Shown here: piece after piece, positions 1 through 64,000 of the stretch
Layout: every line of letters begins with the position of its first letter
How positions within the stretch are numbered: position 1 is the stretch's first letter
From: Waterburya sp.
GTDB lineage: Bacteria > Cyanobacteriota > Cyanobacteriia > Cyanobacteriales > Xenococcaceae
Direction of reading: 5' to 3'
Length of the DNA stretch: 64,000 nucleotides
NCBI GenBank assembly: GCA_965217895.1
Contig: CBDCJV010000002.1
Location: 1,152,001 to 1,216,000 of the forward strand
Program-made: the position numbers and the translations under genes
Notes under the pieces: generated by a model
The model's database searches: none
The model's input: only the letters and a program-made list of their open reading frames with translations
What the model was told of the DNA's origin: nothing

Positions 1-507
1 TTGTAACCCTTGAGGATATAAATCAATTTTGTTTTGGGCTATGTTTGCAAACTCGGTATCAAACATCCGTATAATTTCGCGAGATTCATTGTTAACAATA
101 CTTGAAGTTTTTTTATCCCATAATATTGGTACTGTAACTCGCCCTGTATATTTAGAGTCGGCGATCGCATATACTTCTCTGAGATATTTAGTATGATTGA
201 TTGTATCGGGGACTGTCCCCCGAAAGTCGGAAAACTCCCAACCGTCCGATCCCATCAAAGGGTCTACTGCGGAAATGCTTATGGCATCAGTCAATCCTTT
301 CAATTGACGCATAATCAAGGTGCGATGCGCCCAGGGACAGGCATAAGATATGTATAGATGATAGCGATCGCCAACTGCGGGAAAGCCACTCGAACCATCG
401 GCGGTAAGGCGATCGCGAAAGGTAGTTGGATTGCGCTGAAAACGTCCTTTTTTGTCCTCGTACTCTTTGTTAGTCCATTGACCATTGACCATCATTCCTG
501 TAGCCAT
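1..507 (-). CDS. Glutathione S-transferase family protein (glutathionyl-hydroquinone reductase YqjG/ECM4 type), N-terminal part; runs off window start
   Basis: Manual translation from ATG at 507: MATGMMVNGQW...GRFQRNPTTFRDR...RYHLYISYACPWAHRTLIMRQLKGL, containing the CPWAHR motif. Confidence 0.9.
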   Translation of the reverse strand, partial: MATGMMVNGQWTNKEYEDKKGRFQRNPTTFRDRLTADGSSGFPAVGDRYHLYISYACPWAHRTLIMRQLKGLTDAISISAVDPLMGSDGWEFSDFRGTVPDTINHTKYLREVYAIADSKYTGRVTVPILWDKKTSSIVNNESREIIRMFDTEFANIAQNKIDLYPQGLQ

Positions 508-909
508 AGTTTCCCCTAATTTAGTTACTATCTTTCATTGTGATCGCCCGATCGAGTTACAATACTTCTCTTTTAAGCCTTGTTGTTGATTGGTTGAGTA
601 ATAGGAAGCTTGTCCTACGCCCGTCAGGCAGAGTAGGTAATCATTTTCTATCACTCAAACTAAGATCTACCAAGCGCAATTGTTAACCGAGAAGCATTGG
701 ATCGAGTTGGCTATGACTTTGCAACAGCAAACGACCAAAAACAACGTTAGGCGTATTATAATTATTAGCTAACAAATGCTGTTTTGTGATCTTGTTGCTT
801 AATTTCTGCCTAAATTTAACGTCAGAATATTTTAGGTCTTTTAATTCAAGATCGGTATTAGTCATAAGTGCCATCAACAGCACCTGATTTATTTGTCTAA
901 TTTAAAATA

Positions 910-961
910 CTACTTAAATTGCATTTTTGACTGCTCACCGTCATAAATGCAATTTAAGTAG
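910..961. repeat. Long inverted repeat / hairpin
   Basis: CTACTTAAATTGCATTT (910-926) ... AAATGCAATTTAAGTAG (945-961), perfect 17-bp arms. Confidence 0.7.
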
Positions 962-1046
962 CAAGTACCGCTTCGCTCAAGTAGCAAATAGCAATTAAGA
1001 ATATTTTTCCCAACTTGCTACTTGCTATCTGATATCTGCTACTTAA
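954..1046. repeat. Small dispersed element built from TGCTAC/TAGCAA-type heptamers with TTAAGTAGCA..TGCTACTTAA ends
   Basis: Terminal inverted TTAAGTAGCA/TGCTACTTAA; a related inverted copy is split across 40711-41052. Confidence 0.55.
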
Positions 1047-1662
1047 TCACCCTAAAGTGCGGGGTTTTAAACCCATCTATTAAACTGATAAGCAGACTTA
1101 GATTGCATAAATTTCAGGACGATAAGCAAAAACAAAAAGTTATTTTTCAAAAACTTATTAACAATAGTAGACTACAGCAAAACAGCTTTCTACTTAGCAT
1201 CTATTTTCTGATATGCTTAAGTATTTTTTATAGTTTCATCATAGTTTTACTCAACCTATAATTAGTAAAACAGTCTAGAAAAATATAGATTTTTGGCAGC
1301 TAAGTCTAAATTATCGTCTATGAGTAGAAGACTTGAGAAATTATACTCAACTAGATGTTTACCCTGGTAGGTGGTAGTTTCAAACAAATAGCACCTACTT
1401 TATACCTGTTATTTTCTCATAGGAATCTTAGTTTGTCAGCACTGTGGCGGACATAGTAAGCATAAGCGTTTAAATAGCAAGTGCGATAAAGCTTTTCTGC
1501 GCTTTAAGACCAACAGTTATAAACATTTTTAAAGTAATATTTATATTTAAAAACTACCACTTTAAATTAATTTTGATCGCCTTTTTTATCATCCTTTAAG
1601 TAGAGGCTATTTTGAGATAAAGCTAATAGGATTACTAAAGTAATAATAAAATCAATTTATTT

Positions 1663-2052
1663 ATGTCTTTAATAACAAGAAAACCAACAAAGCGTGTTTT
1701 GATTGTTGATGATATTGCTGACAACTTATTCTTGGCGCAATTTATTTTAGAAGACCAAGGTTATGAAGTAAATACAGCCAACAGTGGAAAAGCTGCCATA
1801 ACTCAGGTAGAAACAGAGAAAATTAAACCAGATCTAATTATTCTAGACTTAATGATGCCTGAAATGGATGGCTATGAGGTAATCGAATATTTGCGTAACC
1901 ATCAAAAAGCACCTTATATTCCTGTTTTACTAATGACTGCCGATACTAGCGTTAGTTGCGAAGATGCTTTACACGCAGGAGCAAGTGGAATAATTTATAA
2001 ACCTTGGGATTTAGAACAGTTTCTGAAAAAAGTCGAGATGTTTAATGTTTGA
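1663..2052 (+). CDS. Single-domain response regulator (REC)
   Basis: VLIVDD, DLIILDLMMP (phospho-Asp), LMTA, YKP. Confidence 0.9.
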   Translation: MSLITRKPTKRVLIVDDIADNLFLAQFILEDQGYEVNTANSGKAAITQVETEKIKPDLIILDLMMPEMDGYEVIEYLRNHQKAPYIPVLLMTADTSVSCEDALHAGASGIIYKPWDLEQFLKKVEMFNV

Positions 2053-2058
2053 GATTTG

Positions 2059-2325
2059 GGCGTTGCTGAACGTGTAATGCTAAAATAAAATTTTACTTAT
2101 CTATTCATCAACATGGCGATTAGAGATGCTCTCTGACCGAGAGCCTCTCTCGCCATCAAAACAGATTGCTCAAAAGCTAATAGTGAGGGCGACCCCGCGT
2201 CGGCGTAAGACGCAAGACAAAGGCTTTAGCCGCATGTACGCGCCCGAACCCGAAGGGCTAAAGGCTAAGAGCTAAGAGCTATGAACAGAATTATTTTATA
2301 TGTCATTACTTGAATCAGCAACGCC
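2059..2325. mobile_element. MITE, GGCGTTGCTGA/TCAGCAACGCC family, with internal small-repeat inserts
   Basis: TIRs at both ends; flanks GAGATTTG/AAGATTTG (7/8 TSD); homologous to 62237-62429 in the opposite orientation. Confidence 0.8.
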
Positions 2326-5300
2326 AAGATTTGACTGGTTTTGGCTAGCAAGCTTGCTGACTGTGGTGACAAAAGCAACTACATTAAGTGGTTTGGCGAT
2401 ATGTTGTTGAAAACCAGCTTCTTTTGCTTGCTGTTGGTCAAATCCGCTTGCATAAGCAGAAAGAGCGATCGCCTGAATATTTGCCATCGGCGATTCTAGA
2501 GCGCGAATTTGGCGCATCAATTCATAGCCATTGACTACTGGCATTCCAATGTCGCTAATAAGCAGATCGAAAGCAGATTCTGACAAAGCCTCAATGGCTT
2601 TGCTTGCCGAGGTTGCTGTTTTCACTTCAGCCCCTTCTTGTTCGAGGATAAAAGCTAGCAGTGAGAGAGAATCTGGCTCATCATCGACGGCTAAGACTCG
2701 AATGCCCTGAAGCTGTTTTGTTTGAATAGGATGATCTATCGGTGGAGGATTGCTTAATATCTCACTCTCTTCTAATTCGAGAGGAAATTCAAGACTAAAT
2801 GTAGCTCCTCGATCCTTGCCTGGACTTTCTACCGCAATTGAACCATCATGTAGTTCGGTTAAGTTGCGGACAATGGCTAGCCCCAAGCCCAAACCGCCAA
2901 AGTTTCTAGTAGAAGCACTATCAGCCTGACGAAAGCGATCGAATACATAGGGCAGAAATTCAGGTTCGATACCTTGACCTGTATCAATAACCTGGATACA
3001 AGCCGATCGCCCGACTTTATTTAGTTTAACCGTTATCTTGCCACTTTCGGTCGTGAATTTAATGGCGTTAGAAAGTAGATTCCAGACTATTTGCTGTAAT
3101 CGCTGGGCATCTCCTAATATTTGTCCGACATTAGGTTCAAAGTTGGTTGTTATGGGAATTGATTTGGCTTGAGCAGTTAATTCAACCGTAGCGATCGCTG
3201 AATTAATAATATTGGCTAAATTGAGCGGAGTTTTATTAAGCTTGATTTTGCCCCGTAAGATGCGAGAGACATCGAGTAAATCTTCAATTAGCTGTGCCTG
3301 GAGCTTGGCATTACGTTCAATTATGCCTATGCCTCTGGCTGTCTGCCCTGGATCTAGCGTACCTGCACTAAGAAGTTGCGACCAGCCTAAGATAGGATTG
3401 AGAGGCGTGCGTAATTCATGGGAGACAATTGCCAAAAATTCATCTTTTAGCCGACTCAACTCTTCAGCTTTAGTACGGGCTAAGGTTTCCTTGGCTAACA
3501 GTTGTTCGCGCTCTCGTTCGATGTTTTTGCGATCGCTGATCTCAGCACTTAAAATAGCAATCCCGTCGGGAATTGGATAAACGCGATTTTCATACCAACG
3601 ATCCCAGGTTAGATAGTGATATTCAAACTGAAGAGGAGTTTTTTCGCTCATTACCCGTTCGACTTGATGATAAAACTCGGTATCAACTACATCAGGAAAT
3701 AGATCCCAAATACTTACATTTATTACATCTTCCCGTGGCTTGCCGATAAGTTCCAATTCGCGATCGTTGACGTAGGTAAAACGCCAGTGGCAATCAAGAG
3801 TAAAAAAACCATCGCGGAGGCTGGATAAAACATTTTGCAGGTTAGCTTGTGCTGTTTCGGTTTGAAAACGTAAATTTTGAGCAGTTTTGCGGAGTTCGGC
3901 TAGTTTGAGCGTAGCTTCAACACGAGCAAGTAATTCCCTAGCAGAAAAAGGCTTGATTAAATAATCATCTGCTCCCGCTTCTAAGCCTTCGATGCGAGAC
4001 TCTTCCCCTGCTCGTGCTGACAGCAATATAATTGGTATTTCTTGAGTTTCAGGCTCGGAGCGAAGCGATCGCAATAGCTCAAAGCCATCAATTCCTGGCA
4101 TCATTACATCGCTTAGGACTAAATCTGGTGGATTGGCTCGCACTGCATCCAAAGCAGCAATGCCGTCGGTAACTGTCTCCACCGTATAGCAACTACTTAA
4201 AAGCCTGGCTAAATAATCGCGCATATCGGCATTATCGTCAGCCAATAAAATGTGCGCCGTTGTGGTAGATAAACACTGTGCGGGAATATCGGCAACTTGC
4301 GGTTGAATTTCAAGGGGTGATGGCTTTTGCAGAAGACTTAAAGCTTCTTGGACATAGGGATTAGCATTTAATGATGAGATATCAAGCTCGGAGAAGTTTT
4401 GGGTAACGCGATCGCTCGGTAAATGCGCTGTACCTGTAGGAATTGCCAGCGTAAAACAACTGCCCTTATCTAAAACACTCGTTACCGTAATTGTGCCTTG
4501 ATGTAATTCCACTAATTCCCGCACCAAAGATAAACCAATGCCCGAACCCTCAAAACTACGTCCTTGAGTATCCTTTACCCGATAAAAGCGTTCAAACAAG
4601 CGGGATAATTCGGCTGGGGGAATACCAACCCCAGTATCTTCTACCGTCAACTCTACCTGAGTCTTTTGCCAGCGTAACCGTACTGTAATTTTGCCTGCCA
4701 AAGTAAACTTAAAAGCATTGGAGATTAAATTAAAAACAATTTTTTCCCATAGTTCGCGATCGACATAAACCGCTTCGGGTAAAGTAGGACAATCTACCAC
4801 CAGCTCAAGACACGCCTGTTCAATTGCAGCCCGAAAAACACTGGCAAGTTCGGCGGTTAGGGCAGCTAAATCAGTAGGTTCATATACTGCCTGGATGCGT
4901 CCTGCTTCAATGCGGGAAAAATCTAGCAGAGTGTTGACCAGTTTTAACAGACGCATTCCGTTGCGCTGGATTACTTCAAGACGTTGACGCTGTGGAAAAG
5001 GTAATGGTGGAGTATCATGTAAAGCATCCTCTAGAGGACTCAGCATCAAAGTCAAAGGAGTGCGAAATTCGTGAGAAACATTGCTAAAAAATGCCGTTTT
5101 CGCCCGATCAATTTCCGCCAAGGCTTCTGCTCGTTGCTTTTCTGCCTCATAAGCTTGTGCATTAGCGATCGCCGTAGCTATTTGTCCCGCTACTAAATCA
5201 AAAAAGCCCTGGTAATCGTCATCGAATTGTCGCAGAGGACTAACGCCTGTAATTAACCAACCGTTTACTGTTTGTTCTGAAGTTGTCAAGGGCAACACCA

Positions 5301-6144
5301 CAGCTAACTTGGCTGGCTTTGACCAAGCACCACCAGGCAGTAGACCATACTTTGATTCCCTTAGCTCTATAATCTGGCTTTTTTTCGACTGCAAGACCTG
5401 ATTTAGCGACCACAAATCATCTTTATTTTTCAACTTAATTTCGGTCGGACCAATAGACAATCTTGTGTCTAATCCAGTCCTAGCGACAAGTCGCGCTTTG
5501 GTTTCCGTCTCATCCACCAGATACAGCAGGGTAAAGGGCAAATCGTAAAGATTCTTACCTAAAGTGGCGATCGCCATTTCTCCCGCTGTTTGTACCGTTT
5601 TTGCCTTAACGGTTTCTGCTGCTAATTCCCGTAAGGTTTGTAAACGGCGATCGCTCAAAACCCGACGAGTCTCTTCACTACAGGCACAAAAGAGTCCATA
5701 AATATCACCATCCTCACCAAAAATAGGACTGTAGGAAAAAGTAAAGTAGGTTTCCTCTGGGTAGCCTTTGCGTTCCATGATTAAAAATAAAGCTTCATCC
5801 CACGAGGCTTGACCTTTTTGTAAAACCCCTTCAATTTGAGGACTCAGTGCGTCCCAAACTTCAGCCCAGACTTGAGACGCGGGCTGACCTAGGGCATCGG
5901 GATGACGCGCACCTAAAATTGGGATATAGGCATCGTTATAAAAATTAAGACCTTCTTCTCCCCACCAAATAAACATCGGGTAGCGGGAATTTAACATGAT
6001 GCTAACTGCCGTCTTAAGACTCGATGACCAGCCTTCAATTGCCCCAACAGAAGTTTGCGACCAGTCATGGGATCTCACCAACGCACCCATCGATCCGCCA
6101 CCAGGGATAATTGCTTCGTATCCAGTCAACGACTTGTCGTCCAT
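2296..6144 (-). CDS. Hybrid histidine kinase: PAS-like/GAF-HisKA-HATPase-REC-PAS-HisKA-HATPase-REC
   Basis: Two H-boxes (SHEFRTPL, SHELRTPL), two N/G boxes, two receiver domains (LSDVMMP, ISDIGMP). Confidence 0.92.
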   Translation of the reverse strand: MDDKSLTGYEAIIPGGGSMGALVRSHDWSQTSVGAIEGWSSSLKTAVSIMLNSRYPMFIWWGEEGLNFYNDAYIPILGARHPDALGQPASQVWAEVWDALSPQIEGVLQKGQASWDEALFLIMERKGYPEETYFTFSYSPIFGEDGDIYGLFCACSEETRRVLSDRRLQTLRELAAETVKAKTVQTAGEMAIATLGKNLYDLPFTLLYLVDETETKARLVARTGLDTRLSIGPTEIKLKNKDDLWSLNQVLQSKKSQIIELRESKYGLLPGGAWSKPAKLAVVLPLTTSEQTVNGWLITGVSPLRQFDDDYQGFFDLVAGQIATAIANAQAYEAEKQRAEALAEIDRAKTAFFSNVSHEFRTPLTLMLSPLEDALHDTPPLPFPQRQRLEVIQRNGMRLLKLVNTLLDFSRIEAGRIQAVYEPTDLAALTAELASVFRAAIEQACLELVVDCPTLPEAVYVDRELWEKIVFNLISNAFKFTLAGKITVRLRWQKTQVELTVEDTGVGIPPAELSRLFERFYRVKDTQGRSFEGSGIGLSLVRELVELHQGTITVTSVLDKGSCFTLAIPTGTAHLPSDRVTQNFSELDISSLNANPYVQEALSLLQKPSPLEIQPQVADIPAQCLSTTTAHILLADDNADMRDYLARLLSSCYTVETVTDGIAALDAVRANPPDLVLSDVMMPGIDGFELLRSLRSEPETQEIPIILLSARAGEESRIEGLEAGADDYLIKPFSARELLARVEATLKLAELRKTAQNLRFQTETAQANLQNVLSSLRDGFFTLDCHWRFTYVNDRELELIGKPREDVINVSIWDLFPDVVDTEFYHQVERVMSEKTPLQFEYHYLTWDRWYENRVYPIPDGIAILSAEISDRKNIEREREQLLAKETLARTKAEELSRLKDEFLAIVSHELRTPLNPILGWSQLLSAGTLDPGQTARGIGIIERNAKLQAQLIEDLLDVSRILRGKIKLNKTPLNLANIINSAIATVELTAQAKSIPITTNFEPNVGQILGDAQRLQQIVWNLLSNAIKFTTESGKITVKLNKVGRSACIQVIDTGQGIEPEFLPYVFDRFRQADSASTRNFGGLGLGLAIVRNLTELHDGSIAVESPGKDRGATFSLEFPLELEESEILSNPPPIDHPIQTKQLQGIRVLAVDDEPDSLSLLAFILEQEGAEVKTATSASKAIEALSESAFDLLISDIGMPVVNGYELMRQIRALESPMANIQAIALSAYASGFDQQQAKEAGFQQHIAKPLNVVAFVTTVSKLASQNQSNLGVADSSNDI

Positions 6145-6216
6145 CTTTTTGTTTGCTTTTAGATTATTTTAACGCGCTCAAAATACCTTCGTTTCATCAA
6201 CAGTGTGCAAGACTTT

Positions 6217-6327
6217 AGGACTTACGCAGTTTAACGAGTTTTGCCCCCCTAGCCCCCCAAATCTGGGGGAACAAGAATTAAAAGTCCCCCAAACCTGGGG
6301 GATTTAGGGGGCGAGTGCGTAAGTCCT
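6217..6327. mobile_element. MITE with AGGACTTACGCA/TGCGTAAGTCCT TIRs
   Basis: 12-bp perfect TIR; direct repeat AGACTTT on both flanks; second, interrupted copy starts at 40301. Confidence 0.8.
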
Positions 6328-6511
6328 AGACTTTTAACGTGGTTTCAAAAACTGGGTCGGGGCGATCCTTATTCTCGATCGCTACAGCTAATCTCCAAGA
6401 CGACTGGACAGATTGACCTTTATACTGAAAATAATGCAGCAAAAATATTAGAAATTAGTAAAATAGCCCAAAAAAGTTTTTAATATTGATAGCTCTAACT
6501 TAAATTAGATC

Positions 6512-7507
6512 TCAAGAATAACCTAATGCAGTCATAGTTTGTTCAAATAGAGGAGCTAATTCAGGTGGCAAGGAGAAAACCTGATTATTTTGCCGGCTAT
6601 TAAGCGTTTTTTTCGCATAACAAACCATTTTTTCATCAAGTGGTAGCTCACAAAAATCTAGTAATTGTTTGAGGCTATTTTCAGGTTGAGCAACTAATTC
6701 TTCATATTTAAGTAGATAAACAACCTCTGGAAACTGTTTAACTAACTTTAAACCTTCCTGCATGGTCAAAATCCATTCGACTGCTGCCATGTAAGTATGA
6801 TTAGAATAGCCTTTAATGGTTTCTAGGTTATGCTCAAAAACAAAATTTGTTGCAGCTATTTGTTCGATCAACAAATGCCATTTGCGATTATTCAAACCCC
6901 ACCAATCATGGGTGTCATTTTGGACATTGATACCAAGGCGTTTTGACCATCCATCAATTGATTGACAGGTATCCCAACCGTTACGAGCTAAAAAGATAAA
7001 TTTGGCATCGGGAAAAATTTGTCTTACAAAAGGAACTCGAAAGATTAGTTCTGGATATTTATCTACCAATCTAGAGGAAGCAACTGCTGTTAAATAAGCA
7101 CCAAACAGGCGATGTGCTGTACGTTTAATTGAGTCAGTAACATTTTCTGCTTCTAAACGATAGTCAGCTTTTCCTTGACTGTAGCTACCGATCAGGTCTT
7201 CTTCTGGATAAATTGTATGCCAAAGTGCTTTTGGTTCATTAAGAAAACCTACTTCTTGGTGCATGGATAAAACTACTCCCAAAATAGTAGTTCCGCTTCG
7301 TCCTGTACCAATAATAAAAATCGGTTTTTTGACTTTTTTTAGCTGTGGCAAGCTTTGGGCGATCGCAAATAAATTGAAGATAAAAGGGTTAATCCACTGT
7401 CCTTTTGTAGTTAAAGGTCTACCTTCAAAAAGACCATAGCCAATCAGACGAGATAAAGCTTTGGTAGGTTTTGTTTTTAGATATAGACTATCAAGTTGGG
7501 CAACCAT
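6512..7507 (-). CDS. Sulfotransferase family protein
   Basis: 5'-PSB loop IFIIGTGRSGTT; DKYP; FLARNGWD (3'-PB); LKYEELV. Confidence 0.88.
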   Translation of the reverse strand: MVAQLDSLYLKTKPTKALSRLIGYGLFEGRPLTTKGQWINPFIFNLFAIAQSLPQLKKVKKPIFIIGTGRSGTTILGVVLSMHQEVGFLNEPKALWHTIYPEEDLIGSYSQGKADYRLEAENVTDSIKRTAHRLFGAYLTAVASSRLVDKYPELIFRVPFVRQIFPDAKFIFLARNGWDTCQSIDGWSKRLGINVQNDTHDWWGLNNRKWHLLIEQIAATNFVFEHNLETIKGYSNHTYMAAVEWILTMQEGLKLVKQFPEVVYLLKYEELVAQPENSLKQLLDFCELPLDEKMVCYAKKTLNSRQNNQVFSLPPELAPLFEQTMTALGYS

Positions 7508-7556
7508 AACCGAGAAGATTATTAAATTCTTTGTATATTATCATCTTTTTTTAGCT

Positions 7557-9113
7557 TTACTTTTTGTTAGTAGATATTTTAGTAACAGAATAAGGAGGAA
7601 GCGTAATTTTTTGCCGAATTTCTCCTCTTGTTTGCTGTAAAATACCAGGTTTAGTTACCAAGTCCCGTGGCGAACCTGAAATAGTTTCATAATATACTTT
7701 GCTTTTGGGTAAAAAATCAATTTTAACTTCTGTTTGGCGATCGGCTAAATTGAGAATCAGTGAATTTTTTTCAGTTCCATTAGTAAACATCCAACCATAC
7801 AAAGTAGGATATTCAAAATTATTTCTCCCCTTGGTCATTTGATTGTTAGCAAAATTAATTGGAATTGCCTGAGTCATTCCTTCAATGGCATTTCCTAACA
7901 AACTGAGTGCAGATCCTGTAGCTGACAAACTATAGGGCTTGGCTAAAGGTAATCCTGTTACTGGGTCTTCAAAGCTTTGTTCTGTAGCCAAAATTGAGGC
8001 AAAGTGGAAATTACCGATTAATTGATGATTACAAATAAGTTCAACACGAGGCTCTTCCAAAAAAAGTAAACTCATAGTCGTGGCATATAATCCATGCGCC
8101 CAACTACCCATTACCTTTGGCTTTTTGCCTTGATTTTGAAAAAATATTCTTTCAAAAAGATTGTACTCTGTAATCCAAATATTTTTGTTAATTGGTAACA
8201 ATTTAAATTGAGGAGAATTTTGAACCGTTTGCCATCTTTGAAACGGCTCACCCAAGATAATATCAGTATCTTCTAACCTAAAGAAAGGATAAGTTGGCAG
8301 ATTACTTTCTTTCTCACTTAAACCATAACCTCCATAAATATGAAGTACGATCGCGTCCGCTTTGGGTAAAGCTTTTGTTAGCAGACTGCTGTTCCATTTC
8401 TGAAATCTTTCTGGTGAATTAAGGTAAGGAATGATACCAACAACTGCTATTTCTGCTTCGGGAAATTCCTGTTCAATTGCAGAGATCCACTTTATAATTT
8501 CAGCAGCATAGTCTTGTGGTTGAGGAAAATGCTCTCTATTGTCGGCAACATCTAGATATAACTCATTACCTAATTCAATATATTGAATAGGTAAACCCAA
8601 ATTTTTAGCTGTTCGCAACATCTCCAATTGAGATGTCAAATTAGAAGTAGATAAATTTAAAACAAAAATCGGTTTAGTATTGGTAAGCTCTAATCCATGG
8701 CGAAAGTCTTCTAGTTTGCTGGCGGTATAGTTGCGATCTTGAGGGCTAAAAGAATAGGTAAAATCTTGTTTTTCTTCTCCACGAAAAGCGTCAATTAATC
8801 CTCCTGTACGCCAATTCCAATAATTAGCTTCAGTTCCACCAGGAAATCTAATCGTATTAGGGTTAAGCAATTTTACTGCTCGTACAAAGTCGGAGGATTG
8901 CCAAGAGGGAACTCGCAGAGCGTTGTTGTTAAAGCCAAAAAAACTGGAAGATAAAGGACGCGAGGAGGTAGCTAAATAAGCTGTAGTCATCTCTTCAGAT
9001 TTGACCTTATTTTGTAATCGATGCGATTGGCTTTGATTGATTAAGAAAGCCAAAAAACCGCAGATTAATAAAATAACAAGAAATTTACCGATAGAATTAG
9101 ATTTAATAACCAA
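7557..9113 (-). CDS. Membrane-anchored/exported clan-A glycoside hydrolase (GH79/GH51-like)
   Basis: N-terminal hydrophobic helix; IRFPGGTEAN, YIELGNE (acid/base), IWITEYN (nucleophile). Confidence 0.65.
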   Translation of the reverse strand: MVIKSNSIGKFLVILLICGFLAFLINQSQSHRLQNKVKSEEMTTAYLATSSRPLSSSFFGFNNNALRVPSWQSSDFVRAVKLLNPNTIRFPGGTEANYWNWRTGGLIDAFRGEEKQDFTYSFSPQDRNYTASKLEDFRHGLELTNTKPIFVLNLSTSNLTSQLEMLRTAKNLGLPIQYIELGNELYLDVADNREHFPQPQDYAAEIIKWISAIEQEFPEAEIAVVGIIPYLNSPERFQKWNSSLLTKALPKADAIVLHIYGGYGLSEKESNLPTYPFFRLEDTDIILGEPFQRWQTVQNSPQFKLLPINKNIWITEYNLFERIFFQNQGKKPKVMGSWAHGLYATTMSLLFLEEPRVELICNHQLIGNFHFASILATEQSFEDPVTGLPLAKPYSLSATGSALSLLGNAIEGMTQAIPINFANNQMTKGRNNFEYPTLYGWMFTNGTEKNSLILNLADRQTEVKIDFLPKSKVYYETISGSPRDLVTKPGILQQTRGEIRQKITLPPYSVTKISTNKK

Positions 9114-9237
9114 GAGGCAATTTTAAACTATAATTTTGCTTCAAAAACCTATAATATAGCAGGTTTTGCTATTTTTGTATTATCTATAAATTTCTTAGGT
9201 TAATCGTACCATTTTTTGATAAACCCCTAGTAGTTAT

Positions 9238-10443
9238 TTACAATACTTTTTGATACACTCGCATTAGTTGTTGATAGTGGTTTTCTGGATTGAACTCAGT
9301 CTCTACTTTACGTCTACCAGCCAAACCCATCTCGACAGACTGTTGCCGATGCTTGGTCATCCAAAGCATATGCTCTCTCAATTGTTCTACATTTCCAGGT
9401 GAAAAAGTATATCCGTCAATTTCATTGGTAACAATTTCAGTCATTCCTCCTATTTGACTAGCTATTACCGTTCGTCCATGAGCAAATGACTCAATTAAGG
9501 TTAAACCAAAAGTTTCGTACCATTCTGATGGAACTACGGTACAGAGACTATTACGAATTAACTGATTTAACTCTTGTTTATGCTTAAATCCCAATAAATG
9601 TATATGCTGAAGGTTTTTTTGTTCTATCAGTTTCTCTATTTCCAAACGATCTGTACCATCTCCCACAATTAGTAAGGGAGTGTCTGTAAGAGGAGAAGCA
9701 GCCTCAATTAAAGTAAAAATACCTTTGTATCGCTCTAGCCGTCCGAAGTAGAGAAAATATTCTCCAGGCGAAGTATTAGGTTCTAATTTTGATGTATCGA
9801 TAAAATTATGAACCGTACTTATTTTGTTTTCGGGTAATCCTAACTCAATTAATTTTTTTCTTTGAAAGTTGCTAACGGCGATAAAGTGATCGATTTTATT
9901 GACCGAACCTGAAAAGTGAGAAACATATGATTCAATAGTACTAAGTAGCGATCGCGCTATAGAACCTCGATTACAGCGTTTTGCAGTTGCTTGCCAGAAA
10001 TTCGAGCCATTACAAGCCTGACAAATTTCACCATTAGACATTAAGGAGTATACAGGACAGACAATTTTATACTCGTGTAGAGTTTGAACTATGGGGATTC
10101 CCTTTTCCTTTAGCGGTTTTAAGATCGAAGCTGTTAGTTGACCATAGTAGATGTGGAGATGAGCTAGATCAATTTGGCGATCGCTTAGCAGGTTAGCGAT
10201 CGCTCTTGCAGCTTTTTGAGAGTAGATGAAATTAATAAGATCGTCTAAATGAGGCTTTTCAAAATTTACTCTTTCGGGAAAATAGCTAGACCAAGATGTA
10301 TCTTCGTTTTGGGGATCTGAAGCTGCAAAGGGAATTACTTGATGGTCATGCTGCTGTAATAAACGGGATAAATCAAACTGATAGCGATCGCAACCACCTT
10401 TAATATGGTATCGCTGACCTGCATTCAAAATCGTAAATGTCAT
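9238..10443 (-). CDS. Glycosyltransferase family 4
   Basis: YFGRLERYKG; PSEWYETFGLTLIE (EX7E). Confidence 0.9.
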   Translation of the reverse strand: MTFTILNAGQRYHIKGGCDRYQFDLSRLLQQHDHQVIPFAASDPQNEDTSWSSYFPERVNFEKPHLDDLINFIYSQKAARAIANLLSDRQIDLAHLHIYYGQLTASILKPLKEKGIPIVQTLHEYKIVCPVYSLMSNGEICQACNGSNFWQATAKRCNRGSIARSLLSTIESYVSHFSGSVNKIDHFIAVSNFQRKKLIELGLPENKISTVHNFIDTSKLEPNTSPGEYFLYFGRLERYKGIFTLIEAASPLTDTPLLIVGDGTDRLEIEKLIEQKNLQHIHLLGFKHKQELNQLIRNSLCTVVPSEWYETFGLTLIESFAHGRTVIASQIGGMTEIVTNEIDGYTFSPGNVEQLREHMLWMTKHRQQSVEMGLAGRRKVETEFNPENHYQQLMRVYQKVL

Positions 10444-10531
10444 TGATTTAAATTCACCTAATTTAAAGTAGCCCTAAATGATAATTACGCTTTTTCAGTA
10501 ATTTTCAAACTAATCTCTCATTATTTACTCA

Positions 10532-12010
10532 TTACAGATAACCAAGTTTTTCTTGATGATATAAATTAAATATTAATCCTGGAAGAAGCCAAAAATATTG
10601 ACCATATATACGAAATTCAAGAGTTTGGTTAAAAAACAAAAGATAGATAGTAAGTAAAGTAAGGGTTATCAGCGATAGCGATAATTCTTTAATCAAATAT
10701 TCTTGAGTTCGATGATAAATAATTTTTGCCCATTTATATATTCGATAAAACATCCAAATCAGGATCAGCAAACCAGAAACTCCATAGTATGCTAAGAGTG
10801 CTGCCCAATAAACATCTTCAAATGTTTCTTTTCTCAGCTCTACAGCTATGAACTTAGTTGGGCTGCTATTGAGGTCGTCAATAGTCTTTAACATATCTGG
10901 TCCATAACCTAAAAATGGTTTATTGTAAATTACAGTTAGTGGAACATCTATAACAATACCTAACCTTTGTTGTCTAGCAACTTTAATATATTCTGGAGTG
11001 AATACAGTTGTCATGTTATCTACTATGCTTTGCTGTTTTTGTTGGGGATTGCCACTATAATTTATACGTATCGAATCTCCTAAAAAAACAAATTGAATTG
11101 ACAGAATGAGAATTAATCCACTAATTATTGTCAGAAAAATGCCCATTCTTCTTTTGCTACCAAACTTAAGTAACAAGTAAGCTAGCATAATTACTATAGC
11201 TGCTAATAAAAAGGCGCGTGCATAAGTTAAGCCAATTGCTGCTAGCGTGCAAGGTATTAGGGTAATTAAAATTATATTTTCTTGCTTTCTAGATATTTTG
11301 GCTAAAGAGTATTTTTTACCTTGATAGTCATAGTCTTTAGTATTTATCATATAAAGTTTACTAATAATTAATATCAGAAAGATAATCATAAAACTGGCAA
11401 ATAATATTGTATCCCCAGCAGCACTATAAATACTTCCTATTTCTCTTCCCGATAATAAGACAAAGTTTTTGGAAGCTCCGCCAACCTCAACATCGCTAGC
11501 TCTAGGCTGGAGAAATTTATCCAATGCTCCTCTACTTAAAAACTGAGCAATACCAATAGCAAGTTGAACTATTCCAGCGTAAATAGTATACAGTAGGATT
11601 TTATTTGCCTGTACTAATGTAATACTTACATTTACTATTAAATAAAAGAAAATTACATACCTCAAAAAGGGTCGAATATTTATAAAACTTTCAACTATAG
11701 ATGCCTGATTGACGATTGTCGAAATTATGACTATTTCCCAAAAAATAGCCATAGGCACATCTATTGGAGTTTTGACCAAAGGTATTTCTTGAATTAATTT
11801 GCGACCAATAACAGTAACAAATGAAGCATATATAAGTAACTCACTTAAAAAACGAGAGTAAAAATAAACTCGGTCTGGACCTGGCAAAAATTTCAGAATA
11901 AAATCTTCAAATGGTATAAAAGCCACTAAAAAAAGTATTACAAGATACATTACCGAATCTATCCGATTATTTTCTTTAGATAGATTATTTTTATTATTTG
12001 TTCTTGTCAT
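10532..12010 (-). CDS. Wzy-like polysaccharide polymerase / O-antigen ligase family
   Basis: About 11-12 TM helices, TYAR motif, periplasmic loop with PFLGYGP; position within EPS cluster. Confidence 0.7.
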   Translation of the reverse strand: MTRTNNKNNLSKENNRIDSVMYLVILFLVAFIPFEDFILKFLPGPDRVYFYSRFLSELLIYASFVTVIGRKLIQEIPLVKTPIDVPMAIFWEIVIISTIVNQASIVESFINIRPFLRYVIFFYLIVNVSITLVQANKILLYTIYAGIVQLAIGIAQFLSRGALDKFLQPRASDVEVGGASKNFVLLSGREIGSIYSAAGDTILFASFMIIFLILIISKLYMINTKDYDYQGKKYSLAKISRKQENIILITLIPCTLAAIGLTYARAFLLAAIVIMLAYLLLKFGSKRRMGIFLTIISGLILILSIQFVFLGDSIRINYSGNPQQKQQSIVDNMTTVFTPEYIKVARQQRLGIVIDVPLTVIYNKPFLGYGPDMLKTIDDLNSSPTKFIAVELRKETFEDVYWAALLAYYGVSGLLILIWMFYRIYKWAKIIYHRTQEYLIKELSLSLITLTLLTIYLLFFNQTLEFRIYGQYFWLLPGLIFNLYHQEKLGYL

Positions 12011-12932
12011 GTATTTTATATGATTTCATCTTCCAAGGTCTATTATGATATAAAGCTATTAAATGTATTTTGATTTTTGACAATGAAGTTGCATTAGAAA
12101 AATAGTTATTAATCAATTCTTTTTCTTCTGGATATCTAGGTTTTATTTTCCAGAAACTTCCTAGTCCTCTAGCAAAAGTTCTATCTGCAATCTTGTAAAA
12201 CTCTGGTAGCTTCATCTTCATAAAATATGCTGCATTTGACGCTCTATAAGCTCTCTTTCGATCAAATATTTCTCCTTCTTTAGAAGTATTAATATTATTT
12301 TGATGTACTCCCTGAATGCTTAGCTTTTTGTCTAAATAAAAGCCTTTAGCTAATGCAGGTGTTATAAGAACTATATAGCGATCTGCATCGCATTTAAGCA
12401 CTTCATCCACAGGTAAAATTTGTTCTAATAGCGATCGCTTGAAACAAAGACCAGAAGTAGCGGGAGCTAAAAAAGATAACTTACCATTTTTCATTTGCTG
12501 TCTAAAATCGCATTTTCGCGACGAACCACCGTAACTATCGGCTAAGAATAAGCCGCTAGATTTTTCTACCAGGCTTAAAGAATGAAAACACCATTCAATT
12601 GCCGAATTTTCTCTAAATATTTTAGTAATTTCTAACGCTTTTTCTGTAACAAATACATCATCTGAATCAAGTAAACAGATAATCTCGCCTTTACTAGCTG
12701 CAAAACCAGCATTAAAAGCTGATGCTTGTCCACCATTTTCTTTAAATACAGAAATAAGGCGATCGCCATAGCTAGAAATAATTTGTTTAGAGTCATCTGT
12801 AGAACCATCATCTACTACAATTACTTCTGTATTGGAGTAAGTTTGGTTAATAGCACTATCAATCGCCTCACCTAAAAAATCGGCGTAATTAAAATTAGTA
12901 ATGATAATGCTAACTAAAGGTTGATATATCAT
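11994..12932 (-). CDS. Glycosyltransferase family 2
   Basis: VSIIITNFNY, VVDDGSTD, LLDSDD. Confidence 0.9.
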   Translation of the reverse strand: MIYQPLVSIIITNFNYADFLGEAIDSAINQTYSNTEVIVVDDGSTDDSKQIISSYGDRLISVFKENGGQASAFNAGFAASKGEIICLLDSDDVFVTEKALEITKIFRENSAIEWCFHSLSLVEKSSGLFLADSYGGSSRKCDFRQQMKNGKLSFLAPATSGLCFKRSLLEQILPVDEVLKCDADRYIVLITPALAKGFYLDKKLSIQGVHQNNINTSKEGEIFDRKRAYRASNAAYFMKMKLPEFYKIADRTFARGLGSFWKIKPRYPEEKELINNYFSNATSLSKIKIHLIALYHNRPWKMKSYKIHDKNK

Positions 12933-13118
12933 CTCAATTGTTTATTTGAAGGAGCGAAATCTTAAAAAACTAAATTTTGCCAAATTACCTTTTTTTAAAC
13001 TTTTGCTAATTCGTAATCAAAGTTTTTGATAATATGATGATTGTATAGTTACATCACACATTAAGCAAACAATCATTTGGCAGATAAAATTAAGTTTAAA
13101 CATTAAATATATCAGACA

Positions 13119-14423
13119 CTATTTAAACCGACCTAAAGCAGTAGAGTTGATGCCGATTCTGTTGTGTACAAAAATTGCTTTCAAAATGCTTACCATAACA
13201 GTACTGCTTGCAGTAGCCGCCGCCGCACCACTGATTCCCCAGATGGGAATCCAAAACCAATTTAAAATAAGGTTCAACAATACGTTAATCCCACTCCCTA
13301 TTAGGTCATAGTTTTCGTTTCCCGTCATAGTTAACAGAATACTAGCTGAACCGACGACGATGCTCAACAATTGCCCAAGGCATAAAATAGTCAGAGCCGA
13401 TCTGGCTTGGATAAATTCAGAACCAAATAGAGATAAATACCAGTTTCCACCAAAGATTAGAATGGCAGCCATTGGTAAGGACATCAACAACATCATCCGC
13501 GAAGTCTGGGTAACTGCTTGTTGAATCTGCGTGAGCTTTTTTTCTGTGTACAGACTAGCTATGTTTGGACTCAAAATGCTATTGGCAGCCGCTAAGACAA
13601 ATGCAAGTAATTGCACTCCTCGAGCAACAGGACCATAAAGACCTGCCGCTTCGGTTCCTTTAATTGTTCCTAACATCAAAATGTCGCTTCTTGAAGTAAT
13701 CACGTACATTCCACCTAAAAGCATAAAAGGCAGAAGTTGAGTCAACCAAGTTTTGGTTTGATATTCACAAATTGCCTGCTCAACTGGCTTTGGTAAAGCT
13801 TTTTGCAGTAAATAAATTCCGATAAAAAAGGTAATAATGGTAGCAAAAATTCTTGTTCCCAAAACCCAAGAAGCTGCTAAGCCTGCACCAAAAAATAAGT
13901 GTAAGCAGAAAGTTGAAACCATTACTACTATAGGAACAATTAGCATTTCTGGCATTAAACCCATGATTATCATATGCAAACCCTGCATTGTTGATAGCCT
14001 AATGTTTCTCAAAGCTGCTATTGGCAATAGCAGCATAGCTAAAGTGAATGCCATTAAAGTCTGAGATTGATCTTTTAGATCTAAGTTCCAGGCAATTGCG
14101 ATCGCAATTGAAGCAATACTAAAAGAACTTATCAATACCATTCGATTCGACCAACGTAAAATTCCTCGAAGCAAACCCCAAGAAGATTGGGTTTTGTAGA
14201 TGGCAACTTCCCGTATTAATAAATTATCTAGTCCCAAAAGTGCTGGAATAATTAGTAACTCATGCCATGCCAAAGCATAGGCGTAAATACCAAGACCTTT
14301 TACCCCAAGAAGTCGAGCTAATAAAACATTGAGCATAAAACCCAAGCCTGAAGCTACAATTCTTAAACCCATTACCCCAACAAAGTTTTTTAAAAGACTA
14401 TTTTTTGGCTTTTTCATAATCAA
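13119..14423 (-). CDS. Wzx-type oligosaccharide flippase (MOP family)
   Basis: LARLLG..G.YAY start, SDILMLG, IPIWGISGAA; about 12 TM helices. Confidence 0.88.
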   Translation of the reverse strand: MIMKKPKNSLLKNFVGVMGLRIVASGLGFMLNVLLARLLGVKGLGIYAYALAWHELLIIPALLGLDNLLIREVAIYKTQSSWGLLRGILRWSNRMVLISSFSIASIAIAIAWNLDLKDQSQTLMAFTLAMLLLPIAALRNIRLSTMQGLHMIIMGLMPEMLIVPIVVMVSTFCLHLFFGAGLAASWVLGTRIFATIITFFIGIYLLQKALPKPVEQAICEYQTKTWLTQLLPFMLLGGMYVITSRSDILMLGTIKGTEAAGLYGPVARGVQLLAFVLAAANSILSPNIASLYTEKKLTQIQQAVTQTSRMMLLMSLPMAAILIFGGNWYLSLFGSEFIQARSALTILCLGQLLSIVVGSASILLTMTGNENYDLIGSGINVLLNLILNWFWIPIWGISGAAAATASSTVMVSILKAIFVHNRIGINSTALGRFK

Positions 14424-14644
14424 AGATGGTAACAGATTATTAGGTATAGTTTTGCCTTGGTAAATGTAATAAAATTGACTGTTTTAAACGTTAAACATAA
14501 TTTTATAAGAAATAGTTTTAAGCTATAAATATCATTTAAAATCTAAAAATAAGGTTAAGAAAAAATTTATTCAAAGATTTTATATTAAATATAATACAGT
14601 CACAAAGTTCACCGTCGCTTTGTTGGCTTAACAACCTAAATTTA

Positions 14645-15559
14645 TTAATAATTACGAGATTTTCCTCCCATCATTACTCGTATTTTTTCTGAGTTAAGTC
14701 CCCATTTCAAGGCAAATAAAATGGAAAGTATTTTAATTTTTTGAAATGCTGAGTAATTATCTTTATTTGCCACAGCTAAAACATCTTTGGGAATTATCAA
14801 GAGGCTTTTAGCAACCTCATGAATAACTTGTAATTTAAAGACATGGTTTTTGTTTTTATGCTTTTCTCGATCGGCATCAACTCTTCCTCCTGCCACACGA
14901 AGATTTCGATGATAAATTTGTTGAAATGAATGTCTAGCGGGATGAAAAACAATTACTTTTTCGACATATTTAATGTCATAGCCTTGTTGATAAGCAAGTT
15001 GACACCACTCTCGATCGCCACCTGATTTTAATTTATGATTAAATTTACCTACTTTGTCAAAAATTGTTTTATAGGTAAATAAATTGGCTGTGGTAGTAAA
15101 ATTATCTCTTTCTATGTGTAGTTGTTGTGGAAAAGCGGTTAAGTCTTCATATAGTTCAACAGCCGTTAAACAACTAGGATCGCGAAAGAAAAGTTTAATT
15201 CTACCGCCAATGATGCTATGGTCAGGATTTTTTTTCAACGCTGTAACTCCATTTTCAATCCAATCAGAAGTAGGAATACAGTCCGAATCGGTAAAGGCAA
15301 ATATCTCTCCTTTAGCAATAGATATTCCTTTGTTGCGAGCAGCATAAGAACCAGGTTGTGCTTCATAAATAGTAGATGCTTGATGATATCCATTAACAAC
15401 TTCTGCAATACTTTCATCTGAGGCATTATCTACCACAATTATTTCGTATAAATCTTGAGGATAGGTTTGCTTCTCTAGTGCAGCCAGACACTTTTTCAAA
15501 CGTTCTACATCATTATAAACAGGAATAATTATGGAAACTAGTGGGGTATCTTTTTTCAT
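14645..15559 (-). CDS. Glycosyltransferase family 2
   Basis: VSIIIPVYND, VVDNASD, FTDSDC, GGDREW. Confidence 0.9.
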   Translation of the reverse strand: MKKDTPLVSIIIPVYNDVERLKKCLAALEKQTYPQDLYEIIVVDNASDESIAEVVNGYHQASTIYEAQPGSYAARNKGISIAKGEIFAFTDSDCIPTSDWIENGVTALKKNPDHSIIGGRIKLFFRDPSCLTAVELYEDLTAFPQQLHIERDNFTTTANLFTYKTIFDKVGKFNHKLKSGGDREWCQLAYQQGYDIKYVEKVIVFHPARHSFQQIYHRNLRVAGGRVDADREKHKNKNHVFKLQVIHEVAKSLLIIPKDVLAVANKDNYSAFQKIKILSILFALKWGLNSEKIRVMMGGKSRNY

Positions 15560-15730
15560 TTATGTGTGTTTTTGCATAGCAAACAATATTAAACAGTAAT
15601 CTAATTTTTGAAATTTATTTTTGAAGATTTAGCTATCAACAATTGAATTTAAATAATTTATATTTAAAATTCACAAGACAGTAAGTTGTAGACAAGCTCA
15701 ATTACCACTCCAGCGAATTAAAAAAAAGTT

Positions 15731-17632
15731 TTATTCATTCCAAAAACTTTTTTTCTCATTAGACATGAGAATTAAACCAGTAAGAGAAAGAATAGAAAAA
15801 GCCAGAACACTAGCTAAAGCCATTTTGGTAGACGAATTATCAGGTTCATCTGGTAATTCTGGTTCTGAGAGTAACTGTATGACTGGGAAACTGGAAGAAT
15901 CATCTTTTGCATCAGATTGAGCTATTTTTGAAGTCAAAAGAGCTTCCGTAAACTCAGATTCTCGTTGAAGATTTGTTAATGGTAGCTGTTCTTTGGCAAG
16001 GTACTTGAGACGGGAATCTAATCCCTGAATTTGTTTATCTAAAGCTTGTTCTCTGACGCTTAAATTTTGTTGATCTTTGTACGCTGTTAATAGTTGTCGT
16101 GCCATGCTTTCGCGATCGCGACCGTCACTAGAACCTCTAAGATTTAATCGTTCTAAATTTGATTGTTTTACAGATTTCCCAAGCACAACATTACCCCTAT
16201 TCAAAAGAGCAGTTTCCATTTCTCGTAATTTCTCTTTTTCGTTTTGAGTAACGGGAGCATTGTCGGTAAAATTAGATTGCAAGGCTGTCAAATTAGCACT
16301 AATTTTAGTGTACTCTTGCAAATATTGTTGAAATAGGCGATCGCTGTCAAGAACTAAAGCATCGTTTGCTTGCTGGGGAGAAAGATTTAAGCTACTGGAT
16401 AATAATTGAACAGAACTATTTGCCTCTTGTAAGTCTCGTTCTGCTTTATTTTTTTCCTGACGTAAATCCTCAATTTTTGTGGCAAGATTATTTATTTTTT
16501 CAGGAGCAATTAAATCTGAATCTATTTTGCGATTGTTTAAGTTTTGTTGTAGCTGCTTTAATTTATTTTGTTCGGCCTGTATTTTATTTCTCGCTTGTTC
16601 TGTTTGCTGCTTTGCCCGATCTGTTTTCATAGACTCTATTTGTTCAAGCATTGACTTATTTAAAGCAAAGGCTTTAGATTGGGCTTGAACTGGACTATTG
16701 CCTTTAACACTAAAAGCAATGATTGAAGAATCATCAATTGTTTCAATTTCTGGTATGCCAAAATCTTTTAACGACATACCCACTAACTTAGCCGCTTTTG
16801 ACAGTACCGATGGACTATTGGCTATATATAAGATATTGTTTCGAGGATCTAAATTTTCAATAGAATTATTAACGCTGTATTGAGCTTCACCAACGTCTGG
16901 TAGATTTAAGTCTACTTTTGCTTCTCCTGGTAAAATTACTGACCATTCACTGATATATGTTGGCGGTTTACTTTTCAAATAGAAAAGCATTATAGTCCAG
17001 ACGCAAACATTGACAATAGCCCAACCAGACAGCCAAAATTTCCAATTAAATTTTTTAGGTTCAATTGCTGGTAATGATTTCTTTTGAGAAATAAGCGCGC
17101 TACCATTTGAATTTGAATTCAGCCCGTTCATAGAATTCAAATCTACAGTTTTAAAGCTGTTTGATTGTGAGCTATTTGTTCTAGCCGAGTTGGATATAGA
17201 TGAATTAACTTCATCTGAGGTTACCGAAGCCAATTGGCGTGTCAATCCTGACCCGATAATTTGCGAATAGCCTTGAGTAATAAATCTAATTGAGTTTTCT
17301 AATTCTGCTTCTAGAGAATTTTTCAACAAGTAACCTTTTGCTCCCGCATCTAGAGCTTTGGCAACGTATTCTTCACTATCAAAACTGCTTATAACTAAAA
17401 CTTTGGTATTAAGAAATTGGTTACTAATTATCCTAGTAGCATTAATGCCGTCCATATTAGGCATCACAACATCTATCAATACAACATCTGGCTTTAAAAG
17501 CTCTATTTGTTCCAAAGCCATATTTCCATCAGTGGCAATACCAACTACCTGCATATCAGAAGTTGTTTCCAATATAGAGCGCAGCCTTTCGCGGGTTATT
17601 TTTTGATCGTCTACAATAAGGATATTAATCAT
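15731..17632 (-). CDS. Receiver-domain-fused polysaccharide co-polymerase (GumC/Wzc-N/Wzz-like)
   Basis: aa1-125 NarL-type REC; Ser/Asn-rich linker; TM (WLSGWAIVNVCVWTIMLFYL); long coiled coil; P-rich LSEPELPDEP before a second TM; no tyrosine kinase tail. Confidence 0.75.
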   Translation of the reverse strand: MINILIVDDQKITRERLRSILETTSDMQVVGIATDGNMALEQIELLKPDVVLIDVVMPNMDGINATRIISNQFLNTKVLVISSFDSEEYVAKALDAGAKGYLLKNSLEAELENSIRFITQGYSQIIGSGLTRQLASVTSDEVNSSISNSARTNSSQSNSFKTVDLNSMNGLNSNSNGSALISQKKSLPAIEPKKFNWKFWLSGWAIVNVCVWTIMLFYLKSKPPTYISEWSVILPGEAKVDLNLPDVGEAQYSVNNSIENLDPRNNILYIANSPSVLSKAAKLVGMSLKDFGIPEIETIDDSSIIAFSVKGNSPVQAQSKAFALNKSMLEQIESMKTDRAKQQTEQARNKIQAEQNKLKQLQQNLNNRKIDSDLIAPEKINNLATKIEDLRQEKNKAERDLQEANSSVQLLSSSLNLSPQQANDALVLDSDRLFQQYLQEYTKISANLTALQSNFTDNAPVTQNEKEKLREMETALLNRGNVVLGKSVKQSNLERLNLRGSSDGRDRESMARQLLTAYKDQQNLSVREQALDKQIQGLDSRLKYLAKEQLPLTNLQRESEFTEALLTSKIAQSDAKDDSSSFPVIQLLSEPELPDEPDNSSTKMALASVLAFSILSLTGLILMSNEKKSFWNE

Positions 17633-17885
17633 ATTTAAATACTTAATATATATTTTATTTAATTGTAATTAATTTAAATAGCAATTAATAAAGGTGCAAA
17701 TATCAAATAATTTTATAACCTTTCCCCAATCGCGCTGAAGCGTTTTTCTTGATCTAGCTTTGTCAATCAAGCCTCCTGTAAATAAATAATTATTTAGAAT
17801 AATACCAGAATCTTGAAAATATTTGCCTGCTTTTGGCAAATATTTGACGAGCAAAAGTTAAAAACAAAGCTTAACTATGGTAATC

Positions 17886-19076
17886 TTAATTGATATTTTT
17901 ACTTTTTGTTTGTGCAAGTTTGACCAATTCTGGCTGATTGACTTTACGATCTAACTTTTTGCCAAGCTGTCTTAAAAATAGATCTTCATGAGCTTTTAAA
18001 TCTCGATCATTAGCAAATTCTTCGTGATATCGAGCCAAACTATTTTGTTTCATTGTGGCTAAATTTACTTCATCGTTTAATATTTGAGTCAGTTGCCGAT
18101 CGCAATCTACTTCATCTTTAAAATAAGCCGCCCCTTCTCCGGCTACCCAAGAGTTGAAAGAATTACCGTGTGCCAAAACTGGGTTGCCTGCAGATAATGC
18201 TTCTATTAAAGATGGATTAGTACCACCCACTTGATGTCCGTGTACGTATAGGCGGGCATAATATCTCAAAGAATCGACTATCTCTTGATTATAAATAGCC
18301 CCAAGAAATATTACTTCTTCACCTGCTGATTGTAAAACTTCTTGATGGTAAGAATTTTCTGGTGAATAATTCCCTAAGATTACCAGAGGTAAGTTTCTCT
18401 GTCTTTTAGAAAAAGCCTTGACGATCTCTAAGATTGAATTTTCTGGTTCTGGTCTAGCAATTACTAATACGTATTTTCTAAAAACAAGATTATACTTATT
18501 TAGTAGTTTTTTATCAGCCTGAGTTATGATTTGCGCGCTGTAGGGAATTACCGCAATTGGCTTAGAAGTTTTGACTTCATGACGCAAATAATGCTTGATA
18601 TGTGGGTGATCGGCGATCAGACAATCGCTAAACCAAATAGCACACCGCTCATTAGTATATAGCCAGGCTTTTTCAATAAAATTCCATTTTTTTCTCCACC
18701 ATTCCATACCGTCCATGTTAGTCATATTTACTCGTTTTCTAAGACGATATAACAGCGAAAAAATAGCGGTATTGTAACCTAGCGTAAGAACAATTCCTTC
18801 TCGGTTTATTGCGTGCAAAACCGCTTTTAGATCGAATAAAATTGACCACAAAGAGTTGTTTTTGGGAACTGGGATATGAACCAAATTGATTCCCTGCCAG
18901 ACACTATAATAAAGCTTTGCTTCTGGAAACTTTTTGCTGTCGGCTTGACAGTAAACCGTTACGTGCCATCCTCTACCAACTAAGTAAAGAGCTAAACGTT
19001 CGGCAAAAGTCTCAAATCCTCCGTGCTTTCCTGGAATGCCACGAGTACCGAGTATCAAAAGTCTGTTTTTTTTCAT
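17886..19076 (-). CDS. GT4-type glycosyltransferase with DUF1972 (rhamnosyltransferase-like)
   Basis: ILGTRGIPGKHGGFETFAE; NMDGMEWWRKKW; HGHQVGGTNPSLIEA. Confidence 0.85.
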   Translation of the reverse strand: MKKNRLLILGTRGIPGKHGGFETFAERLALYLVGRGWHVTVYCQADSKKFPEAKLYYSVWQGINLVHIPVPKNNSLWSILFDLKAVLHAINREGIVLTLGYNTAIFSLLYRLRKRVNMTNMDGMEWWRKKWNFIEKAWLYTNERCAIWFSDCLIADHPHIKHYLRHEVKTSKPIAVIPYSAQIITQADKKLLNKYNLVFRKYVLVIARPEPENSILEIVKAFSKRQRNLPLVILGNYSPENSYHQEVLQSAGEEVIFLGAIYNQEIVDSLRYYARLYVHGHQVGGTNPSLIEALSAGNPVLAHGNSFNSWVAGEGAAYFKDEVDCDRQLTQILNDEVNLATMKQNSLARYHEEFANDRDLKAHEDLFLRQLGKKLDRKVNQPELVKLAQTKSKNIN

Positions 19077-19589
19077 TTTTCATTAAAAATAAGTGGGTTA
19101 GCTCAAAATGATTTGAATAAAAACTAGTCTCTATAAGTCATACGTCAATTGTTCAGCCAAAAACGATTTGCATCAAACCAAAATCAAGCGTCTTTATTTT
19201 CACTACGTATTATTACTAACAATTACAAAATAAGCAAATATATTTTCAGTGAAATTACTTATGCTACAGTTGTATTGTGTGCTAAAATATACCTAAATAC
19301 TATGAAATTATGTAGAATTGAACGAGCGACAAAAATTCAGCATGAAATGTTATGAATGTCAGGAACTGAATTAAAGATGTAGGAATTAAATTAGCCAATG
19401 CTTTAGAAAAAAAGATTCTAAGAATGACTAAAACAGATAAATTACAGACTTTATTGGGTCGAAAAGAAGCGGTGCGATCGCCGACTTTCAATCTGTTAAA
19501 ATAAGTATGATTTATTGCTTAAGACAGACAGACAATTTAAAAGATGTCTGTATCATGATTGCAATTATTGTTATGACTAAGTATTTAAG

Positions 19590-21233
19590 ATGGCTAACTC
19601 GATTGCATTCAAGTTATTTGCTCCCTATAACAACAGTGCAGCCTTAAAAGGTTGTTTTTCAGATTGGTCAGAGATATCCATGCAGAAAGATAAACAGGGT
19701 TATTTTCGGGCAAAAGTTGAGTTAGAAGATGGAGTTTATCAATATAAGTTTCGTGTCCAGTCCCAGTCTTATTTTTTAGAAGCCGATGAATGGATAGATG
19801 TCAGCGATCCTTATGCTACTGATATCGACGATGAGACTCAAAACAGCGTAATTCAGATTAAAGACGGCAAAAAGATTGTTGATGATTATACTTGGCAACA
19901 CGACGATAAGCCTTTACCCAGTAATGAAGAGTTGATTATCTACGAACTATATGTCGGTGGATTTTCTGGTGGCGAAGGAGAGGGGAAAAAGCGCGGTACA
20001 TTCAAAGACGTTATTGATAAACTAGACTATCTTAGCGAATTGGGGATCAATGCCGTTGAGCTAATGCCCACACAAGAATTTCCAGGAGAAAATAGCTGGG
20101 GTTATAATCCTCGTCACTATTTCGCTGTCGAGTCAAGCTATGGTTCATCTGAAGATTTAAAGCGTCTGATTGATGAATGTCATAGTAGAGGTATGCGCGT
20201 CTTAATGGACTGTATTTTTAACCATTCCGATACAGAAGCACCCTTAACTAAAATAAACTTTGATTATTGGTATAGTCGCGAGGCAAGCGATCCAGATTAT
20301 AATTGGGGTCCTGAATTTGATTATGATAAGTACGATGAAAATTTAGAGATTAAACCTGCATGGCAATTTATCGGTGATGTAGTCAGGTTTTGGATTGAGG
20401 AATATCACATTGATGGTATTCGCTTTGATGCTTCCAAACAAATTGGCAACTTTGATTTTTTGTCTTGGATAGCCGAACAAGGGAGACAGGCAGTCGATCA
20501 AAAACCATTTTTCAACACTGCTGAATACATCCCCGAAAATCCCGATTTGGTGGGATACGGCAAACCAATGGATGCTTGTTGGCATGAAAGCTTCTATCAA
20601 CAGGCTCTAAAACATATCTGCGGTGATGAGCTTGACCTAGAAGGTTTTAAAGAAGTTATCGACTGCCGACAACAGGGTTATGGAGGGACGGCTACCGTAA
20701 TCAACTATATAGCCTGTCACGATCATCAGTATACTCTAGCAGAGTTGGGCGATCGCAAAATCTTCGACAAAGCAGCTTTTAAACGAGCAAAACTAGGTGC
20801 GGTCTTATTAATGACGGCGGTTGGCGTACCCCTGGTTTGGATGGGTAACGAGTTTGGCGAATACAACCCAGAAGAAGAAATCAAAATTGATTGGACATTG
20901 CTAGAGAATAACCTCAATAAAAATTTGCTTGGCTATTATCAAGGCTTAATTGCTTTGAGGAAAGAAAATCATGCTTTGCGTACTGATAACATTGACTTTT
21001 TTTATGAAGATGCCGAGAGTAAAGTTTTAGCATACACTCGCTGGAATGATGAAGGTTCTCGTGTGGTAGTTATTATTAATTTCTCGGATAATTTTTTAGA
21101 AGATTATACTATCGACCATTTTCCCCAATCAGTTACTTGGCATGAATGGACAAATAACTATGATGTCGAAGCAAAAGAAGGAAAATTAACGATTGACATA
21201 GGCGAATTTGAGGCTAAGGTATTTGTAAGCTAA
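19590..21233 (+). CDS. GH13 alpha-amylase family enzyme with CBM48 (glycogen/alpha-glucan metabolism)
   Basis: SWGYNP, DCIFNH, IDGIRFDA, AEY, CHD catalytic motifs. Confidence 0.88.
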   Translation: MANSIAFKLFAPYNNSAALKGCFSDWSEISMQKDKQGYFRAKVELEDGVYQYKFRVQSQSYFLEADEWIDVSDPYATDIDDETQNSVIQIKDGKKIVDDYTWQHDDKPLPSNEELIIYELYVGGFSGGEGEGKKRGTFKDVIDKLDYLSELGINAVELMPTQEFPGENSWGYNPRHYFAVESSYGSSEDLKRLIDECHSRGMRVLMDCIFNHSDTEAPLTKINFDYWYSREASDPDYNWGPEFDYDKYDENLEIKPAWQFIGDVVRFWIEEYHIDGIRFDASKQIGNFDFLSWIAEQGRQAVDQKPFFNTAEYIPENPDLVGYGKPMDACWHESFYQQALKHICGDELDLEGFKEVIDCRQQGYGGTATVINYIACHDHQYTLAELGDRKIFDKAAFKRAKLGAVLLMTAVGVPLVWMGNEFGEYNPEEEIKIDWTLLENNLNKNLLGYYQGLIALRKENHALRTDNIDFFYEDAESKVLAYTRWNDEGSRVVVIINFSDNFLEDYTIDHFPQSVTWHEWTNNYDVEAKEGKLTIDIGEFEAKVFVS

Positions 21234-21257
21234 TTGTAAGATTCAGGCAGAATAAGG

Positions 21258-22772
21258 TTGAAAGCGGTCAAGAGCATTTTGTTTTTTATTATCATAAACA
21301 AATGGCAAATGACTAAATTCAATTCAATGTCTGGGTATGCCTTGACTGTTAATATGCCACGATTTTCTTTGAGAAAACTAAATTGCCGATGGTCTAGAAT
21401 TCCTGTAAGTTATCGGGGTGGATTAATTCTATCTATACCAGCAGTTTGTATAATTGCCATTTTGATAACCTGGAGTGAATTAAGATATGGTGCCATAGAT
21501 GTTCATCAAGAAATCGATCGCAGTGAATCAACTTTAATAGAAACTAATAACCTGCTACAGTTACTTAACAGTGCTGAAACAGGTGTTCGGGGCTACGTGA
21601 TTACTAATCAGGCTAATTTTCTTGAACCATATAATCGAGCAATTATCAATGTACCCAACTGTCTTAAGAAATTAGAAGATTTACAGCGGGATACTCCTCA
21701 ACAGCAGGATGTGCAGAAGATAGCTGTGCTTGTTAAACAAGAACTAAATTTATTGTCTCAAACTCTAGACAACACCCAGAATCAAACTACACCTTCTGAG
21801 GTAAATAGTCTTCTTATCCAAAGCAAAGAGAAGATGTCTAAAGTTGCTGCTACAGCTAACGCTTTTAAATTTCAAGAATGGCAAACCCTAAGCAATCAAC
21901 GTCAGAATCTCTTCGATGTTCGCGATACTACTAATTTAGCATTTTGGTCTGCTGCTATTGTCAGCCTCTTAAGTTTTTTAGCAGCCCTATATCTGTTTAA
22001 TCTATTAGAGCGAGAATTAAACAATAGGCAAAGAAATTTGCGATCGCGTGCCACCGAATTTGCTAATCTAAATCGGGTTTTAGCCACAACCAATAATACA
22101 TTAGCAGAACGTAACCTGGAATTAGAGCAATTTTCCCATATAGTTTCCCACGATCTCAAAGCACCATTGCGAGGAATTAGCAATCTTTCCAAGTGGATCG
22201 AAGAAGATTTAACTGACAAGCTAACAGAAGATGCTCAAAAATATCTCCATCTGCAAAGAGAGCGAATCGCTAAGATGGAAAATTTAATTGATGGACTATT
22301 GCAATACGCTCGCGTAGGCAGACAAAACGCAATCTTAGAAACAGTTGATGTCCAACAGCTATTAGAAGAAGTAATCGATTCAATTAATCCTCCATCTGAT
22401 TTTGCGATCGCCATTCAAGGCCAAATGCCCATCATTACTACCCAGCGTTTGTTTTTAGAGCAGGTTTTCAGCAACTTGATTAGCAACGCAGTCAAGCATC
22501 ATCCCCGTTTAGATGGCAAGATAACTATCTCGGTTCAAGAACAAAAGCGTTTTTATGAATTTACCGTAGCCGACGATGGTGCTGGCATTGCACCTATGGC
22601 TCAAGCAAAGATTTTTGATATTTTTCATACCTTAAAAAAAGGAAACGGTAAATCAAATACAGGAGTTGGTTTAGCGATTGTCAAAAAAATTGTCGAAGAG
22701 CGTGGCGGCAAGATTACCCTAGAATCTGAAGTAGGAAAAGGCGCAGCTTTTCGTTTCCAATGGATGAACTAA
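21258..22772 (+). CDS. CHASE3-domain sensor histidine kinase (start codon uncertain)
   Basis: AETGVRGYVIT CHASE3 motif, two TM helices, VSHDLKAPLR, NLISNAVK, TGVGLAIV. Confidence 0.9.
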   Translation: MKAVKSILFFIIINKWQMTKFNSMSGYALTVNMPRFSLRKLNCRWSRIPVSYRGGLILSIPAVCIIAILITWSELRYGAIDVHQEIDRSESTLIETNNLLQLLNSAETGVRGYVITNQANFLEPYNRAIINVPNCLKKLEDLQRDTPQQQDVQKIAVLVKQELNLLSQTLDNTQNQTTPSEVNSLLIQSKEKMSKVAATANAFKFQEWQTLSNQRQNLFDVRDTTNLAFWSAAIVSLLSFLAALYLFNLLERELNNRQRNLRSRATEFANLNRVLATTNNTLAERNLELEQFSHIVSHDLKAPLRGISNLSKWIEEDLTDKLTEDAQKYLHLQRERIAKMENLIDGLLQYARVGRQNAILETVDVQQLLEEVIDSINPPSDFAIAIQGQMPIITTQRLFLEQVFSNLISNAVKHHPRLDGKITISVQEQKRFYEFTVADDGAGIAPMAQAKIFDIFHTLKKGNGKSNTGVGLAIVKKIVEERGGKITLESEVGKGAAFRFQWMN

Positions 22773-22808
22773 AAGCTAATAGCCACAAATTACCAACGCC
22801 CAAAAAAA

Positions 22809-23882
22809 CTAAATCCGAAAAACATCAACGAAAATTTCTTTGTCCCCTTTCAATCTTTGTCGATCTGGAGAGTCATAAAAAACCATCAAACTATCGTTGG
22901 GTTCTAGATAAGAATATAAAGCTAATCCCTCTGCATGGTCTGAACCAATCGTAAAAGGTAAATTGAACAAAGACACAAGATCGCCATTATCTTGGGAGTG
23001 AATCAAATTATCTAAGTTATTTAAAGCATCTTGCCAAGAAAAGACCTGCATCTCTCCTTCTAAATCCATCGTTGAACCTGCCATGATAATAATATCGTCG
23101 CCTCGAATACACAACTCTCGTACTCCTAAACCATTAAGATCGAAGAAGTGTTTTTTATATTGTTCTCCCTCATTCCCTATTTCTTTGAAAGATAGTACCC
23201 CTGTTTGGGTTGATTCTGTTTCTAGCTCTAAAACAATTGCCCAACCGCGCAGTACAGGCCCTCGTAATCCTAAAAATAACTTATCTCCATAGACTGCCAA
23301 ACCTTCAATATCCAAACCGTTGTCTTTAGAGGGTATACCAGCAGTAATAAAAGGTTTAAGATGCAGATCTTCCTTGAGAAGCTCAGTTAAAATATTCCGT
23401 TCTTCAGTAGTTTCCAAACAGGCTGCGGTTAATTTTGTTCCTTCAACAGGAGAACAGGATTTTACCAACTTACCATCAATTACAGGAATTCTGGCGAGGA
23501 TAAATCGATTCAAGTCGGTGGTAATTGTCGCCAATCTTTCTATATCTTTAGCGTCTTTTTTTCCTTTAACTTTTTTACGTTTGGTACTATGAGAGCCAGT
23601 GAGCCAGAGATAACCTTCAGAATAATCCATTCCTTCAATATCAATTTCGTCATCAGTATTAAATAGCTCTATATAGTCTTTTAAAAAGAAGCGTTGATGT
23701 TTTCCATAGCTATGATTGCCAATTGGTGATAAACATTCGACCCCAATCATTTCATCTGAGCCAACCCATAGATTACCATCAGCAGAAAATGCAGCAGCAG
23801 AAACATCGCCGATGACATCGCTGGCTTTGGCTTTAAATTTTAATAGTATTCGACTGAGTAAAAAATATGGCGTTCTAGACAT
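22809..23882 (-). CDS. DUF3616-like beta-propeller protein
   Basis: EIDIEG, TGSHS, GLDIEGL, LGLRGP, HAEGL motifs. Confidence 0.75.
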   Translation of the reverse strand: MSRTPYFLLSRILLKFKAKASDVIGDVSAAAFSADGNLWVGSDEMIGVECLSPIGNHSYGKHQRFFLKDYIELFNTDDEIDIEGMDYSEGYLWLTGSHSTKRKKVKGKKDAKDIERLATITTDLNRFILARIPVIDGKLVKSCSPVEGTKLTAACLETTEERNILTELLKEDLHLKPFITAGIPSKDNGLDIEGLAVYGDKLFLGLRGPVLRGWAIVLELETESTQTGVLSFKEIGNEGEQYKKHFFDLNGLGVRELCIRGDDIIIMAGSTMDLEGEMQVFSWQDALNNLDNLIHSQDNGDLVSLFNLPFTIGSDHAEGLALYSYLEPNDSLMVFYDSPDRQRLKGDKEIFVDVFRI

Positions 23883-24100
23883 GGTAATTATTTGGAGTGT
23901 AAATGCCTAAATTACTTTGAAAATCTAATTAATGAATCTATCTAAAAAACTATTTTGCTGTTAATTTATTTAACTTAATATTTATCTTGTTTCCTAAACC
24001 AAATTACCTATCTTTTGAAGGATGAAGGATAGACATAATTCTTCTGCAATGAGAGTAAATCAAAAATCAGCAGTTTTATTTCTTACAATAAATTAAATAT

Positions 24101-24634
24101 ATGTCTCAGCAATCGCCATCAGCATCTAAACAATTAAAATCTACTTGGGGAAAGTTCTCGATCGAGCAAGCAGCGCTCGCCACTAAAGCTGAGTTAGAAG
24201 AAGCTGGGATCGAGCCTGAAAAAATTACTCTAGAAGCAGAAGATTTTCAGCCCCCAACAAGAATAGAAGACACAGGAGCGATCGCTAATCTGAAAACTGG
24301 CGCGATTACAGGAGCCGCATTAGGAGCTTTAATTGGTTTATCTATTAGCTTAATTCTGACTAATTTTTCTGGTGTTGGGTTAGCAGCATTTAAGAATTTC
24401 CAAACCATCCATTATCTAGCTCCTATAATGGGTGCAATAGTTGGTGCTGTCGGTATCAGTCTAATTTCTGGGCTAAGTGGTGCTAGCATTCCTCAGTCTA
24501 ATTTAGATATCAGCGATCGCAGTGAAGGAAAAAAATATTTAGTGGTAGTTAAAGGAACTACAGAAGAAGTCAGCCTTGCTAGAGAAATCATCGATCGTCA
24601 AGGTGGTGTAGTCGAAGAAGCAGATAGACGGTAA
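24101..24634 (+). CDS. Hypothetical membrane protein (general-stress/DUF1269-like glycine-rich hairpin)
   Basis: GAITGAALGALIG repeats; C-terminal YLVVVKG..EV..AREI. Confidence 0.6.
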   Translation: MSQQSPSASKQLKSTWGKFSIEQAALATKAELEEAGIEPEKITLEAEDFQPPTRIEDTGAIANLKTGAITGAALGALIGLSISLILTNFSGVGLAAFKNFQTIHYLAPIMGAIVGAVGISLISGLSGASIPQSNLDISDRSEGKKYLVVVKGTTEEVSLAREIIDRQGGVVEEADRR

Positions 24635-24668
24635 TTCAATTTATCTCATTCAGACCTGGGTAAAAAAT

Positions 24669-25346
24669 ATGGAAACTACTTTAGAAGTGCGCTGGTTTGT
24701 TAGAGGAGTACCACCAGCAGTTGTGCAGCGTTGGTTTAGGCTTGAATGTCCAGGAAGATTATTGGGAAAGCTAGAAACTAGAAAAGACTGGTATGCCTGT
24801 CAGCCAAAAACTTTTGTAGATAAAATTGGCAGATTTTCATGCCGTGCCTTAAATCGTGACGAAGTTAACTTTAAATTGCGCCAGGGTAATCCTGAATTAA
24901 AACTGAGACAACAGGAATTTGGGACTTATGGGTTTGGACATCAAAAGCGATCGCAAAGCCTGGATGCAGCCCAATCATTTACTGAAGGCAAAGTCGAACA
25001 GTGGTGTAAATTTGATGAACAAGAGTTAAAAGATTTTGCTTTTACAACCTATGATTTAATATCTGAAACAGACTGGATTGGTGTTGATAAAGAGCGCAAG
25101 CAAAAAATAGAACAAGGTGTAGCCAGTGAGTTGACTTGTCTAAAAATTAACAATGAACCCTGGTGGAGTATTGCTTTTGAGATGACTCAGAATAATGATG
25201 CTCAACAACAAGATGCCTGCTTTAAAGAAGTTGTCGAAAGAGCTTGTAAAACATACTACGGTCCTAAATTATCAGCAACTAATTCTTATGGCTATAGTCG
25301 CTGGCTGCTTGAACTTGAACCCTATGTTAATCTTAGTTCAGGTTAA
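24669..25346 (+). CDS. Hypothetical protein, CYTH-like fold
   Basis: N-terminal TxEVRWF, RxDxY, KLR..ELK, SYGYSRWL. Confidence 0.55.
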   Translation: METTLEVRWFVRGVPPAVVQRWFRLECPGRLLGKLETRKDWYACQPKTFVDKIGRFSCRALNRDEVNFKLRQGNPELKLRQQEFGTYGFGHQKRSQSLDAAQSFTEGKVEQWCKFDEQELKDFAFTTYDLISETDWIGVDKERKQKIEQGVASELTCLKINNEPWWSIAFEMTQNNDAQQQDACFKEVVERACKTYYGPKLSATNSYGYSRWLLELEPYVNLSSG

Positions 25347-25358
25347 GTAGGGAATAGG

Positions 25359-25386
25359 GTAGGAGCAAACAATCGTTCGCCCCTAC
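25359..25386. repeat. GTAG-type REP-like palindrome
   Basis: GTAGGAGCAAAC AATC GTTCGCCCCTAC imperfect hairpin between convergent genes. Confidence 0.55.
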
Positions 25387-25549
25387 AGAAGTAGGAAACA
25401 GTAATTTACAAAATGTCTATCACGTTTATACGTAATGCTACATCTTTTTTGCTATTGTCGTACTGTATTCTTCGTTACTTTAAAAAAAGCTCTTTTAAGA
25501 AGTTATTTTACTTCATCCAAAGAGCTAGCAAACAAATTGTTTTTGCCTG

Positions 25550-25732
25550 TTAATTACTACTATTAGAAGTAGACTCAGAAGATTCATTTTCTTCTGTCTC
25601 TTGTTTTTTATCGTTGCTGTTGTAGTTTTTTCGACCACGATTTCCATAACGGCTAGTTTGCTTACGGAATTTACGAGCGTTAATTTTATTTCGAGCAGCT
25701 TTTTCTTTTTTCGCGTTACGACGTTTAGCCAT
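25550..25732 (-). CDS. Small basic hypothetical protein
   Basis: MAKRRNAKKEKAARNKINARKFRK; AGGA-like RBS upstream; lies downstream of rbp. Confidence 0.65.
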   Translation of the reverse strand: MAKRRNAKKEKAARNKINARKFRKQTSRYGNRGRKNYNSNDKKQETEENESSESTSNSSN

Positions 25733-25832
25733 TTATAGTAGGATTCCTGATTACACAATAAAACGCTTCTAGGAGTCTCTAGTATAATGTCTAGCTGCCC
25801 TCCAGAAGCGTAATTCAATTTAGCTTTGGAGC

Positions 25833-26120
25833 TTAAAAGCGATCACGATTGCCACCACCACCAAAGGAACTTCGATTTTCGCGAGGTCTTGCCTTGTTGA
25901 CCTTAATCTCACGACCCATCCATTCTGCTCCGTCTAGAGTCTCAATAGCTTTATCTTCTTCTGCTTCTGTTTCCATTTCTACAAAGCCGAAACCGCGTTT
26001 GCGACCAGTTTCACGGTCAGTAGGAAGATGAACTCTTTTAACCTTGCCGTACTCTGCGAATACTTCGCTTAAATCTTCTTGGCTAACCTCATAGTTGAGA
26101 TTACCGACGTAAATTGACAT
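25833..26120 (-). CDS. rbp: RRM RNA-binding protein (Rbp family)
   Basis: MSIYVGNL (RNP2), KRGFGFVEM (RNP1), Gly-rich tail; GGAG RBS before ATG at 26120. Confidence 0.93.
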   Translation of the reverse strand: MSIYVGNLNYEVSQEDLSEVFAEYGKVKRVHLPTDRETGRKRGFGFVEMETEAEEDKAIETLDGAEWMGREIKVNKARPRENRSSFGGGGNRDRF

Positions 26121-26175
26121 GAACTGAGTGTCTCCTGAATGCACATTAGATGTAGAGAGCTAAAATTTCGGAAAA
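26121..26175 (-). promoter_or_regulatory. Conserved rbp 5'-leader motifs
   Basis: Minus strand reads TTCCGAAATT..TCTCTACATCT..TTCAGGAGACAC, resembling the conserved leader boxes of cyanobacterial rbp genes (from recall). Confidence 0.5.
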
Positions 26176-26318
26176 AAACCAAATCAATACTATATGGAAA
26201 AACCTATCAATACTGAATACAAACTGGATTGCCGATCTTTATCTCAATCTGAATCTTAACACTTTATCTTTAAAAAAAAGATTTAAATACCAGCACTTGA
26301 GAATTATTTAACTTAAAA

Positions 26319-27527
26319 TTACAGATGACTTCTAAGCATACTAATTAAGCTATCAACTTCTTCAGATAAGGTTAAATAGTGAACACAGGCTCGGATACAG
26401 TCAGGGTCGGCAATGGTTCTGAGTAAGAATCCTTGCTTTTCTAGAGTATCTACCAAGTTTTTATGTTCGATTTCTTTTACCTGAAAAGAAACCAATCCTG
26501 CTTCTGGGGGAGTCTGTTTGAGACAGGTAATCTGTTCTATCTGTTGTAATTGCTCCCAAAGATATTTACTGAGTTCACAAATTTTCTGATAGCGTTGTTT
26601 GGCTGTACCCCATTCTTGATGAGTGGCGATCGCACTTTTTAAGCCTTCATATTCGGGGTAAGCAGAGGTAGCCACTTCAAACTTTGACCCGTCTTGTTTC
26701 CAGGCGACAGGCTTTCCTTGTGCATCCATCTCCAATCCCCGCCAACCAATAAAGGTAGGGTTTAATTCAGCAAATGCTGCTTCACTAATATATAGTCCAC
26801 CAACTCCCGCTGGGCCACACCACCATTTATGTCCTGTAAAAGCATAGAAATCGACTCCTAGATCGGGCAGATCCAACGCCAACGAACCGACAGACTGCGC
26901 TGCGTCTACCATCACCCTAATTGTCTGTTGTGCAGGAAAATCATGGCATACTTGCACTATTTCTTTAAGAGGTAATACCTGTCCTGTGTTCCAAAGTAGA
27001 TGACTTAAAACTACCAGGCGCGTATTGGGGGTTAGATTAGCGCGAATTACCTCAACGGGATCGCCATCGTTCAAAGTATCCATAATCGGACAAATAGCCA
27101 CTTCTACCCCAAAGCGTCGAGAAATTTCTTTTACCGTGGCGATAATGCCTGGATGTTCGCAGTCTGTCATCAGAATGCGTGGCGTAGTCATGCTATCAGG
27201 CTGATTATCTTTTTGCCAATCAATACCCCATAAGGCAATATTACATCCTGCTGTTACGTTCTCGGTGATGCTAATTGTCTGGGTAGGCGCGCCTAATTCC
27301 TCGGCAATTATTTCTCGTAAGGAATTGACTTTTTTGGTCAGCCAGCTATTAATTTGTCCCGAAAAGGGTCCTACTTGCTGAATATATTGATGGGTATCAA
27401 TGATTGCTTCAAATGCAGCCTGGGGCATTGTCCCCTGACCACCAAAGTTAAAATAGGTCTTATTAATTAATCCAGGGAACTGTCGGCGATGTTCATTAAG
27501 CTCGGTTGGCGATAATATAGTAGTCAT
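26319..27527 (-). CDS. Aminotransferase class V (cysteine/cystine lyase C-DES-like)
   Basis: YFNFGGQG, EHP, VDAAQS, TGHKWWCGP (PLP lysine). Confidence 0.88.
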   Translation of the reverse strand: MTTILSPTELNEHRRQFPGLINKTYFNFGGQGTMPQAAFEAIIDTHQYIQQVGPFSGQINSWLTKKVNSLREIIAEELGAPTQTISITENVTAGCNIALWGIDWQKDNQPDSMTTPRILMTDCEHPGIIATVKEISRRFGVEVAICPIMDTLNDGDPVEVIRANLTPNTRLVVLSHLLWNTGQVLPLKEIVQVCHDFPAQQTIRVMVDAAQSVGSLALDLPDLGVDFYAFTGHKWWCGPAGVGGLYISEAAFAELNPTFIGWRGLEMDAQGKPVAWKQDGSKFEVATSAYPEYEGLKSAIATHQEWGTAKQRYQKICELSKYLWEQLQQIEQITCLKQTPPEAGLVSFQVKEIEHKNLVDTLEKQGFLLRTIADPDCIRACVHYLTLSEEVDSLISMLRSHL

Positions 27528-27702
27528 ATAATGAATTTTGCAATCTAGCGAACCACTTTAGCGAACCATTGTTAGTATATCGATATTTATCAGTTAGGTT
27601 TCAAGGACACATTTTTATTTTTGGGGGAAATAAGGCTATTTTGCCGATAGAAAGCAGGATATTTTTTCTCGTTCCCTCTTTATCTTGCTTTCTTCCTAAA
27701 TA

Positions 27703-29241
27703 ATGTTAATCACCGATCATCTTTTACTAAACTATAAACGCTGCAATCGTCGCACCTATCTAGAAATATACGGCAATCGGCAACAAAAAGATCCAGAGAA
27801 AGATTTTTTGCAGAAGTTAAAACGAGAAAATCGAACTCACATTGCTAATGTTACTAAAGAGCGATCGCTTGAATGTCAAAAGCCAGAGACATCAAGAAAA
27901 GATTGGCAGTTAAATGGTCAACAAACTCTTGCTTTAATGGCGCAGGGAGTAGAATGTATTGCTCAAGGAAGTTTGAGCTTGACTTTTGCTCAGTGGCAAA
28001 CTGCTTTAGGAAACTACAATTTCTTAAGTAGAATACAAGATGATCTCTACGGCTTTTTAACAGAAATAACCTTTGTTGCTACGCCAAGTTTACTGATTAA
28101 ACAGCCAGGAAAATCTAAATTTGGCGACTGGGAATATTTACCAGTTAGTATTAAGCTTGGTCGTCGAGCCAAACCAGAATATAAGTTAATTAGTGCCTTT
28201 CATGCTCAAATTCTGGGCATTATTCAATCAGCAATTCCTGCTTATTGCCAGCTAATTCTCAAGGAGCATAACGATTACTATATTAACCTCGATCATTGGC
28301 TGATTAAGATGCAGCATGAGGTGGCTGATTGCTTGGTTATGTTAGCTCAAAAACAGAAGCCCGAAGTATTTATTTCTCGTCAAAAGTGTAGTCTCTGTAG
28401 CTGGTATGGCTATTGCCATAAAGTAGCAAAGTCAACCAATCATTTGTCTTTAGTACCTGGAGTAACCCCAAAACGCTATGAGTATATGCAGTCAATTGGA
28501 GTTGACAGCGTTGAGTCTTTGATGAACGTTTCAGAAACAAGCTTAGGCGAAACTCTTACTGCTAGTGTAGCAAGACAAATAAAACAGCAGATTACTGCTC
28601 TACAAAGCGATCGCCCTTTGGTAAATTCTAGTTTCGATCTGCTTAATACTCAACCTATCCCTAGCGGTGCGATCGAGCTATATTTTGATATTGAAGCTGA
28701 ACCAGAACGCCAAATTGACTATTTGTTAGGAGTTCTGCTAGTAGATCGAAGCACCAACACCGAGAGCTTCTATGCTTTTGTAGCCGAAGATCCAGCCGAT
28801 GAAAAGAAAATATGGCAGCAGTTTTTAAACTTTATCTCTTTATATCCTGATGCACCTATTTTTCATTACTCTGAATATGAAGTAGATACAATCAAGCGTT
28901 TAGCTCGACTTTACGATACGCCCAAAGCTAATACCAAAGAAATATTATCTCGCTTAGTCGATCTTCATTTCTGGGTAACTAAAACAGTAATTTTACCCGT
29001 AGAAAGTTATTCCTTGAAAGCCTTGGCTAACTGGATTGGTTTTTATTGGCGAGAAACTCAGGGCAGTGGGGATCAATCAGTCTGCTGGTACGATCGGTGG
29101 TTAAGCACTCAAGATCGAGCTTGGCTAGAATTAATTTTAAGCTACAACGAAGATGATTGTCGCGCAACTCGCCATCTCAAAGACTGGCTTTTAGATTTTT
29201 TGGAGTATCAAAGAAACCAGCAAATTGCAGTTAACAAGTAG
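27703..29241 (+). CDS. TM0106-family RecB/Cas4-like putative nuclease with C-terminal RNase H-like domain
   Basis: YKRCNRR and CSLCSWYGYC cysteines; YFDIEAEP, FHYSEYE, SYSLK, YNEDDC. Confidence 0.82.
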   Translation: MLITDHLLLNYKRCNRRTYLEIYGNRQQKDPEKDFLQKLKRENRTHIANVTKERSLECQKPETSRKDWQLNGQQTLALMAQGVECIAQGSLSLTFAQWQTALGNYNFLSRIQDDLYGFLTEITFVATPSLLIKQPGKSKFGDWEYLPVSIKLGRRAKPEYKLISAFHAQILGIIQSAIPAYCQLILKEHNDYYINLDHWLIKMQHEVADCLVMLAQKQKPEVFISRQKCSLCSWYGYCHKVAKSTNHLSLVPGVTPKRYEYMQSIGVDSVESLMNVSETSLGETLTASVARQIKQQITALQSDRPLVNSSFDLLNTQPIPSGAIELYFDIEAEPERQIDYLLGVLLVDRSTNTESFYAFVAEDPADEKKIWQQFLNFISLYPDAPIFHYSEYEVDTIKRLARLYDTPKANTKEILSRLVDLHFWVTKTVILPVESYSLKALANWIGFYWRETQGSGDQSVCWYDRWLSTQDRAWLELILSYNEDDCRATRHLKDWLLDFLEYQRNQQIAVNK

Positions 29242-29452
29242 GATCGCTAGATTGAGGCTGAATAGTATTAAATATTCTGTAAAAACAACAAAGGAAAAGT
29301 TATATTAAGATGTTTTACAATATTCGTAATTGACTCATAATTCACAAAATTATACGGGGATCATACGCTAGATTATGAGAGTGAAAGATAAATAATCTTT
29401 ATTGAATTAATAAGTAAAGTTTATTTTAGATTCACTAATTACGGTCTGGACT

Positions 29453-29755
29453 TTGATAATCCTGGCAGTGATTATTTTTATTTTCCTCTGTGTAACCAAC
29501 AGAGTGATGTTCAACCTAACTTGTGTGATAACTATGTTTCCTCTTTTATTATTTGTTACCGCTTTAGTTAGTGTCGTTATTTATCTCCGCACCAATAACG
29601 ATATTTTTGCCCTGCTAGGGGCAGGCATGACCATAACTTGTCTAATTTGGGGCTTGGTGATTGCCCATTGGTCAATTCATATTTTGGCTTTACTAACATT
29701 GTTATTCATCGGTAAACCAGTAGCAGTGGCTACGGTTGAGTCTCGTTACAAATAA
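29453..29755 (+). CDS. Small membrane hypothetical protein (start may be downstream)
   Basis: Hydrophobic helices, AHWSIH motif. Confidence 0.55.
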   Translation: MIILAVIIFIFLCVTNRVMFNLTCVITMFPLLLFVTALVSVVIYLRTNNDIFALLGAGMTITCLIWGLVIAHWSIHILALLTLLFIGKPVAVATVESRYK

Positions 29756-29920
29756 AATAGGCTTAAGGTGAATTAGCTTCGTTCAGATTCATTAGTTTAG
29801 AGCTTCTTAGCTATCAGCTTTTAGCCATTAGCTTCTGAAAATTACTCAGACTTATAAATATATAGGACACGGTTTTTTAAGCGATAAATCTGCAAAAATA
29901 AGGGTAGGTTTATCGCTTTT

Positions 29921-31081
29921 TTGCTTGAGAATATTTTGACAAATCCCTATACTTGGCTCGATAAATCCTTAACCACTATTCATCGAGCAAATTGGTATCG
30001 TTCGGTAAAGGCGATCGCCGGTAAACCAGGAGCAATAGTAGAATTATCAGGTAAGCCTGTGGTCAACTTTGCCAGTAACGATTACTTAGGTTTAGCAGGT
30101 GACTCTAGACTAATTCAAGCTGCGGTAGATGCTACTCAAGCTTATGGCACGGGTAGTACGGGTTCTAGGTTACTTAGTGGGCATAAAGAATTACACCAAG
30201 AATTAGAAATAGCGATCGCTTCACTTAAGCAAACCGAAGACGCTTTGGTGTTTAGTTCTGGCTATTTAGCTAACCTCGGTACGGTAGCAGCCTTAGTTGG
30301 GCAAAGAGATTTGATTTTAGGGGATCGATATAATCACTCCAGCCTGAAAAAAGGAGCAATTTTAAGTGGGGCAACGGCAATTGATTATCAGCATAACGAT
30401 GTTGTTGACTTGCGCCAAAAGCTAGAAGCCAACCGCAGCCTATATCGTCGCTGTCTAATTAATACCGACAGTGTATTTAGTATGGATGGGGATTTGTGTC
30501 CCTTGCCTGAGTTGATGGCGATCGCCGATGAATTTGAGTGTATGCTTTTAGTAGATGAAGCCCACGGCACAGGAGTTTTGGGCAATAGTGGTGCTGGCTG
30601 CGTAGAACATTTTAACTGCACGGGCAAAGAATTGATTCAAATTGGCACTCTTAGTAAAGCTTTAGGCAGTTTAGGGGGATACGTGGCAGGAAGTGCGGTT
30701 TTAATTGACTTTTTACGTAATCGTGCAGCAAGCTGGATTTACACCACCGCTTTATCTCCCGCCGATACCGCAGCAGCGATCGCAGCTATCAAAATAGTTA
30801 AACAAGAACCAGATCGACGTAGACAACTATGGCAAAACATTAACTATCTGAAGCACCAGCTATCAGGCTTGAAGCTTTTACCTTCAGAGTCGCCTATTCT
30901 TTGTATGACTCTTGATACTCCAGAAGCAGCCTTAAACAAAGCCCAACAGCTTATGGATGCTGGCATCTTTGCTCCTGCTATTCGTCCTCCCACCGTACCA
31001 ACCAGCCGTATCCGCCTGTCTTTAATGGCGACTCACGAGCGATCGCATTTGGATTTAGTAATTAATAATCTCAAAAATTAA
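29921..31081 (+). CDS. bioF: 8-amino-7-oxononanoate synthase
   Basis: [44 protein letters not shown]. Confidence 0.92.
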
Positions 31082-31159
31082 ATTAATAAACTGATATATG
31101 GTCATTCCAATTAATTTTCTTATGGTATTTTTGTATTGATTGTAAGGTTGAATATTATT

Positions 31160-31208
31160 TGCTACCTGCTACCTGCTACCTGCTACCTGCTACTTGCTAC
31201 TTGCTACT
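31160..31208. repeat. Short tandem heptamer repeat (STRR) TGCTACC/TGCTACT x7
   Basis: Read directly from the sequence. Confidence 0.85.
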
Positions 31209-32093
31209 TTTTTCAAAGATAATCTGGTTGCTATTTAAAACGACTATAGCTTCCCCAAACCAATATCCATTGAGATCGTTAAAGGTTTTAATTTGCATAC
31301 CTTCTAGGGGATTTCCAATCAAAATCAACTTTCGCTCTGGGTTGATAGATAACAGCGCAACGGCATGAGAAAATCTAACGCCTTTACCTGTTTTGCTTTT
31401 TTCTTTGACGTGCATCAAAGCGGGTTTATTTGCAGCAATTAGGTCATCAATGGTTAAATTATGACGATACTGGGGATTTAAATCCAACTTTTCCATTGTC
31501 CTAATTTCTGAGAGAGTTGTAGTGCCAAAACGATTGGTTTTCGTAATCTTGGCTACCTCTTGCTCAGTTATGTTAGGGTGTCTTTTAGTGTAGCGAGCTA
31601 GGGTAGCAATAGTAGAAGGAGCGCAAGTATAGGGAGTTGTTTGAATGACAACATTGTCGATAATTTTGGGTTGAGCAACCAAAGCTTGAACAGGCTGAAG
31701 AAAAAAGAGCAGAATGCTCAGGGCAAAAGCGATCGCACCCAAAGCAACCAATAATTGAGCTATCTGTTGTCTCGAACGTTTACCAGAAAGTTCTAAGAGC
31801 AACAATAAACCCAAAAAGAAACAGCCTAAGCCCACAATAGCCTCATTAAAATAACCCGCCAAATAGATCAAAAGCATAGGCGGAAAAATTTTAGGTAAGA
31901 GGGGAGCAAGATTAAATTTATCTAAGACAATTAATAAACCGAGCAAAGGTGCGATCGCCATTAACAACCATACCAAAGGCTTTTGATAGTTTTTTAAAGC
32001 ATTGTCTGAAGTAATGCCAGCAGCAGCCAGCTTTTTCGCCAGAAATCCTCCTACAGCAAAAGCCAAGACACATACTAAAGCTAAAGTCATCAT
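31197..32093 (-). CDS. Membrane-anchored C39-like cysteine peptidase
   Basis: About 5 TM helices, then QTTPYTCAPS (Cys), FSHAVAL (His), IGNP. Confidence 0.72.
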   Translation of the reverse strand: MMTLALVCVLAFAVGGFLAKKLAAAGITSDNALKNYQKPLVWLLMAIAPLLGLLIVLDKFNLAPLLPKIFPPMLLIYLAGYFNEAIVGLGCFFLGLLLLLELSGKRSRQQIAQLLVALGAIAFALSILLFFLQPVQALVAQPKIIDNVVIQTTPYTCAPSTIATLARYTKRHPNITEQEVAKITKTNRFGTTTLSEIRTMEKLDLNPQYRHNLTIDDLIAANKPALMHVKEKSKTGKGVRFSHAVALLSINPERKLILIGNPLEGMQIKTFNDLNGYWFGEAIVVLNSNQIIFEKSSK

Positions 32094-32218
32094 AAATAGT
32101 TAACAGATAAATAAATTTATCCTGCCCCAATTATCTAGCTCTAGTATGCAAGTCCCAACTATGAAATGGCTGTGATCTCAAAAGTTCGATCAACAAAACT
32201 TTCCTTACTCCTTATCCT

Positions 32219-33436
32219 TTATTCTGGTTCTACCCAGCGATCGTCAGCCTTGATCAAATTGATCAATTCCGCAACGCCTCGATCTTCAGGTACTTTTTTA
32301 ATTTCTTCTCGACCACGATAGAGAGAAATATATCCTGGTTGCTTGCCCACATATCCATAGTCCGCATCAGCCATTTCCCCTGGACCATTTACAATACAGC
32401 CCATGACGGCGATATCCAACCCTGTAAGGTGTTTGGTTGCCTCACGCACCTTATGTAAGACTTCTTCAAGATTAAATAGAGTACGACCACAAGAAGGACA
32501 GGCTACGTATTCCACCATGGTTTTTCGTAGTCCCAAAGCCTGCAAAATGCTGTAGCAAACGGGTATTTCTTTTTCAGGAGATTCGGTTAAGGAAACGCGA
32601 ATAGTATCACCAATGCCTTGAGCCAAAAGTGTGCCAATTCCCGCAGTAGATTTGATTCTGCCATATTCTCCATCTCCCGCTTCGGTAACTCCTAAGTGTA
32701 AAGGGTATTCCATACCCAATTCATTCATTCTCTGCACCATCAGGCGATATGCTGCAAGCATTACGGGAACACGAGAAGCTTTGAGAGAAAGGACAATATT
32801 ATAAAAATCGAGAGACTCACAAATTTTGATAAACTCTAAGGCTGATTCCACCATGCCTTCAGGAGTATCGCCATAGGTAAACAGCATTCTCTCAGATAAA
32901 GAACCGTGATTAACGCCAATTCGCATTGCCTTACCCTGTTCTCGCAAGGAGATTACCAGGGGTTCTAAAGTTTCACGAATTTTATTGCCAATTTCAGCAA
33001 ATTCTGTGGGTGTATATTCAGTGCGATCGCTTTTTGGCTTTTCAAAGACATATAGCCCTGGATTGATTCGCACTTTATCGACGTGCTTGGCAACTTCTAA
33101 AGCAATTTTCATGCCGTTATGATGCACATCTGCCACCAGAGGCACTGTTTGATATGTCTGAGCTAACTTCTGTTTAATTTGTGCTAGAGCTTTAGCATGA
33201 GCCATACTAGGAACTGTAACTCTTACTATCTCGCAGCCGATTTCATGTAAGCGACGAATTGCTGCTACTGAGCCATCAATGTCTAATGTATCCTCATTAA
33301 TCATCGACTGCACCACTACAGGATTGTTACCGCCGATAGTAATATCGCCGACTTTTACGCCACGAGTTTTTCGTCTGTGGATAGTAGTATCAAAGGCAGG
33401 AGTATTAGTAAGATTAAGATTATCTAGGGTTTGCAT
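32219..33436 (-). CDS. ispG: (E)-4-hydroxy-3-methylbut-2-enyl-diphosphate synthase
   Basis: [44 protein letters not shown]. Confidence 0.96.
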
Positions 33437-33615
33437 AGTAACTAACTATTGCTCTAAGCAAGAATTTTAGATTTAAATTTATGTTCTATTGTAAAGCTTA
33501 CGAGGGTATCTAAGAAGCCAAAAATCCACTCAAGGGTTTAACTTTATCAAATAATCTTGTATTTAACACTTGAGGTTACACAATACAACGAAAATTCTGA
33601 GCCACATAAACGATA

Positions 33616-33752
33616 CGTATAATGTGAATTAAAAATGCTTAATCTAGTTTTCTATAGGCAGTTGGTCTTTGAAAACCATGTTTATTCCTGGGGGAACTTT
33701 CCCCCAGACCCCCTGCTGGGGACGTAACGACCCTCCCCAGACCCCTTCCGTA
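33616..33752 (+). mobile_element. Left part of a MITE (CGTATAATGTGAATT end; internal CTGGGGG..CCCCCAG hairpins), truncated by IS5
   Basis: Colinear with 63506-63642. Confidence 0.7.
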
Positions 33753-34185
33753 TAGAACCTATTTGGGATCTATCTAACCAGCAGCTAATCTTTTGAGCAT
33801 CAGTCTGACAAAACAAAGGTTAATCTTGGTGGTGGCATTCTCAAGAGTTCTTTCAAAATTCTTGACTAAACTTTTGCACCTTTGCATCCAGGAATTAGTT
33901 CTTTCTATAACCCACCTAGCTTTAACTGGTACAAATCCTGTTTTTCCTTCCTTTTTCTTTTGTGCTTTCGACGGTTTGGGCGAGAGCAAAAATTTGCTCT
34001 TGGTCATGATCTGTTGATACAAAACCCCATCCAAGATTTCTCTTTTGCTCCATGTTGGAGGCTTGGTTCTTTTCTTCTTAGGCAATAGGGGTTCAACAAT
34101 TTCCCCCTCTTTATCGGTCAAACTGCTTGAATAAGGCATTTTGACCTGATTATACCTCTTTTACCAAGATCCCAAATGGCTTCTA
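33753..34185 (-). mobile_element. Internally deleted IS5-family element; truncated transposase ORF 33774-34139
   Basis: TIRs TAGAACCTATTTGGGATCT / TAGAAGCCATTTGGGATCT (17/19), TA on each flank; ORF joins MPYSSSLTD..ILDGVLY directly to RWVIERTNSW..LVKNFER. Confidence 0.85.
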
Positions 34186-34310
34186 TAGGTTCAATGGCAT
34201 TTCTGGTTGGAGTTCCCATAGTTCCTAAAGAACAGGTTGAAAAAATTCTCCAAGCAAACAATCAAGATATAGCAGCAGAGATAATTCAGGCGGTTGACGA
34301 ACAGCTATAG
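34185..34310 (+). pseudogene. Orphan 3' fragment of an unidentified gene, cut at the IS end
   Basis: Open frame IGSMAFLVGVPIVPKEQVEKILQANNQDIAAEIIQAVDEQL* begins at the IS terminus. Confidence 0.4.
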
Positions 34311-34368
34311 GTCTGTTTTTATTTTTGCGCGTTGATAGTTCTAAAAATAACTCAAACACTAGATTTTT

Positions 34369-35723
34369 ATGAATAATATACCGACTGCTGAAGGATCTTT
34401 CAATTTATTTTTAAACCTGTATTCTACTTTTCGTCCTTCAGAATTTGTTGAAAAATATACGAAAAAGTATGGAGATTTCTATAAATTAAAAGTTCCAAAT
34501 AATCCCTCCGTTATTGTAATTATTAATCCTCAAGCAATTGAAGAAATCTTTACCGCTTCTGCCGACACATTTCAATCAGCTAACGCAAACAAAGTCTTTA
34601 GTTTTTTACTGGGGGACAATTCTATACTGCTATTGGATGGCAAAGCACACAAAAATCGGCGACGTTTATTGATGCCTCCGTTTCATGGGGAATCATTACA
34701 ACAATCTAGCAATAAAATAATATCCATAACTAACAAGGTTGGCGATCGCCTAGAAGTTGACAAACCGTTTGAAGTTCGTCCCTTCATGCAGGAAATTACT
34801 TTGCGAGTGATTCTAAACGTAGTTTTTGGGATTGATTCAGGTACAAGATACGAACAATTGCGAAAATTACTAGTTGAGCTATTAGAAATATTTAATAGTC
34901 CTTTAAAGTCGATGTTAATAATTTCTCCCTTATTACAGAAAGACTTGGGTAAATTTAGTCCTTGGGGTCGTTTTTTATCGTTAAAATCAAAAATTAGACA
35001 GCTAATTTATCAAGAAATCAAAGAAAGACGGGCATTATTAGCTACAGGCGAATCACATCAAGATATTCTTAGTTTATTGTTATCAGCAAAAGATGAACAA
35101 GGTAAGGGAATGACGGATGAAGAATTACACGATGAGTTAATCACTCTACTGTTTGCAGGACATGAAACTACTGCTTCTGCCTTAAGTTGGTTTTTTTACT
35201 GGGTTCATTACGTTCCAGAAGTCAAGGAAAAACTAAGCTCAGAATTAAATCTTCTTGAAGATAATTCAGATTATAAAAACATTAACAATTTACCTTATCT
35301 AAATGCTGTAATTTCAGAAACGCTGCGAATTTATCTATTGCCTCTGGTGCTTTTACCCGCATCCCTACTAAGCCAATATCTATTATGGGATACGAACTTG
35401 ACTCAAATGATTACCTATCAATTTCAATCTACGCTGTCCATCATCGAGAAGACTTGTACCCAAATCCCAGGCAATTTAAGCCAGATAGATTTTTACAGAG
35501 AACATATTCACCCTACGAATATATCCCTTTCGGTGGTGGAAATCGTCGTTGTTTGGGATCAGCTTTAGCTCTTTTGGAAATGAAGTTGGTTGCAGCTACG
35601 GTGTTATCCCGTTTTCAATTAGCTTTGACTAGCAAGCGTCCCCTATACCCAGTAAGTCGAGGCATAACTCTCGCTCCTCCCGCTTCTTTTAAAATGCTGG
35701 TAAGAGACAAAATATGTGGATAG
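34369..35723 (+). pseudogene. Cytochrome P450 (CYP110-like), frameshifted
   Basis: FAGHETT and ETLR in one frame; F.PDRF and PFGGGNRRCLG heme motif in another; 1-bp loss near 35335 (TAT CT ATT GCC instead of TAT CCT ATT GCC). Confidence 0.88.
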
Positions 35724-35757
35724 CCGTTTAATATTGAGCTATGGTCAAAGTAACTAG

Positions 35758-36210
35758 TTAAAGATTATTATCCTGCATATTGGTTCCGCTATCTTGATTT
35801 AAAGCGATCGCTTCTTCTTCCGTAATCGGCACAGTTTCTAAGTCGCCAGTAAAAGCCTCTTCTTTATTTATAGGTACTGGTTCAAAGGAAACTTTACTTT
35901 CTAACCAAGCGGTAAGCAAATCAGGAAGATTTTTTTTCAGCCAGCGTAAAGCAATTACACGGGCGACTGGTTTGATATAGCCTACCAGCACCTTCATAAT
36001 TTTATTGAGAGAAGGATTATGCAGTTTATGATTAGCATAATTAATTGCACCAACATCAATCAAACAATCAATAATCAGTTTTAAGGATGTTTCTTCTCTT
36101 TCTACAAGCTGCTGTAATAGTAAAGTTACATCCCGCATTCGTTCCTGCTTTTTTAAGTCCTCGGCAGAAACAGGCTTTACTTTTAAAGATTCTTCTTGAT
36201 AGGTCAACAT
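35758..36210 (-). CDS. Hypothetical protein
   Basis: 150-aa ORF with helical core (LIIDCLIDVGAIN..ALRWLKKNLP..WL). Confidence 0.65.
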   Translation of the reverse strand: MLTYQEESLKVKPVSAEDLKKQERMRDVTLLLQQLVEREETSLKLIIDCLIDVGAINYANHKLHNPSLNKIMKVLVGYIKPVARVIALRWLKKNLPDLLTAWLESKVSFEPVPINKEEAFTGDLETVPITEEEAIALNQDSGTNMQDNNL

Positions 36211-36461
36211 TAAAATTATTAATACATTTCTACCCCTATCTTATGGCTCTTTCTCTTCTGGGACTATAAGCAATGGGACAGAAATTCTAATTTTAAGCAA
36301 AATTCAATTAATTGGCGAAGATGCTTAATGGTATCTTGATATATTTATTAGAAATTTAGCAAAGGGCGATCGCCGTGGCAGATAAAAGCGATCGCTGATA
36401 AGACTGCCAGGATAACCAAAAATTCACAACTGCTTTCTTTCTATATTTTTCTTTAATGCCT

Positions 36462-36501
36462 AATAAATAAGCCCCTGCAAAATAGCAGGGGCTTATTTAT
36501 T
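36462..36501 (-). terminator. Intrinsic terminator downstream of psbC
   Basis: Perfect 17-bp inverted repeat AATAAATAAGCCCCTGC-aaaata-GCAGGGGCTTATTTATT. Confidence 0.85.
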
Positions 36502-36547
36502 GAATAGACTATAGTTAAACTGCTCAGTTTACTAATTCAGTAATTGA

Positions 36548-37933
36548 TTAGTCTAAGTCAGGCATAAATAGTGTAGGTTCAGTTTCACGTTCGATACCTT
36601 TTTCAAAACCACCAGCAGTGGCTCTCGATCTACCTGCGTGCCACCAGTGACCGACGAGGAAGAAGAAAGCCATAACAAACTGGAATGAAGCCAGCCACTG
36701 ACGAATATTTACGAAGTTAAAGGAGTTAGACTCAGTGATAATACCACCAACAGAGTTGATCGAAGCATTAGGAGCATGAGTCATGTACTCAGCAGCACGA
36801 CGCAATTGCCAAGGCTGAATGTCATTTCTAATTTTGTCAAGATCGATACCGTTAGGACCACGCATAGGCTCTAACCAAGGGCCGCGGAAATCCCAAAAAC
36901 GCATTGTTTCTCCACCAAGAATAATTTCACCAGTAGGAGAGCGCATTAGGTATTTACCTAAGCCTGTAGGACCTTGAGATGAACCAATGTTTGCACCCAT
37001 TTGTTGGTCACGAGCTAAGAAAGTAAAGGCTTGTGCCTGAGAAGCTTCGGCATTTGTAGGACCGTAAAACTCACTGGGATAAGCAGTGTTATTAAACCAG
37101 ATATAGCAAGCTGCGATGAAGGACATCATGGATACAGCAGCAAGACTATAGGAAAGATAAGCCTCACCATTCCAAATCAAAGCACGGCGCGCCCAACCAA
37201 AAGGCTTAGTCAAAATATGGAAAATACCGCCAGCAATACAGATCAAGCCAACCCATATATGACCACCGATAATGTCTTCCATGTTGTTAACACCAACAAT
37301 CCAGCCTTCGCCACCAAAAGGAGAAGATGCTAAATAACCAAAGATTGTGGCAGGGTTGAGAGTGGGGTTGGTAATGAAACGAACATCACCACCACCAGGA
37401 GCCCAGGTGTCGTATACACCACCAAAGAACATGGCTTTGAATACCAGTAATAATGCACCCAAACCCAAAAGAATTAGGTGATAACCAATGATATTAGTCA
37501 TTTGGTTTTTGTCTTTCCAGTCTTGACTGAAGAAATTTGAGTATTCTTCTAGTTTCTCTGGACCACGCAGTGCATGATAAATACCGCCCAAACCAAGAAC
37601 AGCGGAAGAGATTAGGTGTAAAACACCAACTACGAAATAGGGGTAAGTATTAATTACTTCACCACCAGGACCTACGCCCCAGCCTAATGTGGCTAGGTGA
37701 GGAATGAGGATCATGCCCTGTTCATACATGGGCTTATCAGGAACATAGTGTGCAACTTCATAGATAGTCATTGCACCAGTCCAGAATACAATTAAGCCAG
37801 CGTGAGCGACGTGCGCGCCCAGTAGCTTGCCAGAAAGATTGATTAAACGAGCATTGCCCGCCCACCAAGCAAAGCCGGTGGAATTAATGTCGCGACCTGC
37901 GCTACTGACAGCAGGATTAGAGAGCGTTACCAC
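36548..37933 (-). CDS. psbC: Photosystem II CP43 protein
   Basis: GTG start overlapping psbD end (VTLSN..), [26 protein letters not shown]. Confidence 0.97.
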
Positions 37934-38975
37934 GTGGTAGAACCTCCTCTGGGAATTCAAAGTTTTGATGTGGTTGGTCTTGTGATGCCATCCATGCTCT
38001 TAGACCTTCATTGAGCAAGATGTTTTTAGTGTAGAACGTTTCAAACTCAGGATCTTCTGCTGCTCTCAATTCTTGAGATACGAAGTCATAAGCTCTTAGG
38101 TTCAAGGCAATACCGATGATGCCGATACTTGCCATCCATAGTCCTGTTACGGGTACGAATAACATAAAGAAGTGCAGCCAACGTTTGTTGGAAAAAGCAA
38201 TTCCAAATATCTGTGACCAGAAGCGGTTGGCTGTTACCATACTATAGGTTTCTTCTGCTTGGGTCGGCTCAAAGGCTCTAAATGTGTTTGCTTCACCACC
38301 GTCATCAAACAGAGTGTTTTCGACTGTTGCTCCGTGAATCGCACAGAGTAATGCCCCACCTAACACACCAGCTACTCCCATCATATGGAAGGGATTGAGG
38401 GTGAAGTTGTGGAATCCTTGAACAAATAGGATGAAACGGAAGATTCCCGCTACACCTAAGCTAGGTGCAAAGAACCAGCTTGACTGTCCTAAAGGATAGA
38501 GCAAGAATACGGAGACAAATACGGCGATGGGGGCAGAAAAGGCGATCGCATTGTAAGGACGAATCCCTACTAAACGCGAAATCTCAAACTGACGCAGCAT
38601 AAAGCCGATTAGGGCAAATGCTCCATGCAGTGCCACAAATGCCCACAAACCACCGATTTGACACCAGCGGGTAAAGCTCCAGCCTGCTTCTGGCCCCCAA
38701 AGGAACAATAGAGAATGTCCCATGCTGTCTGCGGGGGTGGATGCTGCTACGGTTAGGAAGTTGCATCCTTCTAGGTATGAAGAAGCTAAACCGTGGGTGT
38801 ACCAACTGGTAACGAAGGTGGTGCAGGTTAGCCAGCCACCGATTGCCATGTAGGCACAGGGGAATAGAAGAATCCCCGACCAGCCTACGAATACAAAGCG
38901 ATCGCGTTTTAGCCAGTCATCAACTGCATCAAAGATGCCCTGTTGTGACGGCGCGCGTCCTACTGCTATTGTCAT
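37917..38975 (-). CDS. psbD: Photosystem II D2 protein
   Basis: [35 protein letters not shown]. Confidence 0.98.
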
Positions 38976-39553
38976 AATTTTTAAATCCTCTTGCTTGAAT
39001 GAGTAAACTGCAAGATTTGTCAAACTCGCTCGTCAAAATGTACTTTTGTATCATGCCTTTGACACTAGCTTAACAAAATGTTGAGAAGTGCCAAGTTTTA
39101 TAAAACTTTAGCAGATTATCAGCTAACATCTCGTGTTTCGAGATGAGATAATCTTTAAGATGTTATTACAAAAATGCCTTTAAAATTACATTAGGGTAAC
39201 GTTACTAAAATAGCATAAAATCACTGTTTACAGGTAATTGAAGACAATTGCTCAACTTTAAAACTCAATAGTCTTAAACTAGTAATAGCCCTTAAATAAT
39301 TATTAGCAAAAATTTTACAAAATGACACATAGACCTCTGAATAAAATCAAGGTCTTAAACTTTGATTTTGCTTTTTTTCTTTATTTTTGAGTGCGTTGCA
39401 TAGTTGCGGGATAATCGAGCATCATTGGCGGTCAATCATTTCTCAATTCTCCGTGTCAACCTAAATCATCCGATGAAGATGCAACACCCTTTAAAGGTCA
39501 TAGCTCAAATTTTATTCAGCTTCAAGATACTAATCAAACTATAACGATTAATA

Positions 39554-40114
39554 ATGACCACTAATAAAACCAAAAAACAAATACTTAGACAAGACATTTT
39601 AGGCTCTCGTAGGTTTAGCAACTTCTTATGGGCAAGTATAGTATCTATGGGTGGAGTCGGCTTTCTGTTAGCAGGATTGTCTAGCTATCTCAAAACTAAT
39701 TTGCTAATCGTCTCTGATACTAGTGAATTACAGTTTATTCCTCAAGGAATTGCGCTAACTTTCTATGGAGTTGCTGGTTTGCTTTTGGCTACCTATTTAT
39801 GGCTACTTCTAGTTTGGAATGTAGGTGGAGGCTACAACGAATTTAGCAAAGAAACAGAAAAGATAATAATTTCCCGTTGGGGATATCCAGGCAAAAATCG
39901 CCAAGTTGAGGTAGAAATACCTATTGTTGAGGTTCAGTCCATCCGAGCCGAAATTAGAGAAGGTTTAAGCCCCAAACGAGCCTTATATTTGCGTTCTAAA
40001 AAAAGACGAGATGTTCCTCTGACTCGTGTTGGAGAACCCATCGCTTTATCTACTTTGGAAAACCAGGGCGCAGAGTTGGCAAGATTTTTAGAAGTTCCTT
40101 TAGAAGGATTGTAA
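39554..40114 (+). CDS. ycf4: Photosystem I assembly protein Ycf4
   Basis: GSRRFSN, F.PQGI, WNVGGGYNEF, RWGYPGKNR, LARFLEVPLEG. Confidence 0.95.
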   Translation: MTTNKTKKQILRQDILGSRRFSNFLWASIVSMGGVGFLLAGLSSYLKTNLLIVSDTSELQFIPQGIALTFYGVAGLLLATYLWLLLVWNVGGGYNEFSKETEKIIISRWGYPGKNRQVEVEIPIVEVQSIRAEIREGLSPKRALYLRSKKRRDVPLTRVGEPIALSTLENQGAELARFLEVPLEGL

Positions 40115-40300
40115 AAATGATAAACTGGGGAAACCCCAGCATCCCTCACCGTCAATTACAATTTCGACTAAACGACGAGTTTTGACTAATGATTTAACCC
40201 AATGGCGATCGCGAACATCCTTCATATTTAGAACGTTTTGCTGTTCGAGTTGTTAGAAAATACTCATTACCTCAGATGGGATTTTCATTTTCAAATTTAT

Positions 40301-41525
40301 AGGACTTACGCAGTTTAACGAGTTTTGCCCCCCTAGCCCCCCAAGTTTGGTAGGGCTGTTTCATTCTCAAAATAGAAGATGCGATCGCGAATAAATCTAT
40401 TCACTACACCTATCAGTGACACAAAGAAAGTAATAATGGCAAATTATGGCTTAAATAACTGATTGCCTCAGTCATAGAATCAAAACCATGAACTCTCAGT
40501 AGGTTAATAACCCAACTTTTAATCAAAGAGATGTTTGTGGATGCTTTGCCGTGAAGTTGAGGGCTGTTATCTTCTTTCGTTACGACATCCTTAAACGGCA
40601 CTCAATACGGCGACGCAGGTTCGCCGTCCGTACCTCCCCAATGCCAACGATTCTCGATACCCCAATGTCGGCCAATACCTTGGGGAATAAGCCAAGAAGT
40701 TGCTGTTCACAAGTAGCAGATAACAAGTAGCGCAGCCTGGAGGCTGCCGACGTTGCTCCGCAACGGCCAGACGCGAAGCGCGTCTGCAAGTTCAACCTCT
40801 GCCACAGCAAGCAAAGCTTGCAAAGTCGTCGAAGACGACGACATGGAGCGATAGCTCCTGTGTCAGACAAAGGGCTTGCCCGCATGTATTCAAGAGTTGA
40901 ATTATTTTTTCATCTTTTCCTCATCAATGAAGAGGCTGCATATCCAACTTCGGAGTTTTTCTTAATTGCTATCTGCTATTTGCACACGCTGGAGCGTGTC
41001 GCCATCGCGAAGCGATGTCGGCGTTCTCCAGAACGCGCTACTTGCTACTTAACTCCGAAGGAGTTGGGTAAAGAACTAATATAATAAGTCGCCGAATCCG
41101 ATTCGTAATCGTGATTACCTCTTGTTCGCGAACGGAAAATTTTGATGATACTATGAACTCCAACCCATTGAGAATCAATGTTTGATGGAGGAGCCAATAC
41201 TTCTACAGTTCGATGAGTTAGTCGATTTCTCGTCTTCTCGATCTGCTCAAAGCAACTAATCGCCTTTGTACTTGTTGCTTGAAATTCAACAGCGGAGTGG
41301 AATAAGCGCGGGAAACCCACGCATTTCCTCCGCTCAATTTGTCGATGTAATGTTTTTTGATTTCTTTTGACCACAATTAGGTAGTTATTACCACTGTCGA
41401 TAATTGCTGAGACTGTTTGCTTGGTGCGCGTACATGCGGAAGCGCGCCTTTGTCTTGCGCCTGTCAGCATTCCCTTGCGTCTTACGCCGACGCGGGGTCG
41501 CTCGTCTTGGGGGATTTAGGGGGCT
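40301..41525. mobile_element. Nested mobile-element remnant: AGGACTTACGCA-MITE interrupted by a degraded ISAs1 carrying further small insertions
   Basis: 40301-40350 nearly identical to 6217-6266; TAGGGCTGTTTCATT end at 40351; MITE-like tail GGGGATTTAGGGGGC near 41510. Confidence 0.75.
40413..41430 (-). pseudogene. ISAs1-family transposase fragments
   Basis: TVSAIIDSGNNYLIVVKRNQKTLH, EKTRNR..HR, YYISSL, KDVVTKED..NISLIKSWVINLLR. Confidence 0.8.
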
Positions 41526-41635
41526 TTTGTATAGCAAATTTGACTTCTCAGACGACCTCTAAAAGCTAAAAGCTAATAGCTGATAGCTAAAAACCCTTTG
41601 ATTAAGAGTTTTCGCCATAAAACAACAAAGAGTGT

Positions 41636-44629
41636 TTACACATACTTAAAGCTGCTGCTATTAAGATTAAGAGCTTCATTGCCCATAACTAGACCAATTA
41701 TTTCTCTGTTAGCAGTAAAGATACCTGTGCTAACACCAAATAGTTCCCCCGCACCAAGAGATACTCCATAATTAAATCTTCTGAGGAAATAGCCTTTAGA
41801 ATTACCGTGAAGCTGAATTTTATCTTCGTTCTTCTTGAAATCCTCAATTATGGCGATATCTAAAACATTATTCCTAACACCGAAGTTATAATATGCTGTT
41901 TTGGCATCACCTAAAACAAAGGTATCTTGACCAGCACCTCCTAGAAGACGATCTATCTGTAAACTTCCTGGGGTCTTGCTTGTGGGATCGACACCAATTA
42001 GTATGTCGTTACCCGCACCACCATTAAGGCGATCGCTCCCTAAACCACCAACTAAGAGATCTTGTCCTGCCGAGCCGACAATTACATCGTTACCAGTAGT
42101 AGCAGCTAAAATGCGCGCATTATGTTGACTAATAGTATTAAAAGCCATTTTTACAGTGCTACCGTTAATATTGAAACTATCCGCGCCAATAATGCTGACT
42201 AGACCAGGATTAGCAACTTCTACGGTTACTTTTCCTTCACCAGAGAAGGTATAGTCTAAGTTTGTACCATTACCATTAAGAGCTTCTAATTTGGCACGTT
42301 GAGGTAGTTTAGAGATGTGAGTTACTTTGTCTTGAGTAGTACCCACGTTAATCGTAAATTTGCCACCATTAGAAGGTAAGAAAACAGTATTATTATCGTA
42401 GGCGTACCAGTTGTTGACGCTTTTAATTACGCCACTACCAGTAAGGTCGAGACCAAAATTACCAACGTTAGATGCTTTTACTTCAGCAGTAATAGTATTA
42501 CCTGAAGTTTCCACAAATAGTTGTGACTGCTTAAAGGCTTTGATGCGCTGACTAGCATCGTCAAGGGTCGCAAATTCTGCTCCTTGGTTATAAGCCTCTT
42601 GGATTACAGAAGTATATAATTCCTTGGTATATCCGTTATTGCCAAAGTTGGTAGGACCATAATCATGCCAAGGCATAACTACAATAGGCTTATTGCTATG
42701 ACTAGTGACTTCATTGTATTGTCTAATCCATTCAGTCTGAGCTTGTGCTGCTGTAAGGGGTTGAGGCACAAAGCCGCCATTACCATCAGAAACAGGAATA
42801 CCAAACTCAATTAGGGTGAAGTCAAACCACAAGTTAGGGGCAAAATAAACTGACTCTTGACCAGGCTTTAAGAAACCGACTGCACTAGGATATCCTGCGC
42901 CGACAGCGGTAGCACCACCAGAGATGTAGTCAAAGTATTGAGCAATTTCTAGAGAAGTTGGTAGTTTTTCGGGCGCACCAGGTACAGCAGCACCAGATAC
43001 CTTAATCCCTAATTGCTGTTCAATGACTTCCTTGGATTGGTTAAATTCAAACTCTAGCTGGGCAGGAGTAGCAAGATTAGTATTACTTGCAGGATTGTAG
43101 CCTGCATAGTCTTCTAAATGAGTATAGGAGTGAGTGCCAATCTCATTACCCGCTGCTAATAATTTATCGTAATATGATTTAGAAATAGTCCAGTCTGTGT
43201 ATTCTCCAGTTTGAGGACTATTACCAACGTTAATATAGTATGAACCCACAAAATTAAAGTCAGTCTTCCATTGGTCTAAAATAGGCAATAATTGGTCATA
43301 AATCCCAGGTTTCCCGTCAGTAGGACGAACATTATCAAATTCCTGAGATTGATCCATGTCGTTGCGAGACAAGAACAAGGATTGATTCCGAGTCATGCTG
43401 AGGCTAACGCTGGGTTGATTATCAAAGATAGACCAGCGCACTGCTTCCCATGCCAGATTATTGTCTCCTAAATAGCTAGTAGTAGCAAAGTGGACGTTAC
43501 GACCGCCAGTTTGAGTGGCAACTACAGCATCATAAGTCTGACCATTAACAGTTTGATTGACTAGAGTGTTAGTTGTTCCATCGGCATAGGCTTCGTAGGC
43601 TGCATAGCCAATGGGATTTTGGTAGTTGCGAATAACTTCTCCCTCGCTATAACCTTTAACTACAGGTTGGGTTACATCTTGAGCAGTCAAGGATACGCTG
43701 CCACTCCCGAAAGCTTTTGGCTGTAAACCAAGTAAAGTTTTCATCCGAGCATAGGGATCTCCTGTTAGTAAATCGCCAGTTTCGCTATTGGTAATAAAAT
43801 CACCCGCAGCAACAATACCAATGTTGTATTTGTATACAGCGTCAGTTAATGTATCTTGGATTTGCTGCACGTCAGCTTGTTTAACGTTGCGAATGCCAGG
43901 AAAGATAAGGCTGTCATAGTTTACAAGTTTGTTAATGTCTTTTAGATCATCTTCTGTCAACAGGTCGAAAGGAACTCCTGACATCATTACTTCTTGCTGG
44001 ACAGACATGAAAAGCTGAGAATATGCCGTTTGATTGGTGGCAACATCAGGTAGTCCAAAGAATTGATCGGCAGTAGTTTGAGAGAAAACAATACCTACTT
44101 TTTTGCTAATGTCTGTTCTAGTAGGCAGATTTTTGTCAGCAAAAATAGTGTAGCTTTGCGCGCCGTAGTTTCCTGGTAAAAATACTTGGTTATTAACATC
44201 AATAGCAACATCAAGCGATTGAGCTAAATTGCCTACCTGAGACACTGGAACAGCAAATTCAATAATCTGCTGAGTATCATTATAGGCATGGTTTAAAGCT
44301 CCACCAATAAAGTTTTGTCCTGCTGCACCAGTATAGAGGTAAGGCTGATTGTCAGTGAAGAAGTTGACGTTATATTCCGCGCCGACTGTATTACCAAATA
44401 CTTGATAGCCAGTGTTGATATTTCTATCGGTGTTGAGCCAAACGGTAGTGCCAGCAGCGATCGCCATACTATCGGATTTGAGCGCAAAAAGATAGTTATC
44501 TCCTGCTAGTTTGCCGTATACTTCATAGCCTGCTTGACCCGTACCTAGAAGAAAATCTAGTCTGTCGTTAACGCTCCAGTCAGATAAATCGCCATCAAGA
44601 GTAATATTACCAAAAGTAAGATTTGCCAT
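41636..44629 (-). CDS. Large polysaccharide deacetylase-like protein with C-terminal RTX Ca-binding repeats
   Basis: N-terminal LDGDLSDW sugar-binding-like domain; NodB-like SRNDMD, EIGTHSYTH, PWHDY; GGxGxD repeats; no Sec signal peptide. Confidence 0.7.
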   Translation of the reverse strand: MANLTFGNITLDGDLSDWSVNDRLDFLLGTGQAGYEVYGKLAGDNYLFALKSDSMAIAAGTTVWLNTDRNINTGYQVFGNTVGAEYNVNFFTDNQPYLYTGAAGQNFIGGALNHAYNDTQQIIEFAVPVSQVGNLAQSLDVAIDVNNQVFLPGNYGAQSYTIFADKNLPTRTDISKKVGIVFSQTTADQFFGLPDVATNQTAYSQLFMSVQQEVMMSGVPFDLLTEDDLKDINKLVNYDSLIFPGIRNVKQADVQQIQDTLTDAVYKYNIGIVAAGDFITNSETGDLLTGDPYARMKTLLGLQPKAFGSGSVSLTAQDVTQPVVKGYSEGEVIRNYQNPIGYAAYEAYADGTTNTLVNQTVNGQTYDAVVATQTGGRNVHFATTSYLGDNNLAWEAVRWSIFDNQPSVSLSMTRNQSLFLSRNDMDQSQEFDNVRPTDGKPGIYDQLLPILDQWKTDFNFVGSYYINVGNSPQTGEYTDWTISKSYYDKLLAAGNEIGTHSYTHLEDYAGYNPASNTNLATPAQLEFEFNQSKEVIEQQLGIKVSGAAVPGAPEKLPTSLEIAQYFDYISGGATAVGAGYPSAVGFLKPGQESVYFAPNLWFDFTLIEFGIPVSDGNGGFVPQPLTAAQAQTEWIRQYNEVTSHSNKPIVVMPWHDYGPTNFGNNGYTKELYTSVIQEAYNQGAEFATLDDASQRIKAFKQSQLFVETSGNTITAEVKASNVGNFGLDLTGSGVIKSVNNWYAYDNNTVFLPSNGGKFTINVGTTQDKVTHISKLPQRAKLEALNGNGTNLDYTFSGEGKVTVEVANPGLVSIIGADSFNINGSTVKMAFNTISQHNARILAATTGNDVIVGSAGQDLLVGGLGSDRLNGGAGNDILIGVDPTSKTPGSLQIDRLLGGAGQDTFVLGDAKTAYYNFGVRNNVLDIAIIEDFKKNEDKIQLHGNSKGYFLRRFNYGVSLGAGELFGVSTGIFTANREIIGLVMGNEALNLNSSSFKYV

Positions 44630-44689
44630 TGTTTTAATTAAGGTTGAATAAAAATTAGTAAATAAGTTATGTTGTTTATTAATAAATTC

Positions 44690-45691
44690 TTAGAAGGCTA
44701 GAGCTAGAGGCTTAACGAGCTTCTTTTGCTCCCAAGCATAGGCAGTGCTTAAAATAATTTCTAAGTCGTTGTATTTAGGCTGCCAACCTAGGACTTGGCG
44801 AATGCGATCGCCACTAGAAATTACACAGGCTGGATCTCCCGCTCGTCTAGGAGACTCAACTACAGGAAAGTCTATATCCGTAATTTCTTTGAGTTTATTT
44901 AGCACTTCTCTGACGCTATAGCCTTGACCATAACCACAGTTGAGTATTTCGCTCTCTCCACCGTTATTTAAATAGCTCAACGCATCTATATGTGCCGCTG
45001 CTAAATCTTCGACGTGGATATAATCGCGGATTCCTGTACCATCAGGAGTATCAAAATCTGTACCAAATATACCCGCCGCAGGAATGTTACCCAAGGCTGC
45101 ATCACAAGCAACTCTCATTAAATGGCTGGCTTTGGGAGCAGATTGACCAATTCTACCCATCAGATCTGCACCAGCTACATTAAAGTAGCGTAGAATCACG
45201 TATTTAAAATCAGAACTAAATCCATAGTCGCGAATCATGCGTTCGCTCATTAATTTTGACCAACCATAAGGATTAATTGGGTCAGTAGGACAAGCTTCAC
45301 TTACGGGATTTTCGTCAGGTTCTCCGTAAACAGCAGCCGTACTAGAAAAAACAAATTTATTGACTCCAAACTTTTGACAGCAATGAAGTAAATTTAAAGT
45401 GTTGCGAGTATTGTTAGTGTAATACTCTAAAGGATTAGCAACAGATTCAGGGACAGAAATACTGGCAGCAAAATGTAATACTGCATCAAAATTATATTGA
45501 GCAAATGCCATTTCTAAAGCCAAATTATCTGCTAAATCACCAATATATAAACTGCCGTTAAATAAAGCTTTGGCTGAACCAGTAGACAGATTATCGTAGA
45601 CAATTACTTCATATCCAGCATCACCTAGCTGACATACTGTGTGTGAGCCAATATATCCTGCTCCACCTGTAACCAAAATTTTCTTACTCAT
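44690..45691 (-). CDS. galE: UDP-glucose 4-epimerase
   Basis: GGAGYIGSH, FSSTAAVYG, YGWSK, LRYFNVAGA, DGTGIRDYIHV. Confidence 0.93.
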   Translation of the reverse strand: MSKKILVTGGAGYIGSHTVCQLGDAGYEVIVYDNLSTGSAKALFNGSLYIGDLADNLALEMAFAQYNFDAVLHFAASISVPESVANPLEYYTNNTRNTLNLLHCCQKFGVNKFVFSSTAAVYGEPDENPVSEACPTDPINPYGWSKLMSERMIRDYGFSSDFKYVILRYFNVAGADLMGRIGQSAPKASHLMRVACDAALGNIPAAGIFGTDFDTPDGTGIRDYIHVEDLAAAHIDALSYLNNGGESEILNCGYGQGYSVREVLNKLKEITDIDFPVVESPRRAGDPACVISSGDRIRQVLGWQPKYNDLEIILSTAYAWEQKKLVKPLALAF

Positions 45692-45927
45692 TAAATTCTC
45701 TTAGTCAGTTTTACTTAGTTTTTTTTATTATGTCCGTATTACTAAGAAAACAGGTGAAGTATTAATGAATTTTAGATAAAAAGAACGCAAAGCTTTTGTT
45801 TTTTAAACATTGGCTAGAAGAAAAAACCATAACTAATAACAAATCACAGCAAAATCAGAATAATTGTTTTATATATTGGAATAATAATAATGTTCAATAA
45901 TTTTTGAGCCACTAGCTTCTAGATATC

Positions 45928-47697
45928 ATGCTGTTAAACAAACAAACTCTAATTATTGATTTGATAAATGCTTTTTGGATTACAGGGGTTTTTATAGCTT
46001 TATTTATCTGGCTACCTTTAAAAAGCTCTCATATTGCTGCTACAAAACAGACAAATTTCCCGATAGTAGGCTTTTATTTACGCACGTCTTTGATGGCGAT
46101 CGCAGGAGCTTTATGCCTAAGCTATTTACATTTATTAAATTGGCTAACTCTGGTTTTACTATACATTGTCTATTTGATAATTAATTACTTAGAAAGATGT
46201 AATTGGCAGTTAGAAAGCTGTCAGCAAATAGCTCAAGATAAAGTATTTAATTTAATAGATATTTTTGATCGAGGAGTATCTTTTAGATATTTAATTAAAG
46301 GTATATATGATAATTGTCAGCAGCTAAACCAAAGATCTAGTGACTACCTAACAAATTTAATAATTAAGCAAGGAATAGGATTTATAGCAATATTAATCAT
46401 AATTTTGGCATTTACCCTATTGCTTAGATGGGAACATCCTTTATTAGAACTACGCTTTAGCCGTCCAGAAAGCTATGGCGATTTATTGTTAACTCGGCAA
46501 ATCTTAAGACAATATCCAGAAACCAGTTATTTACCTGTATTTCCTGCTTTAGCAGCAATGCTGTCTTTGCTTGGTTCAATAGACGCAATGCAGGTTATTC
46601 GTTTTCTTAGTCCGATTTTAGGATTAATTATAGTTTTAGGCGTTGGCTATTTAGTGCGCGTTTTAACTGATAATGTCTCCTCAGCTTTGGCGAGTATGTT
46701 TGCTTTAGGAGCATATCTATTTACCTGGAAAGTAGTTAACCCAGAATCATCTGCATGGCTAACAAAAATGGTAGATAGTTTAAATAGCTCTCTAGTTAGA
46801 CAGTGGACAGGTAATGAATTAGAACTAGGTGTAATCTTTGTTCTACTAGGTTTGGGATATTGTTTTGATGCCAGCCAACAGCAGCGAAAAACTGCCGTTT
46901 TTAAGCTCAATTTCGTCTGTAGCATTATCTTAGTCGGAATGTCTGCTCCACCACTGTTAATCTTAATGGCGATCGCATCTATCGGCTTGCTCGGTGGTAA
47001 AAAAGTGGCATTAGCAGCAATTACCTCGACCTGGATTATTTTAGCTTTTTTTGCTGTTCTAGCTCAGGGAGAGCTTTTGTGGACTCAAAGTTTTCTTCTG
47101 ACTCTACCTGTTGCCCTTAGTTTGTCAACAGGACTATTATTTAACCAAATTACTGAGACTGGCAAATTATTATCAGCAAAATGGGCAGAAACTTTTTGTC
47201 TGGCTTTAGTTTTGGCTTTAGCTTTTAACTTTCTGCTGCCGTTAACACCTAAACTGACCTATGTAGAATACGAGATTACGGCTCGTAAAACCCTAGAGAT
47301 TAAAGAGCTTTTACCTCGCAATAGCTGGACTCTGGCTGCACCAGTAGAACAACTAGCAGAAATATATGGCTCTGGCTGGTATGAAGACTTGGCTTTATTT
47401 GTCGAAAAATATGCAGAGCAAGCTAATCAGCCAGAATTTAACTTTCCCGTAGGCGAAACAGATCTTTTTATATTTGTCGAAAAAATCCCCTTTATTACTT
47501 TTGGTGAGCAGCTATCTACCCTGCCTAATTCAATTTTAGGCGATCGCACCTACGGTCATTATCGCTCCGCTTCAGGACGAGCTAGCCTAGAGTTTGAGGC
47601 GTTGCAAATGTGCGAAGCATATCGCCAAAATCACCCAAAGAGTGAAGTTTATTTTGAAAATAATGAGCTGAGGATATATCGTTTTCTACCAGTCTAA
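45928..47697 (+). CDS. Multi-TM hypothetical protein, possibly a GT-C-like glycan modifier
   Basis: About 12 hydrophobic segments plus a soluble C-terminal domain; divergent from galE. Confidence 0.55.
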   Translation: MLLNKQTLIIDLINAFWITGVFIALFIWLPLKSSHIAATKQTNFPIVGFYLRTSLMAIAGALCLSYLHLLNWLTLVLLYIVYLIINYLERCNWQLESCQQIAQDKVFNLIDIFDRGVSFRYLIKGIYDNCQQLNQRSSDYLTNLIIKQGIGFIAILIIILAFTLLLRWEHPLLELRFSRPESYGDLLLTRQILRQYPETSYLPVFPALAAMLSLLGSIDAMQVIRFLSPILGLIIVLGVGYLVRVLTDNVSSALASMFALGAYLFTWKVVNPESSAWLTKMVDSLNSSLVRQWTGNELELGVIFVLLGLGYCFDASQQQRKTAVFKLNFVCSIILVGMSAPPLLILMAIASIGLLGGKKVALAAITSTWIILAFFAVLAQGELLWTQSFLLTLPVALSLSTGLLFNQITETGKLLSAKWAETFCLALVLALAFNFLLPLTPKLTYVEYEITARKTLEIKELLPRNSWTLAAPVEQLAEIYGSGWYEDLALFVEKYAEQANQPEFNFPVGETDLFIFVEKIPFITFGEQLSTLPNSILGDRTYGHYRSASGRASLEFEALQMCEAYRQNHPKSEVYFENNELRIYRFLPV

Positions 47698-47706
47698 GTA
47701 CTAACG

Positions 47707-47775
47707 GGCATTGCTGATTTAAGTAATGACGTACAATGTATTTCGGTTCATAGCTCTCAGCTATTAGCTTTTGAA
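47707..47775 (+). mobile_element. Left end of GGCGTTGCTGA-family MITE immediately upstream of Argonaute
   Basis: GGCATTGCTGATTTAAGTAATGACGTACAA..TTCATAGCTCTCAGCTATTAGCTTT aligns to 62237-62315. Confidence 0.7.
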
Positions 47776-47805
47776 TCGTTAGCTAACTAATTTATTGGAA
47801 AATAA

Positions 47806-49944
47806 ATGAGCAAAAATACTTTTAAAGTTTTTCTGAATAGATTTCCTGTCAAACAACTGAGCGATCGCGAAAAAACCGTACAAGTTTATAGTTATACATT
47901 CAATCCATCTCCAGAACCAGGAAAAGAATATTCGGCAATCAATAAAATACCTTGGAAAATAAGAACGCCAGGAGTAAAATTAAAGTCCACAATTATTACT
48001 AAGCAATTGATATCAGATGAATGTTTGAAACAAGATAATTGGACACTGAATTATACAGGAACGCAATTATTAAATTTAGATAATTCTAATGAGAGAGAAG
48101 CTTTAGAAAAATTAGAAAGAAAATGGTTAGAACGGGAGTTAAGATACAAACTTTCTAGAAACAGGGTCGATCGCGCTTTGGGAGGGGGATTTATTTGGTG
48201 GGATGCTAATAACATTATTTTGCAAGATTTAGGTTGGGAAGTTCATACAGGAGTTCGCTTAGATGTCGAGCTTCATTATTCAGGAGTTATCTTTATCGAA
48301 ATCGATCTTCATCATCGTTTTTGCAGTTCTTGGACACTAGAACAATGGCTGCAAGATTATAAAGATATACCAATTAATTGGGTTCGCAATACTTATGACG
48401 ATCGCTCTTGGAAATTTATTCGTATCAGTGATGAAAAGCCAGAAACTACGATGATTCCTAATTTGGGAAGTTTGGCTGATTATCATCGAAACCTAGATAA
48501 AAATAAGGCGACAGAAAAGGAAATTAAAGATGCTCATGTTGTATATGTTAGTAGTAAAGGAAAAGAATTAACCCATCTTTCTACAAGACTTAGACCTAGT
48601 ATAACGATGGAAATTCTAAGTCAATTACAAGATCGAGATTCGACTGAAGCAGCCAAAGTATTTAAACAAGTAAAGAAAACTATTCAGCAACGTTTTGATA
48701 AATCAAATAACACCGCGCAATGGTTAAGTAAAAATATTTATAGTTCAGATCGGACAACTAAGCCTCAAATAACTGAGGGAAGTATTCTGAGAAATAAATC
48801 TCCTCTATTGTTAACTAAATCTAAAAAAGTTTACCGATCGATAAATAGTTTGGATGAAGGTTGTTTTAGTACGGGAGAACAACAATTTGGTTGTTTGGAC
48901 TTAACAGGAAATGGTAATTGGTCGAAATTTATTCAAAGCAAACTAGAATCTGTTGCTCAAAAAAGCGGTATAGACATTTTATTAGAAGCAGCACAGAAAA
49001 AAAGCGATTTACCCGATAGTATATTTACCCGCAAACAATTTTGGCATGATTGGGCAGATCGAGGTACTCAAACTATTTTAGTGATTAGTAACTGGTTACA
49101 AAATACCGAGAAAGCGCAATTACAAAAAGAAGCTTTAGATGCCAACATTGCCCTTCAGTTCATGCAGCCAATGTTAAGAGAAGAAAAATATCGAATAGCT
49201 AATGTCATTTTGGGCTTGTTACTCAAAGCAAAATGGCAACCAGTTGGATTAGAACCTCTACAGGATGAATATGCAGCCGAAATAGTTATTGGTTTTGATG
49301 CAGGAACAAATAGAAATCTTTATTATGGAACGAGTGCTTTTGCCATTTTAGCTAACGGACAAAGCTTAGGTTGGGAACTTCCAGAAGCACAGCCAGGAGA
49401 AAAAATAAGTTCAGAAGCAATTATACGTACTGTTACTAATATCGTCACCAGATTTCAAAGAATAGAAAATAGACTTCCTCGTCGTATATTAATGCTTCGA
49501 GATGGCATCGTCCAATGCGAAGAATTTGATGATGTAGTAGCAGCTTTATTAGATGATAAAATTGCAGTCGATCTTTTGGGTGTCAGAAAAAGTGGTGCGG
49601 GAAGAATGGCTGTTAAAAATGAATATGGAGAGTTTATTGATGCTTCACCAGGAACAGCAATACTTTCTACTGATGATAAAACTTTTCGTATTGTAACTTC
49701 TGAAGCAAAAGCAGGAGGAAGCGCACGCCCTTTAAAAGCAGTTAGAGATTTCGGTGATGCACCTTTAGAAATATTAGCCAAACAAGTTGATCGCCTGAGT
49801 ATGCTTAATCCAGCTAGTGCCTACGCTTATAGTCGTTTACCCTATGTCATTCACTTTGCTGACAAAATGGCTAAAAGTGTTCAACGTATTGGTGAAGTAG
49901 GTATTTTACATGGAGTAGATCGGCAGAAAATTTTCTTTGTTTAA
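47806..49944 (+). CDS. ago: Long prokaryotic Argonaute (N-PAZ-MID-PIWI) with intact DEDD tetrad
   Basis: ALQFM, NVILGLLLKAKWQP (MID); IGFDAG, ELPEAQPGE, LMLRDG, VRKSGAGR, SRLPYVIHFADK (PIWI); resembles cyanobacterial SeAgo-type proteins. Confidence 0.92.
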   Translation: MSKNTFKVFLNRFPVKQLSDREKTVQVYSYTFNPSPEPGKEYSAINKIPWKIRTPGVKLKSTIITKQLISDECLKQDNWTLNYTGTQLLNLDNSNEREALEKLERKWLERELRYKLSRNRVDRALGGGFIWWDANNIILQDLGWEVHTGVRLDVELHYSGVIFIEIDLHHRFCSSWTLEQWLQDYKDIPINWVRNTYDDRSWKFIRISDEKPETTMIPNLGSLADYHRNLDKNKATEKEIKDAHVVYVSSKGKELTHLSTRLRPSITMEILSQLQDRDSTEAAKVFKQVKKTIQQRFDKSNNTAQWLSKNIYSSDRTTKPQITEGSILRNKSPLLLTKSKKVYRSINSLDEGCFSTGEQQFGCLDLTGNGNWSKFIQSKLESVAQKSGIDILLEAAQKKSDLPDSIFTRKQFWHDWADRGTQTILVISNWLQNTEKAQLQKEALDANIALQFMQPMLREEKYRIANVILGLLLKAKWQPVGLEPLQDEYAAEIVIGFDAGTNRNLYYGTSAFAILANGQSLGWELPEAQPGEKISSEAIIRTVTNIVTRFQRIENRLPRRILMLRDGIVQCEEFDDVVAALLDDKIAVDLLGVRKSGAGRMAVKNEYGEFIDASPGTAILSTDDKTFRIVTSEAKAGGSARPLKAVRDFGDAPLEILAKQVDRLSMLNPASAYAYSRLPYVIHFADKMAKSVQRIGEVGILHGVDRQKIFFV

Positions 49945-49967
49945 ATTAAATTCAGCAACTACTAATA

Positions 49968-50086
49968 TAAGTGGGTAGGTGTAATTAAATATAAAATGGA
50001 TTTGATAGAGGTCAGAGGTCAGAAGTCAGAGGTCAGGGCAAAAAGTTAATGTTGGTATCTTATAAATGATTTCGCCCACCTACTTA
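49968..50086. mobile_element. MITE with TAAGTGGGTAGG../..CCCACCTACTTA ends and internal AGAGGTC heptamers
   Basis: Imperfect TIRs; inverted homologue at 63475-63819. Confidence 0.75.
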
Positions 50087-50135
50087 CTTAATAAAAAATG
50101 TACTTAAAACAACGTAAATATATTCCTTTTTAGCT

Positions 50136-50570
50136 ATGAATAATCAACTAGAAAAACTTTATCATCGGGATTTAAATCTTTGGCGCAAAGAGATTGTAAA
50201 TGCCATTCATAATAGAGAACTTAAAAATATGGATTGGGATAATCTAATTGAAGAAATTAACGATATGGGAGCGAGTGAAAGACGTGCCTTGAGAAGTTAT
50301 ACCAAAAGATTAATCGAACATATATTTAAACTTAAATACTGGAAAAGCGAAAGGGGATACAACCAGCGAGGTTGGAAAAAAGAAGTAGTTAATTTTCGTG
50401 AGGAAATTAAAAGTATTTTGGAAGAGTCTCCCAGTTTGAATAATTACTTACAGCAAAATTATTTGGATTGGTATCAGAAATCAATAAAGGCAATGCGAGA
50501 AGAGTTTGCTATTCCTGATGATAATTTTGTGAAGCTAGAAACAATGATGACGGATGGTTATTTTGGGTAA
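50136..50570 (+). CDS. DUF29 family protein
   Basis: LYHRDLNLW, DWDNLIEEINDMG.SE, LIEHIFKLKYW, SPSL. Confidence 0.88.
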   Translation: MNNQLEKLYHRDLNLWRKEIVNAIHNRELKNMDWDNLIEEINDMGASERRALRSYTKRLIEHIFKLKYWKSERGYNQRGWKKEVVNFREEIKSILEESPSLNNYLQQNYLDWYQKSIKAMREEFAIPDDNFVKLETMMTDGYFG

Positions 50571-50641
50571 TTTGCTAGTCAACCTGTTATTCTAAATATC
50601 AGAATATTGCTTCTTTATACATTTAAAGCAGTACCTAAATT

Positions 50642-51037
50642 ATGAAACTTCAAGGAGAGATTAGAACAGGAAAAAATGACTTTTCTTTCTGGATAAAAAA
50701 ATTATCGTCTTATTACACACAAAAGACGGGAATGATTTTCTTTCCAGGTACACTTAATATTCATCTTATCGATCGCAAATATTACTTTCCTAAAGACTGT
50801 ATTAGGCTAGAGAAAGAAGAATACGGAGGAAGGGTTTCAGTTAGCATGATTCCCTGTCAAATTTTGGGCAAAGATGCCTATGTTCTCCGTACCGATAGCG
50901 ATACTGGAAAACATGGCTATTTTCCAGAACAGATTTTAGAGATCGCTACTGATATTAAGCTGCGAGATGAGTTTGGATTAAAGGATGGAGATGTTATTGA
51001 AGTCGAAGTAAATGCAGGGCAAATTTCCGAAGCATAG
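50642..51037 (+). CDS. CTP-dependent riboflavin kinase-like protein (DUF120)
   Basis: G.I.TG start, FPGTLNI, LEIAT..KLRD.FGLKDGDVIEVEV. Confidence 0.75.
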   Translation: MKLQGEIRTGKNDFSFWIKKLSSYYTQKTGMIFFPGTLNIHLIDRKYYFPKDCIRLEKEEYGGRVSVSMIPCQILGKDAYVLRTDSDTGKHGYFPEQILEIATDIKLRDEFGLKDGDVIEVEVNAGQISEA

Positions 51038-51059
51038 TTTAAGAAAACGCTTTTTAAGA

Positions 51060-51761
51060 TTAAACAGTAAGATATCGATGGACTAAAGAATCCGACAATT
51101 CAGGGGTTGTTCCTCTAGCAACGATCGCACCTTTGTCCATAATAAAGAATCTTTGGGCAAGCTGGCGGATAAAGTCGATTTTCTGTTCGACGACAATTAC
51201 CGTAATGCCTTTTTCGCGGTTGATTCTTCTCAGGGTATCTTCAATTTCCTGCACAATAGAGGGTTGAATTCCTTCGGTGGGTTCGTCCAAAAGCATAATT
51301 TTGGGATTGCACATTAATCCTCTGGCGATCGCCAGCTGCTGTTGTTGTCCGCCACTAAGGAGTCCTCCTTGACGAGGTAAATGTTCTTTAAGCATTGGGA
51401 AAAATTCAAAGATCTCCGAGGGGATTCTTTTGCTGCTTTTGCCACTGGCACTAAAGCCTAGCTTTAAATTATCCAATACCGAAAGATAGGGAATAATTTC
51501 TCTACCCTGGGGAATGTAGGCAATACCGTAACGCGATCGCTTATAGGTAGGTGCTTTAGTAATATCTTTATTATCAAAAGAAAGGCTGCCTTTAGTTAAT
51601 TTATTTAAGCCAATAATGCTGCGTAAGAGCGTAGTTTTGCCCACACCATTACGCCCTAAAAGACCGACCATATCTCCTTTATTGATAGTCATGTCAACAT
51701 TAAACAACACGGGAGTTTGTCCATAGCCAGCAGTAAGATTATTAAGTTCAAGCAGCGACAT
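51060..51761 (-). CDS. urtE: Urea/short-chain amide ABC transporter ATP-binding subunit
   Basis: GRNGVGKT, IPQGREI, LSGGQQQQLAIAR, LDEPTEGIQP. Confidence 0.88.
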   Translation of the reverse strand: MSLLELNNLTAGYGQTPVLFNVDMTINKGDMVGLLGRNGVGKTTLLRSIIGLNKLTKGSLSFDNKDITKAPTYKRSRYGIAYIPQGREIIPYLSVLDNLKLGFSASGKSSKRIPSEIFEFFPMLKEHLPRQGGLLSGGQQQQLAIARGLMCNPKIMLLDEPTEGIQPSIVQEIEDTLRRINREKGITVIVVEQKIDFIRQLAQRFFIMDKGAIVARGTTPELSDSLVHRYLTV

Positions 51762-52503
51762 CGATTTTTTCCCTTCCTAAATAAACTTCAATTACTTTGG
51801 AGTTGTTTTGAATTTCCTGTACTGAGCCTTCAGCTAACTTTGCTCCCTGGTGCAGTACGATAATTCTTTCGGCGATTTGTTTAACAAATTCCATATCGTG
51901 TTCGATCGCAACTACGGCATAATTTTGTGCCAATGTTTTGATAATTTCCCCCGTGGCGTGGGTTTCTTCGGGGGTCATCCCAGCGGTGGGTTCATCCAAT
52001 AACACTAAACTAGGTTCTTGAGCGATTACCATGCCAATTTCTACCCACTGTTTTTGACCGTGAGATAATGAGCCGACTGTTTCGCTAGCATAATTCAATA
52101 AACCGATGCGATCGAGTACATCGATAATCTTATCTTTCTTACCCGAAGTTAATTTGGCAGTGATCGCACTAACAATTCCTCGCTTGCCTTTTAATGCCAA
52201 TAAAATATTTTCAAATACGGTTAATTCATTATAAACGTTGGGGTTTTGAAATTTTCGCCCGATACCCATTTTGGCAATTTCATAGGGATTTTTATTAGTA
52301 ATATCTTTACCTTGAAAATAAACATTTCCTTCTGCCACAGGAGACTTACAAACGATCGCATCTAAGAGAGTGCTTTTACCTGCACCGTTAGGACCAATAA
52401 TGGTCACAATTTCGCGATCGCCTACTTCTAAATCTACTCCTTTCAAGGCTTTGAAACCAGAAAAGACTACCTGCAAATTTTTGACTGATAAGATGGGTTT
52501 CAT
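51748..52503 (-). CDS. urtD: Urea/short-chain amide ABC transporter ATP-binding subunit
   Basis: FSGFKAL, GPNGAGKS, IGRKFQ, LSHGQKQWVEIGM. Confidence 0.88.
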   Translation of the reverse strand: MKPILSVKNLQVVFSGFKALKGVDLEVGDREIVTIIGPNGAGKSTLLDAIVCKSPVAEGNVYFQGKDITNKNPYEIAKMGIGRKFQNPNVYNELTVFENILLALKGKRGIVSAITAKLTSGKKDKIIDVLDRIGLLNYASETVGSLSHGQKQWVEIGMVIAQEPSLVLLDEPTAGMTPEETHATGEIIKTLAQNYAVVAIEHDMEFVKQIAERIIVLHQGAKLAEGSVQEIQNNSKVIEVYLGREKIDVAA

Positions 52504-52640
52504 AATTATTTTTTTCTCTTAAAGTTTGCTACAGATAACTGACGGGGAGACTAAGTGACTGAGGGAAGGTCTATCTGTATCATTCTTTTTTGTATTTCAT
52601 GTTGGTTTTTACTGTTACATTTAATTAACAATTACTTAAG

Positions 52641-53699
52641 TTATACTTTCTTTCTATTGAACAATTTTGTAACAGAACCTACCAATCCATCAGGAATAAA
52701 TAACACGACGATTAATAACAATATTCCTACAAATAATTGCCAGTCTTGAGTAACTTGTTCGGCAGAATTTTGAATTTGACCTAAAAGAATGGCAGCGATC
52801 AAAGGTCCAACCAATGTACCCCTGCCACCGATAGCTACCCAAATCACTACCTGCGTCCCAAAAGCCACTGCCAGATATACAGGAGAAATAAAGCGATTGA
52901 GAGGTACAAATAAACCCCCAGCGATACCTGCAATACCAGCAGAAAGAGTCCAGATAAAGATCTTGAAGCTAGCTACGTCATAGCCCAAATAGGAGATACG
53001 ATTTTCGTTCTCTTGAATTGAGCGCAAGATTAAGCCGAAGTTAGATTGAGTCAGCCACCAGCTACCTACCAGAACAAAGGTAGTAAACAGCAAAATCATC
53101 CAATAAATACCATTTGGGGGAATATCTGCGCCAAAGATACTTAGTTTGGATACATCAGTAATGCCGTTTGTTCCGCCTGTATATGCCTGTTGGCTAATAA
53201 AAAAGGTAGTTAAAGCCGAAGAGATTGCTAGGGTAATAATTGTAATATAGACCCCACTTACCTTAGAGCGAAAGATAAACCAGCCGATTAGATAAGCAAA
53301 AACAGCAGGGACTAAGACCATCGCGATCGCAGCTATGGGGAAATATTTTAAAGGCGCGATAAACCAGGGTAATTCCTTTAAGCCATTCCAGACCATAAAA
53401 TCAGGCAAATTTCCCCCGTAGGTATTAGCTGAGGCGGAAAGATTTAGCTTGAGATAATATGCCATGGCATAACCCCCCAGGGTAAAGAATACCCCGTGGG
53501 CAAAACTCAGAATTCCTGTAAACCCCCAAACTAAATCTAGGGAGATAGATAAAGCACCAAACAGCAAGAGTTTGGAGAGCAAGGATATTTGAAAATCACC
53601 AACTATAAACGGCAAAACTGCCATTACTAAAAAGCTGATTGCCGTAACAATAGCTAGCCTTGTAGGAGTTCGCGATCGCGTTGCAATACCAATAGTCAT
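52641..53699 (-). CDS. urtC: Urea/short-chain amide ABC transporter permease
   Basis: DLVWGFTGILS, LPDFMVWNG, TGGTNG, WVAIGGRGTL. Confidence 0.88.
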   Translation of the reverse strand: MTIGIATRSRTPTRLAIVTAISFLVMAVLPFIVGDFQISLLSKLLLFGALSISLDLVWGFTGILSFAHGVFFTLGGYAMAYYLKLNLSASANTYGGNLPDFMVWNGLKELPWFIAPLKYFPIAAIAMVLVPAVFAYLIGWFIFRSKVSGVYITIITLAISSALTTFFISQQAYTGGTNGITDVSKLSIFGADIPPNGIYWMILLFTTFVLVGSWWLTQSNFGLILRSIQENENRISYLGYDVASFKIFIWTLSAGIAGIAGGLFVPLNRFISPVYLAVAFGTQVVIWVAIGGRGTLVGPLIAAILLGQIQNSAEQVTQDWQLFVGILLLIVVLFIPDGLVGSVTKLFNRKKV

Positions 53700-53774
53700 T
53701 TTTTTAAAGGATGAATTGTGAAGGACGAGGAAAATAGAGTTCTGGAGAACAAATTAGCTTTTTGCAGACTAAAC

Positions 53775-53890
53775 CTTACGTAAGGGGTTTGGGGATGCCG
53801 TCACTTCCCCAATGGGGGAGGACACGAGGGGCGAATGTATTCGCCCCCTTGTGATGTCCGTTGGTCTGGGGGGCTAGTCCCCCAGTAGGG
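53775..53890 (-). repeat. Hairpin-rich dispersed repeat between urtB and urtC, related to the internal part of the 33616/63506 elements
   Basis: Reverse complement contains CTGGGGG..CCCCCAGACC and GGGGA..TCCCCAAACCCCTTACGTAA. Confidence 0.55.
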
Positions 53891-53953
53891 TTTTTGGCTT
53901 TCAAAAATTTGAGTAAGAAAAAAAAGAGCAATAGAGAAAGCATTTTAATTAAC

Positions 53954-54907
53954 CTAACCTCTCTTCTGAATGGTAAATAGACCTTCAGGCTTATAGCGAA
54001 TAAGAATGATAACTGCTGCCAGGACGATTACCCTAGCTGTAGGATCGTTAAGTAGATAAGCAATACCTGAGCTTGATTCGCCGATCACAAAAGCACCAGC
54101 TAAAATACCAACTAACTTATCCACTCCTCCTGTTACCACCGTCATCCAGGCATCGATTAAATAATCTTGTCCCATCGGTGGAGAAACACTTTTAAGAGAC
54201 GAAATAACCGAACCTGCTATACCCGCTAGTCCGCAACCATAAGCAAAAGTCACCATGTCTACCAAGCTAGTATTTACCCCCAAACACTTTGCCATTTCTC
54301 GGTTTTGAGTTACTGCCCGTACTTGACGACCTAAATCGGTCTTATTGAGCAAATAGCCTGTCAAAACAAGTAAAGCGATCGCCACTACCACAATAAACAG
54401 TCGATAATAAGAAATAGCGATCGCAGGAGAACCTTGAGCATCTTTGAGCAAGGTTAAATTACCAGATATGTAAGGTGGAGACTTTACATACTTTAGCTGT
54501 GCCGTGAAAATCAGCTTAATTATACCCTGCAAGACAATACTCAACCCCCAGGTAGCCAGCAAAGTTTCTAAAGGACGACCATATAATCGCCTAATAATAG
54601 TAAGCTCTACTAATGCCCCAATCGCCCCTGTAATTAGAAAGGAGAAGGGAATAGTTAGCAGTAAATCCATGCCAAAAGCATCCTGCATCAAGAAAGTAAC
54701 ATAAGCTCCCAGCATGATAAATTCTCCGTGTGCTAGGTTAATGATCCGCATCACCCCAAAGGTAATTGCCAAACCTAACCCAGTCAGCAAGAGAATTCCG
54801 ACAATACCAATCCCATTAACTAGCTGATTGCCTAAAGCAACCAAGCTAAATGCTTCAGTTGGTTCTTGGGTTGCGGCCTCTTGCGCCAAATAATAAAGCA
54901 AGTACAT
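53954..54907 (-). CDS. urtB: Urea/short-chain amide ABC transporter permease
   Basis: GLAITFGVMRIINLAHGEFIMLGAY, LYGRPLETLLATWG. Confidence 0.88.
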   Translation of the reverse strand: MYLLYYLAQEAATQEPTEAFSLVALGNQLVNGIGIVGILLLTGLGLAITFGVMRIINLAHGEFIMLGAYVTFLMQDAFGMDLLLTIPFSFLITGAIGALVELTIIRRLYGRPLETLLATWGLSIVLQGIIKLIFTAQLKYVKSPPYISGNLTLLKDAQGSPAIAISYYRLFIVVVAIALLVLTGYLLNKTDLGRQVRAVTQNREMAKCLGVNTSLVDMVTFAYGCGLAGIAGSVISSLKSVSPPMGQDYLIDAWMTVVTGGVDKLVGILAGAFVIGESSSGIAYLLNDPTARVIVLAAVIILIRYKPEGLFTIQKRG

Positions 54908-55018
54908 AATTACTAATTACTGATTACTGATTATCAATTACTGATTACGATGGTGGGCATTATCTCAAGAATCTTTTTCTGCTGTAGTTGATGATCATGC
55001 CCGCCCTACAATACTGTT

Positions 55019-56392
55019 CTAAGATTTTTCTAAATACTTAACTCCTAACTCTTTTCCTGTCTCTTTAGTAGGGTTACTGCGATCGTCAGGAGTTGGATGA
55101 ACGCACTCACGACCTGGATAAAGAACTTGACTCCAAGGAATTGGTTTGACTGCTGAAGGTGTAGCAAAGACAATATCTGCTTGTCCCTCGGCGTTCCATT
55201 TACCAATCCGCGAATAGAGATAGGTGTGGAAGTTTTCGGGATCGACTTTGACTAAACCTTGAGGTGCGTTAAACTCCTGCGTTCTAGTGGCTTCTCTCAA
55301 AGTTCCAGTATTTATTTCTCCTCCTTTTTTTAGTATGTCTGCCATAGCCTGTGCCATAAAGAAGGTTTGAATGTATGCCGCTTCCATTACCCCGTTAGTG
55401 ACTCGATTGTCGCCAAATTTTGCTTTAAACTGTTCGACGAAAGCTTTGTTTTCTGGAGTGTCTACGGTTTGGAAATAGTTAAAGCTGGTATAGTGACCTT
55501 GAGCATATTCTGCGCCCATCGCCTGAATTTCTTCTTCAGTAGTGGGATAAGCCATAATTGGTACTTGGTCGGCGGTAATCCCTGCATCTTTATACTGACG
55601 ATAGAATGCGGGAATGCTGTCTCCGACTAAGTTACTCAGCACAAAGTCAGGTTTAGCCTGCTTAATTTTATTAATAATGGTGATAAATTCTGTAGTTCCA
55701 AGGGGAGAATATTCATCACCGACGACTTGACCGCCAATTTTTTCTAGTTGGGCTTTGGCAATACGATTACTTTCTTTAGGGTAGATATAGTCTGAACCGA
55801 TAAAAAATCCTTTGGGTCCAAAATTCTTGTAACTATAGGGAATAGAATCGGTAATTTGTTGGTTTGGTGCAGCCCCCGCGTAGAAAACATCTGAGCTACA
55901 TTCGTTACCCTCATAGTAAACAGGATAGTAAAGAATAGTATTTTTTTCTTCAAATACTGGCAATACTGATTTACGACTGGCAGAGGTATAGCAACCAAGA
56001 ACACAGGTTACTTTATCTTCGTCGATGAGGCGTTTTGACATCTGGTTATACAAATCCCAGTCAGAGTTGGGGTTAACTACCACCTTCTGAATTTTTCTGC
56101 CGTTGATACCGACCCCTTTACCTTTCCAGGGACCTGTATCGGTATTTATCTGTTCCAACGCCAGAAAAGTAGCATCTTGTAACGATTTTTCGACAATCGC
56201 GATCGTTCCAGTAGTAGAGTACATTACTCCCACTTTGATTGGATTTTCTCCTAAGTCTTCGTCTCCTGTGCTAGAATTACCGCCACCAGTACAGGCAGCT
56301 AAGATACCTGTACCTACAGCCAATGAACTATATTGAATAAATTTACGGCGACTTAGACCTCCAAAAGTGGGAGGTTGATGCTTTTTGTTCAT
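55019..56392 (-). CDS. urtA: Urea/amide ABC transporter substrate-binding lipoprotein (UrtA/FmdD/AmiC family)
   Basis: Tat signal SRRKFI and lipobox LAAC; GCYTSASRKSV, YYEGNE, GSDYIYP. Confidence 0.85.
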   Translation of the reverse strand: MNKKHQPPTFGGLSRRKFIQYSSLAVGTGILAACTGGGNSSTGDEDLGENPIKVGVMYSTTGTIAIVEKSLQDATFLALEQINTDTGPWKGKGVGINGRKIQKVVVNPNSDWDLYNQMSKRLIDEDKVTCVLGCYTSASRKSVLPVFEEKNTILYYPVYYEGNECSSDVFYAGAAPNQQITDSIPYSYKNFGPKGFFIGSDYIYPKESNRIAKAQLEKIGGQVVGDEYSPLGTTEFITIINKIKQAKPDFVLSNLVGDSIPAFYRQYKDAGITADQVPIMAYPTTEEEIQAMGAEYAQGHYTSFNYFQTVDTPENKAFVEQFKAKFGDNRVTNGVMEAAYIQTFFMAQAMADILKKGGEINTGTLREATRTQEFNAPQGLVKVDPENFHTYLYSRIGKWNAEGQADIVFATPSAVKPIPWSQVLYPGRECVHPTPDDRSNPTKETGKELGVKYLEKS

Positions 56393-57036
56393 GTGTTTGT
56401 CTTTTCTACTGAATGAAATTGAAGATAGTTGCAATAAATAAATTTAATTGCAGAAGCAAATGAAAAACATCTCTTTTTTTAGCTCATAAAGATCGTATAT
56501 AAGGTATTAGGAATTTTAGATTATTAGTTTTTGCTTTACTGAAGAATAAACTTGTCTTCCTATTCGTTTTGTAAAATTGAATACATAATGAACGTTTTTC
56601 TTTAGTCGCTCCAATTATCATAATCAAGTAGACTAGCTAGTGCTGATTTTGGTTATTTCAAGCGCAAATCTTCGAGAATCTTAATACTGTAACTAAGCAC
56701 TAAGCATTCAAGAAGCTTTAATCGTTTTAGATAATTAATACTATCTATAAATAACATCCAAGACAATTTATGCAGTTGTTATATTTAACGTCTGGTGTTA
56801 ATTAAAACTTGCTTTTAGGATAGCTTTGGTTATGGAAATATTAACTTTTTCGAGTTGCACTCAATAAACACGCCTCCTAAGCTATAAAAAGTGATGAATT
56901 TTCACGTAGTTTTCTAAAGCTAAGAGCTAATAGCTAATAGCTGATAGCTAATAGCTAAAAACTAGTAAATTAGAGCGAAGCTAATTCACACTAAGCGTAT
57001 TTAATTATTTGTTGAACTGGGAATAAAATTTATTTT

Positions 57037-57050
57037 GTAGCCATTGTTAC
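57037..57050. promoter_or_regulatory. NtcA-binding box
   Basis: GTA-GCCATTGT-TAC (GTA-N8-TAC), A/T-flanked, between divergent nitrogen-assimilation operons. Confidence 0.7.
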
Positions 57051-57257
57051 TTTTAATATTCTGCAAATAGTCCAATATTCGTAAATGAGTTCGTTTTTGT
57101 TATTCAAATGATTTCTCTTTTTCACGAAATTATTTACACGAAAATATCAAAAGATTGCTAAAAAGTCCTACAGTTCCTAGCTGCAATCTTTAGTTTTGAG
57201 GAATCACATTTGTCAGATTTCCTCTTCCATACACTTATTAGTAAAGAGCAGAATAAA

Positions 57258-58445
57258 ATGCCAGAAACTCTCTTCAAAATTGACCTGACCAAACCAATGG
57301 CAAAGCAAGATGTCCCTGGTCATAATCGTTGGCATCCTGATATCCCCGCGGTAGTTTCTGTTAAGCCTGGTGATGTCTTTCGGATTGAATGTAAAGACTG
57401 GACGGACGGGCAAATTAGTAATAACGATGACCCCAGCGACATAGAGAAGGTGGATCTCAGAAAAGTCCATATGCTTAGTGGTCCAATTCGAGTAGAGGGA
57501 GCAAAACCAGGAGATATTTTAGTTGTAGACTTGCTAGATATTGGTACTTTGCCTGGAGATGAGTGGGGCTTTACTGGTATATTCTCGCGAGATAACGGCG
57601 GTGGTTTTTTGACCGATCATTATCCTCAAGCAGCTAAAGCCTGTTGGGATATACAGGGAATATATACTAGTTCGCGTCATATTCCTGGAGTACGCTTTGC
57701 AGGTATTACTCATCCTGGATTGATTGGTTGCGCCCCATCGATGGAATTATTGCAAACATGGAATAAGCGAGAAAGAGCTTTAGTAGCCAAAGGCGGACCC
57801 CCTTGGAAACCAGAAATACCAGATCTAGCAGCTTTACCCAACCCAGAAGAGGCAGTATTAGGAACTTTATCAGGTTCGGAATTTGAGCGCGTAGCAGCCG
57901 AAGCTGCTCGTACCGTGCCACCAAGAGAACATGGTGGAAACTGTGATATTAAAAACTTGTCTAAAGGTTCAAAAATATACTTTCCTGTATATGTAGATGG
58001 TGCCAACTTATCGATGGGTGATATTCATTTTTCTCAAGGAGATGGAGAAATATCATTCTGTGGTGCGATCGAAATGTCAGGCTATATCGATCTTCACGTA
58101 GATATTATCAAAGGGGGCGTGGAGAAATATGCGATGGTTAACCCCATCTTTAAACCAGGTCCTGTTGAGCCTCATTATTCAGAATATCTGATCTTTGAGG
58201 GTATTTCGGTTGATGAGTTTAGCGGCGAACAATATTACCTAGACGCTCATGTTTCCTATCGAAACGCCTGCTTGAATGCAATTAATTATCTAAAAAAATT
58301 CGGCTTTACAGGAGAACAAGCATATCTTTTACTTAGTTGCGCCCCTGTTGAAGGTAGAATTAGCGGTATTGTCGATGTGCCTAATGCTTGCTGTACTTTG
58401 GCATTACCTACTGCCATTTTTGACAAGAGTATTGTCCCGACATAA
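57258..58445 (+). CDS. fmdA: Formamidase (acetamidase/formamidase family)
   Basis: HNRWHPDIP, DWTDGQI, HMLSGP, PPREHGGNCDIK, DIHFSQGDGEI. Confidence 0.92.
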   Translation: MPETLFKIDLTKPMAKQDVPGHNRWHPDIPAVVSVKPGDVFRIECKDWTDGQISNNDDPSDIEKVDLRKVHMLSGPIRVEGAKPGDILVVDLLDIGTLPGDEWGFTGIFSRDNGGGFLTDHYPQAAKACWDIQGIYTSSRHIPGVRFAGITHPGLIGCAPSMELLQTWNKRERALVAKGGPPWKPEIPDLAALPNPEEAVLGTLSGSEFERVAAEAARTVPPREHGGNCDIKNLSKGSKIYFPVYVDGANLSMGDIHFSQGDGEISFCGAIEMSGYIDLHVDIIKGGVEKYAMVNPIFKPGPVEPHYSEYLIFEGISVDEFSGEQYYLDAHVSYRNACLNAINYLKKFGFTGEQAYLLLSCAPVEGRISGIVDVPNACCTLALPTAIFDKSIVPT

Positions 58446-58568
58446 GGATATTTTGGCAGGTTAAGTATACCTAATTGAAAAGGTGGGCAAAAGTATTTTT
58501 TCAATTTGAAAAGTTCAAACATAGCCCTTGCCCACCCTGCTATTGATTATCAATTATCCATTGACAAA

Positions 58569-58859
58569 ATGCCCCTATACGAATATCGCTGTGATACTTG
58601 CGGAGAATTTGAAGCTTGGCGCAGCATGGACAAATATAATGCACCTATAAACTGTCCTGACTGTAACCAAGCTGCAATAAAAATATTTTCTGCTCCTAAT
58701 GTTAATCTTAATTCAGGAAGTCTATCGGCGATCGCTAAGTCGCAGTCTTCTGAACCGAGAGTAGTTAAACGAGAACAAAAAGAACCTACCAAACCAAGAT
58801 ATCAAAGCTCCACTAGTAATAGACCTTGGATGGTTTCTCATGCCCCAGCAAGGTTTTAA
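58569..58859 (+). CDS. fmdB: FmdB-family zinc-ribbon protein
   Basis: MPLYEYRCDTCG..CPDC; C-terminal RPWMVSH. Confidence 0.85.
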   Translation: MPLYEYRCDTCGEFEAWRSMDKYNAPINCPDCNQAAIKIFSAPNVNLNSGSLSAIAKSQSSEPRVVKREQKEPTKPRYQSSTSNRPWMVSHAPARF

Positions 58860-58976
58860 AAAATGAAGATAGAAATAGTCTAAGGCAGCGAAAATAATAG
58901 TCAAGCGATCGCTATTAGGGAAGCCAACAAAAAGACTATTTTATAGGTTCTTAGACTTCTGCACGAATTAAAAACT

Positions 58977-59765
58977 TTGGTTAATAATGAAGTCAAAAGT
59001 CAAGCGTGTTTAATAATGAACATTAGTCTAGTTGGTTTTTATGGTGATAAACCTGTTCAGTTAATTAACCTGATTCAAAAGCTACAAACTCTGACAAATC
59101 AATTAATTAAAGATAAATTTGTCCCCTATCAGCTAGAACAAGTTCACGGGACAATTATTGGCTGTGAAGGCTATAAAACTGAGGCGGGCATAATTAATAA
59201 ATGGTTTTGTGAACGTAGAGAAGAAAGCAGATATATAGATATTCCTGGTTTGATTGACTATCTTCAGAATCGAGTTGATTTTCCTTTAGATATAAGGTTT
59301 GGAGGGTGCGATCGCCATACTGATTATAATTTCCTCAGTCGCAATCAACATCTTTACGAGCGTTCTTTTCAACTCCAACCAGCAGACAATCAAACCCTTC
59401 CTGTATTGATTGGTTGGTCATGGTCAAACAATAGCGTTTCTTTAGCAGTAGATAGTTTGCGTTGTGACTTACAGCAATTTGGTTTGCTGCATAAATATCA
59501 CGCGACTCCTAACGATGTAGATAATGACTTTTATCTACGTTTGGGAACTATCAATGCTAAGTTAACCTCAGCAGAAATTCAAGCTATCTCTACAGAAATT
59601 CGCAACTGGCTGGAAACTCAACCCGCTTTAAATATCCCAATTACCATAAACGACTTGGCTTTTGCCCAATATCAAGATTTAACTCTGGCGACAGCAACGA
59701 CTAAAATATTTCCCGTTGCGAAAATTACCTTTAGTCAACTTGAACAACTGTATTTTTTTAAATGA
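58977..59765 (+). CDS. Hypothetical protein (2H-phosphoesterase-like HGT motif)
   Basis: 262-aa ORF with QVHGTIIG; a homologous copy of its 3' end lies at 60530-60709. Confidence 0.6.
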   Translation: MVNNEVKSQACLIMNISLVGFYGDKPVQLINLIQKLQTLTNQLIKDKFVPYQLEQVHGTIIGCEGYKTEAGIINKWFCERREESRYIDIPGLIDYLQNRVDFPLDIRFGGCDRHTDYNFLSRNQHLYERSFQLQPADNQTLPVLIGWSWSNNSVSLAVDSLRCDLQQFGLLHKYHATPNDVDNDFYLRLGTINAKLTSAEIQAISTEIRNWLETQPALNIPITINDLAFAQYQDLTLATATTKIFPVAKITFSQLEQLYFFK

Positions 59766-59807
59766 ACAATTAGCAAGTTTTGCCAAGAATGAAGGTAACT
59801 TATACTC

Positions 59808-60140
59808 TTACAAATTACTAGCTTTTGCTGCTTCAGATAAAATATCATCCATCCAGGCATTAATACTTTTGTTCGCTTTTTTTGCTGCCAAATAAATTTG
59901 GCGGTGACGTTCGACCGATGTTCTAAAAGGTAGCTTACCTGAAAAAGATTTATCTGGCTTTTCATTGATTTCAGCGCACCATTCTAAGTAGTCATCTACG
60001 GAATTATGAAATTCTTGTTCCAACTCGGCTACGGTATTAGCTTGAAACGTAATTACATCTTTAATATCTAATACTTTGCCAAACAAGATTCCTTCTGTTT
60101 CATCTATTTCAGCAGATGCTGTATATCCTTTGTATTTCAT
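59808..60140 (-). CDS. hicB: HicB family antitoxin
   Basis: MKYKGY, FHNSVDDYLEWC, SGKLPFR..H..AA....SINAW. Confidence 0.9.
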   Translation of the reverse strand: MKYKGYTASAEIDETEGILFGKVLDIKDVITFQANTVAELEQEFHNSVDDYLEWCAEINEKPDKSFSGKLPFRTSVERHRQIYLAAKKANKSINAWMDDILSEAAKASNL

Positions 60141-60153
60141 AGTTGGTTTTGAG

Positions 60154-60416
60154 TTAGTAATCGTAATTGCTCACGCCAGCATTAATTAAAAATTCCTGTA
60201 CTGATTCGATCGCACCCTTATTTGTTTCTCTTTCTGGATGAGGATTATGGAACACCGCTTTAACTCCATTTAAAGACACTCGAACTTTTGAGCCTTTTCC
60301 CTGGAAATTGTGCCTCCGAGAGCTTTGAATAAGCTTTCTATATTTATCCATTTAATATCAGAATGAATGGGGGTAGAGAAAATAGCAGCAAGAGTTTGAC
60401 GTTACTTGCTATTCAT
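60154..60416 (-). pseudogene. hicA: HicA toxin pseudogene
   Basis: ATG AAT AGC AAG TAA (stop at codon 5), then RQTLAAIF..IKWINIESLFKALGG, a frameshift near 60302, then GKGSKVRV..FHNPHP. Confidence 0.85.
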
Positions 60417-60529
60417 GCACTGCCGATCAAATCAGTCATATTAATTATTTCGCATTTTAATTGCAATCAACTTTATGATATCATATTTAGATATCATTCC
60501 CGATCAGAGATTTTCTAAATATCCAATAG

Positions 60530-60709
60530 ATAAAAGCGATCGCAACTGACATTCTCGATATACTTGAAGCTCAACCATCTCTAAATATTTCGATTAGAGA
60601 AAACTTAGCTTTTGCCCAATATCAATATTCAACTCTTACAGGCGCAATAACCAAAATATTTCTTGCAAAAATAACCGTCAAACAATTATTGCAACTATAT
60701 CCTGATTAA
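60530..60709 (+). pseudogene. Orphan diverged copy of the 3' end of gene 58977-59765
   Basis: [59 protein letters not shown] vs IQAISTEIRNWLETQPALNIPITINDLAFAQYQDLTLATATTKIFPVAKITFSQLEQLYFFK. Confidence 0.8.
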
Positions 60710-61096
60710 TCTAGCTGCAATAATTCCCAGGTAAAGAACAAAAAAACCTAATACAGCACTACCTAGCCAATAGATAAATGCTTTATTTAGCTGAGAATCT
60801 CGTATTAAATTAATACTATCAAGTTCGTAAGTTGAAAAAGTAGTATAAGAACCTAAAAACCCGACAGCAATTAGTAAACGAATCTCTGGAGAAATTAGTA
60901 ACGCTCTTTCAAGTACTAAAGTTGTTAACAGCCCCATTGCAAAAGAACCAGTTAAATTAACAAATAAAGTGGCGTAGGGGAAGCCTGTGCCAAATCTTTG
61001 AGCGAGCCAAATGCTTAAGTAATAACGACTAAGAGAACCAGCGATCGCGCCAAGACTAACGGCGATAGGATTACGTACTGAGGGTTTTTCTAACAC
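60695..61096 (-). CDS. crcB: Fluoride efflux channel CrcB/FluC (likely GTG start at 61096)
   Basis: [36 protein letters not shown]. Confidence 0.93.
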
Positions 61097-61224
61097 TTCG
61101 GGAATAAAATGTAGTGTAATTGTGATTAAATGAACTAGGTTATGCAAATTTTTCACTTAGTCTAACGTTATTGACAGATTTATTATCCTAATTACATAGA
61201 TAACGTTAAACTAGACTCTGAAAG

Positions 61225-62103
61225 ATGAAAAAACTATTGGTTACGGGTGCAAGCGGTTTTTTAGGCTGGAACTTGTGTCAGTATGCTCAGGCAAACTGGA
61301 AAGTATACGGGACATATTTTAGTCATGAGGTAAAAATACCCAGAGCAACTTTATATAAGACTGATTTGAAAGATTTTGAGGCACTCGATCGACTATTTAA
61401 AGATATCAAGCCTGATGGGGTAATTCATACTGCTGCTGCTTCCAAACCTAATTTCTGTCAAACTAATCCGAATGAGTCTTACGCTATTAACGTTACGGCT
61501 GCGCTAAATATTGCTCGTCTATGTGGCGAACATAATATTCCTTGTGCCTTTACCTCAACGGATTTGGTCTTTGATGGCAAAAATCCTCTTTATGAGGAAA
61601 CCGATCCAGTTTGTCCAATCAATTATTACGGCGAACAAAAAGTAACCGCCGAACAAAAGATGCGGGAAGTATATCCTGCGATCGCAATTTGCCGAATGCC
61701 TTTGATGTTTGGTGCGCCTTCTTCCGTTGCTGCTAGCTTTATGCAGGGAATGGTTAGTAATCTTAAAGCTGGCAAAGAAATCAATTTATTTGTAGATGAA
61801 TTTCGTACACCTGCTAGTGCGTCTGCTACGTCTCAAGGATTGTTATTGGCTGTAGAAAAGAAGGTTCAGGGGATCTTACACTTGGGCGGAAAAGAGAGAA
61901 TCTCTCGTTATGACTTTGGGTTGTTGTTAGCAGATATTTGGCAATTACCAACAGATCTAATTAAACCAGGTAAACAATCAGATGTAGTTGCGGTAGCACC
62001 GCGATCGCCTGACACTTCTTTAGATAGCAGCAAAGCTTTTGCTCTTGGCTATCAGCCTTTATCTTTGAGAGAAGAGTTAACTAATTTGCTCAACGCGGTT
62101 TAA
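61225..62103 (+). CDS. dTDP-4-dehydrorhamnose reductase-like SDR
   Basis: VTGASGFLG, STDLVFDG, YGEQK, DEFRTP. Confidence 0.85.
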   Translation: MKKLLVTGASGFLGWNLCQYAQANWKVYGTYFSHEVKIPRATLYKTDLKDFEALDRLFKDIKPDGVIHTAAASKPNFCQTNPNESYAINVTAALNIARLCGEHNIPCAFTSTDLVFDGKNPLYEETDPVCPINYYGEQKVTAEQKMREVYPAIAICRMPLMFGAPSSVAASFMQGMVSNLKAGKEINLFVDEFRTPASASATSQGLLLAVEKKVQGILHLGGKERISRYDFGLLLADIWQLPTDLIKPGKQSDVVAVAPRSPDTSLDSSKAFALGYQPLSLREELTNLLNAV

Positions 62104-62135
62104 AACAGTTTTCTTGACAAACTTAGAAGCCTTAC

Positions 62136-62226
62136 ATAGCAGTTCTCATTTAAATGAGGTACGTTAACAACCTTGGTTTTTGTTGATTGTTAATCGGGTG
62201 TACCTTACCTATTTGAGAAAGGCTAT
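62136..62226. mobile_element. Small MITE-like element
   Basis: ATAGCAGTTCTCATTTAAATGAGGTAC ... GTACCTTACCTATTTGAGAAAGGCTAT imperfect terminal inverted repeats. Confidence 0.6.
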
Positions 62227-62236
62227 ATCTTTTAAG

Positions 62237-62429
62237 GGCGTTGCTGATTCAAGTGATGACGTATAAAATATTACTGTTCGTAGCTTTTAGCTCTCAGCTT
62301 TTAGCTATTAGCTTTCAAGTATTCTTCATGTTCCAACAAGGTGATTAGAGATGGCGAGGAAACCTCGCCCTCTCTCACCTTCAAATTAGGAAATAAAAAA
62401 CCTGTACAGCATTACAATTCAGCAACGCC
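62237..62429. mobile_element. MITE, GGCGTTGCTGA/TCAGCAACGCC family, intact
   Basis: Perfect 11-bp TIRs and perfect 8-bp TSD CTTTTAAG (62229-62236 and 62430-62437). Confidence 0.88.
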
Positions 62430-62432
62430 CTT

Positions 62433-62672
62433 TTAAGAATTGTTACTAGGATTAATTATCTGGGGAAAATCTCCCCCCGATAGCCATCCATATAAAAAGA
62501 CTATTCCAACCCCTACAATTATCCATAGTAAAAAGGCACGGCAATAATTAACAAAACTAGGTTTACCTACTCCACAAGCACCGACGATAAAAACGATTAT
62601 ATTGACTATAGGAATAAAAAAAAGCAAAAATAGCCCAAACCATTCCCAAAATCCTACTGGCTCCATAATCAA
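62433..62672 (-). CDS. Small membrane hypothetical protein
   Basis: W....LL..IPIVNII..NY.RA pattern; GGAG RBS. Confidence 0.6.
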   Translation of the reverse strand: MIMEPVGFWEWFGLFLLFFIPIVNIIVFIVGACGVGKPSFVNYCRAFLLWIIVGVGIVFLYGWLSGGDFPQIINPSNNS

Positions 62673-62861
62673 CTCCTGTATTTTCTACTTTTCAATGTTG
62701 GCTATCTAATTTTCTGAACACTTATCTTAAGAACTACTGATTTTAGATTAGATGCAGTTTAAATATATATTTATGATTCCCAAATATTTTCTTTTTCTGC
62801 TTAATTTATTTATATTGCTTGAATATTTTTAGTTTATTAATTTCTGTGAAAAAATATCTAT

Positions 62862-63452
62862 TTATCTAAAGGTAAGTAACATATTGATTTCTTGTGAGGT
62901 TAAATTACGCCATTGTCCAGGCTGTAAGCCTGTTAAATTAATTTGTTGAGAATTGTTACCCAGAGAAACTCTAATTAATCTAAGAGTAGGAAAGCCTACC
63001 GCTGCCGTCATGCGTCGCACCTGACGATTACGTCCTTCTGTCAGGGTGATTTTTAACCAGCAAGTAGGTATGTTTTGGCGATCGCGAATTGGCGGAATGC
63101 GAGGCGGAAAATCAGGTTCTTCTGATAGTATATGTACTTTGGCTTTACGGGTAAGATAGTTTTTAATTGTGATTCCCTGCCGTAGCTTATTCAAAGCCGA
63201 TTCATCAGGAATACGTTCTACCTGAACATAGTAAGTGCGGGGATGGGCAAATTTAGGATTAGCAAGACGATTTTGCAGTTGTCCATTATCGGTTAGTAAT
63301 AATAATCCTTCACTATCTAAATCTAATCTGCCTACGGGATAGACATTAGGAATCGGAATGTAGTCTTTGAGAAGGGGGCGTTTTTGCTCGCTGCTATTAT
63401 CCGTAAACTGGCATAAAACTCCATAGGGTTTATTAAATAAAATATATTCCAT
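62862..63452 (-). CDS. Pseudouridine synthase (RsuA/RluE family)
   Basis: [32 protein letters not shown]. Confidence 0.9.
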
Positions 63453-63474
63453 AGAAAATTATAAATTCTACAAA

Positions 63475-63819
63475 TAAGCAGGTGGGCGAAATCATTTATA
63501 AGATACGCCTAATGTGAATTGCAAAATGCTTATTCTCGCTTCTAATTAAAATTGGTCTGTGAAAACCATAGCTTAATACTGGGGGAATTTTCCCCCAGAC
63601 CCCCTGTTGGGGAGGGCGTAACGTCCCCAAACCCCTGACGTAAACATTAACATCGATTCTTTCCATAATTAATTGGAGTTTAAATCCGCATATGGATTTT
63701 ATATAAAATAAAAGAATGAAATTTAATTTACATCAGACGTAAGATATCAATACTAACTTTTGCCCTGACCTCTGACCTCTATCAAAGTCATTTTATATTT
63801 AATTACACTTACTTACTTA
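63475..63819. mobile_element. TAAGCAGGTGGGC-type MITE carrying a nested second MITE (63506-63739)
   Basis: Outer parts match the reverse complement of 49968-50086; inner element has TIRs CGCCTAATGTGAATT/AATTTACATCAGACG and TSD TAAGATA. Confidence 0.8.
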
Positions 63820-63860
63820 GGCAGATTCTTTATTCATTTTAGGAAAAAACCTTGCTGTTG

Positions 63861-64000
63861 CTAATTCTTAATTCCCGTCGAACCAATGCCCTGAATCAAT
63901 TGTTTTTGACCAATCAAAAATAGTATTAATACGGGAATAGTCGCAATAACTACTGCTGCCATCATTAGTGACCAATCACTAGTAAACTGTTCTTGGAACT
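63861..64000 (-). CDS. Carbohydrate ABC transporter permease, C-terminal part (runs off window end)
   Basis: FQEQFTSDWSLMMAAVVIATIPVLILFLIGQKQLIQGIGSTGIKN*. Confidence 0.85.
   Translation of the reverse strand, partial: FQEQFTSDWSLMMAAVVIATIPVLILFLIGQKQLIQGIGSTGIKN

Follow-up and report, generated by a model that had tools for sequence, protein, structure and literature searches.

The ago locus

The DNA analysed here is a stretch of 64,000 nucleotides from Waterburya sp. (G000:C2:1152001-1216000; hereafter the window, in whose coordinates all positions are given unless a genome and contig are named). It contains an Argonaute gene, ago, that lies between a gene for a predicted membrane protein and a short series of genes and gene remnants, with sequences of two MITE families close by. 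The features that matter for what follows are these:

2059..2325, no strand assigned: complete MITE of the family found upstream of ago, 267 bp, flanks matching at 7/8
45928..47697, + strand: predicted membrane protein gene, 589 aa, no Pfam match, co-oriented with ago, with an ortholog in G017 that is 89% identical in amino acid sequence
47699..47706, + strand: left flank, the 8 bp next to the MITE end that were supposed to be a target duplication
47707..47772, + strand: orphan end of the IS1-related MITE family, 66 bp, ending in 7-bp tandem repeats
47773..47805, + strand: spacer of 33 bp between the MITE end and the ago start
47806..49944, + strand: ago, long-A prokaryotic Argonaute, 712 aa, PAZ and PIWI domains, tetrad D498/E532/D566/D686
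49949..49959, + strand: 11-bp look-alike of the MITE right end, without the 3-bp tip, its first bases overlapping the native post-stop sequence of ago
49960..49967, + strand: 8 bp that match the left flank at 6/8
49968..50086, no strand assigned: complete member, 119 bp, of a second MITE family unrelated to the first
50090..50110, + strand: remnant of the G013 ago-to-RFK junction (18/21 bp), outside the supposed unit
50136..50570, + strand: DUF29 gene, close homologs of which are mfd-array cargo in G041, G007, G005, G053 and G047
50642..51037, + strand: CTP-dependent riboflavin-kinase-like gene RFK (PF01982), directly after ago in G013
51038..51059, + strand: remnant resembling the start of a Uma2 gene, 15 bp of it in common with the same flank in G017 (a resemblance that carries no null score)
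51060..51761, - strand: ABC-transporter ATPase gene, where synteny with relatives restarts
62237..62429, no strand assigned: complete MITE of the family found upstream of ago, 193 bp, flanks matching at 8/8

The Argonaute protein

The ago reading frame is intact, and judging from its sequence it probably encodes an ordinary, predicted-active long-A pAgo, in agreement with a preliminary description of this DNA that had called it an active long Argonaute. The protein aligns with TtAgo over residues 7-712 (E 1e-74), is matched by the PADLOC pAgo model (E 1.8e-266), contains PF18309 and PF02171 (PAZ and PIWI domains), and has both the full length (N, PAZ, MID and PIWI regions) and the DEDX tetrad that mark long-A pAgos. 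D498, E532, D566 and D686 align with the catalytic sites of TtAgo, at the positions that we take those sites to occupy, and are invariant across seven sequences. Like TtAgo and SeAgo the protein is long-A, and with TtAgo it shares a full-length match, PAZ, PIWI and the DEDD tetrad; by homology, and with its tetrad intact, it would be expected to cut foreign DNA with DNA guides as those two proteins do.

The closest ago genes among named records come from Pleurocapsa or Hyellaceae. The main text of PMC10653904 reports predicted-active pAgos in Pleurocapsa and Stanieria, places those of Pleurocapsa in one clade with TtAgo, argues that pAgo inheritance is horizontal, and describes a reduction of natural transformation by SeAgo. 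The clade is a known one, and the protein encoded here is ordinary within it. No close ago was found on viral contigs, and matches on plasmids came only from Thermus and Hydrogenophilus, all below 60%.

A MITE family with IS1-family partners

The preliminary description had credited both complete MITEs of the window with 8-bp target duplications; this is correct for 62237-62429 (8/8), and at 2059-2325 the flanks agree at 7/8, not 8/8. Across the G000 genome there are 93 exact tips of the family, and 31 copies, each 91-439 bp long, are paired and have flanks that match. Among 71 short pairs, the flanks match at 8/8 in 21, at 7/8 in 9, at 6/8 in 4 and at fewer positions in 37, so that an 8-bp target duplication, taken as 7/8 or 8/8, is present in 30/71; the family has no coding capacity. 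The end pattern occurs in 39/39 genomes of the genus, where reversed-pattern controls yield 0-2 matches per genome. When ends were collected by similarity, 32/104 in G000 were orphans with no partner within 600 bp, and many of these terminate at the same 7-bp tandem repeats.

In relatives, ends of this family flank an IS1 DDE domain within elements of 756-850 bp (L124, L128, L141, L142, L143, L161 and L162), three of which have 8/8 duplications. The transposase is a single open frame in L141 and L142, and one ORF within the IS1-type elements bears both PF03811 and PF03400. The autonomous partners of the MITE family are IS1-family elements, with which it has its terminal inverted repeats in common. 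The earlier guess of an IS1/IS1595-like partner was therefore right in its first half only: PF12762, the IS1595 domain, has 0 matches in G000 and is present in 2/39 genomes at loci without paired ends, and in G019 a single end, lacking a partner, lies 1.3 kb from the IS1595 domain. ISL3, a further candidate, has no match in G000. The IS1 content of G000 itself amounts to only two fragments, and no intact IS1 transposase was found in that genome. The second MITE family, which has other ends, is represented in the window at 49968-50086 and ~63472-63819 and by 10 strict-pattern copies in G000. The window also holds a 141-aa ORF (41045-41470) with no Pfam match at E 0.001, presumably a fragment of an ISAs1-type transposase by its appearance.

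G000 yielded no long, gene-carrying pair of MITE ends, whether in a set of 646 convergent pairs spanning 0.5-12 kb, one of which has a 7/9 match and degenerate tips, or among pairs longer than 600 bp and up to 30 kb. L145, a candidate with a 7/9 match, consists instead of an orphan end and a separate MITE. L146 measures 550 bp; visual inspection shows a 7-bp duplication, and it contains no ORF of 70 aa. For a wider survey of cargo we used the end lists of 25 genomes and chose long pairs by eye among the matches listed; of the 14 non-transposase long pairs examined from those matches, one has an exact 8-bp outer duplication. This one, an element of 1392 bp in G022 (G022:C65:29719-31110; L144/L158), carries only a CLC channel gene (PF00654) and has an 8/8 duplication. 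This CLC gene is the second copy in that genome and is trimmed at both ends relative to its homologs; its start codon lies inside the MITE end, and MITE sequence is fused to the gene beside a HIP1-like site. G000 has the corresponding empty site, with both flanks contiguous, and there is a local duplication near the site in G022. With two ends, an exact duplication, a passenger only and an empty site, the CLC element has the defining features of a mobile insertion cassette, and its existence raises the prior for a model in which ago is MITE cargo. The broader idea that MITE ends can serve as a gene vehicle, put forward in the preliminary description, holds for the CLC passenger and is not supported for a 2.25-kb unit with ago alone.

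The junction upstream of ago

The 66 bp at 47707-47772 are 83% identical to the right end of the MITE at 2059-2325, 81% identical to the left end of the one at 62237, and up to 84% identical to other ends of the family. As had been proposed, this is a genuine end of the MITE family, but it is an ordinary one. The alignment with G017, G019, G020 and G023 stops 4 bp short of the MITE tip, at 47702, which marks a synteny breakpoint. In 4/4 of these close relatives the membrane gene runs on into another gene, which we take to be a thiC-like gene with a riboswitch and which lies 3.4 Mb away in G000; no partner end with a matching duplication was seen beside the displaced gene there. The empty site that was to be sought by aligning relatives is absent from all four. 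Only internally deleted remains of the membrane gene are present in the group of G019 (L020), G023 (L021) and G020 (L022).

Contigs from sequencing runs X3 and X4 cease to match at the same base as the relatives (47702), and among the matches listed there is no joint in run contigs that skips ago. The bases that follow 47702 in the relatives match the left flank of the MITE end at 6/8 in 3/4 genomes, for which reason the left flank has the look of true target DNA. In run X2, which may be the source sample rather than an independent one, a single contig covers 47599-49996 with 0 differences and argues that the junctions are not an assembly error. The spacer at 47773-47805 was considered as the tail of a G013 mfd repeat (see below); the match is not significant, since 640/3297 control spacers score equally. 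The MITE end had also been suggested as the promoter of ago, a suggestion that finds no support in a promoter scan: no promoter-like site was found within the end, and the scan gave one 9/12 site, in the membrane gene, with 1.0 expected by chance.

The junction downstream of ago

The 11-bp, tipless right piece and the 6/8 flank match noted in the preliminary description are indeed present, at 49949-49959 and 49960-49967. Scored on a matrix of 60 genuine ends, the piece reaches 11.2, about the 5th percentile, and 280 tipless positions in the genome score as high. Among 3798 ORFs, ago is the only one with the 8-bp right-end core within 25 bp of its stop (about 0.85 such ORFs expected, by a hand estimate from base composition); it also has the orphan end upstream, in the correct orientation to the right piece, which shares a 14-bp identical run with one genomic MITE end. 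The genome-wide probability of a core with a flank match of at least 6/8 within 5 kb of any orphan end was 0.03, 0.14 or 0.18, depending on core length, in a null of 300 resamplings that allowed the 6/8 match in four registers and for which 0.03 is the strictest value. Frequent chance occurrence of the right end had been named in advance as counting against a moved unit, and on this the result is divided, the core being unique to ago among the ORFs while 280 positions equal the piece and P spans 0.03-0.18.

Of the two inverted ends of the supposed ago unit only the left is complete, and its target duplication reaches 6/8 only on the assumption that a 3-bp tip was lost. Among the MITEs of G000 there was no convincing tip-deleted end with an intact duplication (3 weak matches), and no copy of 49952-49967 with up to 2 mismatches was found elsewhere. 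The 11-bp "end" and the 6/8 flank match are most likely a coincidence, not the boundary of a moved unit. That coincidence is not small, and we do not treat it as negligible.

A probable inherited block that includes ago

Beyond the right boundary of the supposed unit, 50090-50110 matches the ago-RFK junction of G013 at 18/21, a level reached by 2/3168 other upstream segments and by 4/5000 shuffles. G000 has one copy of RFK, 0.7 kb from ago. In G013 the two genes abut, and in G022 and G008 either the whole of RFK or a fragment of it is found at ~2 to 2.5 kb from ago. The next gene after RFK is Uma2 in both G013 and G022; at that place G000 has 22 bp that resemble a Uma2 start, which suggests that the G013 order ago-RFK-Uma2 has been kept in G000. 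G017 retains 15 of the Uma2-like bases beside the same ABC-transporter gene, which is presumably urtE-like. From their order and sequence, ago, DUF29 and RFK look like one inherited block, with the proviso that the junction matches downstream of ago are short and AT-rich and rest mainly on G013. A random cassette landing would not bring neighbours with it, and the native junction and RFK, lying outside the supposed ends, therefore argue against one.

No empty site without ago was found in the relatives' genomes and sequencing runs searched. At 48 further ago loci, 20 of them in the genus and its near relatives and 28 from the class search (which returned loci for 30/38 genomes), there were no paired MITE ends, the loose matches there being single-sided or coding. 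End-like matches near ago in G005 and G332 lie inside coding sequence and have no duplication. These comparisons do not support the proposal that a 2.25-kb unit holding only ago was moved to this place: neither an empty site nor paired ends around the other ago genes were found, and the native junction lies outside the right boundary.

Arrays of mfd 3'-end repeats and the spread of ago

An ago gene or fragment is present in 16/38 other genomes of the genus. In 5/16 it is of a more distant type, 65-74% identical and with no mfd repeat nearby; this second type (L007, L008, L103, L104 and L105) has the same upstream gene in all five genomes, one that we assume to be ndhB-like. Where ago or its fragments belong to the close clade, mfd or a copy of its 3' end lies within 1.5 kb upstream in 9/11 genus genomes, and of the other two, one has no mfd match upstream and one has no upstream DNA. 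The repeats are copies of ~140 bp from the very 3' end of mfd, with roughly 70-88% identity to mfd ends; most of them start at or just past the HIP1 site that lies 139 bp before the mfd stop. They separate units that hold pAgo, Uma2, DUF29, XisH/XisI, an AAA ATPase, RmuC, Phd and RT genes, and at least two mfd-end matches are present in 16/39 genus genomes. Array loci were recorded at G000:C2:1231673-1234791 (L216) and at L064-L071, L077, L100 and L217-L223.

The array of G000, which is on the same strand as ago and ends 30 kb away from it, comprises DUF29, RT, a Phd antitoxin gene and a truncated mfd repeat; the Phd gene precedes RFK in G017. No mfd repeat is left adjacent to ago in G000. The RT gene of this array (L216:4463-6049; G000:C2:1232462-1234048) is a stand-alone gene of 528 aa and possibly a defence RT. 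Identity of ago does not track identity of mfd (89.4% versus 83.4% in G054; 78%, over a 91-bp fragment, versus 89.3% in G017), as expected for transfer. In G017, G021 and G022 ago is reduced to small fragments (L070:8583-8790, L069:7611-7798 and L071:2587-2898), in G044 and G052 it is frameshifted, and ago has frequently been lost after gain in the genus. Two apparent copies in G054 (L100/L101, G054:C2) have the same neighbourhood at both contig ends and are probably an assembly overlap; the contig of L155 (G046:C155) is an inverted duplicate of itself, probably also an artefact of assembly. No obvious integrase appears in the ORF lists of the array regions. Outside the genus, 2 other genomes have two matches to the repeat, a count that is uninformative because the DNA query found mfd itself in only 49/151.

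Origin of the locus

Four explanations were weighed, and the weights given to them are a matter of judgement, not of calculation. The one that we favour, and regard as probable, is that the locus is a block derived from an mfd array, and that an orphan IS1-type MITE end marks the point at which it acquired a new neighbour. The ago-(DUF29)-RFK-(Uma2 remnant) block would derive from the variable array of genes that follows mfd, in which ago is retained by close relatives, an origin for which the gene order and junction sequences in common with relatives argue. A rearrangement would then have excised the block from the array and fused it to the membrane gene at the MITE end, whether through adjacent deletion or inversion driven by an IS1 transposase or through recombination between MITE copies, and would have left the single orphan end upstream of ago. 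We count several things against this explanation: the core after the stop that is unique to ago, its orientation, the 14-bp run and the 6/8 flanks; the fact that the MITE family does form gene-carrying units, with ends flush with the ORF; the short, AT-rich junction matches and the stretch 49952-49967, for which no copy was found elsewhere; and a left flank that appears to be true target DNA, together with the missing mfd repeat beside ago in G000.

Much the same observations would fit a decayed, non-autonomous IS1-family cassette with ago alone, moved in trans with an 8-bp duplication and later altered by tip loss and two flank mismatches. The ends are correctly oriented and flush with the gene, 6/8 flanks occur in 4/71 short pairs and give P = 0.03 on the strictest null, G022 supplies a true CLC example whose empty site is in G000, and IS1 partners are present in the genus. 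Such a cassette would, however, have had to land by chance within ~20 bp of what remains of its native junction, with RFK 0.7 kb away, and neither an empty site in the genomes and runs searched, nor paired ends at other ago loci, nor a convincing tip-deleted end with an intact duplication in G000 (3 weak matches), nor an intact IS1 transposase in G000 was found; we judge this origin unlikely. A lower weight, that of a rather improbable event, goes to the 11 bp being the scar of a separate, mostly deleted MITE behind ago, with a flank match due to chance and an ago that never moved between ends. The family is abundant (93 exact tips) and decays often, the piece has its 14-bp identity to one real end, and a second MITE lies 8 bp away; yet a scar of this kind should retain the tip, followed by the native flank of ago, and what follows instead is a stretch of 16 bp with no copy found elsewhere, and then the other MITE. 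Least probable of the four, in our view, is that a complete MITE stood behind the membrane gene and that ago recombined into it, through homology on the left and microhomology on the right, with both ends and the old duplication kept. The resemblance of the left flank to the relatives' target DNA and the MITE-gene fusion beside a HIP1-like site in the CLC element are consistent with such an event, which nevertheless leaves both the missing tip and the presence of the native junction and RFK to the right of the duplication unexplained.

Comparison with known systems

MIC231 is an IS4-family element, whereas the ends considered here are of the IS1 family. IS1-family insertion sequences and their MITEs have the same ends as each other, and the ago locus differs from them in having one complete end only; compared with mobile insertion cassettes, its right end is incomplete, its flanks are no exact duplication, and no empty site was found for it. 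Those cassettes, together with transporter IS, are described in passages of PMC3129680 and PMC9330008 as IS ends around a passenger gene, without a transposase and mobilised in trans; MIC231 of Bacillus cereus, which is such a cassette, appears in the title of a reference cited in PMC6542083.

Turning to the mfd arrays, gene-sized cargo units separated by related repeats are also a feature of integron cassette arrays and of additive tRNA-anchored islands. The mfd repeats differ from these in being protein-coding remnants, and no integrase ORF was recognised in the array regions examined. The closest process described is array growth that depends on an anchor and proceeds by homology-facilitated illegitimate recombination, as in the T6SS immunity arrays of Vibrio cholerae and in orphan Rhs/CDI 3' ends: sections of PMC5361080 describe a conserved gene that anchors incoming DNA, with older material shifted downstream and no integrase known. 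In the mfd arrays it is instead a core repair gene that supplies the anchor, with its 3' end; the repeat has a near-constant length of ~140 bp and starts near HIP1, and the cargo consists of unrelated genes. Relative to the literature on TtAgo and SeAgo, what differs is that the ago of close relatives sits in mfd-end arrays; the main text of PMC10653904 has 0 occurrences of "mfd". No published description of mfd arrays, of these MITE ends or of a MITE-borne pAgo was found, in a search that most subscription papers and ISfinder lay outside.

Across the genus, ago would have spread as part of the cargo that follows ~140-bp mfd 3'-end repeats beginning at or near the HIP1 site, most likely through natural transformation, with mfd as the anchor for homologous or homology-facilitated recombination; mfd arrays are a likelier route of ago spread than MITE cargo. 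According to parts of bioRxiv 10.1101/2024.09.10.611283, HIP1 sites in homology arms increase integration in Synechococcus PCC 7002, and we infer that HIP1-aided integration may be linked to homology-facilitated growth of the arrays at mfd. More tentatively still, and as a possibility that we hold to be doubtful, the arrays might constitute an integrase-free cassette system in which units of 1-2 genes, tagged with the last ~140 bp of mfd from the HIP1 site, recombine into the mfd end, restore mfd, shift older units downstream and can also be excised between repeats, so that an active Argonaute and defence-like genes spread in this way.

pAgos are known to move horizontally, and the vehicle is rarely seen; the flanks here point to arrays tagged with mfd 3'-end repeats. 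Through these arrays a natural role for HIP1-assisted recombination becomes testable, and new defence genes may be sought in them. If true, the mfd cassette system would be a natural function for the HIP1 site, and transformation would spread a nuclease whose homolog restricts transformation.
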